Below, in pieces: positions 1 to 64,000 of a stretch of DNA of 64,000 nt. Every line of letters begins with the position of its first letter. Within the stretch, counting starts at the first letter, position 1. The notes under the pieces are model-generated. The model worked only from the letters and a program-made list of their open reading frames with translations. It did not search any database and was not told the DNA's origin. The DNA is from Selaginella moellendorffii (Eukaryota > Plantae > Lycopodiophyta), in NCBI RefSeq assembly GCF_000143415.4, contig NW_003314304.1, forward strand, positions 1,112,047-1,176,046, read 5' to 3'. The position numbers were made by a program, and so were the translations under genes.

Positions 1-539
1 GTTTGTTGATAATGATGTTATCCTTGTAAGCAAGATGTCCATGATTTGATGAAAAAAGTGACTATTCAAGGTTAAATGTAACAATGGCTAAAATTTTGGC
101 TTTGTTGATAACGATCCCATCCTTCCAAATAAGGTGTCTAAATAAGACTTTTGATTTAATGAAGAAAAAATGCATTTTTCAAGATTGAGTGTGATGATGG
201 CTAAAGTTTTTGTTTTGCTGATGAGGATGCCAAATGAAATATCAAATTTCTTTTTGTACCCAATAACAATGGTCTATATAAAAACCTTGACCTCAAATTT
301 TGCTCATTAAATATTTATAGTATATAATTTTTATTTAAAGTTGGACTTCTAATTTGACGAAGAAAGTGCATTTTTCAAAATTGAGTGTGACATTATTTTG
401 TATGCACTTAAAGAAACATTTCTCTAAGTGTTAGTGTTTAGGCCAAAAAAGCTAAAATCAGCTATGAAGATACATATAAAGTATAAAATATTATTTAAAA
501 GTGTTAGCTATGAAAAGTGAATGGAACTTTCATTAACTA

Positions 540-3500
540 GAAGGGCATGCAAAAATATGCATAGGACTGATGAATAAAGTTTTGTATTGGTCTTTAGGAG
601 TAATATGAATTTGATTATAGCCTAAAAATCTGTTGAAGAAAAAGTATATCTCTTGCCTAGCTACAACATCAAGTATTTTATCAAAGAAAGAGATTGTGGA
701 TACATCTTTCTTTGTGGCACTATTGAGTTTCTTATACCTATTTCAATTTTAAAGATTTTCATTTTTCTTTGGGACAATGACTAATAGAGTGAGCCATTGT
801 ACTGTATATCAAATAAATGAAGCCCACATTTTAAAATTTGGGAATTTCTTGTTTAACTGGAGCTACAAAGTTTGGATTCATGTGATATATTTTTGGGTAC
901 TACTTAAAAAAAAGCTTGATGCGATGCATATAATATTCTAGTGGTACTCTATGTAAATCCTAGTATGACCATGTAAAGATATTTTTGTATTAGCTAAATA
1001 GCTCAATTACTTTTTTTCTGAATGTTTATCGAGGTCTTTAGCTATGATGAGCTTTTGTGGATTATCATAGGTGCCTAAGTTAATTTCTTCAGTCAATTTA
1101 TCAAGAGTAATGGACCGAATTAATCAATTTGTTTGGTGAATGTTAGTTTTTCATCAAGGTAGATATATTGTTTGGTTGGTTGTAGTTGTTCTAGTTTGAT
1201 AGCTGGACAATCATGTTGCTTTTGTATTTTTGCAAAGTGTGTTTTTTATTAGAGATGGTTCATTTGTGTTTTTCTTAAGTTCTTTTTCTTAAATGGTATT
1301 TTCAAGTTTACAGTCTTGATTTAATTTTAAATATTGAGTCTTGATTGGTATTTCTAACTTTACAATCTTGACTTCTATAGTTAGATTTAGGATCAAGTGG
1401 GGATATTAATCTTTATTGAGTGGTTTGAGCTCTAGCAAAGTTTTAAGAAGTTGAGTTTTTCATAATTTTTAGTCCTTTACACCAATTTTAATGCTCTCTT
1501 TTTGTAGAATGGTAATATGTTTCACTAGTAATGTTGAGATTTGTGTTCATCTTTTATATTATTTAAAAGAATTTTTTTTTAAATGGTATTAAATAAATGT
1601 AGTAACTTTAAGCTATGTTAGCTTAACAGATCTTATATGTAGTTCGTCTTTGTCATTTAAGGACAACAAATTATCTGTATCATACTCTCACTTGATAGAN
1701 NNNNNNNNNNNNNNNNNNNNNNNNNNNNNNNNNNNNNNNNNNNNNNNNNNNNNNNNNNNNNNNNNNNNNNNNNNNNNNNNNNNNNNNNNNNNNNNNNNNG
1801 TACTAGTTGTATTAATCATAATCCTATTGCTTTTCAGAGTGAGTATTCAATGATATTGACACCTCACTATTTTGGTCATTAGAACTATTTTGAATTTTGT
1901 TCTTACTATCTCAATTAGGACACATAGTCACTATCATAGTCTTTAACCTCTATTATAGAGGTTGGATGTTAAGTTGATAGAGTGGGTGTCATTTCGTTCT
2001 TATGTTAGAGTTGAAAACGATTAATAAATCTTGAGTAATTATTTACATAAGTATGGAGCTATTTGGAATAGTTGCTGAAGAAAAATGGTAACACCTTATT
2101 AGGGGATCTGGTTTAAGGTAATTTCATGCAGGCCTTTTTTGAAATCTTAAAGTTGTGTTTGTGGTGGTAAAATCTGATTAATATCAACTTCTGGCTTTTG
2201 TTATAAATTTTATCAGATTTATGAGACAAGATCATTCATTGATATTTTTTTTATTTATTTTATTTTTTGCTATTATCTTCACCATCTATAAATTGATATT
2301 TACTTTGTTCTTTTATGATTACGCACACTACAAGTTTGTTTTCTATGGGTTCTTATTCCTTAATATCTTACTATAAGAGGTTGTCTATGGTTAGATTGGT
2401 TGTTTTTTGGAGGTCTACTATCTTGGTTTAGTGGTTATTAATATTATTATTTTCAGTTCTATGAAGTTGATAGTTATGTCATTAATAAGTTTGAGATTGA
2501 GGGTTTTATTATAAGACTGTAATTGTTTTGTTGCAAAGGTGGTCTTTATAATGATTATTTTATAATTTTATTAATATAATAATTGATATAATAGTTGTTA
2601 ATAAGGTTGTTGATATAGTGGTTGATAAGGTTGTGGTTGTTTGGATAGCCATAATTATAGTTCTCATGATATCTTGGATAAGGATTGTATTGTTAATTTT
2701 GCTATCACTTTGTTGGTTTTGTTATGGTTGATCATATTGCCATCTATTTTCTTGAGTCCAATTAGATGTGTTATCAAATTGAGCAACCATATTTAGCCTT
2801 TAGGAACTTGCAAATTACATTTTGTAGCAATGTGACCTTTGTTCTAGCATTTCATACACCATAATCCATCCCTTGATTCAATCTGAATTATTATTTTCTT
2901 GAATATTTTTAAGAGGTTTAGATCTTTATTTGTATTTTGTCTTTGGACATTTGGTTATCTTCTTTTTCATTTGAAGAATCATTTTGTTTTTGGATTTAGA
3001 CTTTAAATATTTCCAAAGTTTTTCCTCCAAGTGCAATAGAAATTTAAAAGCTGAAGAAAAAGAAGAAGAATTTTTTTAAAAAATGCTATCTTAAAATAAG
3101 TTTATATATCATAAAAAACAATATACTAAATTTTTTTTCATAGAAAATATATGTTAAAAATTTACCATAACTTTCAATAAGCTTATTAACTATGTAATGA
3201 GGCTGGGGGCAATCTTATAATCAAAGGTTATTAGACACTCCTATTTGGGCTTTTAATATTTATTATCAGTATCTAATTGAAAATGTAAATAGCAAAGTTT
3301 ACCTTTATTTATAATATTGATTACCCAAGTTATTTTTTATATTGCACATTAACCTTTAACTTTTGAACTATTTAATAAATAATGTATTTTGACTTCTTAT
3401 CTTAACTTGGTTTATAAGTTCATGGAGATTTTTATGCTTCTTTGTATGAATTACCTTGTACAGGTTCTAAATATGCTTCTAAGCTTTTCCATCCATTTTT

Positions 3501-3660
3501 AACAACTTCATTTAATAAGGCTGAATAAATACTGGATTTAATTATTAAAAAAATGTTTCAAATACTGCTTTTGTAAATGGTACATTTGCCAATTCCACAT
3601 TTGTCCAAAAATTTAATTTTCTATATTTTCTTGATTTCTAGACATATATTTGGTCTTGCC
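540..3660 (-). mobile_element. Heavily decayed non-chromovirus (Tat/Athila-like) Ty3/gypsy relic with gag and RT remnants
   Basis: Minus-strand translation gives an RT N-terminus (YKNIFTWSY*DL..HRI, ~930-1010) and RT core (YHMNPNF..VKQEI..VGFIY; LVIVPKKN; KKLNSATKKD; DKILDVVA; GYNQIHITPKDQYKT, ~560-890). A gag zinc knuckle WCMKC*NKGHIATKC lies at ~2815-2870. Many stops, very AT-rich, CpG almost absent. Boundaries approximate. Confidence 0.75.
1700..1799. other. Assembly gap (100 N)
   Basis: Run of N. Confidence 1.
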
Positions 3661-4213
3661 TTCATCATTTTTTACATGATGAAAATTCTTTTTCTCCCTC
3701 AAGAATTCTAAAGTTTTCATGAATACTATGGTAATGAATTCAACTTTGATATCCAGAATTTAGAAAGTGTGCACTTTGAGCATTAGTAGAGGAAAAACAT
3801 CATAAACAGAACAAATGGAGAAAATCTAACACCCATATAAGAAAGCTGGTAACATTTTTCCTAGAGGAGGAAAAGTATTATAAAGTTTCTTCAATTTTTC
3901 ACTAAGCCAATGGCTTATAAAGTCATCTGTCTTGATGATTTTTCGTGAGCTTGATATCAACTTTTATATCGTGCCCTTTAAAGCACAAAGAGTCGCGTTT
4001 GCTTTTGTTTTGCATTGATCACGAACTCGTGAATGTACGCCAAAAAAAAAAAAAAGATTTGCCAGAATTGTGTTTCGCAACTAGAAAAGGCATGAAAAAA
4101 GAAAAGGCAACTGGAGAAAAAGTTTCGACCAGCAAAACACTCACCCGAGTAGCTGCTTCTCGCTGAAAGAAAATATCACAAAACTGTTTGGAAATTTGGC
4201 CGGCAAAGGAACA

Positions 4214-6994
4214 TCAAACTATTCTTTCAAGGCACTCCGCTCTCAACGAGGTGTCCGTGAATATCGCCTTGATCAAGCTCTGGACCTGACCGAAAGACCA
4301 AATATCTCTTTAAGAGAACTCCATACTACACCCACCTCGGCTGGCGAGAATCCTGCCGACGGGAGAATTCCACTCTCCCATGCTTTCGTGATGGGCCTCA
4401 AGGACATCTCCAATAACTCTGGAACAAGTTTCCCCATGTCAGCCAAGACGAGAAAAACTGGCGTTACCAGATAAGCGTTTTAGTTTTCTCCACGACGGTA
4501 CAAGGATGTCGAGTGATTTCCTACTATGTTTCTCGACAGAAGCCAGCACCGAGCCCAAGTCCAGTATCAGCTCGTCCAGTAAGTTGTGCAACTGGATCAA
4601 GTGATTGTAAAACTGATTACACCACCCAGACTTTGTTTACCTGAACAGTTTCTTCGGCAGCCATGTCTTTGATAGACAGAACTTCAAAAACAATTCTGCT
4701 GACAAGTGAATCAGCCAGCATTGTCAACTGCTTCACTTGAAAACTGCTGGGTAGAAATTCTTGCCAGACGTTGTGCGTAGATCTAAAGATTGATACAACC
4801 TGCTAAAGGAAGTTCCAGCAAAGTTTATCTTTGACAGAAACGGTACCTGTTGCAGTGCAGACTGCGCCCTTTCACGGCCTCTTCTCTCATCCGTCGATTT
4901 GAATCCATTAGCACTGTCTAGAGCCTACAAGCAAGACATTTCTGTAAAGCTGAATAGCATTTTTTTTTTCTTTTACAAACCTGCAGGAGCTGATTGTTTA
5001 TCAGCTTAACATGTGTTGAAAGCATATTGTATCCCATGGATTGAAACACCGAAACGAGGTCCATCAAAGTGCATGACTGTTGCAGATCGACAGGCAGTGA
5101 CGAGCTATACTGCAGATCACAGAGCGTAAGAAACTGGATACTCTTGAGGTCCACAAACCTGCTGGGAGTAAGTCGTCAACTCATTTGCAATGTAGAGGCA
5201 GTCATTGTAAAATACTGGTGCTGCTTTCACTGAGGATTTGTCAGACACCAAGACCTGAGAAGGAACAATTGCTCGGTAGAGCAGCACAATGTCTCGGGCG
5301 ACTTTATAAAGCTCCAAAGCTAGTCTTGGTGTCGATGAGCAAGCATCCTACAACAAAGCACTGTTTTAAGAAGAGAATGTAAAAGTATACCTTCAATGTA
5401 TCCTGTACAATGGGTAAAAGCTGTTTTGGAAGGTAGGATACAACATACTTGTCTTCCCTAAAAATAAGTCGGTCTTTCTCCTCCCTCTCTGCTGCCATAT
5501 CCTGGACGGACATTAGCCATACGAAAGTAGTGAATGAACTTACCAGAAGCAACCGATAATCAAAACGCATGATAATGTCTCGAGCTTTAGCCAGCAAATC
5601 TTTTCTTTTGTTCGCAGAAAAATGAATCTCGACATCGGCTGTGAAGTTGCTAAGTAGTCCACCTTCGTCGTCCACACTGACAAAGTTTTCGGCTTCGAGA
5701 GCTTCTTCGAATTCTGACGTAAGGATTTGAATCTGTTCAAAATGTTGGAACTGTGTATGATCGGCAGGAATTGCCTGCAACACAATCCAAAAGGTCAGTC
5801 TCCACCAGGACCACCAAAAATACTGTAACCTTGCGTAAGTGATTCTGGATTATCATATCGGCAAGCCTTGGCCAAATCGACCTGCCCAGCTTTAGCATCC
5901 ATACTTTCTGGCGGTGTAAAAGATGCTCGTTGATAAACTTTACAAAGTCCAGTACTTCTTTATAAACGCCTTCTATAGATGATTGATTTACCTGGTTTCA
6001 ATGGAATTCACAAAAATCACAGACTAACACATCATCACAAACACAAAAAGGAGAAACTTACTCTTGCATTCTCGTCTCTAGTGATCCTTAGTACTGCACG
6101 GTCACTGTCTTGCTCCACTCTCACGACAGTAGCAGAGTGGACTAAGAGAGCCAACAGCTTACACAAATTATCTGTGAAACGACCAAGGAAGCCATCGAGG
6201 AGTCCAAGTACCTGTCAAGAGAAACTCAGTGAAAACGCAAACCTGGATTTCAAGATAGCTACCTCCATTGTCTCCAGTATTGCCACAAAGTTATGTCGAG
6301 ATCCCGCAACTGTCACAAAGTTCACAGCCAATATTCCTTCAGTAAAATTCACGGAGACAACTTTGGAACATAAGCCTGCAAGTAGAAAATCCACCTGGGA
6401 AAAAAGAAAAGAAGAATGAAAAAATAAACCTGAAAGGAGACATACCTCGGAATAAATCCCTGATAACAGCTGCTTGAGAAGTTCATGCATCAAAAGCGTA
6501 TCTTCGTCATCATCGTCGACGATTCCCTTCACTTCGGCGATTTTCCTCGCACCGCTTAGAATTTGGCCTCCATCGAAGAGCTCTTTCCCAGCTAGCAAGC
6601 GATCACGGACCTCGACGGTGGATTTCACCACGGCCAAAGCCGATGTTTTCACCCTCAGCTCACTCCTGATCCCCTTTACCTCCGCCGAGAGCTTCCACAG
6701 CTTGGAATCGAAAGAAGTATCCCCGATCCGGAGCGATGAATCGTCCAGGAGAGCCCGGAGCTGGGAATCCACGGTCTCTACATCCAATGCGGCAGTGCTA
6801 GCGCGGCGAGCGAGCTCCGTAATCTTGCTGTAGCGGCTCTTCACGGTGGCGAAGACGCGATCCTTCATCTCCTCCGCGCGTACCTGCATCCTCTCTGACA
6901 GGAGCTGGAGATCGGGCGTGGTGAGCGGCATTGTCTTGCCTCCTCCATGGGCGTAGTCGATGCCGCATAGCAGAGGCGCCAGGAGCTCCTCCAT
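4214..6994 (-). CDS. ZW10: Centromere/kinetochore protein ZW10 homolog (multi-exon)
   Basis: The N-terminus PLTTPDLQLLSERM, internal AIPADHTQFQHF...FEEAL, LLYRAIVP and FYNDCLYIA, and the C-terminus EMSLRPITKAWESG...EVQSLIKAIFTDTSLRAECLERIV* resemble plant ZW10. Short GT-AG introns. Confidence 0.88.
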
Positions 6995-8970
6995 TTCTTC
7001 CCCAAGAACCCTAAATTTTAAAGTATATCATTTCTAGGGCTCTAGAATTTAGGTTTAGATTGACTTCCGTTGACAATAACCCGGTTTTTAACCATTTGCG
7101 AGTCGTGGAATTTTCGAGAAAATAGGGCTCAGCGTGTTGACTTTTGGGAGACATTGCCGGGACAGGTAATCGAGCCCGTGACGAGTGGTTTCGTCTCTAG
7201 TCAACCATGTCCAGCCATTGGAATGAAAAGATGGTCACTCTTTCTCTCATTGACGGTTCCGTGCACACAAGGGCGCTGCACAATTTGACAAAGCCAATGG
7301 ACAGTTTTGCGCTCTCAAGCTTTTGTTTTGGGATCGATTCATCACAGGAGCTTGCTTGTCTTTGAATGTCTGTATGTGTCGCGTGGAGATTCTCGTTGGA
7401 TTCGAACGTGCTAAGTTCTGATACGATTAAACTACGTGATCTTCCGGTTTTGTTTGATTGTCAAGGGAATGGGGCATCTTTCGTTGTCAATGATAGGGCT
7501 TTAGGGAGTTGTTTAACCAACCAAAGAGCCTTGCAAGCCAGGGAGATTCCGGGAAGATTCCAGGGGAAGATTTTAGCTGGTCCAGGGCTGGAAGCTGCCC
7601 GAACGCAGCCGCACCCGTCCGTGAATCCACCCACAACTGCGAAAAGGAAAGGCTGGCATTGAAATCGAAAGCAAAGTTGGCTCTATAGATTCGCCCCGAG
7701 ATTCCAACGCCCTCTAGTACGCCGCCTTGGTCGATCTCTCGCATTTTGATATTTTGATAGTCCCACTTTTCAAGCTCACTGGGGAGCATGTTATCATCAA
7801 TCATAATCGTCCCAAGTAGAAAAAAGAAAAGAAAACGCAAAAAATCAAAAGCATATAAAATATACACGTATGCAGCCCAGAGTTGACGAGAAGGGCAATC
7901 GAATCTCGTTTGGAGGGGTAGAGAATATCCGTCACCGCAAATTCAAAGGTTCCAGAAAACGATAGGGATGGAAAAGTCGACGGCCGTTGGATCAAATCTT
8001 TTCCCACCTCTATTTCCTTTACCGCGCCGCGGCATTTGCTACAACCTTTAAAAACCCTTTGTTTACTATCTGATTCCACAGACCATGCCGCCAACTTATG
8101 TCCCCCCACAAAAGACACAACCTTTGGCTTGTGCCTAATACTAATCCATTAACCTAATAGTTTCACAATGCATGCGTCAACCACCTTTAGCAAATCCCAA
8201 TATGCGGCAAATAGTGTCAAGAGGTCATCCCCTGTTGTATAAAGTAAAGCGGTCTCTCCGGGTTTTAAGTCGTCGTATCCAAGGTTCCATCTGCGAAAAA
8301 TAATTCGCGGTCCACTCTATAGAGCCTGCCACGAAAGGAAAAAGAAAAATCTCCCCCCAAAATTAAAACTTGCTCCCGGTTTCCTTCCATTGGGCCACTT
8401 GGGCCTCCACAGTCGTCGTGTTCCTGTAGCCCAGGTATAAAAACCCCGGCTAGCCCCGCCCCAAGCGGTCCAGTCCTCTTTTTCGACGCCTCGCGCGAGA
8501 ACTTACGTGCTCCAACCGGCGCAGCTCTGGTGAATTATAGAACCACAGGCAAATATTTCTTGGCTCCTTGTTTAGGCTAACAAAGCTCACCCCTTTGATC
8601 GATTTGGATCGATGCTTTTTTTTCTTGCGCCGCGATAGCAACGTCTTCCACTCGCCAGTCGCCTCTCGAGCCATTTTTCTCGTCTTTACTTGCTCATTGC
8701 TCGATCGATTCCATATTTATACTTATATTGATAGGTTCCCCCAAAAAACATTTCTACCTAGGCTATAGTTCTTTCTTTCTTTCTCTCCCGGTGGAGAGCT
8801 CCAAGGTTTTTCTTGATCGATTTTCTTGTGTGTGTCTTTTCATATTCTTCGTGGCGATGGTCTTGCTGTGATTCTAATTCCGCGTCGCGCGATTTGCAGC
8901 TGGATGAGTGACGGATCGGCGTAGGGAATCCCTGCCGCGAGGGGGCTTTTCGCCGATCGGGAGAGACACC

Positions 8971-11900
8971 ATGGCGGCCGATGGCAAGGGGCTTGTTCTT
9001 GACGAGAACGTCGATCTGGTGAGCGGCGCTGTTCTTGGCTCGAAATTTCAAGCGCTAACGCTCAATCGGTGGGATTCCAGGAGCGAATTCCAGTGGAGGA
9101 GGTGTTCCAGCAGCTCAAATGTACCGAGGTTGGTCTCACCAGCACCGAGGGAGAGAATCGGCTCAAGATCTTCGGCTACAACAAGCTCGAGGAGAAAAAG
9201 GTGCGATCGATGGATCGATCTTTGCCTGCATGGTGCTCATTTCCATTGCCTTGCTACTCCAGGAGAGCAAATTCCTCAAGTTCTTGGGATTTATGTGGAA
9301 TCCTCTCTCTTGGGTCATGGAGGCGGCTGCTATCATGGCGATTGTTCTTGCGAATGGAGACGTAAGGGACTTCAACTTTTTATTCTCGGCTCTCTTGGTT
9401 GACTCCTCGCTCTTACTTGTTACTAATAGGGAGAGCCGCCGGACTGGGAAGACTTTGTGGGAATAGTCATCCTCCTCGTGATAAATTCCACCATCTCTTT
9501 CATCGAGGAGAACAATGCGGGGAACGCCGCGGCCGCTCTAATGGCGCGGCTAGCTCCAAAAACCAAGGTATCTTTGTTCGCTGCCTTGTAACGTTCTCGA
9601 GTTTCAGTCAGGAGCTGAAAGAACGTTGGTGTTTTCCTATAGGTGTTGAGGGACGGCAAGTGGCAGGAGCAAGACGCTCAGATCTTAGTTCCCGGTGATA
9701 TCATCAGCATCAAGCTCGGTGATATCATCCCAGCTGACGCGAGGCTGCTCCATGGTGATCCGCTGAAGATTGACCAGGTCTGATCATATCTTATCGCTGA
9801 TATGGCAAGTTTTTCCTGTCGCTCAAGAACGATTCTAACACTCGATATTATTCAGTCGGCACTGACTGGAGAATCGCTCCCAGTGACCAAGAATCCAGGT
9901 GATGAGGTCTTCTCTGGATCGACGTGCAAGCAAGGAGAGATTGAGGCGGTTGTGATTGCCACGGGAGTCCATACCTTCTTCGGGAAGGCCGCGCATTTAG
10001 TTGACACCACTAACCAAGTTGGCCACTTTCAAAAGGTAAAAAAGTCTTTTCTGCGTCTCTGCACGGGAAGTTGGATCTTACTCCTTGTGGCTGCTGCTTG
10101 AAGGTGCTCACTGCGATTGGAAACTTTTGCATCTGCTCCATTGCCATTGGAATGGTGATCGAGATCATCGTCATGTATCCAATCCAGAGGAGGAAGTATC
10201 GCGATGGCATCAACAATTTGCTTGTGTTGCTCATTGGTGGGATTCCAATTGCAATGCCGACGGTTTTGTCTGTTACCATGGCTATTGGTTCTCACCGCCT
10301 GTCGACACAGGTTCGTTAAAAGAAGTTTGAGTTTTCATTCTTTGTATTTGACGTTCCTAAACAATTCTATGGAAATACAGGGAGCTATTACAAAGCGCAT
10401 GACTGCTATCGAAGAAATGGCTGGAATGGATGTCCTGTGCAGTGATAAGACGGGTACATTGACACTGAACAAACTCACAGTCGACAAAAACCTTATCGAG
10501 GCGAGTGACTTGACATCAGTTTTTTAAGTGCTCAGAGATTCTCATAGTGCGCATTATTATATTTTCAGGTGTTTACGAAAGGAGTGGACAAGGAAATGGT
10601 AGTGTTGTTGGCTGCGAGAGCGTCTCGAACTGAGAACCAGGATGCAATAGACACGGCCATTGTTGGAATGCTTGCGGATCCTAAAGAGGTCTGTGGCTCC
10701 CGCTGTTTAAAGTTTGAAGCAACTGGAATGAGTGTGACAGGCTCGGGCTAATGTCACGGAAGTGCACTTTCTGCCTTTCAATCCTGTGGACAAGAGGACA
10801 GCACTCACCTACATTGACTCCGATGGAAAATGGCACAGAGCAAGTAAAGGAGCTCCTGAGCAGGTTCGAACAACCTAGTATTCTCTTTTGCTTTCTGATT
10901 TGGCTAAAGCTATGTTTGCTTGTGAAGATTCTCGCCTTGGCTCACAATAAGTCCGAAATAGCAGACAAGGTTCACTCCATCATCGACAAGTTCGCTGAGC
11001 GAGGGCTTCGTTCTCTTGCCGTTGCCATACAGGTCTGGCACTCTTTTTTGTCCTAAGAGACTAGTTCCTTACAAAGTTTTGTATTCATAGGACGTACCCG
11101 AGAAGAACAAGGAAAGTCCGGGAGGACCATGGAGGTTTTGTGGACTGATGCCTCTCTTTGACCCTCCCCGTCACGACAGCGCTGAAACCATTCGCCGGGC
11201 TTTGAATCTTGGTGTAAACGTTAAAATGATCACAGGTGAGACTTCCCTGTCACTTGTGAGTGCCTAAAGTGAGCTTTCGTTTTCTCTAGGTGATCAATTG
11301 GCAATTGCGAAGGAAACTGGTCGCCGTCTTGGGATGGGGACAAACATGTATCCATCTTCTTCGCTGCTTGGAAACCACAAAGATGAGAATCTTGCTGCGC
11401 TTCCGGTTGAGGAGCTGATTGAAAAAGCTGATGGTTTTGCTGGAGTATTCCCAGGTAAACTTTTCGTTTGGCACTTGAGAAGACTCGTGCTTATGGTTTC
11501 CTTCTGTGTCTAGAACACAAGTATGAAATTGTGAAGAAGCTGCAAGAAAAGAAGCATATCTGCGGTATGACTGGCGATGGTGTGAACGACGCTCCTGCGT
11601 TAAAGAAGGCAGACATTGGTATTGCTGTAGCAGATGCTACTGACGCGGCAAGGAGTGCATCTGATATTGTTCTAACTGAGCCCGGCCTTAGTGTGATTAT
11701 CAGTGCTGTTCTTACCAGCCGTGCTATCTTCCAGCGTATGAAAAACTACACGGTAAGCAGCGTTGCAACGTCTTTACTTCTCTAAACTATAAGCTGTCTC
11801 CACAGATTTATGCCGTGTCGATCACAATCCGTATAGTGGTAAGTTACATTTTACATATATGATGCTGCTCAGGCGTCACTGACCACTGTTTATCTTTCTA

Positions 11901-13101
11901 GCTCGGCTTTATGCTACTTGCTCTCATATGGAAATTCGACTTTGCTCCATTCATGGTTCTTATCATTGCCATTCTGAATGATGGTGGGTGCATTATCTTT
12001 CTTTTATGTGTTTGATGAACAGGATGTCGCGTGTCCCTGCAGGTACCATCATGACAATCTCAAAAGATCGTGTCAAACCTTCTCCGCTGCCTGATAGTTG
12101 GAAGCTCCGGGAAATCTTCACAACCGGCATCGTTCTCGGGACCTACATGGGATTGATGACAGTGTTATTCTTCTGGATGATCTACAAGACCGACTTTTTC
12201 GAGGTAGAGTCTCTCGGTCTCTAAGCTGACATAAAGCGAGTGATTCCCGCAGAGCAAGTTCCACCTTAGAACCATCAAAGACAGCAACAGGGAATTGACT
12301 GCTGCGGTGTACCTGCAAGTCAGTATCGTGAGTCAGGCACTAATCTTTGTCACAAGGTCACGAAGCTTTTCATACTTTGAGCGTCCGGGATTCTTGTTGC
12401 TTTCGGCGTTTCTAGTCGCTCAGATGGTAATGAGCTCTCATCATCTCTTTTTTTCTTTTTCTTTTTCCTGCCGTCGTTTGGTCTTTAACTTTTTTTTCTT
12501 TCAGGTGGCAACGCTCCTTGCTGTGTATGCAAGGTGGAACTTTGCTGGTATCAAAGGAATTGGCTGGGGATGGGCTGGTGCTATCTGGCTTTACAGTCTC
12601 GTAACTTACATCCCTCTAGACTTCCTAAAGATCTTCGTGCGTTACGTGCTAAGCGGCAAAGCATGGCAGAACATGATCGAGAATAAGGTCCGTGATCTTT
12701 CTTTCTTCTTCTTGAAGTTTCCAGATTGCTCACTGGCTTTTCTTTTCACGAACAGACTGCTTTTACAACCCAAAAGGACTTTGGAAAGGAGGCCCGTGAA
12801 GCTCAATGGGCTCACGCTCAGCGAACACTCCACGGGCTCCATCCACCGGAAACAAAGATGACTCAAGACAGGGGCAGCTACAAGGAGCTGTCCGAGATCG
12901 CGGAGCAAGCCAAGAGGCGTGCCGAGATCGCCAGGTAAAAAGAAAAGTTTTTGGTTCATAGAAAGTTTTCATGTGTGATGATCGACGCTGGTGGATTGAT
13001 CCAGGTTGAGGGAGCTTCTTACGCTCAAGGGTCACGTCGAATCGGTGGTGAGGCTCAAGGGATTGGACATAGACACGATCCAGCAGCACTACACCGTGTA
13101 A
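8971..13101 (+). CDS. AHA: Plasma-membrane H+-ATPase (P3A), penultimate-Thr type, about 20 introns
   Basis: Motifs [56 protein letters not shown]. Regulatory C-terminus ends ...IQQHYTV*. Confidence 0.97.
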
Positions 13102-13356
13102 ACGAAGATTTTCGAGAACGTTGAAGAAATTTGCCAAGCTATCCGAGAGAACCAAAAATTTCCTGGCCAGTACAAGAAGGGAGGTCATAACTTTGATGAG
13201 ATTAAGAGTGGCATGACGCTTTTTGTTGTTCTTGATGATGCCGACTAACTATTTGAGTTTAGGAAAACCTTTAGTCCTAGGGCTGACGTCCATGAAAAAA
13301 ATTGGCATAGGGTTAGGGTTAGTTTTGCCCTTTATTGCTCCCTTCAGAATTTTGGC

Positions 13357-13641
13357 ATGATTTACTTTACCAATGGCAATCATATTACGGTCATTCGCAC
13401 CATGCCACTGCTCTACTGGGAGGTAGAAGACTGTGATATGGGCTTGATCGATTCGGTAATGTATGTCAAAAATAATGGCTTCAAAGTCGGCCTGCAATTC
13501 ACTTCCCCTCACGCCTCGAGCCACTGCTGCCACATCTACGATTCTGCAACAGGGGTGTGGTCTTCTCTCTCCAGGCTCTCTTTCTCGCCAGCTTATGTCA
13601 ACATGAAATTTATAAATCAAGCACTTTGGATCAAGGCTTGA
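13357..13641 (+). pseudogene. Possible fragment of an F-box-associated/kelch-type C-terminal domain
   Basis: FKV...IYDSATGVWS pattern typical of plant F-box proteins. No F-box motif seen. Confidence 0.3.
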
Positions 13642-14636
13642 TCTCTAGATTGAAGGATATGTGAGTCAGATCAATCCATGATGAACTCTTTCTCTTCTTT
13701 GTCCTTCTCTCTCTATTATCTTTGCGTTGTTTATGTAGGCTAGATCTTTGAAAACATATAGGATCAATGCAATGGATCAGACACCACTGCAATTGCTAGT
13801 GGTAGCATGAGTGCTAGTGCCTTCACCATTGGAGGTGCAGGCAGTGCCAACTATGCCTGTGCAAGAACTAGTGATAGCTTTATTAGACCTTCTATCATCC
13901 TAACCTAGCTTGCACCTCCCCATGGCTTGAGGTATTCTACTTATGTTTCAAGCACCATCTCCCACACTAACTTTTTGTTTTTACATGTTTTTCTTTTGAT
14001 CACAAACGTTGTTGCCCCTAGTAACTACAATTACTAGAGGCTTAATGCTCTTGTCCTCCAACCTCTCACCACAATGATAATGAAGTTTTTTGCCATTCCA
14101 AAACCATAGCTCTTACACTACTATAGGTGGTTTCAAGAACTGGCAATAAAAGTGATGGAGTTACATAAGGTAAAGATCAAACTTATATAATAGGGTGGAA
14201 TTTAAAGTATTGCCAGTTTTCAATCAGGCACATTACATGAGCTCTTTAATTCAGCTTTTCTAGGTCACTCATCTTTAATGTTACTTAAACCAAATGATAT
14301 TTAAATCTCTATATCCCAACCAATTGAAAAAAAGGGTACACTTATTTGTAGGTTCTTTTCTCTATATTTTAACCCTTATAGACCAACTTTTAAGTCTTTC
14401 TCCTTACACATTATAATACACCATCCAAGAATTTATTCAATAGCACCATTGAGCATTCCTATTGACAACATGATAATAATTGGGGCATTTGTTCAAAATC
14501 AAGGTCCATTTAAGTAGACATTCATCCCGAGATGATCAAGTTCACATGGCCTTTTTTACCACAAAATATAAGTTAAAATTTAACTTTTGAAAAGTCATTT
14601 TTTGAGAAAATAATTATATTTATAATTTTATTTAGA

Positions 14637-14771
14637 GGCGTGTCAAAAACACATGGGCAGTGGTCCAAAATCCATGCTTGTGTGGGCTTTGGTCCTTACA
14701 AGCATGGATTTTGGACCACGAAAACTGCCGCTAGACGAAGACTACACGAGTGCATGCGTTTTTGACACGCC
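14637..14771. repeat. Nested inverted repeat (135-nt foldback)
   Basis: Outer arms ggcgtgtcaaaaacacatg / catgcgtttttgacacgcc (1 mismatch). Inner perfect 22-bp arms at 14660-14681 and 14698-14719 around a 16-nt loop. Confidence 0.9.
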
Positions 14772-16360
14772 AAAGTTGTGGGAGGGGTTCCCACCAGCTG
14801 GGCATGAGCTTGACGCATTCCTGTGAGTAGGGAGTGAGCCCACTGCCCAGCCCTTCTGAGTCTTGAGGTTCTCTGTTAGAATTCCAAGAGCTGCTCTAGC
14901 TTTTCGATCACCAAATCGAAAATGCGAGGCCTCCTTACCGTGGAGAATGAAATTCAGCTTCTTCTCACCCATGTCCAGCTGCTAGACGAAGCTGCGCCAT
15001 CACCGCACAAGCACATGGGGCAAGACTTCCTGTTGGATTTGCTGTGTCGACTCATGATGCACCTGTTCCGTGAACCTCTCACTGTTCCAAAAGACTATAC
15101 CACCGCATGCAACCTTCGGCAAGAGCACGTGTAGACAATCTATGCTGTCTCCAACCTGTCTCGAGTCAGTGTAGAGCCTCACCACTAGGGGCTGTGAGCT
15201 GGATTGGGGCCTCACACTTGAGGAATGAGCTGGTGAAGATTGAAGTGTACAAGATGGAAGATGTGGAGGACCCTTATGGACATATAAATATTCACTATAT
15301 ATTTTTAGTGAATATTTATAATTTTATTTAGAATTACAATTGGTTGGGTGGTGGTGGTGTGGTGATAGGCAGTGGTGGAAGGTGTAGTGGGTGGTGGGGA
15401 GATAGGTAGTGGGCAGTAAACTGTACTACTAGCTTATATATAGAATTTAAGTAAGCATTTGCAACAATAGTAATTGTTTTCTACAGTCATCTTCCTCTTC
15501 AACATGAGGACTCATATGAATTGTTTCAGCTACCAGAAGCAAGCACAAGTGAGGATGGAGAAAACTAATCAAAATGATAAACATTTATGTTTTCAAAGCT
15601 TTGTATATCCTCTTCTCAAGTTTTTCTATTAGGAGCTTCATCTAGCACTAGTGCAACTGGTAGTGACCATTTTTAAAGTAAAGAAGATGAACCATGCACA
15701 CAAAACCTAAATAACGATCCTTTTGATCTTCTAGGCAAAGAGCTTCCCTTGGAGCAGAGGAGGAAGTTTCATTCCTGAACAACAATTAGATGAGTAACAA
15801 GGAAGATGTTGAAGTAGAGGCTGAGTATGTAGCTTTTTATAACTCTGCTGGAATTTCCATCCCCACTGCAATTTCCACCAAAACATGCCTTACCACTATA
15901 TCTTATTTTGCAATATGGCTTATAGTAATTTTAGACTAAAGGAGCTAGAGGATGTTCTACCAACCCCCTTCGACAAGAACCCACTACAGCATGAGGTTCT
16001 ACTTATGGACTTACTAGATGAAGTTGTGACTTGAGAGTGAATCCCAATGTTCCCTCTCTAATGTGGTTGATGCTCTATATATCAAATTATCATAATGTGA
16101 AAGCTACGCATAGTTTATTCAATGTTTCTGGCAATGGTCCAGCCATACCACCATGCCCATAGAAAATTGAAATCGTCAAAACTACTAGTAAGATTTGAAT
16201 TCTTCACTTTTGTGCTCTCTATATTATTTGTTAAACAATCTTTCCCAAGAATGAACTCACTTGTTTTCAATATATATACTAAAGCTATCTATAAACTCCA
16301 ATATCAAAATTTGTATACCTGTGTGCAATTGCTAGAGCTCTTATGTGGGAGATGGCCAAC

Positions 16361-16382
16361 GGGGGGGGGGGGGGGGGGGGGG
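16361..16382. repeat. Poly-G tract (G22)
   Basis: Direct count. Confidence 0.95.
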
Positions 16383-16924
16383 TTGCTCCAACCTGGGGGG
16401 TACAATGCCTATTCATTATTAGTGATGGCATAGTCTTTTCTAAGACGTGGTTTTCACAATCAACAAAATTTAAGATTATAGTATGCTAAACAATGAAAGC
16501 ACATGATAATTCCATATAATTTTCAATATGGTTTTCAAAGCAACTTAGTTTTGCCAGAATTTGATTGCCTTGTAAACTTGGATGTAACAGTTCTGGGATC
16601 CAGAACATGGCTCAGGAATACTCAATACCAAGCCAAAATAGAAAGGTGAGAAGAATTATCCTTACTTGTCATGTGTTGGATAAAAGGTTGTTTTTTCTAG
16701 CAAATCTACTTTCTAGAGACATAGGCAAATGCTTATACAAAATGTACAAGCCAAATAATGACAAGTTGGATTTAGGGGGAGATGTAGAACTATATAATCC
16801 TAAAGATGGTCTTGAATATGGTTTGTGAGAAAATATTGTATTTGTAGTTGGTGATGCTGGAGGTGGTGATGGAATAAAGGAAAAATAAAATTGTCTTGAT
16901 GATGATAGAAATCCAAAAGATGGC

Positions 16925-18215
16925 TTGGATGATCCCAGCAATTGTGATTTCTAGTCCAGATCTAGCAAAACAAGTGTTCAAGGCTGAAGACTCAACTTTC
17001 AGCTTCAGGCCATATTTGCTGGTTGGAGAGCACAGTGGCTACAATTTCAAGGGAATAGCTTTGGCTAGTGGTAATCACTGGAAGAGCATGAGAGGGATCT
17101 GCACCACCGAGCTCTTCACAGTCAAATGCATCGACTCTTTCTTTTGGGTTAGAATGGAGGAGCTTTCTTACTTCGTATCATCACTCGCCCAAGCTTGCAA
17201 AGACCAAAGTATTGTAGATGCGAGAGAGCACCTCACGGGCCTCACATTAAAAGTACAAACTCGGATCCTCATGAGCAAGAGGTTTCCCGGAGAGAACTTG
17301 AGTGGCGACGAGCTAGCAGAGGCCAGAGTATTCAAGGACTATGACAACACCAAGTTCCTCTTGTGCTTTCCTCATGATATCTGGATTTTTATAGCAAAGC
17401 CCACTCCACTGTGCATGCGCTTGTCTCTATTCCTGCTGCCAGAATTTCCTATGACAAAGCATTCCAGAGTATAAATTATCATGTTAGAATCATTCTCCGC
17501 TCCACTAGGGTGGCTTTGACAACCTCTTGGTCATCTCGTCTGTGCTCAAGCAAAGTATCCATGAAATCCGTTGTGGGGTGGGATTTGTTGGCTTTGTGTT
17601 CGTTGATGATCTTCTGGAGGAATTCGTCCTGCTTGGCAGCAACTCTTTTGGCCTGTGGTATGTTCCAGTTGAGCCAAGATGGTATAAACTCACTTATATG
17701 GAACTGGAAAGCAAACTTGACTGACTCATCAATCAAGGCGGAGATGGCATGGTTTTGGAGTCTGATTTCCCATAGCTGACATATCTTGAGGCCATCGTCA
17801 AGGAAACTTTCAGGATTCACCCTTCAATGCCATTGCTGGTGCCGAGGATGTCAATGCAAGCTTGTGTCTTGGGTCAATCATTTGAAGTTCGACGTTACCA
17901 CCATTGTCAACTTTTACTCTATTGGCAGAGATCCAAAAGTTTGGGAGAATCCTACAAAGGTTTGGCCCCAGAGGTTTCCGGTTGGCAATCGACGTGAAAG
18001 GCCACGACTTTGAGCTGATTCCGTTTGGAGCTGGGAGAAGAATGTCACTCGGCAAAACTGTTTATCTCACTCTTGGAAACATGCTCCATGGCTATGACTG
18101 GCGTCGTCTTCCTGGGAAACGCTATGGTTTTGATGAGACTTTTGGAGCAGTAAGTTGGCCAAAGTTATCATTGCAAGTTCGTGTAACTCCAAGGCAAGCA
18201 AAGATTGCAAAATAA
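16925..18215 (+). pseudogene. Cytochrome P450 pseudogene (B-type), 5'-truncated, with an internal ~400-bp inversion
   Basis: Near-identical to 35268-36801. 17339-17735 is the reverse complement of exon-1 end, intron and exon-2 start. Heme motif damaged (FGAGRRMSLG, no Cys). Confidence 0.93.
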
Positions 18216-18346
18216 ATATTGTATAATTCTCGAACTAAGAGAAGCTCCACATGGACCTCTGAATTTAATACTTGGAAGTCAACTATTTCAAACTAGTGAT
18301 TTTAATCCTGATGTCTTGTTCCACTAGAGGATCAAATGGAAGAATT

Positions 18347-18496
18347 GATGGGGCGGGAGCGATGGCGCGGTGTTCGATTCGGCAGCAGGGATGTGGGAGG
18401 AGAAAGCAAAGCTGGAAGAAAGATTCTCGAGCTCTGATCCCTCTTCGCGTGGTTTTGTCCGGCAGTGATCTTACAAAAACTCTATCGTTGACTTGA
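18347..18496 (+). pseudogene. 3'-end remnant of the PPR gene at 30796-33471
   Basis: Matches ~33310-33471 (gcgggagcgatggcgcggtg...gggatgtgggaggagaaagcaaagctggaagaaag...gttgacttga) with small indels. Confidence 0.9.
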
Positions 18497-18564
18497 GAGC
18501 TTCAAGAACTATAGCTTCATGTGCTTTATAACTTGATGGTCTCAAGCGAGAGAACAAGGGATTC

Positions 18565-20070
18565 ATGGAGTTTCCAGTCTACTTTCTTGTAGCTTTGGTG
18601 GTGTGTTTTTTGGGAAGATCTTTGCTGCAAAGTAGAAAGAGGTTGCCTCCATCTCCGTGGGGACTGCCTTTGATTGGTCACGTCCATCATCTGTCTAGGC
18701 TGCCTCACCAATCCTTCCAAAACTTATCCAGAAAGCTTGGAGGGATTATGTATCTAAGACTTGGGATGACTCCAGCCATTGTGATTTCCAGTCCAGATCT
18801 AGCGAAAGAGGCACTGAGAAGCAATGATTCTAGCTTTGGCTTCAGACCATACCTGTTGGTTGGGGAATATCTCACTTACAACTTTAAGGGGATTGGTTTG
18901 TCTAACGGTGATCACTGGAAGAACATGAGGAAGATCTGTATCACCGAGCTCTTCTCAGTCAAGCGCCTGGAATCCTTCCGAGGGCTGAGGCTTGCGGAGG
19001 TCTCTCACTTGGTCTCACGGCTTGCTCAAGCATCCAAGAGCCAGAGCGTCGTCAATGTGAGAGAACTTGTCACTGATTTCAATTTCAACATAGTGAGCCA
19101 GATGCTCATGAGCAAGAGATTCTTTGGGAACAAGAACTTGGGCGGGGAGGAAATAGAAGAGGCTAGACAGCTCAGAGAAGTCCTGGAGGTTCCACATAAG
19201 TGAGTTCGTCCCGGCTTGGCTGAGATGGATTGATTGGAACATCCCACATGCGAGAAAAATTGTGGCCAAGCAAGAGAAGTTCTTCAAAAAAATAATCCAA
19301 GAGCACAAATCTAGCCAGAAGTCCCGCCCTGTGATGGATTTTATGGATATCTTGCTACAACACCAAGAAGACGAGGAGGTCGCCAAAGCCACCTTGATGG
19401 TAAGTGAATGATCTCCTGGATTTCACAAAGTTTGTAGTAACAGTGACTGTCTTCCTCATTTTCACAGGAACTCCTTGCAGCAGGAACAGACACCAGTGCT
19501 TGTACGACAGAGTGGGCGCTGCTGGAACTTCTCAACAATCCAGAGATAATGAGGAAAGCACAGGAGGAACTCGATACTGTTGTGGGCCGAGATCGCATGG
19601 TTACAGAGTCTGATCTCCACAAGCTTCTATACCTTGAAGACATTGTCAAGGAAACTTTCAGGTTGCACCCTCCAGCCCCGTTGCTGATGCCCAGGATGTC
19701 AACTCAGGCTTGTGTTCTGGGCGAGTCTTTCGACATTCCCAAAGGTGCCACCACCATTATCAACTTTTATGCCATTGGTAGAGACCCAAGAGTTTGGGAT
19801 AAGCCTGAAAAGTTCTGGCCGGAGAGGTTTCAAGGATCAACAATCGATGTTAAGGGCCAGGACTTTGAGCTGATTCCATTCGGATGCGGGAGAAGAATCT
19901 GTCCAGGGATGTTGCTGGGACTCAAGAGTGTGTACCTCACGCTCGCCAACTTGATTCATGGTTTCAACTGGGAGCCTGTCGTTCGTGGAGGAAGCTACAA
20001 TATGGATGAAGCTTTTATGTCTGTCATATGGCCAAAGCTACCATTGCAAGCCAAAGTTACTTCTCTGTAA
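18565..20070 (+). pseudogene. Cytochrome P450 (A-type), frameshifted
   Basis: Near-identical to 33551-35076 but lacks 23 bp (gagctgacgcgcttcgctttgaa) at ~19188, giving a stop at 19201-19203. Exon 2 intact (KETFR, PERF, FGCGRRICPG). Confidence 0.92.
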
Positions 20071-20740
20071 CCATTGTATTCTGTTTTATTAGAAGCATCT
20101 TAATTTGCTCTTAAATTATAATATTACGTTATTCACGAGGTTGACCTTCAAACAATACAGCAGATACTCGTTTGTCATCTTGTTCAAAAGCATCACTAGA
20201 CGAACCTTGCAATGAAACAATTATTTATAGACCATGATTCATAGACTCGATGGAGTTCCTTCTCTTCTTCTTTGGCTTTCTACTATTGCTCATCTCTTCA
20301 AGAATGTGTTGCTGTCAAGCAAGAGGCTGCCCCCATCTCCATGGGGCTTGCCACTCATTGGTCACCTCCATCTCATTGGAAGAATGCCTCACCATTCAGT
20401 GCAAAAGGTCTCCAGGAAGTTTGGAGAGACTATCTATCTCAAATTGGGGATGATCCCTGCAATTGTGATTTCCAGTCCAGCTCTAGCAAAGCAAATGTTC
20501 AAGACTGAAGACTAAACTTTAGTTTCAGGCCATATTTGCTGGTTGGAGAGCACAGTGGCTACAATTTCAAGGGAATAGCTTTGGCTAGTGGTGATCACTG
20601 GAAGAACATGAGAAGGATCTGCAACACTGAGCTCTTCACAGTGAAACGCATTGACAAGGCCACCCACGCCCTCGGTATCTGATCCCCGAACCTGCTCATG
20701 ACACGATCATGATGCCCGTCGCCCGTGTCTCAACCTCCCT

Positions 20741-23497
20741 CATAGTTGCAGCTAGACATGCAAACGTTCCAACATGTCGACATTTAAACGCCATTTAAAA
20801 CGTTTTTTTCAGGACAATCCAATGTTTACATGTTAAAGCCTAAAATGATTAAAAAAACACTAATATTTACTAAAGACACTTTAATCTGATATTAAGTTTA
20901 TAAAACCTAACCGAATGACATACTAAAACAAATGAAAGAATAAGCCATTTTAGTCGTCTTTCGATTCTGAATCATCTTCCATTCCTTCATCAATGCTAAA
21001 CTCTTCAGTAGCCTGATTTAGTTCCTCAAAAGATTCTTGCAGATCCAAAATCCTCTTCCAATGAGGCTCCAACTCCAGCTTGTCTATATCAATCTCCAGC
21101 ATCCTCAAACCTTCACTCTCCAGCTTCTAAGCAACCCGCAAGTTTGTGTGAATGTAAACCAGCTTCTATGCTTTATTTTGTTAAAGTGGAACTTTTCATT
21201 ATCCCACTTATGGTGTGTGGCCACATGCCATTTTTATAACAATAATAAAAAATTGAAGTTTTAGCTTTATAATTTATAAATTAAAAACTTTTCATATGAT
21301 TTTGTGTTATAATATTGTAAAATATAAAAAATAAATTAAAAAACTGATAGAAATATTAATAAATATTAATTAAGTACTAGGAAATGGCATGTGGACACAT
21401 GCTAATTAATGTCCCACTTTACTGAATAAGTTCCACTTTAACGAAATAAAGTATTTCTCAGCATTTTTGGGAAGCAAGCGGGACCTGCACTTTTTTTGTA
21501 TCAAGCTCCATGAGCTCCAATTCCTCTCACATGGAGAAGTGCAAACAACCTGGCTTAAAATCCAGAGAGCCATGAGACGTAGATCAGGCATCTCTAAACC
21601 AAAAGAACTCCACCAGGTTACTGGAAACTTTCTGGTCTCCCAATCCTTGGCAACAGGTAACCTCATTTGCCATCCAAGCTATTGCCAAAACCTCTCAAAC
21701 TGTGCCTGCAATCTTAGCTGCAAGTCCAGATCACCTCCGCTATAAACATGCATGTACTCCAGCCAGTTCCCGCGTGCCTCATTGTCTAGCTTGTCATTCT
21801 TCGGGTTATCCCCCAGAAACAGAGGATGAAGAGCAAAAGCAGCTCCATGAATGATGTTGTGCATTTGATACCACCTTGCCTTCTTCAGACTGTGTGATTC
21901 AAGTAGGAAATCCTTGATTTGTCCCACTTCCTCATGTGCATAAATTCCATTTCGAGCTCCCTCATCCATCTTCTCGATCAGCCAATCAACAGCTTCAAAG
22001 ATGAGGCCTGAAGTTGCCCCCTCCCGATCAGTGAGCCGAAGAACTTGAAGTAAAGGTCCGAGCAAAATTAATAAATTCTCGCACCGCTCCCAGAACGAGT
22101 CATCGAGAACACGAGATTGCAGCTTCAGACCCTCCGGCTTCTTAGACTAGTCAAGTCGCTCCCATTCTTGGCTCACCACCATTCTTCAAAGCCCAGAGAG
22201 ATTCGTGGTCTCCAGAAGCTGAGACATCACAAGAAAAATATAAGCAAACCTCGTGGTCACAGGCTTTATTAGGTCCCATTTGCAGAAAGTTCTATAAAGA
22301 GCTAGAACCTATGGCTTTGAGGTGATGAAGGTAACTGTCTTTGCACAGCCATCGATGAAAGGCTGCACCCAAGACAAGGCTCCAATATCTTTGAACAGCA
22401 AGTCCATAATGTGGCAAACGCAGCGAACATGTACAATCTATGGAAACTCCTGCTGCAAAAGCTCCCCCATGATCACGCAATTGCTTGCATTGTCCGTCAC
22501 CACCTGCACAACGTTTTCCGTGCCAACCTCGGCAATCACTTGTTTCAGCTGCTCAAACAACCATGCTCCGGTTTTCTTCACATTCTTGCTGTCCACAGCC
22601 TTCAGGAAAATTGAGCCTCTTACAGAACTGACCATGAAGTTGATAAGAGACCGCTTCTTGATATCAGACCAGCCATCCGTGACAATGGTACAACCATATG
22701 TCCTCCAACTTAGCCGCACATCTTCAAGCCGCTTCTGAACGTTGTTGTAGATTCACTGTAGCTCAGTTGTCCGCAACTTCTCATATCCCATGAGGTTGTC
22801 AATCGCTGGACACCCCACTTTTGCGGCAACTTTTAGCACTTTCTTTAAGTTGTCTCTTTGGATTGTGTTCAAGGAGATGTTCTCGGCAAAGAAGAACTCT
22901 GCAACAGCATCATCCAGTGCCTTAGCTGAAGCAGTATCAAAAAATGTCACCAAATTTCCATTTGAGGATCTGTGTTTCGCTGCTCTGCTTGTCCCAGCAC
23001 TGGACCAGTTCTCCGTGCTTGCCACCATAGATTCTGCTGGCCCCCTTGAACCCTGTACAGCTTGCTGCAGCAGATGCCCATCATCGGCATCTGCTGGGTC
23101 TGCTAGCTCGAAATCGAAAAAACAGCTGCGAGCTTTTTTAAGAACCTCATAAGGGATCTCCCTCATTGCCTTGCACGTTTTCACACCTCTTGCCCGAACT
23201 CCAGTGAGATGTGCTCACACTCGGTCCACTCCCCCAGTGTGAATCTCATGACAATACTTACATGTCCAATGCCACTCTGCGTGTATCACATGCTTCCAGC
23301 TCCAGCATTCACATAACACAGGCCAAAAGGGTGGCCTCCTTCAATTCCTATCATGACCACAAGAACCCTGAAGAAACCCTAAAGAAACCCTAAAGAAACC
23401 TTTGTCTCTTTTCGCAAATAGTGCAAACGCATTAGGAGTTTAGACTGGCATTTAAAACGTTACGTTTATTAAGTTTCACACGTTTTCCGGCAACTAT
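20741..23497 (-). mobile_element. hAT-superfamily DNA transposon (BED finger + DUF659 + hATC dimerisation transposase), defective
   Basis: BED-like WTCKYC..HLTGV (~23170-23310); DUF659 CTIVTDGWSD..LINF..FLKAVDS..VVQVVTDNASN; VTTRFAY; hATC WWSSFG..LSQ..SPCERNWS. Ends catagttgc / gcaactat, with ctccct flanking both ends. Subterminal catttaaaacg motifs. In-frame stops. Confidence 0.88.
21168..21454. mobile_element. 287-bp MITE, copy 1, inserted in the hAT transposase 3' end
   Basis: ~27-bp TIR atgctttattt(t/c)gttaaagtggaactt; inner inverted repeat cacatgccattt/aaatggcatgtg; TTCT on both flanks. Removal restores AEKLVYIHTNLR. Confidence 0.92.
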
Positions 23498-23882
23498 CTC
23501 CCTATCCGGAGGGGAGGACTGCCTGCTCCGCGGGTGCGGCTCCTTCCGGCACCGGCGACCCACCGCTCTCTCCCCGCCGCTCCTTTTCCACTCGAGGCGG
23601 GTGCACCAGCGACTGGGCATGGACGGAGATCGGCCCACTCCCGGCCGGCTCAGAGAGGAGGGCTCCGAGCCCCAAAGGTCGGAGCGGAGTGCGCCGCCCC
23701 GGAATCCCGGTGATGTGTGCGGTGGGGAAGGAGGGGCGGGGCAGACGAAGACACACCCCGGGCGGGACGGGAGGATACTAGGCCGCCCATCCATGCCGTT
23801 GTCCGGGCTCCTTCGCGGGGAGATCGCACCACCGGCAAAGATGCTCCAATTGGTGGGATCAGGGAAGCGCCTGACCCACGGG

Positions 23883-26800
23883 TGTTAGGTGCCAGCTTTG
23901 ACTACATAGTCAACATCGGTCAAAGGGAGGCTCAAGGGTATATTAAGGCATGTTAGGGTAAGGGACTTAACCTACCCTAGGGCTCACAGTGGAGTGGTGG
24001 CGCAGTGGAGCTTTTGAGGTAGCTCGGGGGTGGTTGGGTGGTGAGGAACCTCAAGAAGTGGCATAGCATAGTCTAGGGCAACTAGATCTCTGTCTTTTTG
24101 CGCTGGTTCATAACATTGGTATCAGAGGGAGGTTGGTTGTGATGGCGGACCAAGCTGAACGCTGGAATCCTATTGTCGATGGTGGTGCCAACGATGGTGC
24201 CGACGAAGTTGTGGAGATTTGGACCATTCAAGATATGGTTCATGAGCTGCAAACCCTTAATCGAAATCAGCAAGAGATGCAAGACGAGATGCATGGCATG
24301 ATGGATACCATGCGTGGGCGTGTTGAGGCACTCGAGGCTGGATGGGGTAGTGCTCCAAGTAAGCCTTCTTTGGTAGATCGACTCAAGATTCCAACTTTTT
24401 CCGGTGATGGTGGTGTGGACGAGTGTCTCGCTTGGCTAGCCAATGTGAAGTTCTTGGCTGCTAGGGGAACTCCAGATGTAGAGGCTTTAGTGGCTATTCC
24501 GATGATTTTGCGTGATGCGGGTCTTCAATGGTGGAATTGGCTTGAGGAGTCCCGTGTTGCGAATAAGAAACCACCAGTGTCTACCATGGATGAGTTTGAG
24601 GCTGCTTTCCATTTACGTTTTGCCCCTCATTACGACGTGGAGAATGCTCGTACAGAACTTCACCATTTCCAGCAAGGGAAAATGACACTCGGGGATTATA
24701 TTGAGAAGCTTACTCACTTGATTAGTCGTGTTCCAACGAAGGATCCAGATCAAAACAAATCCTACTTCATTGATGGCTTACATAGTGAGAGCATGCGGCA
24801 ACACTTGCGTCATTCTCAGCCTACAAAGAGTTTGGAGGAGCTCTTTGATGCAGCTCGTCGACTTGACAATGACAAGCACAAGTCTCACAAGCATTCGCGG
24901 AGTCCTTCTGTCGAGAATCGTCGTGATGATCGCCGTGGACACAAGGATGGGAACAAACATCACAAGTTGAAGTCGGTGGTGACTACTTCAGATGCAAAGA
25001 TTCAAAAAGCAGAAGTTCTTTGTGAAGAATTATAGACAGGGTTGTCATCATTGCGGCGAACTTGGACACTACAAGGCTGATTGTCCGCAGTTGAAGAACA
25101 AACGGCAGGACAAGAAGAATGGCCAATCTTCTTCTCACGGTAAATCAGATACTAAAAAGTTGCAAACTTTACAGTGTGAGGATGACGAGTACGACCATTC
25201 TGGTCGGAGGAAGAGACTTTTGATCGTTGTTCATCAACTCAACTGTGTGTGGAACAAGATGGAGCTCGAGGATACACGTGAATCAGCTTTAATGCTGGAG
25301 GGCGTATTCCGTGGCGATCCAGTGCAGATTTTACTGGATAGTGGGAGCAATGACAACTTTGTTTCGGCAAAGTTTGTTGCGGAGCATCGCCTGAACACAT
25401 GCGGAGTTCTTCCATACACAGTGGAAGGTGCAGCTACCTCTACTCAGCATTTCAATGCTTGTGTCGAGGGGCTAGAAGTGTTGGTTGGCAAAACCACACT
25501 TGTGGAGACTTTTTATCTTGCAGATATCCATCGTGTGGATCTCATTCTTGGGATGCCATGGTTGGTGAAGGTGGATCCAGAGATAAAGTGGAGCATTAAG
25601 CGTATCTTGCTGGAGTATGGTGGCATTAAAGATGTGTAGTTTGGCGAGGGCGTTCAACCACCAGTTGTTATGCTCTCTGATACATCTTTGAAGTGGGCTT
25701 GTCGTAATGGAAAAGAAATTTCGAGTTACTTGTTGTTTGTTCGTGACTTGGGGGACCAAGGCACGTGTGGGGGAGAAGTAGCAGTATGGGATGTACTTGA
25801 CGAGTTTTTTGATGTTTTTCCATCTAAACTTCCTCATGGATTACCTCCATTAGGAGGTGTGGAGCATGGGATTACATTGGAGCTGGGGACGCAGCCAATT
25901 TACCGGTGTCCGTTTCGGTTAAGTTATGCGGAGGAGCAAGAAGTTCAACGACAAGTCAAGGAGTTACTTGAGTTTGGATTTATTCAGCTAAGTAAGTCTC
26001 CGTTTGGTGCTCCGGTCTTGCTTGTGAAGAAGAAGGACGGTTCAATGCGAATGTGTATTGACTACCGCGCTTTGAACAAGAAGACAGTGAAGGATAAGAT
26101 GCCGATGCCACGTGTGGATGATATCCTAGACAAGCTTGGTGAAGCACAAGTGTTTACCAAGATTGATCTGAGGAGTGGATATCATCAAATTGCAAAGGAT
26201 GATGCATCTATCTCCAAGACGGCATTCAACACAAGCTTCGGACATTTTTAGTTTACAGTTATGCCGTTTGGTTTGACAAATGCACTAGCCATATTTACTC
26301 GGTTGATGACGGAGGTATTTGGGCGTAATCTTCATGAGTTTGTGGAGATTTTCTTGGACGATATTCTTGTTTTTAGCAAGAATATAGAGGAGCATAGGGT
26401 GCATTTGCGCAAGGTTCTTTTGTTACTTCGAGACAACAAACTTTATGCAAAGAAGAGCAAATGTGAATTTGCAAAGTCGGAGGTGGAATGTCTAGGCCAT
26501 ATTGTGACATCTAAGGGTGTCAAGACGAATCCAAGGAAGGTGGCTGTGGTGGAAAACTGGCCTACACCGACTATAGTGGCTGAGTTGCACAGTTTTCTTG
26601 GTATGGCTAGTTACTACCGATGTTTCCATCATAAGTTTGCAGAGGTGGCTATTCCTTTGACGCGGTTGTTAAGCAAGAATGTGCCATTCGAGTGGAAGAT
26701 GCCACAAGAGGAGAGTTTTGTGGCGCTGAAACGATTGTTGAGCGAGGCTCTAGTGCTTCACATTGCTGATCCATTGAAACCTTATGAGGTGACATGCAAT

Positions 26801-29073
26801 GTGAGTGGTTATGCACTGGGAGGAGTTCTCATGCAAGAGGGACAGCCTATTGCATATGAGAGTCGAACTTTGAATTCCGTGGAGCAACGCTATTCCACAT
26901 ATGAGCAAGAGTTACTCTGTATTGTTCATACTTTGCGGATGTGGCAGCATTATCTTTATGGTGCAGTGTTTGTGGTGTTGACAGATCACAAACCACTTAT
27001 GTATCTTTTCACACAGAAGGAGTTGAACACTAGGCAAGCTCGTTAGATGGTCAAACTCATGGAGTTTGGGGAGTTTCCTATTGAGTATCGTCCGGGAAAA
27101 TCAAATGTGGTGGCCGATGCTTTATCTTGTGTTTGTCATATGATGACGTTATGACAACGATTTTGTCATCATTTGAGTAAGGTGGTCAGCGAGTTTGGGC
27201 AGTTGGTTGAGCATGCTCAGGCTCAGGATGCTGAGGTGGCCTCTTTATGAACCTAGATGGAAGCCCCTTTCTCATTGGTGGATGGGATTCTCTACTACAA
27301 TGGCCGTGTATATTTGCCACGGGTGGATGCGTTAATTACTCAAGTTTTATTCCACTATCATGATCGTCCAGAGGCCGGTCATTTTGGGGGGAAGAAGACA
27401 TATGAGCTGATTAAGCACAACTTTTATTGGAGGAATATGAAGGCTAATATCCTCAAGTATTGTAAATCATGCGAGCTTTGTCAGCGGGTTAAGGTGCCAC
27501 GGGAGAAGCCGGGGGGACTTTTGCAACCTTTACCTATTCCTCAGAGCCGTTGGTGTAGTATCTCTATGGACTTCATCACTTGTTTGCCATGAACACAGAG
27601 GCAAAAGGAGCAAGTATGGGTCATAGTGGATCAATTGACGAAGTATGTGCGGTTGTTGGCTCTTCGGAAGACTGTCACTGCCTCAGACTTGGCTGCGGTT
27701 TACTTGGAGAAGGTTTTTCCTGATTTTGGTTTGCCAGAGGATATCATTAGTGATCGAGATTCAAAGTTCACCAGTGGATTTTGGAAAAACTTTGCAAAGG
27801 CTATGCAAGTGACTTTGAAACTCTCAAGTGGAGATCATCCTCAGATGGATGGGCAAACCGAGCGTGTGAATCACGTGGTGGAGGATATGCTACGTTGTAG
27901 CATTGGTCAAAGGCAAAGACAATGGGATTTATATCTTCCGTTGGTGCAATTTGCTTACAACAATAGCCAACACAGTGGAACCAAGCTAAGTCCTTACTTT
28001 GCCATGTTTGGAAGGCATCCTCGAACAGCGGTGGAGTTGGGATTGCATTTGAGTAAGGACGTTCGAGATAAGCTTGATTTCGAGGCAACTGATCTGGCCA
28101 CAGAACTTGATGAGATTCTGGTGGTGTGCAAACAGAATTTGCAAGCAACTCAGGATAAAGTGGAGAAGTTTGCCAATGAGCATCGCCAATTCCGGGAATA
28201 TAAAGTGGGTGATCTCGTCTTTGTGCGAGTGATCTTTCTGTCAAGTGAGCGGCGGAACACCTTGGTGCCTTTACGGACAGGGAAGAGTGATAAACTCTCC
28301 CATCGATATGCTGGTCTATATGAAGTGCTGGAGTGCATTGGTAAAGCGGCTTATTGGGTGCGGCTGCCAGCTAGGGTGAAAATTCATCCAGTATTTTATG
28401 TCAACCAGTTGAAAGGTGTACTATCTCGGAGTGATGGGCCCAATGCCTTCTTATGCTTTATTTCGTTAAAGTGGAACTTTTCATTATCCCACTTATGGTG
28501 TGTGGCCACATGCCATTTTTATAACAATAATAAAAAATTGAAGTTTTAGCTTTATAATTTATAAATTAAAAACTTTTCATATGATTTTGTGTTATAATAT
28601 TGTGAAATATAAAAAATAAATTAAAAAACTGATAGAAATATTAATAAATATTAATTAAGTACTATGAAATGGCATGTGGACACATGCTAATTAATGTCCC
28701 ACTTTACTGAATAAGTTCCACTTTAACGAAATAAAGCATCCTTGATGTATACAGCTGATGGACCAGGAGCTTGAGTAGGATTCCCTAGAAAGGGTGATCA
28801 CCAGTACAATTCGTCCTTGGGACAAGGACTTTGTTGGGGGGGAAGAATTGTTAGGCGCCAGCTTTGACTACATGGTCAACATCAGTCAAAGGGAGGCTCA
28901 AGGGTACATGTTAGGGTAAGGGAGTTAACCTACCCTAAAGCTCACAGTGGAGCGGCGGCACAGTGGAGTTTTTGAGGTAGCTCGGGGGTGGTTGGGTGGT
29001 GAAAAACCTCAAGAGGTGGTGTAGCATAGTTTAGGGCAACTAGATCTTTGTCTTTTTGCGCTGGTTCATAACA
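23883..29073 (+). mobile_element. Full-length Ty3/gypsy LTR retrotransposon (chromovirus-like), defective
   Basis: LTRs 23883-24115 and 28849-29073 (TG...CA); 5-bp TSD ACGGG; PBS tggtatcagag (tRNA-iMet) at 24117; PPT ggggggg-aagaa at 28836. Order gag, CCHC (CHHCGELGHYKADC), protease (LLDSG), RT (FLDD), RNaseH, integrase (HHCC, ISDRD, GQTER, IHPVFYV). One frameshift near 25000 and several stops. Confidence 0.97.
28453..28739. mobile_element. 287-bp MITE, copy 2, inserted at the gypsy integrase 3' end
   Basis: About 4 substitutions from copy 1. Perfect TIRs. Flanks tctt / cctt. Confidence 0.92.
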
Positions 29074-30130
29074 ACGGGGGGCAAGTGGCACGACGCCAAA
29101 GGGGGAGGACTGCCTCGGTTTACCGTCTCTGGCCATCCAGACTCTTTCTTGTGGGTTGGAATGGAGGAGCTTTCTTACTTGATGTCATCACTCGCCCAAG
29201 CTTGCAAAGACCGATGTGTTGTAGATGTGAGAGAACACCTCATGATCCTCACATTCAACATACAAACTCGGATCCTCACGAGCAAGAGGTTTTTTGGTGA
29301 GAACTTGAGTGACAACGAGCTAGCAGAGGCCAGAGTATTCAAGGAACTGATCGATGAGTCAGTCAAGTTTGCTTTCCAGTTCCATATAAGTGAGTTTGTC
29401 CATATAAGTGAGTTTGTACCATCTTGGCTCAAATGGATTGACTGGAAACATACCACAGGCCAAAAGGGTTGCTGCCAAGCAGGACGAATTCCTCCAGAAG
29501 ATCACCGACGAACACAAAGCCAACAAATCCCATCCCGACAACGGATTTCATGGATACTTTGCTTGAGCATAGACGAGATGACCGATAAGTTGTCAAAACC
29601 ACCTTAGCGGTAAGTGGAGAATGATTCTAACATGATAATCTATACTCTGGAATGCTTTGGCATAGGAACTCCTGGCAGCAGGAACAGACACAAGCACATG
29701 CAGAGTGGAGTGGGCTTTGCTAGAACTTCTCAACAATCCAGATGTCATGAGGAAAGGACAAGAGGAACTTGATGTTGTCATAGGCGGAGATGGCATGGTT
29801 TTAAAGCTGACATATCTTGAGACCATCGTCAAGGAAACTTTCAGGATCAAAGGTGCCACCACCATTGTCATCTTTTACTCCGTTGGCAGAGATCCAAAGT
29901 TTGGGACAAAGTTTTGGTCCGAGAGGTTTCTGGGGTTGGCAATCGACGTGAAAGGCCAGGACTTTGAGCTGATTCCGTTTGGAGCTGGGAGACGAATATG
30001 CCCAGGCATGTCACTCGGCCTCAAAACTATTTATCTCACTCTTGGAAACTTGCTCCACGACTTTAATCCTGATGTCTTGTTCCACTAGAGGATCAAATGG
30101 AAGAATCTCATTTGGTATCCCCGTTGAAAA

Positions 30131-30660
30131 ATGGAGTTCCTTCTCTAGTTTCTGTCTTTTTGCTCCTTGTTAGAACTCTTACGTTGCAAAGCAAGACACT
30201 ACTGCATTGGTTTAGATCCATGGTTTAGATCTAATGCTTTACCAATCTCTTCAGAAGCTGTCCAACAAGTTTGGGATGTTATGTTCTTGAGACTTGGCAT
30301 GGTTCCAGCCGTTATTACCAGTCCAGCGACTGGTTTTTGGTTCCAGGCCATTTATACTGGTTGGGCAGTATGCGTGCTACAACTTCAAGGGGCTGGGATC
30401 AGCTATTCGAGAACGGCCAAAGAGGGGAGAGATGAAGAAATTGGCATGAAGCCACGTAAAGAAATTTCAATCCTTGGCATATAGTCGTTCCATGGCAAAA
30501 GAAGTACTCAAGACTCATGATTTGCTCTTTAGTTCCAGGCCATTTATATTGGTTAGGCAGTATGCGTGCTACTACTTCAAGACTCATGATTTGCTCTTTA
30601 GTTCCAGGCCATTTATATTGGTTAGGCAGTATGTGTGCTACTACTTCAAGGGGCTGGGAT
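30131..30660 (+). pseudogene. Scrambled 5' fragments of C-type P450 with a 69-bp tandem duplication
   Basis: Matches 37096-37415 (gatgttatgttcttgagacttggcatggttccagccgttatt; atggcaaaagaagtactcaagactcatga). KTHDLLFSSRPFILVRQYxCYYF occurs twice. Confidence 0.85.
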
Positions 30661-30795
30661 CAACTATTCAAGAACGAAGAAATTGGCCAAAGAGGGGAGA
30701 GATGACATGAAGCCACGTAAAGAAAGTTTAAATCCTTTCAGCGCGCGAGGAATTTTAGGTTTTCTGTTGCTAGGGTTCTTCCATCGGGATGGAGC

Positions 30796-33471
30796 ATGCG
30801 GTGTTTGAGGCGTGGCATCGGCGCGAGGGCACTGCATTCTGAGGTAAGGATCAGCGTCCACTACTTCGTGTCGATATTACGCTCTTGCCGCAGCTCCAGT
30901 GACCTCGATCGCGGCAAGAATCTTCACAATGATGCCGTCGCGGCGGGCTATGGCTCCAATCTCGTTGTTGCCAGCAGCCTGGTCAGCATGTACTCGCGAT
31001 GCGGCAGCGTCGCGGATGCACACAGGGTCTTTGACGCCATGCCTTGCCGCAATGTGGTGGCCTGGACGGCGCTCATGGCCGGGTATCTGGAATCCAGCAG
31101 CAGCAAGGATTTTGATTCGAGCGGCAGTGTCAGTGACAGAGATTTGGGGTCGCGATTGGTCAAGGCAGCTCAGATCTTCGAAAGATTTCCACAGTATGAC
31201 GTCGTGACTTGGAACTCGCTGCTGCTGGGATACGTTGAAAATGGAAGAGGGGATTTGGCGCTGGATTTGTTCCAGAGCATGGAAGTCCGCGGCTTGCGTC
31301 CCAATGCGGGGACTTTCATGGGAGCAATCAAGGCGTGCTCTGCCATCGCGGACTGTGAAGAGAGCACGATTGTCATCGGCAGTGGAAAAGTCAAGCTCGG
31401 TGCTTTGGAGAAAGGGATGATGGTTCACTCTCGAGCGACGAGGATCCAGGGTGACTCTCTGGATGTGTTCGTGGAGAACACCCTGGTGGATATGTATGCC
31501 AAGTGTGGAAGCTTGGTGGATTCTCGGGGGGCTTTCGACAGGATGGAGTTTCACACGGTCGTGTCGTGGAATGCTTTGCTGCTGGGATATGCCGAGAATG
31601 GAGAGGGGGAGATTGCTCTCGAGCTGTTTGAGCGTGTGAGCTGCGAGAAGAATGCTCTCACTTTCGTTGCTGCGGTCAAGGCCTGCTCCGGCCTTGCGGC
31701 GAGAGAAGACCAAAGGCAGGTTGACGGGAGGCTCGTCAAGGTGGTGGCTCTTGAGCGAGGCACGAGAGTACACGCTCAAGCATCCAGTATCGATGATCCG
31801 GAGGCTGTGCTCGCCAACACGCTGGTGGATTTCTACTCCAAGTGTGGGAGCATGACGGATGCTCGAAGAGTCTTCGACAGCATGGAGTGTCAAAAGGCCG
31901 TGGCGTGGAACGCTCTCATGTTTGGCTACTGCGAGTATGGAGACGCAGGGACCGTGTTGGAGCTTTTCAACCGCATGAAAACTTCCAGGGACTGTGCTCC
32001 GACCTCTCGATCGTACGTTGCCGCCTTGAAGGCTTGCACCAGCGTCGCAGGAAAAGAAGTCGCCAGAAAAATCGACGGGAGGGCCGTGAAGCTGGCAAGT
32101 TTGGAGAAAGGCATGGCTTTGCATGCTGGAGCTGTGGAGAAAGGCCATACGGCGGACTGCTTCGTGACAATCACGCTGATAGACATGTACGCGAACTGTG
32201 GGAGCCTGGTGGACGCCCGCAGCGTGTTTGACAGGATGCCTTCTCGGAGTGTCGTGGCATGGACTGCTTTGCTCATGGGATACGCAGAGAGTGGGGAGGA
32301 GGGACTGGCTTTGGATCTTTTGACAACGATGAAGGACGAAGGCTTCGAGCCGGACACACTAACTTTTGTCGCAGCGGCGAAAGCTTGCATCGGCGTGGCT
32401 GCCAAGGAAGAAGGAAGACAGGTTGACGGGAAGCTCGTGAAAGTTTTCGCTCTGGACAAAGGCAGGACTCTTCACTCACAGGCAGCGAAGTTGGGGTGCG
32501 ACACGGACGTGTTTTTGGCCAGCACCTTTGTCGACGTTTTCGCGAGATGTGGGAGCATGGTGGACGCTCGCCGAGTCTTCGACGCCATGCCTTTCCACAG
32601 TATGGTGTCGTGGAACTCGATGCTCCTGGGGTACATCGAGGCAAGGGAAGAGGCCAAAGCCGTGGAGGCGTTTGGCAGCATGAGACAGGAGGAGAGCTTC
32701 TCGCTGAGCTCGCAGAACCTGGTCGCCGTGCTCAAGGCGTGTGGAAGCTCGGTGGCCTTTCGATTCGGCAAGGCCGTCCACAGCGATGCTTGCCGGTGGG
32801 GGCACGAGACGGAGGCTCTCCTGGCTACGTGCTTTGTGGACGTCTACGGCAAGTGCGGCAGCATGGTGGACGCTCACACCACTTTCGACTCGCTGGGCAG
32901 CGTCGATCTGGTGGCCTGGACGGCACTGATAGCAGGATATAGCAGGCTGGGTGACACGAGCAGCGTGTTTCGGCTCTTCCACAGCATGCAAGACGAGGGG
33001 CTTGGAGCAAACCGGGTGACTTTCATCTGCGTTCTCATCGCGTGTAGTCACGCCGGGCTTGTAGACGAGGGGAGGAGGTACTTCCAGGCGATGAGCTCCA
33101 AGTATGGTGTCACTCCCGGCGTGGAGCACTACCACTGCATGGTGGACATGCTGGGGCGAGCGAATGCTCTGGACGAGGCAGTGGAGCTGCTGGAAGCGAT
33201 GCCGTTTGAGGCGAGTGCGGTGGCGTGGAAGACGGTGCTCGGGGCGTGCCAGAAGTGGAAGAACTTGAGAGTTGCGAAGATGGCTTTCGAGGCCTTGATG
33301 AGCAGAGGTGGCGGGAGCGATGGCGCGGTGTTTCGATTGATGGGGAACGTCTATGCGGCAGCAGGGATGTGGGAGGAGAAAGCAAAGCTGGAAGAAAGAT
33401 TGTCGAGCTCTGATCCCTCGAGTGATCTTCGCGTGGTTTTGTCAGGCAGTGATCTTACATCGTTGACTTGA
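30796..33471 (+). CDS. PLS-class PPR protein with E domains, no DYW (putative organellar RNA-editing factor), intronless, 891 aa
   Basis: Repeated LVDMYAKCGS..A..VFD.M...VVSW.ALL.GY motifs; ACSHAGLVDEG, EHYHCMVDMLGRA, W.TVLGAC. Basic transit-peptide-like N-terminus. Confidence 0.95.
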   Translation: MRCLRRGIGARALHSEVRISVHYFVSILRSCRSSSDLDRGKNLHNDAVAAGYGSNLVVASSLVSMYSRCGSVADAHRVFDAMPCRNVVAWTALMAGYLESSSSKDFDSSGSVSDRDLGSRLVKAAQIFERFPQYDVVTWNSLLLGYVENGRGDLALDLFQSMEVRGLRPNAGTFMGAIKACSAIADCEESTIVIGSGKVKLGALEKGMMVHSRATRIQGDSLDVFVENTLVDMYAKCGSLVDSRGAFDRMEFHTVVSWNALLLGYAENGEGEIALELFERVSCEKNALTFVAAVKACSGLAAREDQRQVDGRLVKVVALERGTRVHAQASSIDDPEAVLANTLVDFYSKCGSMTDARRVFDSMECQKAVAWNALMFGYCEYGDAGTVLELFNRMKTSRDCAPTSRSYVAALKACTSVAGKEVARKIDGRAVKLASLEKGMALHAGAVEKGHTADCFVTITLIDMYANCGSLVDARSVFDRMPSRSVVAWTALLMGYAESGEEGLALDLLTTMKDEGFEPDTLTFVAAAKACIGVAAKEEGRQVDGKLVKVFALDKGRTLHSQAAKLGCDTDVFLASTFVDVFARCGSMVDARRVFDAMPFHSMVSWNSMLLGYIEAREEAKAVEAFGSMRQEESFSLSSQNLVAVLKACGSSVAFRFGKAVHSDACRWGHETEALLATCFVDVYGKCGSMVDAHTTFDSLGSVDLVAWTALIAGYSRLGDTSSVFRLFHSMQDEGLGANRVTFICVLIACSHAGLVDEGRRYFQAMSSKYGVTPGVEHYHCMVDMLGRANALDEAVELLEAMPFEASAVAWKTVLGACQKWKNLRVAKMAFEALMSRGGGSDGAVFRLMGNVYAAAGMWEEKAKLEERLSSSDPSSDLRVVLSGSDLTSLT

Positions 33472-33550
33472 GAGCTTAAAGAACTATAGCTTCATGTCCT
33501 TTATAACTTGTATACAATGTGATGGTCTCAAGCGAGAGAACAAAGGATTC

Positions 33551-35076
33551 ATGGAGTTTCCAGTCTACTTTCTTGTAGCTTTGGTGGTGTGTTTTTTGGG
33601 AAGATCTTTGCTGCAGAGTAGAAAGAGGTTGCCTCCATCTCCATGGGGGCTGCCTTTGATTGGTCACGTCCATCATCTGTCTGCGCTGCCTCACCAATCC
33701 CTCCAAAACTTATCTAGAAAGCTTGGAGGGATTATGTATCTAAGACTTGGGATGACTCCAGTCATTGTGATTTCCAGTCCAGATCTAGCAAAAGAGGCAT
33801 TGAGAAGCAATGATTCTAGCTTTGGCTTCAGACCATACCTGTTGGTTGGGGAATATCTCACTTACAACTTTAAGGGGATTGGTTTGTCTAACGGTGATCA
33901 CTGGAAGAACATGAGGAAGATCTGTATCACCGAGCTCTTCTCAGTCAAGCGCCTGGAATCCTTCCGAGGGCTGAGGCTTGCTGAGGTCTCTCACTTGGTC
34001 TCACGGCTTGCTCAAGCATCCAAGAGCCAGAGCGTCGTCAATGTGAGAGAACTTCTCACTGATTTCAATGTCAACATAGTGAGCCAGATGCTCATGAGCA
34101 AGAGATTCTTTGAGAACAAGAACTTGGGCGGGGAGGAAGTAGAAGAGGTAAGACAGCTCAGAGAATTCCTGGAGGAGCTGACGCGCTTCGCTTTGAAGTT
34201 CCACATAAGTGAGTTCGTCCCGGCTTGGCTGAGATGGATTGATTGGAACATCCCACATGCGAGAAAACTTGTGGCCAAGCAAGAGAAGTTCTTCGAAAAA
34301 ATAATCCAAGAGCACAAATCTAGCCAGAAATCCCGTCCTGTGATGGATTTCATGGATATCTTGCTACAACACCAAGAAGACGAGGAGGCCGCCAAAGCCA
34401 CGTTTATGGTAAGTGAATGATCTCCTGGATTTCACAAAGTTTGTAGTAACAGTGACTGTCTTCCTCATTTTCACAGGAACTCCTTGCAGCAGGAACAGAC
34501 ACCAGTGCTTGTACGACAGAGTGGGCGCTGCTGGAACTTCTCAACAATCCAGAGATAATGAGGAAAGCACAGGAGGAACTCGATACTGTTGTGGGCCGAG
34601 ATCGCATGGTTACAGAGTCTGATCTCCACAAGCTTCTATACCTTGAAGACATTGTCAAGGAAACTTTCAGGTTTCACCCTCCAGGCCCGTTGCTGCCCAG
34701 GATGTCAACTCAGGCTTGTGTTCTGGGCGAGTCTTTCGACATTCCCAAAGGTGCCACCACCATTATCAACTTTTATGCCATTGGTAGAGACCCAAGAGTT
34801 TGGGATAAGCCTGAAAAGTTCTGGCCAGAGAGGTTTCAAGGATCAACAATCGATGTTAAGGGCCAGGACTTTGAGCTGATTCCATTCGGATCTGGGAGAA
34901 GAAGTTGTCCAGGGATGTTGCTGGGACTCAAGAGTGTGTACCTCACGCTCGCCAACTTGATTCATGGTTTCAACTGGGAGCCTGTCGCCCGTGGAGGAAG
35001 CTACAATATGGATGAAGCTTTTATGTCTGTCATATGGCCAAAGCTAGCATTGCAAGCCAAAGTTACTTCTATGTAA
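33551..35076 (+). CDS. Cytochrome P450, CYP71 clan (A-type, intact); exons 33551-34408 and 34477-35076
   Basis: Membrane anchor, PPSPWGLPLIGH, WKNMRK, AAGTDTS, KETFR, PERF, FGSGRRSCPG. Single phase-0 intron. Confidence 0.96.
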
Positions 35077-35267
35077 CCATTGGTATTCTGTTTTATTAGA
35101 AGCATCTTAATTTGCTCTTAAATTATAATATTACCTTATTCACAAGGCTGACCTTCAAACAATACAGCAGATACTCGTTTGTCATCTTGTTCAAAAGCAT
35201 CACTAGACGAACCATGCAATGAAACAATTATTTATAGACCATGATTCATAGACTCCAGATAAACCAG

Positions 35268-36801
35268 ATGGAGTTCCTTCTCTTCTTCTTTGGCTTTCTA
35301 CTATTGCTCCATCTCTTCAAGAATGTGTTGCTGTCAAGCAAGAGGCTGCCCCCATCTCCATGGGGCTTGCCACTCATTGGTCACCTCCATCTCATTGGAA
35401 GAATGCCTCACCATTCATTGCAAAAGCTGTCCAGGAAGTTTGGAGAGATCATGTATCTCAAACTGGGGATGATCCCAGCAATTGTGATTTCCAGTCCAGA
35501 TCTAGCAAAACAAATGTTCAAGACTGGAGACACAACTTTTAGTTTCAGGCCATACTTGTTGGTTGGAGAGCACAGTGGGTACAATTTCAAGGGAATAGCT
35601 TTGGCTAATGGTGATCACTGGAAGAGCATGAGAAAGATCTGCACCACCGAGCTCTTCACAGTCAAACGCATTGACTCTTTCTTGTGGGTTAGAATGAAGG
35701 AGCTTTCTTACTTGGTATCATCACTCGCTCAAGCTTGCAATGACCAAAGTATTGTAGATGTGAGAGAGCACCTCACGGTCCTCACATTCAACGTACAAAC
35801 TCGGATCCTCATGAGCAAGAGGTTTTTCGGTGAGAACTTGAGTGACGACGAGCTAGCAGAAGCCAGAGTATTCAAGGAACTGATTGATGAGTCAGTCCAG
35901 TTTGCTTTCCAGTTCCATATAAGTGAGTTTGTGCCCTCTTGGCTCAAATGGATTGACTGGAACATACCACAGGCCAAAAGAGTTGCTGCCAAGCAGGACG
36001 AATTCCTCCAGAAGATCATGGACGAACACAAAGCCAAAAAATCCAGTCCCACAAAGGATTTCATGGATATTTTGCTTGAGCACAGAGGAGATGACCAAGA
36101 AGTTGTCAAAGCCACCTTGATGGTAAGCCGAGAGAATGATTCTAACATGATAATTCATACTCTGGAATGCTTTGTCACAGGAAATCTTGGCAGCAGGAAC
36201 AGACACAAGTGCATGCACAGTAGAGTGGGCTTTGCTGGAACTTCTCAACAATCCAGAGATCATGAAGAAAGCACAAGAAGAACTTGATGTTGTCGTGGGC
36301 GGAGGTCGCACTGTTTTAGAGTCTGATTTCCCAAAGCTGACATATCTTGAGGCCATGATCAAGGAAACTTTCAGGATTCACCCTCCAACGCCATTGCTGG
36401 TGCCAAGGATGTCAACGCAAGCTTGTGCCTTGGGTCAATCATTCCACATTCCTAAAGGTGCCACCACCATTGTCAACTATTACTCGATTGGCCGAGATCC
36501 AGAGGTTTGGGAGAATCCAGCTAAGTTTTGGCCCGAAAGATTTCTGGGGTTGGCAATTGATGTGAAAGGCCACAACTTTGAGCTGATTCCATTTGGAGCT
36601 GGGAGAAGAATATGCCCAGGCATGTCACTCGGCCTCAAAACTGTTTATCTCACTCTTGGAAACTTGCTCCACGGTTTTGACTGGCATCGTCTTCCTGGGA
36701 AAAACTATGGTGTTGATGAGACTTTTGGAGCAGTAACCTGGCCAAAGTCATCATTGCAAGTTCGTGTAACTCGACGGCTAGCAAATACAAATACTCAGTA
36801 A
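35268..36801 (+). CDS. Cytochrome P450, CYP71 clan (B-type, intact); exons 35268-36122 and 36181-36801
   Basis: Same motif set, FGAGRRICPG. Alternative in-frame ATG at 35241. Confidence 0.96.
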
Positions 36802-37095
36802 CGCAAAATAAATATGATATATTTCTCGAACTAAGAGAGCTCCACATGGTCTGACTGTGGAACTTATAAAAAGTCTTACATCTTCAAATTAGAGAATTGT
36901 TCCACTAGAGGATCAAATGGGAGAATCTCATTAGTGTCCCTACAGATGTTGACAAACTTACAGAAAAATGGAATTCTTAAAAATCTGACGTCAAATAGTA
37001 GTGATTTTAGTCCTTGTTTTGTTCCAAAAGAGGATCAAATGAAGGCATCTGTCCCTATATATGTACTTAACAAATTGCCACTTCAAGGTAGAGTA

Positions 37096-38619
37096 ATGGA
37101 GTTTCTTCTCTACTTTCTGGCTCTCTTGCTCTTTGTTAGAATTCTTATGTTGCAACGCAAGAGGCTGCCGCCATCTCCATGGGGTTTGCCATTGATTGGT
37201 CATCTCCATCTCTTAGATCGAATGATTCACCAATCTCTTCAGAAGTTATCCAACAAGTTTGGGGATGTTATGTTCTTGAGACTTGGCATGGTTCCAGCCG
37301 TTATTATTTCCAGTCCAGCTATGGCGAAAGAAGTACTCAAGACTCATGATCTGATCTTTAGTTCCAGACCATTTGTATTAGTTGGGCAGTATGTGAGCTA
37401 TAACTTCAAGGGGCTGGCATTAGCTAGTGGCGATCATTGGAAAAACGTGAGGAAGATCTGCACTACAGAGCTTTTCACTGTAAAGCGTATAGACTCCTTC
37501 TTATGGGTAAGGGTTGAGGAGCTTTGTTATTTGATCTCATCTCTCGCGAAAGCTCCTAAAGGTGTTGATATGAGAGAGCACCTTACAGTGCTTACATTCA
37601 ATATCACGAGCAGAATCCTCATGAGTAAGAGATTCTTTGGAGAGAACTTGGTTGGGGAGGATCTAACAGATGCCAAAACATTCAAAGAAGTGATGCACGA
37701 AGTCGCTGAAATTGGTCTCCAGTTCCATATAGGCCAGTTTGTTCCGGATTGGCTTCGATGGATCGACTGGAGCATACCACGGGTGAAAAGGATCTTTGCC
37801 AAGGAAGACAAGTTCTTCGAGAAGGTCATTACCGAGCACAAGAAAAGTGGAGGATCACGTCCACAACCTGATTTTACAGACATTTTGCTTCAGCATTACA
37901 AAGACGAGGAGGTTGTCAAAGGCACTCTAATGGTACGAAGTCCTTATATTTCTAAATTTGAAATCATTGATCAGTCTTTTGCGCAGGAAATTCTAATAGC
38001 TGGAATGGACACAAGTGCTTGCACAGTAGAGTGGGCCTTACTGGAACTTGTCAACAATCCAGAGGTAATGAAAAAGGCACAAGAAGAACTTGATGTAGTG
38101 GTGGGTCGAAATCGCATGGCTACCGAAACCGATTTCTCAAAGCTGACATATCTTGAAGCTGTGATCAAGGAAACTCTCAGGCTTCACCCTCCCGTTCCAA
38201 TTCTAGTGCCTCACATGTCAAACAGAGCATGCGTTTTGGCTGGTTTTGATGTTCCCAAAGGAGCCACCACCATTATTAATTTCTACTCCATTAGCAGGGA
38301 CCCAAATGTGTGGGAACATCCCACAAAGTTTTGGCCAGAGAGGTTTGGGCAGATAACAGCTGATGTTAAAGGGCAGGACTTTGAGCTGATTCCCTTTGGA
38401 GCTGGAAGAAGAATGTGTCCAGGAATGTCACTTGGCCTCAAGACTGTCCACCTTGTTCTCTCAAACTTGCTCCACAGTTTTCATTGGGAGCGTGTTCCTG
38501 GAGAAAGCTACAATTTGGATGAAGGTGTTGGATCAGTGACTTGGCCAAAGTCGCCATTGCAGGCACAGCTCACTCCAAGGCTGCGGAACCTGGATGTAAT
38601 TTTCAACTTCGCTCAATGA
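37096..38619 (+). CDS. Cytochrome P450, CYP71 clan (C-type, intact); exons 37096-37932 and 37987-38619
   Basis: PPSPWGLPLIGH, IAGMDTS, KETLR, PERF, FGAGRRMCPG. 54-bp intron at the same position as in A and B. Confidence 0.96.
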   Translation: MEFLLYFLALLLFVRILMLQRKRLPPSPWGLPLIGHLHLLDRMIHQSLQKLSNKFGDVMFLRLGMVPAVIISSPAMAKEVLKTHDLIFSSRPFVLVGQYVSYNFKGLALASGDHWKNVRKICTTELFTVKRIDSFLWVRVEELCYLISSLAKAPKGVDMREHLTVLTFNITSRILMSKRFFGENLVGEDLTDAKTFKEVMHEVAEIGLQFHIGQFVPDWLRWIDWSIPRVKRIFAKEDKFFEKVITEHKKSGGSRPQPDFTDILLQHYKDEEVVKGTLMVRSPYISKFEIIDQSFAQEILIAGMDTSACTVEWALLELVNNPEVMKKAQEELDVVVGRNRMATETDFSKLTYLEAVIKETLRLHPPVPILVPHMSNRACVLAGFDVPKGATTIINFYSISRDPNVWEHPTKFWPERFGQITADVKGQDFELIPFGAGRRMCPGMSLGLKTVHLVLSNLLHSFHWERVPGESYNLDEGVGSVTWPKSPLQAQLTPRLRNLDVIFNFAQ

Positions 38620-38776
38620 AACATTTTATAAATATCACATTAAATACTACTTTCTAAGATTAATATAATATTATGAAAACAAAAAAAGATAGACCATTAT
38701 AATCCTATTTGGTTTGGGGTCCACTTTTTACCCTTGTAAGTTTTTAGGGTTCTTACTTGTGGCGGCAAAAGAGAGA

Positions 38777-41063
38777 ATGGGGAGGCCGCGGCGCGAGGTG
38801 AGAACAGCGATTGTGGAGCGGGAGAGTAGCAGCAGCGATGAGAGCTCCGACGAGGATGTAGACGATCTTGCGGCGGAGGAGGAGGAGGAGAAAGATGAAG
38901 AAGAAGAGATTGGGGAAGAGGAGGAGGAGGAAACCAAGGAGCATTCGGCTGTGGAGGGAAAGAAGGGTAGAAAGAAGATTACAATCAGTTTGAAAGCAGC
39001 AAAGCTTTGCAAGGTATGCTTCTGTTGCTCTTTCTTTGATATTTTCTTCTTCTCTCTTCTATTTATATCAGGTTTGCAAAGGGAAAGATCATCAAGCTGG
39101 CTTTGTTGGGTCAGTTTACTTGGATTGTCCAAACAGGCCGTGCTATCTCTGCAAACGACCTGGTAAGTTCCAATTCTTTTTTTTTTCTTTCTTTCTAGGA
39201 GAGCTTAAACACATTTTTTTTTTTTTCACTTAGGCCATACTACCGCAACTTGTCCCCATCGTTTGGCCAGTGAGCATGGTGTCACCCCCGGAATTCGCAA
39301 GACATCTGTAGGAGTGGCAGATTTTATCTATGAGCGTCAGCTGGGAAGGCACAGATCCATGGTAAGTTTTGTTTGATACGTTTATTTCTTCTTTCCTTGT
39401 TTCGACGATACAAAACTTTCTTTTCAGGTAAGGCCCAGGCTTCCAATTCCCAATAAAGTCGAATGCGGCATCCTCAAGCTACATAGTCGTCGAGTAACCT
39501 GTCTCGAGTTTCATCCAACCAACGATAAGCTTGTCATATCCGGAGACAAGGTTTGCCTTCCTTTCTTCCTTTCTTGCATCTTATTGCTGTATTTTGTGCT
39601 GTAGAAAGGCCAAGTTGGGATTTGGGACTACCTCAAAGTCTACGACAAAACGGTCTACGAGACAGTACACAGCTGCATTGTCAACAGCATGAAGTATTTG
39701 CTCGCACTCGTCCACACTTGATCGCGTTGCTAACGCTTTAGAAAACTTTTTTCGCAAGGTTTATTCCAAACTCGGATGAAACCATCTGTTCTTCGGGCTC
39801 TGATGGGCACCTGTGCCTCACAGACTTGGAAACCGGTTTGACACAAAGCTTGATAAACCTCAATCCGGGGGGATGGCAAGTAAGTCTTTCTCTCGCACAA
39901 CTAGTTTTATGATTCTGTTATTTCCAGGGACCTTCAACCTTCAAAATGATTTATGGAATGGATTTAAATCTCACCAGAAACTTGGCTTTGGCAGCCGACA
40001 ATTTTGGATACTTGTACAGGTGAGGACTGTCTATGTGGGTTTTGAATGTGAACGAACGCTTTCTTTTTTTCCAGACTAGACTTAAGAACTAAGAAGACTC
40101 ATGACAAGCCTCTGTTGATCCATAAGAAAGGCACAAAAGTCGTTGGACTCCACACTAATCCAATCGACCAAGACATATTTATCACATCTGGCAACGATCA
40201 CATGGTATGTTTCCGAGCTTTTTTTCATGCATTTTTCCATTTTCTAACTCAAAGCAAAATATATTTCTAGGCTCGAATTTGGGACTTGAGAATGCTTGAC
40301 AGTCGCAATCATCTCGCGGAGCTCTCTCATCCAAGAGTCGTGAGCTCCGCCTACTTCTCGCCTAGAACAGGAAACAAGATTATGACCACTTGCCAAGACA
40401 ACAGGATTCGCATTTGGGACTGTATTTTCTCCAACTTGGGAACTCCAAGCAGGGAGATTGTTCACAGCCACGACTTCAACAGATATCTCACTTGTTTCCG
40501 AGCAGAATGGGATCCAAAGGTACGCACTCTTTTCCTTTTTCCGTTCGTCTTTTCCAAATCTAGAGCTTGCTTTATGATTTTCATCCAGGATCCCACGGAA
40601 TGCCTGGCTGTGATCGGTCGATACATCAGCGACGACTTCAATGGCGTTGCGTTGCATCCGATCGATTTCATCGACGTGAGCACTGGACAGATAGTTGCCA
40701 AGGCCATTGATCGGAGCATCACGACGATAAGTCCCGTAAACAAGCTCCATCCTCGCCTTGATATCCTGGCCTCTGGAAGCTCACGGTAACATCCGTTTTT
40801 TTTCTTGTAACTTTTCTTCTATCATGTTTCTTGTTGGGTTTCTAAGGTCGATCTTCATCTGGTCGCCCGAGGACGAGGACGAGGAGCAGCCCGAGGTGAA
40901 GATAGCGATTCCGCCGAGGATCTACACATTTCTGGGGAATGGGAGCTTGAAGAGAAAAGGTGATGGTGATAATGGAGATTGTGATGATGAAGACGAGCTA
41001 GACGAGTGTGCCGGAGCCAAAAAAAAGAACGAAAAGAAGCAAAAATCCAAGAAGAAAATGTGA
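38777..41063 (+). CDS. DDB2: Damaged DNA-binding protein 2 (acidic N-terminus, CCHC knuckles, WD40 repeats)
   Basis: CKVCKGKDHQAGF.G.VYLDCP.RPCYLCK.PGHTTATCPHR, HSRRVTCLEFHP, HSHDFNRYLTCFRAEWDPK, ISPVNKLHPR match plant DDB2. Confidence 0.93.
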
Positions 41064-41101
41064 TAGAGTGAGGTGGTGGAAAGGTTTGTAAAAGTTATAC
41101 A

Positions 41102-41625
41102 TATCATTAGTCTGAATCATGTAATAATCCAAAAGATTAGTCAGCTTGTTACAGCTACTGACCCTGGATTATAATTAAAGATGATATTGCTTGCAAGAAC
41201 TTTTCCAAACTCCAGGAACTTGGAAGAAGAAAATTGGAAAGAGATATCATTAGTCTCTCATGAAATAATCCGAGAAATAGAAAGATTATAGTCAGCTTGC
41301 ACGTGACATGCTACAGCTTTTACTGACCTTTCATTGTCATGGATACTTTTTAATCAAGAAAAGAAGCATCGATAACAAAGATGATATCACAAACTTATTT
41401 TGAAAGAGTTTTTCCAAATTCCAGGAACTTGGAAGAACTGAGAACATTGTCTCTAAATCATGAAATAATCCGAAAGATTAGTCAGCTTGCATGTGAAATG
41501 TTACAGCTTTTACGGACCTTTCATTGTCATAGATTATTATTTTTAATCAAGTAAAGAAGCCTTAAGATAGCAAAGATGATATCACAAATTTAGCTTGCGA
41601 AGAACTTTTCCAAACTTGGAAGAGG
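41102..41625. repeat. Three degenerate tandem copies of a ~145-200-bp unit
   Basis: The motif series tcatgaaataatcc, gattagtcagcttg, tacagct, aaagatgatat, ttttccaaa, aacttggaaga recurs three times. Confidence 0.85.
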
Positions 41626-41628
41626 AGT

Positions 41629-42462
41629 ATGTGGATCTCTAGATCAATTGGCGACAATGTGGAGGGCTGGAAGACATCCGCTGCTCAAAGCGCGCAGGCC
41701 TCGAACAACACGAGCACCAGGTCAGTGCAAAGCTCCGGAGATCTCTTCTCCACAAACACAGTCTACCCAGGCCAGATCTCCAACCATGCCAAGGCCGATC
41801 TCGAAGTTTACAATCACCTCCTCTCCCTCGACCGCCAGCGCTCGCGTTCGCTCCTCCGCAAGATCATCTACTGCCAGTCCGGTCTCTCCAACGATCTCAC
41901 CCGGAGCTTCATCCAGAGCTTCCATGGCGCCGGCGCCGGCGGTAGCAGTGGCAGCAGTGGTGCGACAAATTTCCAGCTCCAATCCAGCCGCACGGCCATG
42001 ACGCGCCCTCTTATCAATCCAAGGTCGATCATCAACCATGAGTTCCTGATAATTGTGATGAAAATCGGGGGCGAGGAGCGCTTCTTCCTGGCCGAGAAGT
42101 GTGGAGCCGGCGAGGATTGCGGTATCAACATCAAGCTGCTGCCCGGGCTAGACGATTTCCGCAGCGCGCAGGTCTCAAGCTTCGACTGCGAGGACACTCC
42201 CATGGGATTCGAGAGATTGATGAGGATTCTTGAGGATCACGACCCGGATTACACTGTGCACGAGAAGAATTGCTGGGAGTACGCGGTCCAGACCACCAAG
42301 AAGCTACTGTTCGCTTGCAAGGAGATTACCGGGAAGACCCATTTTGGCGATCAGGCCAAGCTCGTGGGAGGAAAGGTCACGATGCATCACATCAAGGACA
42401 TGGCCATTCGCGGATTTCGTGCTCTTGGGGATATGCTGACTAGCCGTGGACTGGGACATTGA
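41629..42462 (+). CDS. Intronless 277-aa orphan with a permuted papain-like (PPPDE/LRAT-type NlpC/P60) signature
   Basis: Long GC3-rich ORF in AT-rich flanks. HEFLIIV...FFLAEK precedes PDYTVHEKNCWEYA (His before Y-x5-NC). Confidence 0.65.
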   Translation: MWISRSIGDNVEGWKTSAAQSAQASNNTSTRSVQSSGDLFSTNTVYPGQISNHAKADLEVYNHLLSLDRQRSRSLLRKIIYCQSGLSNDLTRSFIQSFHGAGAGGSSGSSGATNFQLQSSRTAMTRPLINPRSIINHEFLIIVMKIGGEERFFLAEKCGAGEDCGINIKLLPGLDDFRSAQVSSFDCEDTPMGFERLMRILEDHDPDYTVHEKNCWEYAVQTTKKLLFACKEITGKTHFGDQAKLVGGKVTMHHIKDMAIRGFRALGDMLTSRGLGH

Positions 42463-42499
42463 CTAATATTTGACTACTCTAAATAAATGTTGGATGGCT

Positions 42500-42750
42500 G
42501 GACTTAAAGATGTTGTTCTTTGGATGAGGATTACTGGCTTGGGTATCTTGACAAGGCAAGAGCTTTGCTGCACAATTGTGCTTGATTTAGCTAAATAACT
42601 GTTTGATTGTCCCTAACATACACTCTTCAAATACAGTGTTTACAGGATATGCTAGGCATTTGGAGAGCAGAATTGGTGTTTAATTTGATGCCAGAGCTAA
42701 AATTTGGTTTCCTGGGCTGCACTGGTAAAAAGGGGTTTTCAGATGCTGCA
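42500..42750 (+). pseudogene. Decayed fragment of the adjacent PPR gene
   Basis: acaggatatgctaggcatttggagagcagaattg...gatgcc...cagatgctg parallels 43689-43800. Confidence 0.75.
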
Positions 42751-43322
42751 AACATATATTACAAACATTACTACTAATTATTTTCAATTACCTGCTAAAC
42801 ATTCATTATCATTCAGTAACTAACAATTAGCAAAGCAGTTCGTATTTGAGTTGAATTTATTGAAGCTGAATTGTATAATGTACAAATAATTTTGTTATTC
42901 GTTGTATCACAGCTAACCTCAATAGTATTGAATAATCTTATAATATGCAAATAGTTATGAAACTATTATTATATAATTATAAATCCAAAACCTAAGTTTA
43001 ATTTTAGGTTCAATGTTTGCTAAATCATTGTAAATTCAAAATGCCCAAAACTTTGCATCATTCAGAGTAATCTACCACTTCACAAATCGATCTTGCAGTA
43101 GTATTTACAAATATTCTACCCAAGGAGTCACGGCTACTTGCTATTGGAGGAATTGCCAGTTATTATTGCAAATTTATTTATTTCAAATGAGAAGCTTTGG
43201 AGCTTTGAAAGATGTCTCAAGGACACGGCGATTTGAGGATTTCTTGCTCTCCGTGGACTCAAACGTTGACTAAACTTTGACTAGACCAGGAGCTAAGAGA
43301 ATATCTTCTTTGAGTGATTTTG

Positions 43323-45230
43323 ATGATATGCATTGGATGCCAAGGCTTTTCAAGCTATAGAAATGCAAATCAAGGATTCAGAGATGTTGTTACTTGGACA
43401 AGGATGCTCCAAGCTTACTCGCTCAAGGGGTGGATTCACAAAGCTAGGCTTCTTTTCAATCGAATGCCTGAGAAGAACATTGTGACTTGGACCGTGATGG
43501 TATCTGCTTATGCCCAGGCTGGGCATCTTGATAACGCAAAATATTTGCTAAATCAAATGCCTGAGTGGAGTACGATTGTCCTTACAATTATGATTGTCGC
43601 TTGTTTTAAAGATGGCTATGTTGATTTGGCTAAAGAAATGTTCGACGAAGTTCCTGTTGCTGATATACCCTCTTCAAATGCAATGCTTACAGGATATGCC
43701 CAGACTAGGCATTTGGAGAGAGCAGAATTGCTGTTTGATTCGATGCCGGAGCGTAATGTGGTCTCCTGGACTGCATTGCTAAAAGGATTTGCAGATGCTG
43801 GAGATCTTGAGCGCGTGGAGAAACTGTTTGTGGATATCCCCGAGAGAAACATCGTAACTTGGAATGTGATTGTAAACGCATTTGCCGCATTCGGGCATTT
43901 AGAACGAGCCAATGTGTTACTAAGGAGAATGCCCGAGCACAATGTTGTCACTTGGAACGAAATGATCACGGCCTTTGCAAACTCTGGAAACATAGCTTCA
44001 GCCAAGAAAATGTTTGAAAAGATGCCCGAAAGAACTCTAGCGTCGTGGAATCTCTTAGTTTCGGCATACGTCCTGGAAGGGTATTTGCACGAAGCAAAAC
44101 TTATATTCGATCGAATGCCACAACACAACGTTGTTGCGATCACCGCAATGATCCAAGCGCTTTCGTCGCACGGTCGCATTGAGGAGGCCAAGATCCTGTT
44201 TGACCAGTCGGTAGAGAAGAACATAGTCACCTACAATGCCATGATCGAGGGATTTGCCCAGAATGGTCACCTCTCCAAAGCCAAGACCCTTTTCAATTCC
44301 ATGCCGAGAAGAGATTCCACCACCTGGAACATCCTCATCTCCGCGCACGCTCAGACTGGATCACTGGAGGATGCAAAGTTCCTGTACGATTCGATGCCGG
44401 AGCCCAATCTAGTCTCCACCAACACGATGATCTCTGCCTATGCCCAGATCGGGCAAACCCACGAAGCGAGACGCCTGTTTGATTCGATGCCAGCGCTGAG
44501 CTCCGTGTCGTGGAACTCGATGATCACTGCTTTCATGCTGAATGGAGAGCCCCACCAAGGGAGATTGATCTTCGAGGAGATGCCAGAGCCCAACATCGTG
44601 TCCTGGAACGCGCTTCTCCACGGATTCGCCCTCAATGGCCACCACAAGGCTGCGAAAGGAGTGTTTGATGCCATGCCCTTTCGCGATGCCGTCGCGATCA
44701 CCACAATGATCGTCTCCCTGTGCCAGAGCAGCGATCTTAGAACCGCAACAGCGCTATTCGAGAGAATGCCCTACCGCGATCTCATCCCCTGGACGGCAAT
44801 GGTGGCGGCATTCGCCTACTCTGGCCTGGCCGATCGCGCAGCGCAGTTATTTCGAGCCCTGGAGATGGATGGGATCGAGCCTAACCAGATCTCCTTCACC
44901 AGCATTCTTATCGCTTGCAGCCACGCCGGGAAGCTCGATCTAGCGCGCCAGCTCCTGCGCCTGATGATTCAAGACCACGAAATCCTTCCACTGCGCGAGC
45001 ATTTCTCCCTGATCGTCGACGGGCTAGGCCGGATCGGGCAGCTCCGCCTGGCCGAGGAGATGATCCACGCGATGCCATTCGTGCCGGATCCTGTCGCCTA
45101 TGGCGCGCTGCTCGGCGCATCCAAGATCCATCGCGAGGACCAAGCACAAGCGCGAGGCGTCGCGCAAACCCTAGCAAAGCTCGATCCAGCGAGCGTGACG
45201 CCGTATGTAACGCTCTCCTCCATTGGATAG
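43323..45230 (+). CDS. PLS-class PPR protein made mainly of consecutive 31-aa SS-type motifs, ending in an E region, no DYW
   Basis: About 15 tandem NVV(S/T)W..M..A.A..G....A..LF..MPE repeats, then ACSHAG, EHFSLIVDGLGR, YGALLGAS. Start codon uncertain. Confidence 0.92.
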   Translation: MICIGCQGFSSYRNANQGFRDVVTWTRMLQAYSLKGWIHKARLLFNRMPEKNIVTWTVMVSAYAQAGHLDNAKYLLNQMPEWSTIVLTIMIVACFKDGYVDLAKEMFDEVPVADIPSSNAMLTGYAQTRHLERAELLFDSMPERNVVSWTALLKGFADAGDLERVEKLFVDIPERNIVTWNVIVNAFAAFGHLERANVLLRRMPEHNVVTWNEMITAFANSGNIASAKKMFEKMPERTLASWNLLVSAYVLEGYLHEAKLIFDRMPQHNVVAITAMIQALSSHGRIEEAKILFDQSVEKNIVTYNAMIEGFAQNGHLSKAKTLFNSMPRRDSTTWNILISAHAQTGSLEDAKFLYDSMPEPNLVSTNTMISAYAQIGQTHEARRLFDSMPALSSVSWNSMITAFMLNGEPHQGRLIFEEMPEPNIVSWNALLHGFALNGHHKAAKGVFDAMPFRDAVAITTMIVSLCQSSDLRTATALFERMPYRDLIPWTAMVAAFAYSGLADRAAQLFRALEMDGIEPNQISFTSILIACSHAGKLDLARQLLRLMIQDHEILPLREHFSLIVDGLGRIGQLRLAEEMIHAMPFVPDPVAYGALLGASKIHREDQAQARGVAQTLAKLDPASVTPYVTLSSIG

Positions 45231-45618
45231 CCGCCACGTGGCTGTATCTTCCAAAAGGTTAACGTGGCAGTTAGTACCGACTACACCTGGCAGGCTTACT
45301 AAGAATAGGAGCTCGTTTTTCCACTGGGACTTTGTCAAGGACACGTCCTTGCTCAAGAGTGGGGACGGCGGTGGCGTGTGAGTGGAGCGCTCTTTGCCGT
45401 TTAAAGAGAAGCGATCAATGTTTGTTTTCTTGTTCTAGAGAGGAAGAATTCCCGGATAAGATCGATCGCATTGGAATTCGAGCGCTTTGAATGCTGGCCG
45501 CGATCATCCAGCCCCAAATCTCCAGGTCGGTTCTTCAATCTTGATCAGCTAGCCCTAGCGCCATCACCGCATCGCTGCTGCCGGAGCGGCGCATTGGCAG
45601 TCATCGGTCGATCGATCC

Positions 45619-48064
45619 ATGGCAATGGAGGGGGAATCGCAGCGAAATCTCTCGGATTCCCGGCGAAATATTTCCAAGAAGGATCAGGAGCGCAGCGCAA
45701 GCAGGCTGGAGAGGCTAGCGTCTCACATGGCGGCTGTGCCGCTGGTCAGGGAAGCGCAGCTCGCGCGGCAGGAGTGCGCCAAGGTGAAGATCAAGCACCA
45801 GGTCCACGTCTCGACGCTGGTGGAATTCTTGACTCAGGGCCATCAATCCGAGCAGGAGAAGGTCTATCGATTCTTTCTCGAGCGGCCTCACTTGCAAACC
45901 CCGGTGGAAATTCACAAGGACAAGCACAGGGAGCTGTGTATGAGGCAGCTCACTGCGGTGGTCCGTGAGGCTGGGATTCGTCCGATGGATCTTCTTCTCA
46001 ACGATCCCGCGAGCTACTTCGTTTTCACTGAGGCGATTGGGCACATCGATCTCTCGCTTGCGATCAAGCTGGGTGTGCAATTCAGGTAAGAAAGGTTTCT
46101 TCTTTACTATTCTATCTTGACAATGTGTCACTTTAGTCTCTGGGGTGGTAGCGTCATCAATCTTGGAACGAAAAAACACCGTGACAAATACTTGGCTGGT
46201 ATATCAAATCTCGATTATCCAGGATGCTTTGCAATGACGGAGTTGCATCATGGTATGTGATCTTGGCTTTTGTTCTTCTCTGCAACGTTGCTGAAAAATT
46301 GGTTCTTTATCCAGGTTCCAACGTTCAAGCATTGCAAACCACTGCGACTTTCGACAGGCTCACGGACGAGTTCGTGATCAACACTCCCGACGAAGGTGCG
46401 ACTAAATGGTGGATTGGAAACGCTGCGGTCCATGGCAAGTTCGCTACCGTTTTTGCTCGGCTCAAGCTTCCTTCGCCGGACTCGCATCTGGACAAAGACA
46501 TGGGCGTGCACGCCTTCATTGTTCCCATCAGAAGTATGGAAGATCACTCCGTTCTTCCTGGTGTGGAAATCCGCGACTGTGGCTACAAAGTTGGTCTCAA
46601 CGGTGTCGACAATGGTGCATTACGATTCAGCAACGTCAGGATTCCCCGAGACAATCTCTTGAACCGGTTTGGCGACGTTTCAAGGGATGGAGAGTATAAC
46701 AGTTCGCTGCCAACCGTGAACAAGAGGTTTGCAGCTACACTTGGGGAATTGGTTGGAGGAAGAGTTGGGCTAGCCTATGGATCAGTCGGTGTTCTAAAAG
46801 CATCCGTCACCATTGCCATCCGGTATGCGCTTCTCAGGCAACAATTCGGCCCTCCAAACAAGCCAGAGATCAGCATACTCGACTACCAGTCTCACCAGCA
46901 AAGATTGATGCCACTGCTAGCTTCGACTTATGGTTTTCACTTTGCTACCCAGTACCTGGTGAACAGATATGCCGAGATGAAAGTTACGCATGACGACGAG
47001 GTGGTCGCAGATGTTCACGCTCTCTCTGCGGGTCTCAAGGCGTACATTACTTCCTACACGGCGAAGGCATTGAGTACTTGCCGAGAAGCTTGTGGTGGAC
47101 ATGGTTATGCAGCAGTGAATCGATTCGGCAGCCTCCGAAACGATCATGACATTTTCCAGACGTTTGAAGGGGACAACACGGTTTTGCTACAGCAGGTAAG
47201 ATTGACAACTATTTGGCTTGTGGAATCTGTGGTTGCTCATTTCCTTAAAACTTTCTCATTTCAGGTAGCTGCAGACCTTTTGAAGCAGTACAAGGAGAAG
47301 TTCCAAGGAGGTGCCTTGAGTGTGACATGGAACTATTTAAGAGAATCAATGGGGACTTACTTGAACCAGACAAATCCTGTCGTGACGCATCGAGAAGGCC
47401 ACGGCCATCTCCGAGATCCCAACTTCCAGCTTGACGCTTTTCAGGTTCGGTATCAACAGCTTTCAGTCAGTTTCAGTTGGTCAACTGATATTATTTCGGT
47501 TTGTTTCGCAGTACCGGACGGCAAGGCTGCTCCACACTGCTGCGTTGCGCTTGCGCAAGCACTCCCAACGCTTAGGAAGCTTTGGTGCATGGAATCGCTG
47601 CTTGAACCACCTCCTCACTCTGGCCGAGTCACATATTGAATCCGTCATTCTTGCAAAGTTCATTGAAGCTGTCAACCGGTAAGTTGTTCTCCCGTTTCGT
47701 CTCCAGGTATGAAAGTTTTCGTGTGTTGCAGTTGCCCGGACAAAGATGTCCGCTCGCTGCTCAAGCTAGTGTGCGACTTGTATGCTCTGGATCGAATCTG
47801 GGAAGACATTGGAACGTATAGAAACCAGGACTACGTTGCACCAAACAAAGCCAAGGTGAGTAAGAAACTCTGACACAATTCAAGCTTAACACGTTTTCTT
47901 TGTCGCAGGCTATCCATCGTTTGGTGGAGTATTTATCTTACGAAGTCCGCGGCGTTGCCAAGGAACTGGTCGACGGTTTTGGAGTGCCCGATTTCGTGCT
48001 GAGAGCACCGATCGGCCTGCAAAACGGGCAGTACTCGGAGTACATGCAGTACGTTGGCTTTTGA
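45619..48064 (+). CDS. ACX2: Peroxisomal acyl-CoA oxidase 2-like (long-chain)
   Basis: PTS2-like RLERLASHM; [54 protein letters not shown]; ends QYVGF*. Confidence 0.94.
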
Positions 48065-48156
48065 GTAAAACAGTTTGAAGAGAGGGAGCCGGCTAGAAGA
48101 GAGGCTATGCACTGTATTCATCCTAGAGATCTCTTTACAGCAAAACTTTCCGGGAG

Positions 48157-48903
48157 CTACGACGAGGTGGTAAATCGCTTGAGGTACTCTGGATCCTTCT
48201 TTGCCTTGTCTTGAAACTTCTTGAACCATTTCTCCAGGATGTCGAGCGGGACAACCATCCTCCCATTCTCCTGGCTGCAAAACGACTGCATGAAGTTGAA
48301 GAGATTCTCGCCAACCTTGAGCGCCAGATCCTCCACCTTCTTGTAGTTGCCAACGTTGAGAGCCGGGAGCGAGACGAGGTCCTCCACCGCGAGGCCGATC
48401 TTGGCAGTGAGTGGCTGCGTCTCGGAGGCCATGATTTGCATCTGGCCGCCGGGCTTTGGCCACAGCAGCGTCACCACTGCCGAGGGACAAGCCTTGTGGA
48501 CGGCTCCACAGTACTGGAACTGCGATCCCGGGGACTGGACGTAAACCGCCAGAGCTTTCTCCGGAGGGAGCGAGAGCTCGTTGAGAAGGAAGATACACAT
48601 TTCTTTCACTTCCTCGTACCCTTCTCCTGTGTAACCAAGAGGAAAAAACTTTAGAGAGAGCTCTCTTCGAAAAAACTAAAGACCAAGCAAGAAATGATAG
48701 CCTCTCGGGAAGAAGAGAGAAGAAAGAATGAGCTCTCTTCTCTCGTTCTTCGCAATTTCAAGCAACGAAGCAAAGGATTTCTTCGCAAACTCAGACTTAC
48801 CCAGGAAAACGCTCATGTCGAGCACCCAGTGCGCAATGTCGATCTGTTGGAAGCTCGCGGCGTCCATCGGGAAGCTGCGATTCGGGAAAACCACCCCAAA
48901 CAT
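48157..48903 (-). CDS. OPI10/Hikeshi-family protein (DUF775); exons 48903-48801 and 48626-48157
   Basis: MFGVVFPNRSFP, CIFLLN..LPP.KALAVY, AKIGLAVE, LALKVGENLFNFMQSF, ILEKWFKKFQ. Confidence 0.92.
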
Positions 48904-49156
48904 CTTGTGCCAAGCCAGAGACTCAAATGCGCGCCAAATCGCCAGTAATCCCTGCTACCATACCCGTCGCAATTTCATCACAGGCGCGCGCCACGCCCTC
49001 CCTGCGAGCTGGAAGAATCGCGAGCTCGCGACACGCAAACCCTAGTGACAAAGAAAGTACAAAACTCGAATCGGACGGTTCCAGAGGGTTCTAGAAAAGA
49101 ATTTGGAATTTACACGAAATCGGGCGGCTGGCATGCATCGTGTTCCTTGGGTTCTC

Positions 49157-50636
49157 CTAGCTCTTAGCGATACATCTGCGAAGCCTGGATCCAAACAGCG
49201 CTCCGGCGCAGCGTTGCACGTATCCAGCAAGATCTCTAGTCGGTCTTCGCGGCGGATAGAATGCGCTCTTCCTGTAAGGCGGATCATCTGCTCTGGATTG
49301 CCGCTGGAGAAACTGGTGGAAAGTACTCCCGTTCCGGAGCGAATCGTTCTTCGACTGGATCACCGCGGTCATGTCCAGATTGCCCGAGTTCGCTCCAGCG
49401 AACCAGGGCGTCACCTCCTTCTTGGATCCCGCCACGAAGACGTTGAACTCGCTCAAGATGGTGGCGGTCACTCGAGCTCCCAGCGCGTAGTATCCCCAGT
49501 TGGAGTAGAGATTGTTGACGACGTGACAGTAGCCGAATCGGCAGTGCGGCATCCTCTGCGTGGAATCGCGGAACCAGTTGCGAAAGACGGTCACTCGCAT
49601 CACGCTGTCCTGGCGATCGCTGTCCGAGGCGCCGAGGAGCATGTTGAAATCGCGGTTGGAGAGGTAGCAGTTCGAGATGGTCACGTCGGTGGATCCCTGG
49701 ACGACCGAGACGAGGCCCTCCGATCCGGAGAAGCTCGTAAGGTGGTCGATCCAGATGCGCTTGGATCCCGCGAAGACGTGCACGGTGTCGGTCTCTGGAA
49801 CGCTGTTGATCTGGAAGTTGTGGAGGATGACGTTGGTGACGCCGGCGAGGACGATGGAGCGGCCGGTGATGGTGATGTTGCTGCCGCGGCCATCGATGGT
49901 GGTATCGCTCCGGATCCACAGCATCTCGCGGAGCTGGATGATCATGGTCTTGGAGAAAGTTATCCACACTCCACCGGACTTGGGATTCAAGCTCACTCCG
50001 TAGCGCAGGCTTCCCTTTTGTGGATCCGTGGGATTGTCGTCGGGCCGGGTGACGACGTAGGATCTTCCATTGGCACCGCCGGTGAGACCGCCAGCGAAGC
50101 CGTAAGCGCAGGATGGGAGCGCGCGGCCGGAGCCACATTGGAACTGGCAAGTGGTTCCATCGCTGTTACACCTGGCTGCTCGAAAGGAAACAATGGAACT
50201 TAGTTCGAAGATTTGTGAAAAGTTCTGTGGATGGATGCTTACTTGGTGATGCTGCTGCCTGGAGGAGCGCTCGGCTCGGACGTCTGTTCTCTTCCTCCAA
50301 AGTTCTACCTCGGGTTACCTGGTGAGACAAAGAAGAAAAGATGAAGAAATCGTTGTATAACTGTGGAAGAAGAACGTATGATCTTATACCTGAGCGCATG
50401 AAGCTCCATCGCTCGTGCATTTTCCTGCTAGCAAAGATCGTTTGAGATGCTTAAACTTCTGTCAATGCTTACTAGACGAGTGCAGCTGGAGAGATCCGCT
50501 CGGTTCCTCCAAGGTTCTTACCTGGAAGAACATCAAAAAGCTTTTACCGCGATGGAGAATCATCTCATCTTACCTTGGAGCAAACTCCAGCATTTGCATG
50601 GATCAAAGCCACGAGAAGTAGCAACAGTAGCCCCAT
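49157..50636 (-). CDS. Secreted pectate lyase-like protein (PL1), 5 exons
   Basis: Reconstructed with matching phases: signal peptide MGLLLLLLVALIHANAG (50636-50574), three short exons, then GFAGGLTGG..GSLRYG..TIDGRG..WIDH..STDVTISN..QRMPHCR..HVVNN. Confidence 0.9.
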
Positions 50637-51292
50637 CCAAAGAGAGCTCTAAGTTCCTTTCTGCTACTCCAAAACCATTCCCAGGCGATGGAACTGGTGA
50701 AAGAAGAGCTACAAGTAGTGGAAGACGAAGAAGAAGAAGAAGAAGAGTATTCTTCTTCACACCTTCCGGGAAAAGAATTCGCTCGAAGTGCATCAATCCA
50801 CGCCAGTGCCAGGCCGCGCAAGCCGATTCCAAGCAATGGAAAAATCGCCACAAAGTGGAGGTGATATTCCCGCGAGGCCTTCTTTGCGTGCACGCCCGCC
50901 ATGGCCACCGATCCAACGGACTTGCCCCGGGATCGCCAATTGTTTAATCGCGAACGCGAGCGATCGTGAGCGCCAGAATGTGCGTCGTTTGACAATGCTG
51001 CTCCATCCAGACCTTCTCGCTCGCGAAAGCTTCCTCGCTCCATTGACTTGTCGCTGCGCCAAGCTTCCAGCGCAATCTTCGTGATCGCCAAAGGAGAAGG
51101 AAGGAATTCTAAACAAATGCCTCAAAGCTAACGTTAGAACCCTAGCAAATATTTTAGGGTTCTTGGCAATTTGGAGGGAGGCCGCCTCGTCTAGCGGCAA
51201 GTAAGCGAGATTCTTGTGCTGGGATTTAGGTAGAATGCGAGGCACAGGCCACAGATTTACTCCGAGCTTCATCGAATCGGAAAAGTTTTGGA

Positions 51293-52666
51293 TCATTTCT
51301 CCAGCTTGGGAGCTTCTGCCACAACAAGATCGACGAAATTATGCCCAGGATCGTCGAAATCTTGCTTGCTGGGGACGAGGTCGATCGCAGGACGGTCGAA
51401 ATCTTGCTCGCCCGTGACGACGGCGGCAGCATTGATCTCCATCGCTGCGGTCTCTGCATGGCCACTGGGGACGGGGCCGCAGCGATGATCCAGCCAGAGA
51501 ATGGCGATCCCAGAGGCGAAATACGTCGCCTGTGCCAATCCCAGGCGAGCGAAGAACATCGCGCTGGCAAGCTGTGGCCGGGCCGCTGGAAAAGAAGGGT
51601 CCAGGACGCTACTTCCGGCGCCAGTCTGATGATTCCCATGAACAGGAGCTTGATCCGGTAGCGTCGAGTGCCAAGCTCCTTGTGTTCGTGGGCATCGTGG
51701 GCCAGGACGTAGAGTGGCGAAGCAAAGGAGCTCATGAAGGCCGCGATCACTGCCCGGGTGGATTGTTTGAGGTTTATCTTGGGTCCCCGTGTGAGAACTA
51801 GCCAGAAGAGGAGCCACTGGAGGATGGTGGAGAGAAGGACGAGCACGAAGGGAAAGTATGAGGCTCCCGTGATCGTGAAGACCGAGCAAGAGATGGCACT
51901 CAGCAGGATGGCTGATCCAATATGAAGGCCTGCAAGGAAGAAAACAGTGAATCCGGCTTGAAAAAGCTTGTCTCTCTTCGACCTGCGAGGATTGCTACGC
52001 CAGCTTTCTTCTTCCACGAGGTTGCGTTGTTTGTTTTGGACGTCACCGCAATGCTTCCATTCAGAGCTCCGGAGACCAGCGTGGCTATGATCCCGAGGAT
52101 GAGAACTGGTGAGATGGAGGAGTTACCGGGTGAAGAGAGCCTCTTTTTGTAGATGGCATCATACTCGATCGCGAGTGCCTGGCTGGACTTGACGGTCAGC
52201 ATAACGATGCTGAAGAGCGTGCTCTTGGTGCTCATCTCTCGCCTGGCAACCAGGAAGGATCTTCATCAGGGTAGTGAAGGTACGAATCTTCTATTTTTTT
52301 CGTCTCGATGAATCTATTGTTGAATTGAAGAAGAAAGAACTCTTACCGGTCGATGGACGCTTTTGGATGTCGAGCCAAGTTCCATAGCTGTATGAGCGGG
52401 AAGAAGAGCGCAGATTGGATTGGCTGCTGCTCGACAGGTATGTTCAACTTGAAAACCACGACACTGATTATCTGAGATCCGATCGAAGCGACGAGCAGGA
52501 AGTAGAAATTCCACCTCAGCAACTGATCAGGAAACTTGTAGTATTGAACAAGAGTGATGACAGTGAGGATACCATCAGCCAAGTAAGAGCCAGCAGAGAA
52601 GATCACTCGCACGGGCTCGATCGCAGCAACGAGCGCTTTGGCAGAAGGCATTCCCGAGACAGCCAT
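51293..52666 (-). pseudogene. Multipass membrane protein, XK-related-like, copy 1 (1-bp frameshift near 51575)
   Basis: 3 exons, collinear with 54424-55859. ggccgggcc here versus ggccggggcc in copy 2 shifts the last helix and tail out of frame. Confidence 0.65.
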
Positions 52667-52964
52667 CAAAGTCTTGGTGTAAGTCTTGTATACTTCTATA
52701 ATGTGTGCACTCGTCAAAGGTGTGCGCCGGATTGACATCATATGGTGGTCGTCACATCAGAGTGTAAGTCGTCTCACATCGCGGTACTGTCGCTTTTACT
52801 TTGATTTCATTGCTTCTTGTGATGTTGGAATTTGACTCCGTGCGGTCCTTAAATTTGATTCCTGTGCATTCCAACATTCGGATATATTGGAAGAAGTCAC
52901 GGCTTCCCTACCACCAAAACCACGAAGGTATTATCAAGCGTTTGGATGTTCTCTCAGTGCTGCG

Positions 52965-53787
52965 TCACCACTGCCGAGGGACAAGCCTTGTGGACGGCTC
53001 CACAGTACTGGAACTGCGATCCCGGGGACTGGACGTAAACCGCGAGATGGTGGTGTCGCTCCGGATCCACAGCATCTCGCGGAGCTGGATGATCATGGTC
53101 TTGGAGAAAGTTATCCACACTCCACCGGACTTTGGATTCAAGCTCACTCCGTAGCGCAGGCTTCTCTTTTGTGGATCCGTGGGATTGTCGTCGGGCCGGG
53201 TGACGACGTAGGATCTTCCATTGGCACCGCCTGTGAGACCGCCAGCGAAGCCGTAAGCGCAGGATGGGAGCGCGCGGCCGGAGCCGCATTGGAACTGGCA
53301 AGTGGTTCCATCGCTGTTACACCGGGCTGCTCGAAAGGAAACAATGGAACTTAGTTCGAAGATTTGTGAAAAGTTCTGTGGATGGATGCTTACTTGGTGA
53401 TGCTGCTGCCTGGAGGAGCGCTCGGCTCGGACGTCTGTTCTCTTCCTCCAAAGTTCTACCTCGGGTTACCTGGCGAGACAAAGAAGAAAAGATGAAGAAA
53501 TCGTGGTATAACTTTGGAAGAAGAACGTATGATCTTATACCTGAGCGCATGAAGCTCCATCGCTCGTGCATTTTCCTGCTAGCAAAGATCGTTTGAGATG
53601 CTTAAACTTCTGTCAATGCTTACTAGACGAGTGCAGCTGGAGAGATCCGCTCGGTTCCTCCAAGGTTCTTACCTGGAAGAACATCAAAAAGCTTTTACCG
53701 CGATGGAGAATCATCTCATCTTACCTTGGAGCAAACTCCAGCATTTGCATGGATCAAAGCCACGAGAAGTAGCAACAGTAGCCCCAT
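52965..53787 (-). pseudogene. Truncated pectate lyase-like copy fused out of frame to an OPI10 fragment
   Basis: Signal peptide and short exons retained. Frame leaves homology after RSDTTI and stops at 52965. Confidence 0.88.
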
Positions 53788-54423
53788 CCAAAGAGAGCTC
53801 TAAGTTCCTTTCTGCTACTCCAAAACCATTCCCAGGCGATGGAACTGGTGAAAGAAGAGCTACAAGTAGTGGAAGACGAAGAAGAAGAAGAGTATTCTTC
53901 TTCACAACTTCCGGGAAAAGAATTCGCTCGAAGTGCATCAATCCACGCCAGTGCCAGGCCGCGCAAGCCGATTCCAAGCAATGGAAAAATCGCCACAAAG
54001 TGGAGGTGATATTCCCGCGAGGCCTTCTTTGCGTGCACGCCCGCCATGGCCACCGATCCAACGGACTTGCCCCCGGATCGCCAATTTTTTAATCGCGAAC
54101 GCGAGCGATCGTGAGCGCCAGAATGCGCGTCGTTTGACAATGCTGCTCCATCCAGACCTTCTCGCTCGCGAAAGCTTCCTCGCTCCATTGACTTGTCGCT
54201 GCGCCAAGCTTCCAGCGCAATCTTCGTGATCGCCAAAGGAGAAGGAAGGAATTCTAAACAAATGCCTCAAAGCTAACGTTAGAACCCTAGCAAATATTTT
54301 AGGGTTCTTGGGAGTTTGGAGAGATCGCCTCGTCTAGCGGCAAGTAAGCGAGATTCTTGTGCTGGGATTGAGGCACAGGCCGCAGATATACTCCGAGCTT
54401 CCTCGAATCGGAGATGTTTTGGA

Positions 54424-55859
54424 TCATTTCTCCAGCTTGGGAGCTTCTGCCACAACAAGATCGACGAAATTCTGCCCAGGATCGCCGAAATCTTGCTTGC
54501 TGGGGACGAGGTCGATCGCAGGACGGTCGAAATCTTGCTTGCTGGGGACGAGGTCGATCGCAGGACGGTCGAAATCTTGCTCGCCCGGGACGACGCCGGC
54601 AGCATTGATCTCCATCGCTGCGGTCTCTGCATGGCCACTGGGGACGGGGCCGCAGCGATGATCCAGCCAGGGAATGGCGATCCCAGAGGCGAAATACGTC
54701 GCCTGTGCCAATCCCAGGCGAGCGAAGAACATCGCGTTGGCAATCTGTGGCCGGGGCCTCTGGAAAAGAAGGATCCAGGACGCTACTTCCGGTGCCAGTT
54801 TGACGATTCCCATGAACAGGAGCTTGATCCGGTAGCGTCGAGTGCCAAGCTCCTTGTGTTCGTGGGCATCGTGGGCCAGGACGTAGAGTGGCGAAGCACA
54901 GGAGCTCATGAAGGCCGCGATCACTGCCCGGGTGTATTGTTTGAGGTTTATCTTGGGTCCCCGTGTGAGAACTAGCCAGAAGAGGAGCCACTGGAGGATG
55001 CCGCTGGTGGAGAGAAGGACGATCACGAAGGGAAAGTATGAGACTCCCGTGATCACGAAGACCGAGCAAGAGATGGCATTCAGCAGGATGGCTGATCCAA
55101 TATGAAGGCCTGCAAGGAAGAAAACAGTGAATCCGGCTTGAAACAAAGAGAGAAAAAGCTTGTCTCTCTTCGACCTGCGAGGATTGCTACGCCAGCTTTC
55201 TTCTTCCACGAGTTTGCGTTGGTTGTTTTGGACGCCACCGCAATGCTTCCATTCAGAGCTCCGGAGACCAGTGTGGCTATGATCCCGAGGATGAGAACAG
55301 GTGAGATGGAGGAGTTACCGGGTGAAGAGAGCCTCTTTTTGTAGATGGCATCATACTCGATCGCGAGTGCCTGGCTGGACTTGACGGTCAGCATAACGAT
55401 GCTGAAGAGCGTGCTCTTGGTGCTCATCTCTCGTCTGGCAACCAGGAAGGATCTTCATCAGGGTAGTGAAGGTACGTATCTTCTATTTTTTTTCTTCTCG
55501 ATGAATCTATTGTTGAATTGAAGAAGAAAGAACTCTTACCGGTCGATGGACGCTTTTGGATGTCGAGCCAAGTTCCATAGCTGTATGAGCGGGAAGAAGA
55601 GCGCAGATTGGATTGGCTGCTGCTCGACAGGTATTTTCAACTTGAAAACCACGACACTGACTATCTGAGATCCGATCAAAACGACGAGCAGGTTGTAGAA
55701 ATTCCGCCTCAGCAACTGATCAGGAAACTTATAGTATTGAACAAGAGTGATGACAGTGAGGATACCATCAGCCAAGTAAGAGCCAGCAGAGAAGATCACT
55801 CGCACGGGCTCGCTCGCAGCAACGAGCGCTTTGGCAGAAGGCATTCCCGAAACAGCCAT
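54424..55859 (-). CDS. Multipass membrane protein, XK-related-like, copy 2 (apparently intact, 3 exons)
   Basis: Splices atcgaccg|gtaag...gaag|atcc and ctcgcag|gtcg...ttgcag|gcc give one open frame with 8-10 hydrophobic segments and an acidic repeat tail. Family call is by eye. Confidence 0.65.
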
Positions 55860-56269
55860 CAAAGTCTTGGTGTAAGTCTTTTATGCTCCTTCGTAAAATA
55901 TTTCTATAATGTGTGCACTCGTCAAAGGTGTGCGCCGGATTGGCATGGTCGTCACATCAGAGTACTTACAAAGGCACGTATAAGTCGTCTCACGTCGCGG
56001 TACTGTCGCTTTTACTTTTCTTGTGATGTTGGAATTTGACTCCGTGCGGTCCTTAAATTTGATTCGTGTGCATTCTAACATTCAGAAGTCAAGACTTCCC
56101 TACCACTAAAACCACGAAGGTACTATCAAGCGTTTGGATGTTCTCTCAGTGCTGAGTTTTCATATTGCAGCTATGGATGCAGGTTGCAGTAAGGATGTGA
56201 AGCTTGGCTCTGGGATCGGTGGCAAGCAGCTGTCTGCTCCAACTGGAAACAAGGCTCATGTAGCAACTT

Positions 56270-57700
56270 TGGTACAAAATGTTGCTATCTTGTGAGCTAT
56301 TGCTCCAAGGAATGTCAGAAGGAGGACTGGCCAGAGCCCAAGAAGGCCTGTAAGTCGGAGCTGATGGTTGAGCAGTACGTGCCTTCGTGGGTTACGTCCG
56401 TCTTCGTGGTTCACGGGCTCTTTGCAAAGGTTTGGACAAGCACCCTGGGGAAATGTGCCTGCACACGGCCTGCTAAGCAGAGATGGCTTTCAGCCTCCGG
56501 AAGAGCGGAGCTTTTGTTTTGCAGCACCAGCAGATCTACTTAACGCCATAGAAACGGTGTGCCGACTCCCAGATTCTTTCAGTGGCCGGGCAACTTTCTA
56601 CGTCAACGACTGGAATCCTCAAGTCGCAGTGAAGAACTTCCTCATGATCGAGCTGCTCAGGACCTTCGGAAGGGACGCTATTGATGCTGTGATAGCTCTT
56701 TGGTACTCCTCATGCCTCACGTCTCAGCAGAACGCCGCGATCGACGATCTGGCACGCTGGGTTCTATCGAAGAAGAGCTCAGATGATCCCAAGCGCTCCA
56801 AGCTTTCTCTGGTTGCAAGCTTTGGAAACAAAGTCTGGGCGCTCTTGAGGACGTCGTTCCAGTTCCTGGACTAAAAGAAACTGCACTGGAGACGAGGTGG
56901 AGGGTGATGGTTGGCCGTCCCGACTTGTTGGAACGCAAGCTCGTTCTTCTCCAGGCTCTCTTGGAACGACTACCGCCACTCGGGAATGCTCCTACGCGGC
57001 AACGCTAGAACACCGACGAGCTAACAAGTAACTCCTCCATCCCGAGCTCGGCTGGACCATGAGCGATTCAGCTGAGCCTCTCGACGGCTGTCTATGCACG
57101 ACATCTTTGCATCTGGCGAGAAGTATGGAGCCTCTACGAAGAACCTCTGCGGCTGCCTCTTCTTCCACGTTGACAGCCCTGCTCACCAAGCTCGAGGTAT
57201 GCGAGTTACGTTCAAGTTCTTCTCTGCTGCGACGCTAGTGAGCTCGCACAGGATGGATTAACCTTCCAGGGGATCGACACATCAAACTTGGCAGATGCGA
57301 TATACGTTGGGATTGAGAGGATTCTCACGGACTGGGGGCCGCTGCTGGGTGTGAGCTTACAATCTCGCTCATGAACTGGGCGAAAGATCGTTCTTTCAGT
57401 GAAGCTGCTGCACACCACACCTCCTCGAGCGTAAAGGTTCGTGTTTCATGGACAAGTGGATGCTATGCATAAACTCTGCGGTGGTAGAACTCTTCCCCGA
57501 CAACAGTGAGGAGTTCCAGGAGTATCTGGAGTCACGAAACGCGATCGTTGCAGCGCGACGGCTAGGAAAGAGCACAAAGTTGCGCCAGGGAGGCTCTCGG
57601 ATCTAGAGAGCTGCGTTCCTAGCATTGGCGCCAGTGACGACGAGGTTGACTGCCTTGTTTGTGTGGTAACTTAGCGAAAGGTTCATCGAGTGGATCCCCG
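56270..57700 (+). pseudogene. MYND zinc finger + DUF4470-type protein pseudogene
   Basis: YCSKECQKEDWP..KKACK, WGNVPA, FAAPADLLNAIETV..LPDSFSG..YVND.NP.V..N.L, IALWYS, IDTSNLAD..VG..WGPLL. Frameshifts and stops. Confidence 0.75.
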
Positions 57701-57810
57701 GCTCAGCGTTGAATCGCCATCTCCGACTTATTTAGTACTAGTTCTACCACCGCAGAGTTTATGCATAGCATCCACTTGTCCATGAAACATGAACCTTTAC
57801 GCTCGAGGAG
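57421..57810. repeat. 71-bp inverted repeat (arms 57421-57491 and 57740-57810, 1 mismatch)
   Basis: ctcctcgagcgtaaaggttc...ggtggtagaact and its reverse complement. Confidence 0.92.
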
Positions 57811-57946
57811 AGGAGTTGTCTCTGCACAAATCGTCACGTCTGTTTTTAGTGTTCGTCTATGCTTTGCATTGTCGTTTCCATTTTTAGGCTGTATATATTA
57901 GAAGGGAAGATTAATGAGAGTGTGAGTGATTGGTGTTTGATAATCC

Positions 57947-58392
57947 ATGGCTAGTTCAAGCCTTGCTGTGCTCTGCATTTCTCTTGTGGTCTTGTCTGCA
58001 GGATTAGTAGCTTTGGCAGAAGGTAAATTAATAGAAATTTGTTAGTGTTAGTCAAAATTTATTTCTATTCAGATTTTAAAGAGGATGAATATGATATTAA
58101 GCATTATGTCAAAAGTGGTGTTGCCAGAGATGAATATAAGACTTCAGTCGCATCACAGCATCATATATATGAAGATGATAATATAGGGTAATAGTTCTTT
58201 CTATTTATTTTTCTTTTGGCAATAACAAATGTATGCAGGTCAATGTCTGGTGAGGAGGAGGAAAGTGTTAAAGGTTCTGGTATCTATAACTTTTGCAAGT
58301 TTTTCTGTAGAAAGGGCTTATTCCTATGGAAAGTTTGCAAGTCATGCCCTGCTTCTGCTCCAGCTCCAGCTCCATCTTCTAACCATCACTAA
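57947..58392 (+). CDS. Small secreted Cys-rich peptide precursor, 114 aa; exons 57947-58022, 58073-58187, 58239-58392
   Basis: GT-AG introns of 50 and 51 bp with matching phases; signal peptide; TATA-like tatatatta ~55 bp upstream; aataaa just after the stop. Confidence 0.82.
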
Positions 58393-59019
58393 GAAAAATT
58401 GACTCTTTATAATAAAAAATAGAATAATTGTTACATTATTCCTTATATTCAATTGCACAAATTGTTTCATATAATGCATTGTTATGTTTAACTATGATAT
58501 CTGAGCTCGCACAAGAGAAATTCATGGTAGGATTGCATTAATTTATTAGCACAAATGACTTATGCTCATTAAACTTCTTTTTTAGCAATAATTAAAAAAA
58601 TAGTTAATCAAAACTACAGCTTAGTATATGATATTTTACACATTCCAAGTTTCTACTTGTGGTGAAGGAGGGCAATGCTCCATTAATGGATTAGGAAATG
58701 AAATTCATACCAAAACAAGCTCAAGGTGAGGAGTATGATATTACAATAGCACCCCCAATTTCTTTCAGCGAAAAAATAAGTATCTAATAAACTCTCAAAA
58801 GGCATAAGCAGTAAGAAGCATCAAATTGTGGTCAAACAAAGCCCTCCTCCAATTGCTAGTACACACTCACAAAGGTAATTCACTCTAGTTAAACTCATGG
58901 CTCTATGGATTAGAAAGTTGAGAGATTATTTAATAGCATTATTTACTAAATAAAAAACTTCCTAATGCTCAATGTAGAAGCCAAAAATACATGTGGAACC
59001 TCTATTGTATCCTGCCTGG

Positions 59020-59200
59020 AATTTACCATATTTGCAAATTCTTACCACTCACTACACCACTTACCATAGTAAAATCTTAGAGCAAGGGAATCCTTGGCCA
59101 TGCCTTGCAGTGCTCCTCGATCGTTCAAAGATCCAAGGAAATCCAGTATATAAGCAGTGCAAGCAAAGGATCCAGCAACCTATGGCACAAGCAATGGTGG
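59020..59200 (-). repeat. Dispersed repeat homologous, in inverted orientation, to ~63800-63960
   Basis: Shared tgccataggttg..ggatcc.ttgcttgcact, tggatttcc..ggatctttgaac.atcgaggagcac, tttgcaaatat..aaattcc. Confidence 0.75.
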
Positions 59201-59274
59201 TGCAAAGCAATGTTTGTTGATTGTGTACAGCCATTTGTGGCCAACTAAACCCTAAACCCAAGGTGAAAGAATGC

Positions 59275-61575
59275 ATGATCTCCAGAGCTACGCTACCAAA
59301 AACGGGGAGTGGGCTGCTCCCGCAATCGATCGATCCGAGCGTCTTGGCCAGGCTAGGCCACAAAGATCTCGAGCTCGACAACGATGTCTACGCCACGCTC
59401 CTCCGCGAATGCGAGAGATCCAAATCGCTCTCGCAGGGGCGATACATCCACGCTCACATCCTCGCCAGTGGCAAGAGCGGCAAGACGTTCCTGGGAAATC
59501 TCCTGGTCCGGATGTATGGCAAATGTGGCTCCATCGCCGATGCCAAAGCGGCCTTCGATCAGATCCATCGCAAGAACGTCTTCTCCTGGACGATCATGCT
59601 CGGGGCGTTTGCCGATTGTGGGCATCACAGGCAGGCGATCCAGATCTATCACGCCATGGTTCTCGAGGGAGTGAGGCCGGATTGCGTCGCCTTCGCATCC
59701 ATCGCGGGGATTTGCTCGGAGCTGCAGTGTTTCCAAGCGGGCAAGGCGATCCACGACTGCGTGCTCGAGCAAGGCGCCGAATCCGACGTGATCGTCGCCA
59801 ACAATCTCGTCACCATGTACAGCAAATGCGGCCGAATCGATGAGGCTAGATGCGTGTTTCGCCGGATCAAGAACAAGAATCCAGTGTCTTGGAACGCGAT
59901 TATTGCAGCATTTTCCCAGTGTGGAGATTTTGCGAGCGCGCTGGAGTTCTACGTCGAGCATCCCGTGCCTGACAAGATCACGCTCATTCTGGCAGCGAAA
60001 GCGTGCGCTAGCTTGGGGGATCTCGATCGAGGCCGGGAGATCCATGCCAGAGCCGTGGAGCTGGGATTGGAATCGGACCTCCTGGTGGCCAACAGTCTGA
60101 TCGGGATGTATGGCAAGTGCTACTGCGTGGGTGATGCCAAGCGCTTGTTCGATGGATTGGATGCCAAGAACAGGGACGTGATCTCCTGGAACTCGATCAT
60201 CGCGGCTTATATCTTGGCCGGGATGAGCTCGCAGGCGCTGGAGCTCTTCCGGGAGAGAATGGATGTGGAGCCGAATAGGATCACTTTCATCGCGCTGATT
60301 GATGCCTGCTCGACCCTGTGCGATCTCGAGCAGGGAAGATGGATCCACGAGAGGATTCGCAGCTCGGAATTTGAGAGAGAGGTGGCAGTGGAGAACGGTC
60401 TACTGCTCATGTACGCCAAGTGTGGGAGCATCGAGGAAGCGATGGCGATCTTCGAGAGCATGGAAGGGAGACGAACGGTCTCTTCCTGGAATTCGATGAT
60501 CGCTGCTTGGGCGAGTCAAGGAGATCGAGATGGCAGTAGCAGTGACGAGGTTTTACGGATCTACAACAGGATGAGCTTGGAAGGATTGAAGGCTGACAAG
60601 ATCACTTTCGTGAGCTTGGTGACGATTTGCAAGGATATCTTGCACGGAAGGAGGATTTTCGAGCAGATCATCGCTGCTGGGATCGTTCTAGAGACGGAGA
60701 TGGAGCTCGCAACGAGCTTGGTGATCATGTACTGCAAATTCGGCTGCGTGCGCGACGCGATGGCAGTTTTCTCTGGGATGAGATCAAGAGATGTGGTGGC
60801 CTGGACAGCGATGATCACGGCTTTCTCGCAGCAAGAACACACGAGCATGGAGGCCGTGGATTACTTTTGCCGGATGGACTTGGATGGATCCAAGCCCGAC
60901 GAGGTGACTTTCGCCAGCGTTCTTGGATCGATTGCTCGATTGGGTCTTCTCTCCAGAGGAAGATCCGTCCACTGCGATGTTCTAGCCTGTGGATTTCAAT
61001 CCGATGTCGTGGTGGGCACTGCGCTGCTCGACATGTACAGCAAATGCGGGAGCTTGATCGATGCCAAGCGCGCGTTTAACGATCTGGGAGGCTCCAGGAA
61101 TCTCGTCTCCTGGAACGCGATGATCGCCGCCATGGCCAAGCATGGCGATTGGAGCTCCGGCTTCGAGCTCTACCGCGCCATGATCCTCGAGGGAGTGAGA
61201 CCCAACGATGTCACATTCACCAACATGCTCTTCCTGTGCAGTCACGGCGGTGGTGGCGATCGAGAATGCGGCATCTGGGACGGTTGCGCATCGATCGTGC
61301 TCGAATTCGGCGTCAAGATCACGCCCGATCACCACTGCTCGATCGTGGATGTTCTTGGGCGATCCGGGCGGCTCGAGGAGGCAGAGGAATTCGTGGACAA
61401 GGGGATGGGATTCGAGCCGGGGATCGTCGAGTACCGTACGCTCCTGGGGAGCTGTACGGTTGCTTGCGACATGGAGAGAGGCGCGCGCGTGGCGCAGCGC
61501 GTCATGGAAATCGAACCTCAAACTTCCATGGCATATTCACTGCTGGCCAAGATTTTGAGGAGGTTTTGTAGCTAG
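59275..61575 (+). CDS. PLS-class PPR protein with E domains, no DYW, intronless
   Basis: Canonical P-L-S triplets (LV.MY.KCG....A..F....VSW), LCSHGG, HHCSIVDVLGRSG, YRTLLGSC. Confidence 0.94.
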   Translation: MISRATLPKTGSGLLPQSIDPSVLARLGHKDLELDNDVYATLLRECERSKSLSQGRYIHAHILASGKSGKTFLGNLLVRMYGKCGSIADAKAAFDQIHRKNVFSWTIMLGAFADCGHHRQAIQIYHAMVLEGVRPDCVAFASIAGICSELQCFQAGKAIHDCVLEQGAESDVIVANNLVTMYSKCGRIDEARCVFRRIKNKNPVSWNAIIAAFSQCGDFASALEFYVEHPVPDKITLILAAKACASLGDLDRGREIHARAVELGLESDLLVANSLIGMYGKCYCVGDAKRLFDGLDAKNRDVISWNSIIAAYILAGMSSQALELFRERMDVEPNRITFIALIDACSTLCDLEQGRWIHERIRSSEFEREVAVENGLLLMYAKCGSIEEAMAIFESMEGRRTVSSWNSMIAAWASQGDRDGSSSDEVLRIYNRMSLEGLKADKITFVSLVTICKDILHGRRIFEQIIAAGIVLETEMELATSLVIMYCKFGCVRDAMAVFSGMRSRDVVAWTAMITAFSQQEHTSMEAVDYFCRMDLDGSKPDEVTFASVLGSIARLGLLSRGRSVHCDVLACGFQSDVVVGTALLDMYSKCGSLIDAKRAFNDLGGSRNLVSWNAMIAAMAKHGDWSSGFELYRAMILEGVRPNDVTFTNMLFLCSHGGGGDRECGIWDGCASIVLEFGVKITPDHHCSIVDVLGRSGRLEEAEEFVDKGMGFEPGIVEYRTLLGSCTVACDMERGARVAQRVMEIEPQTSMAYSLLAKILRRFCS

Positions 61576-61609
61576 GGTTTATGGCTACGTCGCCAGATTT
61601 TCCATCGTC

Positions 61610-61825
61610 TCTGTATATGCAGCTACGATGAGCGTACGATTGTTCCGCTCCATTACAAGCAGCATTGGATTGCTCTTCCAGGAAGGAGCAAGAAAACAAC
61701 GAGGAGGCTGGCGGCTGTCTGTATATGCAGCTACGATGAGCGTACGATTGTTCCGCTCCATTACAAGCAGCATTGGATTGCTCTTCCAGGAAGGAGCAAG
61801 AAAACAACGAGGGGGCTGGCGGCTG
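61610..61825. repeat. Near-perfect 108-bp tandem duplication
   Basis: ctgtatatgcagctacg... starts at 61611 and again at 61719. Confidence 0.95.
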
Positions 61826-63264
61826 TGGGGAATTCCAACAAAGTAAGTATGAGAGACCTGGCGTTCTTGGGACACGCGCTTTGCAAATCAGGTGAGTGAG
61901 AACCTTCTCTCGCGTTTGGTCTGGTTTGATCCTGATGTCACCCTGTTCTACAGCAACCACCATAAACATACCCTCGTCTTGTCGCAAGAGACTCTACCGT
62001 TTGGAGTGGATTATTAAAGACTTATTAAGCGGATCTGTCTCTCCATAGCGTTCATACTGGAGCATATTCGGTATTGCCGATCTTTCGTTCACGCAGCTCC
62101 TTCATAGCAATCTGCAGAGAACATTCAAGAGCTCCATCACTCCACACAAATTCCTTTTCAGAGTTTCTATACCTCGAGTGGATCTCGAGTGAAGTTTTGG
62201 CTTTCTTAGCGAAGAATCGTGCAGAATCTGGCAAGGTATAATCTGAAAAGTATAAGCTAAAATGCATTTCTTTTGTCTTCTTTCATTCTCCATGGTATGT
62301 GGGACTTCTCTCAGCATATCCCGAGCTGCATATCCAGTGATTCAAAGCAAAGTCTCACCCTTATACCCCTCTTTGATGATGGGCGGGCAATTAGCACACC
62401 ATTATTCTTCCATGTCTTGTCTTTCTCTAGTCGGCCACCCAGAATATAAAATGCGACCACCACCTCCATTGCAAACTCCAGAGGGAAGGCTCCAAACTTT
62501 TGAGTGAGCAAAGGGCTCTCACCTCGAGAACTCGGACAAGCTCTCTCGAATCCAAGCTTGGCTCCTTTCGTTATTCTTCTCCTCTTCGTCCCCTTTCAAG
62601 AGTAAGCTTGGTTTGTTTGGTCTTTGCTCTCGTGGTTCTGAGCTTGTGATTCTTTCAGTTTTCTTGCGCCAGAAATCGGGACTCCGACGAAACAAAACGT
62701 TCCACTTCCAGAAAGAGTACGTGCCTCACTTCCTTCCATGCTCAAGTGATTCTTTCATTTCCCTTTCGCTCGCATAAGTTACTCGTGTTGACAGTGTATA
62801 ACTGTGTAACTTATGACAGCCTCTTTTCATGTAGATTTCCTGACAATCCCTGTCTCCTTTTTGTTGCTCCAGAGGCCAATGGACATGGATTGCTTGCTTC
62901 TTCTCTCCTCTTGCACTCCGCCGCGTCAGTTTCACTCGGGAAAACGTATGTAATTGTTCGTTGGCCGCGGCGAGAAATGAAGGCTTTCCCGCTTTTCTCC
63001 AGAGATGATCTTAAGACGCTGTTTTCTTGTGAGAACCGGTACTGGTGCTCCTCCCCAGCACCATGCAATTTTTTATGATTCCACGCCACCATTTGTCTCG
63101 TCATATGCTCACTGCCGCTGTTCTTCTTCACCTGCTTCCAGAGCACGGGCGACACAAAACTTTGAAGGGGCATTGTCAACTTGACACCATTTCCACCAGG
63201 TATTTCATCTCTTGGTTGATCGTTTTCTTGACGATGCTCGCCTCAAGTAACCAAGCTTTCAGGC

Positions 63265-63522
63265 ATGGTGAACCTCCAGAAGCAGCTTGAGAATCAGCTC
63301 GTCCCAGAGTGGCGGGTGAATTACTGCGACTACAAGCAGCTCAAGAAAGTTGAGATTCTACAGGTCGATCCAAAGGTCTTCTCGGTTGACAAGAGCAAGC
63401 TCCAAAACTTGCTGCAAAATCCCAGCGCCATCCTGAGCAGCTGCTGCGAAGGAAACTTCCATGCTTTTCGGGGTCCAAAACGCGTGATTGTGGGAAGTGA
63501 GACCACTTACTTCAGACAATGA
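63265..63522 (+). pseudogene. SPX-domain N-terminal fragment (PHO1-like)
   Basis: MVNLQKQLENQLVPEWRVNYCDYKQLKK matches the SPX start. No continuation visible. Confidence 0.7.
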
Positions 63523-64000
63523 AAAACAAAGCTCATGCATGGACATTTCCTGTGGTGCCACACAACATATGTTTGACTGAGATGATACAAAGAAATTTTA
63601 TACCATTTTGAGCTCTTGTTTAACGAGATCCTTGGGAGAAGCTTTTGGAAGTTCTTAAGTAGTGTCCTATCTGATAGAATAGTGTAAAATTATCAAATTT
63701 TACTTACAAAGTTTTGATCGTTCTTTTCAATATTCAAGATCCCAATATCCTCTACATTAATCTAGTGTCAACTTAAATTAAACTGCCATTGCTTGGGACC
63801 ACAATAGCTTATGCCATAGGTTGTGGGATCCATTGCTTGCACTAGAGCAATTCGTTACATTGGATTTCCTTTGGATCTTTGAACAATCGAGGAGCACCAG
63901 GATTTCAATATGGTGGCATTAAGAATATTCACTATATTTGCAAATATAACAAATTCCTTTTTTGTATGTAAACTTTTAAGTACAAAAAAACCAAATATCA

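What the first reader, a model, noticed from the sequence alone, without database searches (positions are those of the whole stretch)
51293..55859. Duplicated multipass membrane gene resembling XK-related (Xkr/CED-8) lipid scramblases
Seen: splicing gives a protein with 8-10 hydrophobic segments. Landmarks in order are SYLADGILTVITLVQYY, a TVKSSQAL helix, IIATLVS, LQWLLFW, ELGTRRYRI followed by a helix containing E, a last helix YFASGIA..LDH..P, then an acidic tail. Known: animal Xkr proteins show D..TD...YY, ESAPQL, SL.S, HW...FW, EGRTRYR...EN and G...M..YY...HP in the same order, and Xkr4/8/9 are activated by cleavage of the C-terminal tail. Inference: a divergent Xkr-like scramblase in a seed-free plant; I do not know of a characterised land-plant member. 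Caveat: the hallmark ESAPQ motif is not conserved.
Basis: partly seen in the sequence, partly recalled or inferred. Interest (0 to 1): 0.8.

Follow-up and report, generated by a model that had tools for sequence, protein, structure and literature searches.

The report
Divergent XK-fold membrane gene in Selaginella
A tandemly duplicated Selaginella gene encodes a membrane protein with the fold of animal XK/Xkr lipid scramblases. It is the most degenerate member of a small, unstudied family found in liverworts, lycophytes and ferns, and it has lost the family's hallmark residues.

Summary
On the minus strand of this Selaginella moellendorffii window, a 3.1 kb tandem duplication carries two copies of a three-exon gene. 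Copy 2 (54424-55859) is intact at 427 aa. Copy 1 (51293-52666) has a derived 1-nt frameshift.

The Xkr reading is supported at fold level. A template-free AlphaFold model matches human XKR8, human XKR4 and rat XKR9 with Z 26.2, 24.5 and 23.3 over about 305 residues. The next hit has Z 12.

Sequence searches find relatives only in Marchantia, Adiantum, one second Selaginella gene and unnamed transcript contigs. Those relatives keep an E-T-G-P-Q-L motif, the XK hallmark. They share both intron positions and phases with the window gene.

The window protein is the outlier of this clade:
- It keeps 24 of 50 conserved positions.
- Its hallmark reads K-S-S-Q-A-L.
- It sits on a very long branch.
- It gives no Pfam hit.

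RNA contigs from four studies show only plus-strand (antisense) splicing across the gene. No sense-spliced form was seen.

Scramblase activity is therefore unproven and doubtful for this copy. I found no paper on plant XK-like proteins. UniProt already auto-names one fern relative 'XK-related protein'.

The parts
55540..55859 (-). Copy 2, exon 1: ATG at 55859, encoding TM1, TM2 and the first half-inserted helix
   Evidence: Splice model. Annotated as SELMODRAFT_419698 (P0001), where the annotators start at Met6.
55453..55539 (-). Copy 2, intron 1 (phase 2, GT..AG, 87 nt). The annotated models use an alternative acceptor that makes the intron 55435-55539 and drops 6 aa.
   Evidence: The same phase, at alignment column 170-172, is found in the Selaginella paralogue and the Marchantia homologue. 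It was not seen spliced in RNA contigs.
55175..55452 (-). Copy 2, exon 2: TM3 with the degenerate hallmark K-S-S-Q-A-L, and TM4
55110..55174 (-). Copy 2, intron 2 (phase 1, 65 nt), lying inside the codon of the clade-invariant Gly189
   Evidence: Splicing rebuilds the conserved A-G-L-H motif. The position and phase are identical in P0024 (L004) and P0009 (L003). RNA contigs run through it unspliced.
54424..55109 (-). Copy 2, exon 3: TM5 to TM8, the second half-inserted helix, and a disordered acidic tail; stop codon at 54424-54426
   Evidence: pLDDT below 50 for residues 344-416.
54477..54593 (-). 42-nt tandem repeat encoding the 14-aa tail unit DFDRPAIDLVPSKQ. Copy number varies between copies and among RNA contigs.
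   Evidence: The 42-nt skip is this repeat, not an intron.
51293..52666 (-). Copy 1: same three-exon layout (exons 52666-52347, 52260-51983, 51929-51293). It has a derived 1-nt deletion at about 51583, a 6-nt deletion and one tail repeat fewer. It is a probable pseudogene.
   Evidence: The annotated model P0003 hides the frameshift inside an invented intron.
49895..52962 (.). Duplication unit A: 5' part of a pectate lyase gene, copy 1, and its upstream region
   Evidence: blastn; repeats.
53046..56154 (.). Duplication unit B: partial pectate lyase copy, copy 2, and its upstream region. It is preceded by an 89-bp filler (52959-53047) copied from 48465-48553.
55080..56154 (+). Spliced plus-strand RNA antisense to copy 2. 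Its GT..AG introns are 55472-55523, 55631-55691, 55872-55927 and 56000-56085. It continues into the MYND/DUF4470 gene.
   Evidence: Joints and loose ends in contigs of four runs. I checked the splice dinucleotides on the plus strand. It has no long ORF and no selection signal in plus frames.

Best explanation
The locus encodes an XK-fold multipass membrane protein: eight transmembrane helices plus two half-inserted helices in two repeats, followed by a disordered acidic C-terminal tail. It is a fast-evolving, lineage-specific paralogue within a small land-plant XK-like family seen in Marchantia, Selaginella and Adiantum. That family is itself a remote relative of animal XK/Xkr/CED-8 proteins. 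Copy 2 is structurally intact and may still be under purifying selection. Copy 1 is a recent pseudogene. The canonical plant members keep the TM1 Asp and the TM3 E-x-x-P-Q-L kink, so I infer that they handle phospholipid head groups as Xkr8 does. The window protein has replaced these residues (E to K, P to Q, Q to A, and a nearby Q to E). It is therefore most likely an altered or inactive scramblase-type protein rather than a standard Xkr8-like scramblase. Shown here: the gene structure, the duplication, the family membership, the fold, the residue losses and the antisense RNA. Inferred: any lipid-scrambling role, tail regulation, and sense expression.
For: Fold. The AlphaFold2 model was built without templates from plant sequences only (pLDDT 70.5, pTM 0.71). 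Foldseek's best hits are the Xkr structures (ranks 1-4 and 6): 9boj, 8xej, 7dce, 7p14 and 7p16, with probability 1.00 and TM by target 0.54-0.66. All other hits have TM 0.26 or less. The exhaustive aligner gives XKR8 Z 26.2 (rmsd 3.2 A over 309 aa), XKR4 Z 24.5 and XKR9 Z 23.3; the next chain has Z 12.0 over 132 aa. The top ESM Atlas shape hit is a PF09815 cluster. The canonical Selaginella paralogue gives Z 26.0, 24.3 and 22.7.

Family. phmmer against 1.84 billion representatives finds 11 relatives with E from 8e-13 to 6.5e-4. The named ones come from Adiantum, Marchantia and Selaginella, and one is named 'XK-related protein' by UniRef. They carry A-L-E-T-G-P-Q-L. Three of the 19 aligned sequences give PF09815 as their best Pfam hit, with a best E-value of 0.015. 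Features of P0001 and P0012 put PF09815 clusters first, at 0.91-0.92 for 50 of 60 hits. Both introns share phase and position with the Selaginella paralogue and the Marchantia gene.

Divergence. The window protein keeps 24 of 50 conserved positions, against 36-48 in the other full-length members. Its stem branch is 2.71 substitutions per site, against a median tip of 0.92.

Selection. The copy 2 branch has 6 synonymous and 2 nonsynonymous changes (p=0.004 against neutrality). Copy 1 has 1 synonymous, 26 nonsynonymous and a frameshift.
Against: No Pfam, NCBIfam or PDB sequence hit was found for the window protein, even at E 10. A profile of the plant family does not reach Xkr chains in the PDB. 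The link to animal XK therefore rests on fold, one motif, sub-threshold profile hits and language-model features. I could not run a profile-profile comparison. Both structure models draw on nearly the same shallow alignment of 18-19 rows. No sense-spliced transcript was seen; in four runs all canonical splice joints lie on the opposite strand and intron 2 is read through. The selection signal on copy 2 rests on 8 substitutions, and summed over all branches the changes look neutral (13 synonymous, 38 nonsynonymous).
Confidence: 0.8

Rival explanations
1. Copy 2 is a working Xkr8/Xkr9-type phospholipid scramblase. It is kept off by its C-terminal tail and switched on when a protease removes the tail.
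For: It has the same fold as XKR8, XKR4 and XKR9 over the whole core. It has a long disordered acidic tail ending in a hydrophobic stretch. XKR9 has a C-terminal peptide that plugs a hydrophobic pocket (PMC8298096). The TM1 Asp is retained. The copy 2 branch shows few amino-acid changes.
Against: The acidic residue before the PQL kink is Lys here, and the kink motif itself is gone. In Xkr8 the E141A mutant loses most scrambling (PMC8500837), and the PQL kink and the TM1/TM3 acidic cluster are family hallmarks (PMC8298096). From general knowledge, plants lack caspases. The tail is not conserved in the plant family and its repeat number varies. No sense mRNA was seen.
Confidence: 0.15
2. Both copies are decaying relics of an XK-like gene and make no functional protein. 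The open frame of copy 2 is a young leftover. The transcription over it belongs to an antisense 5' leader or non-coding RNA of the neighbouring MYND/DUF4470 gene.
For: Only plus-strand GT..AG joints were found in four independent runs, and intron 2 is unspliced. Five positions invariant in all 12 other clade members compared are lost, and the branch is very long. Copy 1 is frameshifted. Summed substitutions are about neutral, and exon divergence (2.2-3.1%) is similar to that of intron 1 (2.3%).
Against: The 427-codon frame of copy 2 is intact, with both canonical splice sites. The other haplotype's allele is also intact. The copy 2 branch shows 6 synonymous against 2 nonsynonymous changes (p=0.004). 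The model still folds confidently into the XK fold. Contigs cannot show that a rare or tissue-specific sense mRNA is absent.
Confidence: 0.3
3. The protein belongs to an unrelated membrane family, and the likeness to XK is convergence of a helical bundle.
For: Sequence methods do not link it to animal Xkr above threshold. Helical bundles often give middling structural scores (note).
Against: Z of 23-26 over about 305 residues and the whole 10-helix topology is twice the best unrelated score. Relatives carry the family-specific E-x-x-P-Q-L motif at the matching helix. PF09815 is the most frequent Pfam hit across the aligned members (3 of 19) and has the best E-value. No other family competes.
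Confidence: 0.03

Closest known systems
Human/mouse Xkr8 (PDB 7DCE, 8XEJ), a caspase- or kinase-activated plasma-membrane scramblase
   Same: It is the best structural match: Z 26.2, rmsd 3.2 A over 309 residues, covering model residues 7-345. There is an Asp on TM1, where Xkr8's essential D26 also lies (equivalence by motif, not by residue-level structure alignment). The core is followed by a cytosolic tail.
   Different: Identity in the structural alignment is 11%, and there is no profile hit. The residue matching the acidic position before P-Q-L is Lys, and the P-Q-L kink is absent. The second TM1 acidic position is Thr. No Basigin-type partner is known in plants. No caspase site can be argued.
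Rat XKR9 (PDB 7P14, 7P16)
   Same: The architecture is the same: two repeats of four TM helices plus a half-inserted helix (PMC8298096). Z is 23.3 and TM by target is 0.63-0.66.
   Different: XKR9's 16-residue cleavable C-terminal peptide docks in a pocket. Here the tail is about 73 residues, acidic, repetitive and predicted disordered. The conserved hydrophilic TM3 motif is lost.
Human XK, partner of the bridge-like lipid transfer protein VPS13A, and C. elegans CED-8
   Same: They belong to the same superfamily. A role as a scramblase beside a bulk lipid-transfer protein would not need caspases, so it is the more plausible analogy for plants (inference only).
   Different: Nothing was tested here. 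I could not examine a VPS13-binding hairpin, and no plant partner is known.
Plant XK-like clade: Marchantia polymorpha Mp3g16190 (MARPO_0004s0052), Selaginella LOC9651110/SELMODRAFT_404210, Adiantum capillus-veneris A0A9D4Z7Y9 and others
   Same: Sequence similarity is significant, with E down to 8e-13. Both intron positions and phases match. The predicted fold is the same.
   Different: These members keep E-T-G-P-Q-L and 36-48 of 50 conserved positions. The window protein keeps 24 and sits on a stem branch about three times the median tip length.

Membership tests
XK-related proteins (Pfam PF09815; XK, Xkr4/8/9, CED-8) | Match to the family profile above the curated cut-off | tested here: not met
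   No PF09815 hit at E up to 10 was found for the exon pieces or for the full-length P0001, P0002 and P0003. Three of 19 aligned clade sequences hit it below threshold, with a best of 14.8 bits against a cut-off of 24.8.
XK-related proteins (Pfam PF09815; XK, Xkr4/8/9, CED-8) | XK fold: two repeats, each of four TM helices plus a half-inserted helix | tested here: met
   Z is 26.2, 24.5 and 23.3 to XKR8, XKR4 and XKR9 over 301-309 residues, and the next hit has Z 12.0. Foldseek's top hits are the Xkr entries. The order of helices is given.
XK-related proteins (Pfam PF09815; XK, Xkr4/8/9, CED-8) | Hydrophilic TM3 with an acidic residue and the conserved P-Q-L kink (the E-S-A-P-Q-L hallmark) | tested here: not met
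   The window protein reads K-S-S-Q-A-L where all 12 other clade members compared have Glu and 11 have Pro. The motif is described in PMC8298096.
XK-related proteins (Pfam PF09815; XK, Xkr4/8/9, CED-8) | Acidic pair on TM1 (D26 and D30 of Xkr8, essential for scrambling) | tested here: inconclusive
   The first Asp is kept (D26). The position four residues on is Thr, and Asn in plant relatives. The equivalence rests on motif spacing, not on a residue-level structural alignment (PMC8500837).
XK-related proteins (Pfam PF09815; XK, Xkr4/8/9, CED-8) | Regulatory C-terminal tail released by caspase or modified by a kinase | not testable with these tools
   A 73-residue acidic tail exists, with pLDDT below 50. 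It is not conserved in the clade.
XK-related proteins (Pfam PF09815; XK, Xkr4/8/9, CED-8) | Phospholipid scrambling activity | not testable with these tools
   This needs a cell or liposome assay.
Land-plant XK-like clade (Marchantia, Selaginella, Adiantum) | Significant sequence similarity to clade members | tested here: met
   phmmer gives E from 8.2e-13 to 6.5e-4 for 11 cluster representatives.
Land-plant XK-like clade (Marchantia, Selaginella, Adiantum) | Shared exon-intron structure | tested here: met
   Intron 2 lies in the invariant Gly codon, phase 1, in all three genes examined. Intron 1 is phase 2 within two alignment columns.
Land-plant XK-like clade (Marchantia, Selaginella, Adiantum) | Retention of clade-invariant residues | tested here: not met
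   24 of 50 conserved positions are kept. Five positions invariant in the other 12 members are changed: E120K, Q128E, S152G, S156T and G261S.

The most novel reading that the evidence does not exclude
Seed-free land plants keep an ancient XK-type lipid scramblase family that seed plants appear to have lost, perhaps working beside VPS13-like bulk lipid transporters. On this reading the Selaginella gene in this window is not decaying. It would be a neofunctionalised member with a charge-swapped TM3 (Glu to Lys, and Gln to Glu two turns on) and a repeat-bearing acidic tail. It would be held in check by antisense transcription from the neighbouring promoter.
Probability: 0.12. Interest if true: 0.75.

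Novelty: new variant of a known kind. Interest (0 to 1): 0.5.

Why it matters
Xkr proteins are known as animal apoptotic scramblases and as the XK partner of VPS13A. I found no paper describing a plant member in six full-text searches. The only trace is an automatic UniProt name on one fern protein.

This work shows that liverworts, a lycophyte and ferns carry proteins with the XK fold, the XK hallmark motif and a shared gene structure. That opens a testable question in Marchantia: what does an XK-type protein do in an organism without caspases?

The window gene itself is the least informative member. It has lost the hallmark, one copy is broken, and only antisense RNA is seen. It does offer a natural mutant of the TM3 motif for comparison with its canonical paralogue in the same genome.

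Tried and rejected
- **Family and sequence scans.** Pfam and NCBIfam scans of the three exon pieces and of the full-length proteins found nothing for the window protein. phmmer of P0001, P0005 and P0012, and hmmsearch of the family profile, against PDB sequences found no Xkr chain.
- **Word-index searches.** Searches with the family alignment and with P0012 were swamped by 8000 candidates and added only one Marchantia paleacea protein. The taxonomic range is therefore poorly sampled.
- **Profile-profile comparison.** I could not run hhalign against XK because no tool returned an XK-family sequence with a usable id, and I did not type sequences from memory.
- **ESM features on exon 3 alone.** This gave nothing useful.
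- **A plus-strand gene.** I considered that the plus-strand 219-aa ORF (54316-54975), or the plus-strand RNA, is the real gene. I rejected this: there is no Pfam hit, no excess of synonymous change in that frame (7 synonymous, 23 nonsynonymous), and no long ORF in the spliced plus-strand RNA.
- **An assembly artefact.** I considered that the duplication comes from collapsed haplotypes. I rejected this: the junction carries an 89-bp filler from another gene, and copy 1 differs from both copy 2 and the other haplotype.
- **The 42-nt skip.** The skip in two runs is repeat-number variation, not an intron.
Full report
**What is in the sequence.** The window is from Selaginella moellendorffii. Between 49895 and 56154 lies a tandem duplication. 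Unit A (49895-52962) and unit B (53046-56154) are 92-97% identical. They are joined by an 89-bp filler copied from the Hikeshi-like gene at 48465-48553. Each unit holds the 5' part of a pectate lyase gene and one copy of the gene in question, on the minus strand.

For copy 2 a three-exon model with canonical GT..AG introns gives an open 427-codon frame. The exons are 55859-55540, 55452-55175 and 55109-54424.

The public annotation (SELMODRAFT_419698, P0001, 416 aa) differs from my model only in starting at Met6 and using an acceptor 18 nt further on.

Copy 1 (52666-51293; SELMODRAFT_419696, P0003) has a 1-nt deletion in a run of C at about 51583. Neither copy 2 nor the other haplotype shares it, so it is derived. 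It shifts the frame before the last helix, and the annotators hid it in an invented intron.

The other haplotype scaffold (L001, GL377690.1) has the same neighbours but a single copy. That copy is closer to copy 2 (1.8% divergence) than copy 1 is to either of them (3.2-3.7%).

**Relatives.** Pfam, NCBIfam and PDB sequence searches find nothing for the protein. The word-index search finds only the three Selaginella models. An exhaustive phmmer of P0001 against 1.84 billion cluster representatives finds 11 relatives with E from 8e-13 to 6.5e-4. The named relatives come from these sources:
- the ferns Adiantum capillus-veneris and A. nelumboides;
- the liverworts Marchantia polymorpha (Mp3g16190 / MARPO_0004s0052) and M. 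paleacea;
- a second Selaginella gene (LOC9651110 / SELMODRAFT_404210).

The rest are unnamed transcript-sized contigs. UniRef names one fern protein 'XK-related protein'. No seed-plant protein appeared. Because the query is a divergent member, this is suggestive only.

In the alignment the relatives share a hydrophilic helix reading A-L-E-T-G-P-Q-L-x-L-Q, and a first helix with Y-L-x-D-F-x-S-N. The first of these is the XK hallmark. The XKR9 structure paper describes a highly conserved hydrophilic TM3 kinked at a P-Q-L motif, and a conserved acidic cluster on TM1 and TM3 (PMC8298096). Three of the 19 aligned sequences give PF09815 as their best Pfam hit, below threshold, with a best E of 0.015.

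**Gene structure as evidence of descent.** I solved the exact exon boundaries of the canonical Selaginella paralogue (L004) and the Marchantia gene (L003). Both have two introns with phases 2 and 1. Intron 2 lies inside the codon of the clade-invariant glycine (alignment column 293), exactly where intron 2 of the window gene lies. Intron 1 falls within two alignment columns of the window gene's intron 1, in the same phase. Splicing of intron 2 rebuilds the conserved A-G-L-H motif. The minus-strand gene model is therefore not an accident of open frames.

**Fold.** AlphaFold2 was run without templates on an alignment of 19 plant sequences. It gave a model with pLDDT 70.5 and pTM 0.71. Residues 1-343 form a helical core and the tail from 344 to 416 is disordered.

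Foldseek against the PDB puts the Xkr entries at ranks 1-4 and 6: XKR4 9boj, XKR8 8xej and 7dce, and XKR9 7p14 and 7p16. They have probability 1.00, TM by target 0.54-0.66 and 339-361 aligned columns. All other hits have TM of 0.26 or less.

The exhaustive aligner, run against 48,161 representative chains, gives the following:

| Chain | Z | rmsd / aligned residues |
|---|---|---|
| XKR8 | 26.2 | 3.2 A / 309 |
| XKR4 | 24.5 | 4.4 A / 301 |
| XKR9 | 23.3 | 3.5 A / 305 |
| next chain | 12.0 | 132 residues |

The best shape match in the ESM Atlas is a PF09815 cluster. Language-model features of both P0001 and the canonical paralogue put PF09815 clusters first. The canonical paralogue modelled in the same way gives Z 26.0, 24.3 and 22.7. 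From general knowledge, the AlphaFold2 weights predate the first Xkr structures (2021), so the agreement is not memorisation. The order of helices fits TM1, TM2, IH1, TM3, TM4, TM5, TM6, IH2, TM7, TM8 as described for XKR9 (PMC8298096).

**How far the window gene has drifted.** I took the 50 alignment positions conserved in at least 75% of 12 other clade members. The window protein keeps 24 of them, while the other full-length members keep 36-48. It has changed five positions that are invariant in the other 12: E120K, Q128E, S152G, S156T and G261S. It has also changed the kink proline (P123Q). In a maximum-likelihood tree its stem branch is 2.71 substitutions per site, against a median tip of 0.92.

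In Xkr8, alanine mutants of D26, D30, K134, E137, E141 and R183 lose most scrambling (PMC8500837). By motif position, the plant Glu before P-Q-L corresponds to E141, and it is Lys here. This equivalence is an inference from the motif, because I had no residue-level structural alignment.

**Selection.** I polarised substitutions with the three sequences: copy 2, copy 1 and the other haplotype.

| Branch | Synonymous | Nonsynonymous | Test against the neutral 3:1 expectation |
|---|---|---|---|
| copy 2 | 6 | 2 | p=0.004 |
| other haplotype | 6 | 10 | not significant |
| copy 1 | 1 | 26 | p=0.004 in the other direction |

Copy 1 also carries the frameshift. Summed over branches, the counts are about neutral. 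Exon divergence between the copies (2.2-3.1%) is no lower than in intron 1 (2.3%). The numbers are small. They fit a live copy 2 and a dead or rapidly changing copy 1, but they do not prove it.

**Expression.** Contigs of four probable RNA runs from four studies were laid on 54250-56000. All joints with canonical ends are GT..AG on the plus strand:
- 55472-55523 and 55631-55691, in all four runs;
- 55872-55927, in one run;
- a loose end that fits 56000-56085.

I checked the dinucleotides in the sequence. One 1302-nt contig continues into the plus-strand MYND/DUF4470 gene. These introns cut through exon 1 and intron 1 of the minus-strand gene, so this RNA cannot encode the protein. No contig shows either minus-strand intron removed, and contigs run straight through intron 2.

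The plus-strand RNA has no long ORF, and plus frames show no selection signal. Contigs drop rare forms, and the tissues are unknown to me. Sense expression is therefore unproven, not excluded.

**Most likely mechanism, and rivals.**
- Best reading (0.8 for identity): an XK-fold protein descended from a plant XK-like family, much altered in the polar TM1/TM3 core that Xkr8 needs for scrambling.
- I infer that the canonical plant members act on phospholipid head groups as Xkr proteins do.
- Copy 2 as a standard tail-gated scramblase: about 0.15.
- Both copies are relics under an antisense leader of the neighbouring gene: about 0.3.
- Convergence of an unrelated family: about 0.03.

**Novelty.** Six full-text searches found no paper on plant XK-like proteins or on any of the gene identifiers. 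The library is incomplete, and UniProt already auto-names one fern member. I rate this a new variant of a known kind. The fold and ancestry are XK, but the profile threshold and the hallmark motif are not met.

**Limits.**
- I made no profile-profile comparison with XK.
- The alignments behind both models are shallow and overlapping.
- Reads were available only as contigs, and only one read-laying run was allowed.
- The family's range is known only from a divergent query.

Noticed in passing
window 55080-56154 (+), continuing past 56154: A spliced plus-strand RNA with four short GT..AG introns runs antisense through copy 2 and appears continuous with the MYND/DUF4470 gene. It is either a long 5' leader or a natural antisense transcript.
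   Followed up: partly
window 52959-53047 and 48465-48553: The junction of the tandem duplication is filled by an 89-bp copy (97.8% identical) of an exon segment of the Hikeshi-like gene 4.4 kb away. This is a footprint of a complex rearrangement. Unit B also carries a truncated pectate lyase 5' part (53046 to about 53790).
   Followed up: partly
window 54477-54593; L001: The 42-nt unit encoding DFDRPAIDLVPSKQ is present in two full copies in copy 2 and in the other haplotype, and in one copy in copy 1. RNA contigs of two runs carry the shorter form.
   Followed up: partly
L001 8001-9436 (other haplotype) against window 55110-55174: The NCBI model LOC9644842 (P0002) reads through intron 2 as coding, because a 1-nt insertion inside the intron keeps the frame open. 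The three public models of this gene therefore disagree, and none matches the family alignment throughout.
   Followed up: yes
window 51293-52666 (copy 1): The copy 1 branch has 26 nonsynonymous changes against 1 synonymous, more than neutrality predicts (p=0.004). The cause is unknown. It could be a burst of adaptive change before the frameshift, or a mutational bias.
   Followed up: partly
window 61610-61825: There is a perfect tandem pair of a 108-nt unit (99% identical), just past the 3' end (61575) of the long PPR open reading frame on the plus strand.
   Followed up: no
L004 (GL377662.1) and the scaffold holding LOC9660796: The canonical Selaginella XK-like paralogue (481 aa, E-T-G-P-Q-L intact) lies next to a bZIP gene. 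It would be the better subject for functional work.
   Followed up: partly

What the first reader, a model, noticed from the sequence alone, without database searches (positions are those of the whole stretch)
57947..58392. Unannotated 3-exon precursor of a cationic 4-Cys peptide (antimicrobial-peptide-like)
Seen: absent from the ORF track. Splicing gives signal peptide MASSSLAVLCISLVVLSAGLVALA, an acidic pro-region (EDFKEDEYD...EDDNIGSMSGEEEESVK), a basic aromatic core GSGIYNFCKFFCRKGLFLWKVCKSC (C-x3-C-x9-C-x2-C) and a PASAPAPAPSSNHH tail. Known: signal + acidic prodomain + cationic Cys core is typical of defence-peptide precursors; alpha-hairpinins use Cx3C..Cx3C; AP repeats are arabinogalactan glycomodules. 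Inference: a spacing I do not recognise, possibly a new lineage-specific peptide family.
Basis: partly seen in the sequence, partly recalled or inferred. Interest (0 to 1): 0.78.

Follow-up and report, generated by a model that had tools for sequence, protein, structure and literature searches.

The report
Spikemoss secreted four-cysteine peptide gene
A small three-exon gene of the spikemoss Selaginella moellendorffii most likely encodes a secreted precursor whose positively charged four-cysteine hairpin evolves fast while its Ala-Pro tail stays fixed; it is already in GenBank (mis-modelled at this locus), belongs to a tiny family seen only in this species, and its function, probably defence, is untested.

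Summary

"Unannotated" is wrong. The window is Selaginella moellendorffii scaffold GL377608.1. This locus is annotated as SELMODRAFT_419700, with an extra 31-nt intron that frameshifts out the cysteine core. A divergent paralog with two cysteine modules is hidden in a fused model (SELMODRAFT_431071).

- **Gene structure:** all four copies keep intact frames, the same intron positions and phases, and a shared TATA block.
- **Selection:** amino-acid changes pile up in the 25-residue core (9 non-synonymous, 1 synonymous). The rest of the protein has 2 and 5. The 14-residue tail changes only synonymously.
- **Relatives:** none were found outside this species. Pfam and PDB give no match.
- **Fold:** AlphaFold predicts helix-loop-helix modules, but the alpha-hairpinin motif is not met (CX3C-X9/10-CX2C).
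- **Expression:** no transcript evidence could be obtained.

My reading is a real, lineage-restricted secreted cysteine-rich peptide, probably for defence, with an arabinogalactan-type tail. The scan has noted other Selaginella families built of CxxC/CxxxC modules elsewhere in this genome. Interest is modest.

The parts
57890..57911 (+). Conserved TATA-box block (TGTATATATTAGAAGGGAAGAT), about 55 nt upstream of the ATG. Inferred core promoter.
   Evidence: The block T-TATA(T/A)ATT(A/G)GAAGG(G/A)AA is shared by all four copies, including the divergent L004 paralog, whose 5' flank is otherwise unalignable.
57947..58022 (+). Exon 1. It holds the start codon, a 24-residue signal peptide (57947-58018, predicted cleavage after Ala-Leu-Ala) and the first residues of the pro-region. 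It ends in phase 1.
   Evidence: Translation. Residues 6-24 have a mean Kyte-Doolittle value of 2.7, with small residues at -3 and -1. The exon is 100% identical in the allele and has 1 change in paralog L001. The signal peptide is 75% identical in L004.
58023..58072 (+). Intron 1, 50 nt, GT...AG, 20% GC.
   Evidence: It has 5 substitutions against the allele, while both flanking exons have none.
58073..58187 (+). Exon 2. Acidic pro-region containing the block YV-x-SGVA-x-D-x-Y-x-TS, which is conserved in the divergent paralog. It ends in phase 2.
   Evidence: Translation. Net charge of the in-frame part is -4. There are 0 changes against the allele and 1 against L001. The block is visible in the tblastn alignment to L004.
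58188..58238 (+). Intron 2, 51 nt, GT...AG.
   Evidence: Its length varies among the copies (51, 53, 61 and 54 nt), whereas the exons of the three close copies have no indels.
58239..58392 (+). Exon 3. It encodes the acidic stretch SMSGEEEESVK, the core, the tail and the TAA stop.
   Evidence: Translation; alignment A2 of the four copies.
58273..58347 (+). Core of 25 codons (residues 76-100), net charge +5, Cys pattern C-x3-C-x9-C-x2-C. Predicted helix-loop-short helix.
   Evidence: Charge. AlphaFold2 on A2 gives helices at exon-3 residues 3-25 and 30-34, with pLDDT about 80 over the core. Among the three close copies there are 9 non-synonymous and 1 synonymous changes here, against 2 and 5 in the rest. 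Fourteen framework positions (K75 just upstream of the core plus 13 core residues, including all 4 Cys) are invariant in all four copies.
58348..58389 (+). Tail PASAPAPAPSSNHH (residues 101-114), with non-contiguous Pro residues in Ala-Pro and Ser-Pro context. Inferred Hyp-arabinogalactan glycomodule.
   Evidence: 13 of 14 residues are identical in the divergent paralog L004. Only synonymous changes occur among the close copies. The glycomodule rule comes from PMC7769824. Glycosylation itself was not tested.
58280..58310 (+). The 31-nt 'intron' used by the GenBank model SELMODRAFT_419700. It removes Cys 1 and 2 and shifts the frame. I judge it spurious.
   Evidence: P0002 diverges from the three-exon product after ...VKGS into the +1 frame. 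The AG acceptor is lost in paralog L001, where AGA becomes GGA. Substitutions in the tail fall on third codon positions of the three-exon frame.
58411..58416 (+). AATAAA, 19 nt after the stop. Candidate polyadenylation signal (inferred).
   Evidence: Read. The A-rich AATAA block is kept in all four copies.

Best explanation
This is a functional three-exon gene of Selaginella moellendorffii for a 114-residue secreted prepropeptide.

**Inferred route**
1. The 24-residue signal peptide is removed after Ala-Leu-Ala in the ER.
2. An acidic pro-region (residues 25-75, net charge about -8 including the two junction residues) accompanies and masks the basic part.
3. Cleavage near the conserved K-x-S-G releases a C-terminal product of about 39 residues.

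**The product**
- It has a +5, aromatic-rich 25-residue core folded as a two-disulfide helix-loop-helix. By analogy with alpha-hairpinins the bonds would be Cys1-Cys4 and Cys2-Cys3.
- It has a 14-residue (Ala/Ser-Pro) tail whose prolines are likely hydroxylated and arabinogalactosylated.
- A fixed Cys/aromatic scaffold carries fast-changing surface residues. This is the pattern of host-defence peptides, so an antimicrobial or other anti-biotic role in the apoplast or cell wall is the most likely function.

**Shown:** gene structure, conservation pattern, family membership and absence of known relatives.

**Inferred:** secretion, processing site, disulfides, glycosylation and activity.

My estimates are: real coding gene about 0.85, secreted cysteine-rich peptide about 0.8, defence as the function about 0.4.
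For: **Structure and translation:**

**Identity of the window:** it is 100% identical to GL377608.1.

**Four intact copies:** all have GT-AG introns at the same positions and phases.
- Allele: L003 / SELMODRAFT_430142, collinear with the window at 95-97%.
- Paralog: L001 / SELMODRAFT_426361.
- Divergent paralog: L004, 144 residues.

**Purifying selection on the gene as a whole**
- Exons 1 and 2 show 0 changes against the allele, while the introns show 7.5-10% difference.
- No exon of the three close copies has an indel. Both introns apart from intron 1, and all flanks, have them.

**Shared promoter block:**

**Core versus rest**
- Core: 9 non-synonymous and 1 synonymous changes. Rest: 2 and 5. 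Fisher p = 0.035.
- Non-synonymous changes per site: p = 4e-5.
- pN/pS is about 2 in the core and about 0.1 elsewhere.
- Thirteen of the 25 core positions, including all four Cys, are invariant even in L004.
- The tail changes only synonymously.

**Signal peptide features and charges:**

**Predicted fold**
- Helix-loop-helix for the window's exon 3, with pLDDT 78-81 over the core.
- Helix-turn-helix for the extra CxxC-x9-CxxC module of L004, with pLDDT 84-88.

Against: - **No evidence of transcription.** Neither the exact 114-residue products of the allele and paralog, nor any near-identical protein, occurs on any contig other than the genome assembly in a 15-billion-protein collection that includes run assemblies. 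No paper names the locus tags.
- **Small counts.** The selection contrast rests on 17 substitutions among three close copies. It could partly reflect relaxed constraint, or gene conversion homogenising exons 1 and 2.
- **Cationicity is not conserved.** The L004 core is only about +2 and its extra module about +1 (my counts from the sequence).
- **The tail is the best-conserved part,** which would fit a function carried by the tail rather than the core.
- **The structure evidence is weak.** The models have moderate confidence and come from 4 or 1 sequences. Cys-Cys distances could not be inspected. Fold searches returned only generic helical hairpins.
Confidence: 0.45

Rival explanations
1. It is a signalling peptide precursor. 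The conserved C-terminal 14-mer (Pro/Ser-rich, ending in Asn-His-His), alone or still attached to the disulfide hairpin, is the ligand of a receptor kinase. This would work as in plant post-translationally modified peptides (CLE, IDA, CEP, RGF), whose conserved, Hyp-containing active peptide sits at the C-terminal end of a variable precursor and often ends in His or Asn. That last comparison is from my own knowledge.
For: - The tail is the most conserved segment: 13 of 14 residues are identical in the divergent paralog, and only synonymous changes occur among the close copies.
- The cationic charge of the core is not conserved in L004.
- The pro-region keeps a Tyr-containing acidic block.
- Copy number is low, unlike many expanded defence families.
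Against: - The tail matches no known peptide-hormone motif. It lacks the CLE Arg1/Gly6, the IDA PSxxxRHN and the CEP or PIP Gly-His endings (my comparison from memory, not a tool test).
- The Cys/aromatic framework directly upstream is also invariant, so the core is not a mere spacer.
- Fast non-synonymous change next to a ligand is unusual for hormone precursors, unless the core counts as 'variable region'.
- The family was not found outside one species, whereas land-plant peptide hormones are usually widely conserved.
Confidence: 0.2
2. It is a small chimeric arabinogalactan protein. The Ala-Pro tail carries a large type II arabinogalactan, and the disulfide hairpin is a wall- or membrane-binding head. 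The role would be structural or in cell-surface signalling rather than antimicrobial.
For: - The tail is a textbook AG glycomodule by the Hyp contiguity rule and is under strong purifying selection.
Against: - There are only three or four candidate Hyp sites.
- There is no GPI signal, because the C-terminus is hydrophilic.
- Structural roles do not explain a pN/pS of about 2 in the head.
- Glycosylation is untested.
Confidence: 0.15
3. It is not an expressed gene. It would be a silent or decaying duplicate whose open frame survives only because the copies are young or homogenised by gene conversion. Alternatively, the GenBank four-exon model (107 residues, no Cys core) is the true product.
For: - No transcript-derived copy of any family protein exists in the protein collection.
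- No literature mentions it.
- Exons 1 and 2 are nearly identical among three copies even at synonymous sites, which gene conversion could produce.
- A decayed fragment copy exists in L001.
Against: - The divergent L004 copy (exon identity 66-81%, flanks unalignable) keeps the frame, both intron positions and phases, the signal peptide, all four Cys, the tail and the TATA block. That requires long-term selection on the three-exon reading frame.
- The 31-nt intron is shorter than the 42-61-nt introns of all four copies. Its acceptor is lost in L001.
- The shifted frame it creates is not the one in which the tail is conserved.
Confidence: 0.12

Closest known systems
Alpha-hairpinins (plant 4-Cys helix-loop-helix defence peptides such as EcAMP1, MBP-1, MiAMP2 and Sm-AMP-X)
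   Same: - Four Cys arranged as two close pairs, with the first pair being CX3C.
- A loop of 9-10 residues, within the family's X4-20 range.
- A predicted helix-loop-helix.
- A basic, aromatic-rich mature part.
- A precursor with a signal peptide and one module (window) or two modules (L004) separated by acidic linkers.
   Different: - The second pair is CX2C, and in the extra L004 module both pairs are CX2C. The defining motif CX3C-X4-20-CX3C (PMC11591084) is therefore not met.
- The precursor is neither vicilin-type nor a long multi-module cassette (PMC7191063).
- The gene has two introns, whereas the described Tk-AMP-X and EcAMP genes are intronless.
- It carries a conserved Ala-Pro tail.
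- There is no sequence or fold-search link.
Arabinogalactan peptides and chimeric AGPs
   Same: A signal peptide and a short stretch of non-contiguous Pro in Ala-Pro/Ser-Pro context, which is the AG glycomodule.
   Different: - The mature backbone is not just 10-13 residues. It is attached to a Cys-rich head that belongs to none of the listed chimeric classes (fasciclin, plastocyanin-like, nsLTP-like).
- There is no hydrophobic C-terminal GPI signal.
- Glycosylation is untested.
Other Selaginella moellendorffii secreted proteins built of CxxC/CxxxC modules, noted elsewhere in this scan (s1-334458, s1-418441)
   Same: The same species, secreted, with cysteines in CxxC/CxxxC pairs. One note describes CxxxC-Xn-CxxC modules and another describes arabinogalactan-type tails.
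   Different: The HMMER search with P0001 did not connect to any other annotated protein.
C-terminal post-translationally modified plant peptide hormones (CLE, IDA, CEP, RGF types)
   Same: A signal peptide, a variable middle and a highly conserved Pro/Ser-rich C-terminal 12-14-mer ending in His.
   Different: None of their signature motifs is present (comparison from memory). The conserved block includes a disulfide scaffold. The family is confined to one species.

Membership tests
alpha-hairpinin | Cys motif C1-X3-C2-X4-20-C3-X3-C4 (PMC11591084, inclusion criterion 1) | tested here: not met
   In the window, L003 and L001 the pattern is C-X3-C-X9-C-X2-C. In L004 it is C-X3-C-X10-C-X2-C, and the extra L004 module is C-X2-C-X9-C-X2-C.
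alpha-hairpinin | Helix-loop-helix fold | tested here: inconclusive
   AlphaFold2 predicts helix 3-25, a loop and helix 30-34 for exon 3 (mean pLDDT 72, 4 sequences). For the L004 module it predicts helix 2-18, a turn and helix 21-31 (pLDDT 84-88 locally, single sequence). Fold searches found only generic helical hairpins with Z of 4.6 or less.
alpha-hairpinin | Two disulfides, C1-C4 and C2-C3 | not testable with these tools
   Model coordinates are not returned. This needs MS disulfide mapping or NMR.
alpha-hairpinin | Precursor type: signal peptide plus 2-4 modules plus vicilin, or signal peptide plus a 5-12 module cassette plus a short C-terminal domain (PMC7191063) | tested here: not met
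   The arrangement is signal peptide, acidic pro-region, one module (two in L004) and a 14-residue tail. This resembles the hypothetical 'third type' that the review says had not yet been found.
alpha-hairpinin | Antimicrobial, trypsin-inhibitory or ribosome-inactivating activity | not testable with these tools
   A peptide assay is needed.
AG peptide / AGP | N-terminal signal peptide | tested here: met
   There is a hydrophobic core at residues 6-24 (mean Kyte-Doolittle 2.7) with Ala at -3 and -1. SignalP is not available, so this is a rule-based call.
AG peptide / AGP | Clustered non-contiguous Pro in Ala/Ser/Thr-Pro dipeptides (AG glycomodule) | tested here: met
   The tail PASAPAPAPSS has three Ala-Pro dipeptides plus a Cys-Pro. 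Actual hydroxylation and glycosylation were not tested.
AG peptide / AGP | Mature backbone of only 10-13 residues (AG peptide), usually with a C-terminal GPI-anchor signal | tested here: not met
   The glycomodule is fused to a conserved 25-residue Cys core. The C-terminus SSNHH is hydrophilic, so there is no GPI signal.
Any Pfam-A family or solved structure | Significant profile or sequence match | tested here: not met
   Pfam gives 0 families at E up to 10 for each exon product. The PDB profile search gives nothing below E = 6. No precomputed Pfam hit exists on P0001 or P0002 or on the L003 gene product P0003.

The most novel reading that the evidence does not exclude
The family would be a spikemoss-specific class of glycosylated disulfide-hairpin defence peptides. 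These would have an alpha-hairpinin-like fold built on CX3C/CX2C pairs and be made from a 'signal peptide, pro-region, single hairpin, C-terminal domain' precursor. That is the third precursor type which the alpha-hairpinin literature says was still awaited. The peptide would stay permanently coupled to an arabinogalactan glycomodule. It might be one branch of a larger Selaginella superfamily of CxxC/CxxxC-module secreted proteins.
Probability: 0.2. Interest if true: 0.55.

Novelty: new variant of a known kind. Interest (0 to 1): 0.35.

Why it matters
If the product is made and active, it adds a lycophyte-specific scaffold to plant host-defence peptides. The scaffold is a helical hairpin with CX3C...CX2C spacing fused to a glycomodule.

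It would also show that motif-based screens such as Cysmotif, which require CX3C...CX3C, miss relatives with shifted spacing.

In practice it corrects two GenBank gene models. SELMODRAFT_419700 has a spurious 31-nt intron, and SELMODRAFT_431071 is a false fusion with an mTERF gene.

The family is small, confined to one species so far and has no expression data. The scan has already met several other Selaginella-only cysteine-rich peptide families, so the result is useful but not surprising.

Tried and rejected
**Searches that found nothing**
- Pfam scan of each exon product: nothing.
- Word-index protein searches with the exon-3 open stretch, with P0001 and with the L004 exon 1-2 open stretch: only S. 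moellendorffii proteins, or nothing.
- Full HMMER search of 1.84 billion representatives with P0001: only P0001, P0002 and P0004.
- PDB sequence profile: nothing.
- Foldseek and VIA-align on both models: only generic helical hairpins.
- ESM Atlas: scores of 0.79 or below to glycine-rich proteins, which is chance level, and nothing for the C-terminal half.
- Metagenome scans for the exon 2-exon 3 junction and for family patterns: nothing. That collection is not expected to hold plant transcripts, so this says little.
- Literature searches for locus tags and accessions: no relevant paper.
- Paralogs inside the window: none.
- The search of earlier findings by sequence: blank.

**Readings I rejected**
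- Alpha-hairpinin membership: the motif is not met.
- GPI-anchored AG peptide: there is no hydrophobic C-terminus.
- The GenBank 31-nt intron.
- Zinc-knuckle reading of the CxxxC/CxxC pairs: unlikely for a protein with a signal peptide, though not tested.

- The joined 114-residue product of the window was never sent to a database tool. Exact look-ups of that product in the protein collection and on contigs were left out.
- The annotated allele and paralog (P0003, P0001) were used as full-length stand-ins.
- One local tblastn of the joined translation against the window itself was run.

Full report
**What is there**

The stretch 57947-58392 reads as a compact three-exon gene on the + strand.
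- Exon 1 is 57947-58022.
- A GT...AG intron of 50 nt follows.
- Exon 2 is 58073-58187.
- A GT...AG intron of 51 nt follows.
- Exon 3 is 58239-58392 and ends in TAA.

The exons sum to 345 nt with one terminal stop.
- a 24-residue hydrophobic leader ending Ala-Leu-Ala;
- an acidic region;
- a 25-residue basic core with C-x3-C-x9-C-x2-C;
- the tail PASAPAPAPSSNHH.

A TATA-type block lies about 55 nt upstream of the ATG, and AATAAA lies 19 nt after the stop.

**Where it comes from, and the annotation**

I confirmed this: window 47947-64000 is 100% identical over 16,054 nt to S. moellendorffii scaffold GL377608.1 of GCA_000143415.2. Introns of 42-61 nt are the rule in all copies of this gene.

The gene is not unannotated.
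- At this very locus GenBank has SELMODRAFT_419700 (P0002, 107 residues). It then removes a further 31 nt (58280-58310) as an intron and runs on in another frame, so it loses the cysteine core and the tail.
- The other haplotype is L003 on GL377690.1. It has the same neighbours: ACOX, Hikeshi-like, pectate lyase, DUF4470 and, downstream, PPR. It is collinear with the window at 95-97% identity.
- A paralogous segment, L001 on GL377647.1, is 83-91% identical around the gene. It carries SELMODRAFT_426361 (P0001, 114 residues).

I judge the 31-nt intron spurious for three reasons.
- It is shorter than every real intron of the four copies.
- Its AG acceptor is destroyed in L001, where AGA becomes GGA.
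- The substitutions seen in the tail are third-position changes in the three-exon frame.

**A fourth, divergent copy**

The full HMMER search found one more relative. It is the C-terminal 77 residues of a 317-residue model, SELMODRAFT_431071 (P0004), whose front half is an mTERF protein.

Reading the DNA (L004) shows a stand-alone gene at L004 11208-11738.
- It has its own signal-peptide exon, 75% identical to the window's.
- Its introns lie at the same positions and phases (42 and 54 nt).
- Its product is 144 residues.

The GenBank model is therefore a false fusion.

This paralog has the same C-terminal unit, with spacing C-x3-C-x10-C-x2-C and tail PASAPSPAPSSNHH. In exon 2 it also has an extra four-cysteine module, C-x2-C-x9-C-x2-C. 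The family is therefore modular.

**Evidence that the gene is real and under selection**
- All four copies have intact frames.
- Among the three close copies no exon has an indel. Both flanks, intron 2 and the 3' region do.
- Against the allele, exons 1 and 2 have 0 changes in 191 nt, while the introns differ by 7.5-10%.
- The TATA block and the following GAAGG(G/A)AA are shared even with L004, whose flanks are otherwise unalignable.

Alignment A2 gives an invariant signature: K-x-S-G-x-Y-(x)-F-C-K-x-F-C-x2-G-x(1,2)-F-x2-K-x-C-x2-C-P-A-S-A-P-x-P-A-P-S-S-N-H-H.

**Where the changes fall**

Counting changes among the window, L003 and L001:

| Region | Non-synonymous | Synonymous | pN/pS |
|---|---|---|---|
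| 25-codon core | 9 | 1 | about 2 |
| Other 89 codons | 2 | 5 | about 0.1 |

- Fisher's test on the table gives p = 0.035.
- Non-synonymous changes per non-synonymous site give p = 4e-5.
- The window and its allele differ by three residues, all in the core (K89R, L93P, V96L).
- The seven variable core positions avoid the 13 core positions that are invariant in all four copies.
- The tail shows only synonymous changes.

The picture is a fixed scaffold with fast-changing surface positions, flanked by conserved leader, pro-region and tail. This is the pattern seen in many host-defence peptide genes (my knowledge). The counts are small, and gene conversion in exons 1-2 cannot be excluded.

**Comparison with what is known**

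Sequence and fold searches found no known relative.
- Pfam gives nothing for any exon product at E up to 10.
- A PDB profile search gives nothing.
- The ESM Atlas gives only chance-level neighbours.
- The HMMER scan of 1.84 billion representatives returns only the three S. moellendorffii clusters.
- Word-index searches agree.
- Metagenome scans add nothing.

AlphaFold2 predictions point to helical hairpins.
- For the window's exon 3, using the 4-sequence alignment, it gives a helix over residues 3-25, a short loop and a helix at 30-34. The pLDDT is about 80 over the core.
- For the L004 extra module it gives helix 2-18, a turn and helix 21-31. The pLDDT is 84-88 even from a single sequence.
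- This is the general shape of alpha-hairpinins, but structure searches return only generic helical hairpins.

Alpha-hairpinins are defined by CX3C-X4-20-CX3C (PMC11591084). Here the second pair is CX2C, so a defining feature is tested and not met. The precursor also differs from both described types (PMC7191063). That review says that a type with a signal peptide, a single hairpin and a C-terminal domain was still awaited, and this gene has that layout. I therefore say it may work like an alpha-hairpinin but do not file it as one.

[quoted passage not shown] It lacks a GPI signal and is fused to a Cys head, so it is not an AG peptide in the strict sense.

**Most likely mechanism and rivals**

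Best reading (0.45 for the whole chain):
1. Co-translational secretion.
2. Removal of the leader after Ala24.
3. An acidic pro-region (net about -8) masks the +5 core.
4. Cleavage near the conserved K-x-S-G.
5. Release of a roughly 39-residue two-disulfide hairpin with a Hyp-glycosylated tail, acting in defence in the apoplast.

Rivals:
- The conserved tail is a hormone-like ligand (0.2).
- The product is a small chimeric arabinogalactan protein (0.15).
- The gene is silent, or the GenBank model is right (0.12).

Points against the defence reading:
- The L004 core is only about +2.
- The tail is the best-conserved part.
- There is no expression evidence. None of the family's products occurs on any contig other than the genome assembly in the protein collection, and no paper names them.

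**Context from the scan**

Other notes on this genome describe several Selaginella-only secreted cysteine-rich families. One has CxxxC-Xn-CxxC modules (s1-418441). Another has CxxC/CxxxC pairs and arabinogalactan-type tails (s1-334458). These may be kin of the present family.

Database searches were made exon by exon by reference, or with the annotated natural proteins P0001, P0003 and P0004. The joined product of the window was not sent to any database tool. The joined sequence was used only in local scripts: frame and stop checks on joined coding sequences and one local tblastn against the window itself. The substitution counts were made exon by exon.

**Verdict**

This is a real-looking, lineage-restricted secreted cysteine-rich peptide gene with an unusual hairpin spacing and a conserved glycomodule tail. 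It is already in public databases as hypothetical proteins, and the model at this locus is wrong. It is a new variant of a known kind, of modest interest (0.35).

Noticed in passing
window 57412-57491 and 57740-57819 (arms), 57492-57739 (spacer); L003 9521-9848: An 80-nt inverted repeat (94% complementary, 248-nt spacer) lies 130-535 nt upstream of the peptide gene's ATG. In the other haplotype (L003) the spacer is in the opposite orientation and the left arm appears to be missing. Paralog L001 has the window's arrangement. This looks like an inversion/deletion polymorphism mediated by the repeat, or a MITE-like element, in the gene's upstream region.
   Followed up: partly
window about 49895-52962 and 53046-56154; L003 5129-8269: The tandem duplication of about 3.1 kb (pectate lyase plus the unnamed membrane gene of note s1-421652) is present in the window's haplotype but single-copy in the other haplotype. 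L003 5129-8269 aligns twice to the window. It is therefore a copy-number polymorphism between haplotypes.
   Followed up: partly
L004 10001-11738 (GL377709.1): GenBank model SELMODRAFT_431071 (317 residues) fuses an mTERF gene to the divergent peptide paralog and skips that paralog's own signal-peptide exon (L004 11208-11289). The stand-alone gene gives 144 residues with two four-Cys modules.
   Followed up: yes
L001 16798-16902 (minus strand): A decayed, inverted fragment of the peptide gene (end of exon 2, intron 2 and start of exon 3, with no Cys core) lies 6.4 kb downstream of the L001 paralog. The homologous places in L002 and L003 lack the exon piece.
   Followed up: partly
L004 11290-11331: Intron 1 of the divergent paralog is 42 nt, a multiple of three, and has no stop codon. 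Retaining it would insert 14 residues just after the signal peptide without breaking the frame.
   Followed up: no
window 58106-58150; L004 11480-11515: Inside the otherwise divergent pro-region, the block YV-x-SGVA-x-D-x-Y-x-TS is conserved between the window gene and the L004 paralog. Its tyrosines sit next to acidic residues. The reason is unexplained; it could be a processing or sorting signal, or a sulfation site.
   Followed up: no
window 57900-59000: The peptide gene and its 3' flank form an AT-rich island (exon GC 31-47%, intron GC 20-26%) between GC-richer neighbours (DUF4470 gene upstream, PPR gene downstream, 51-55% GC).
   Followed up: no
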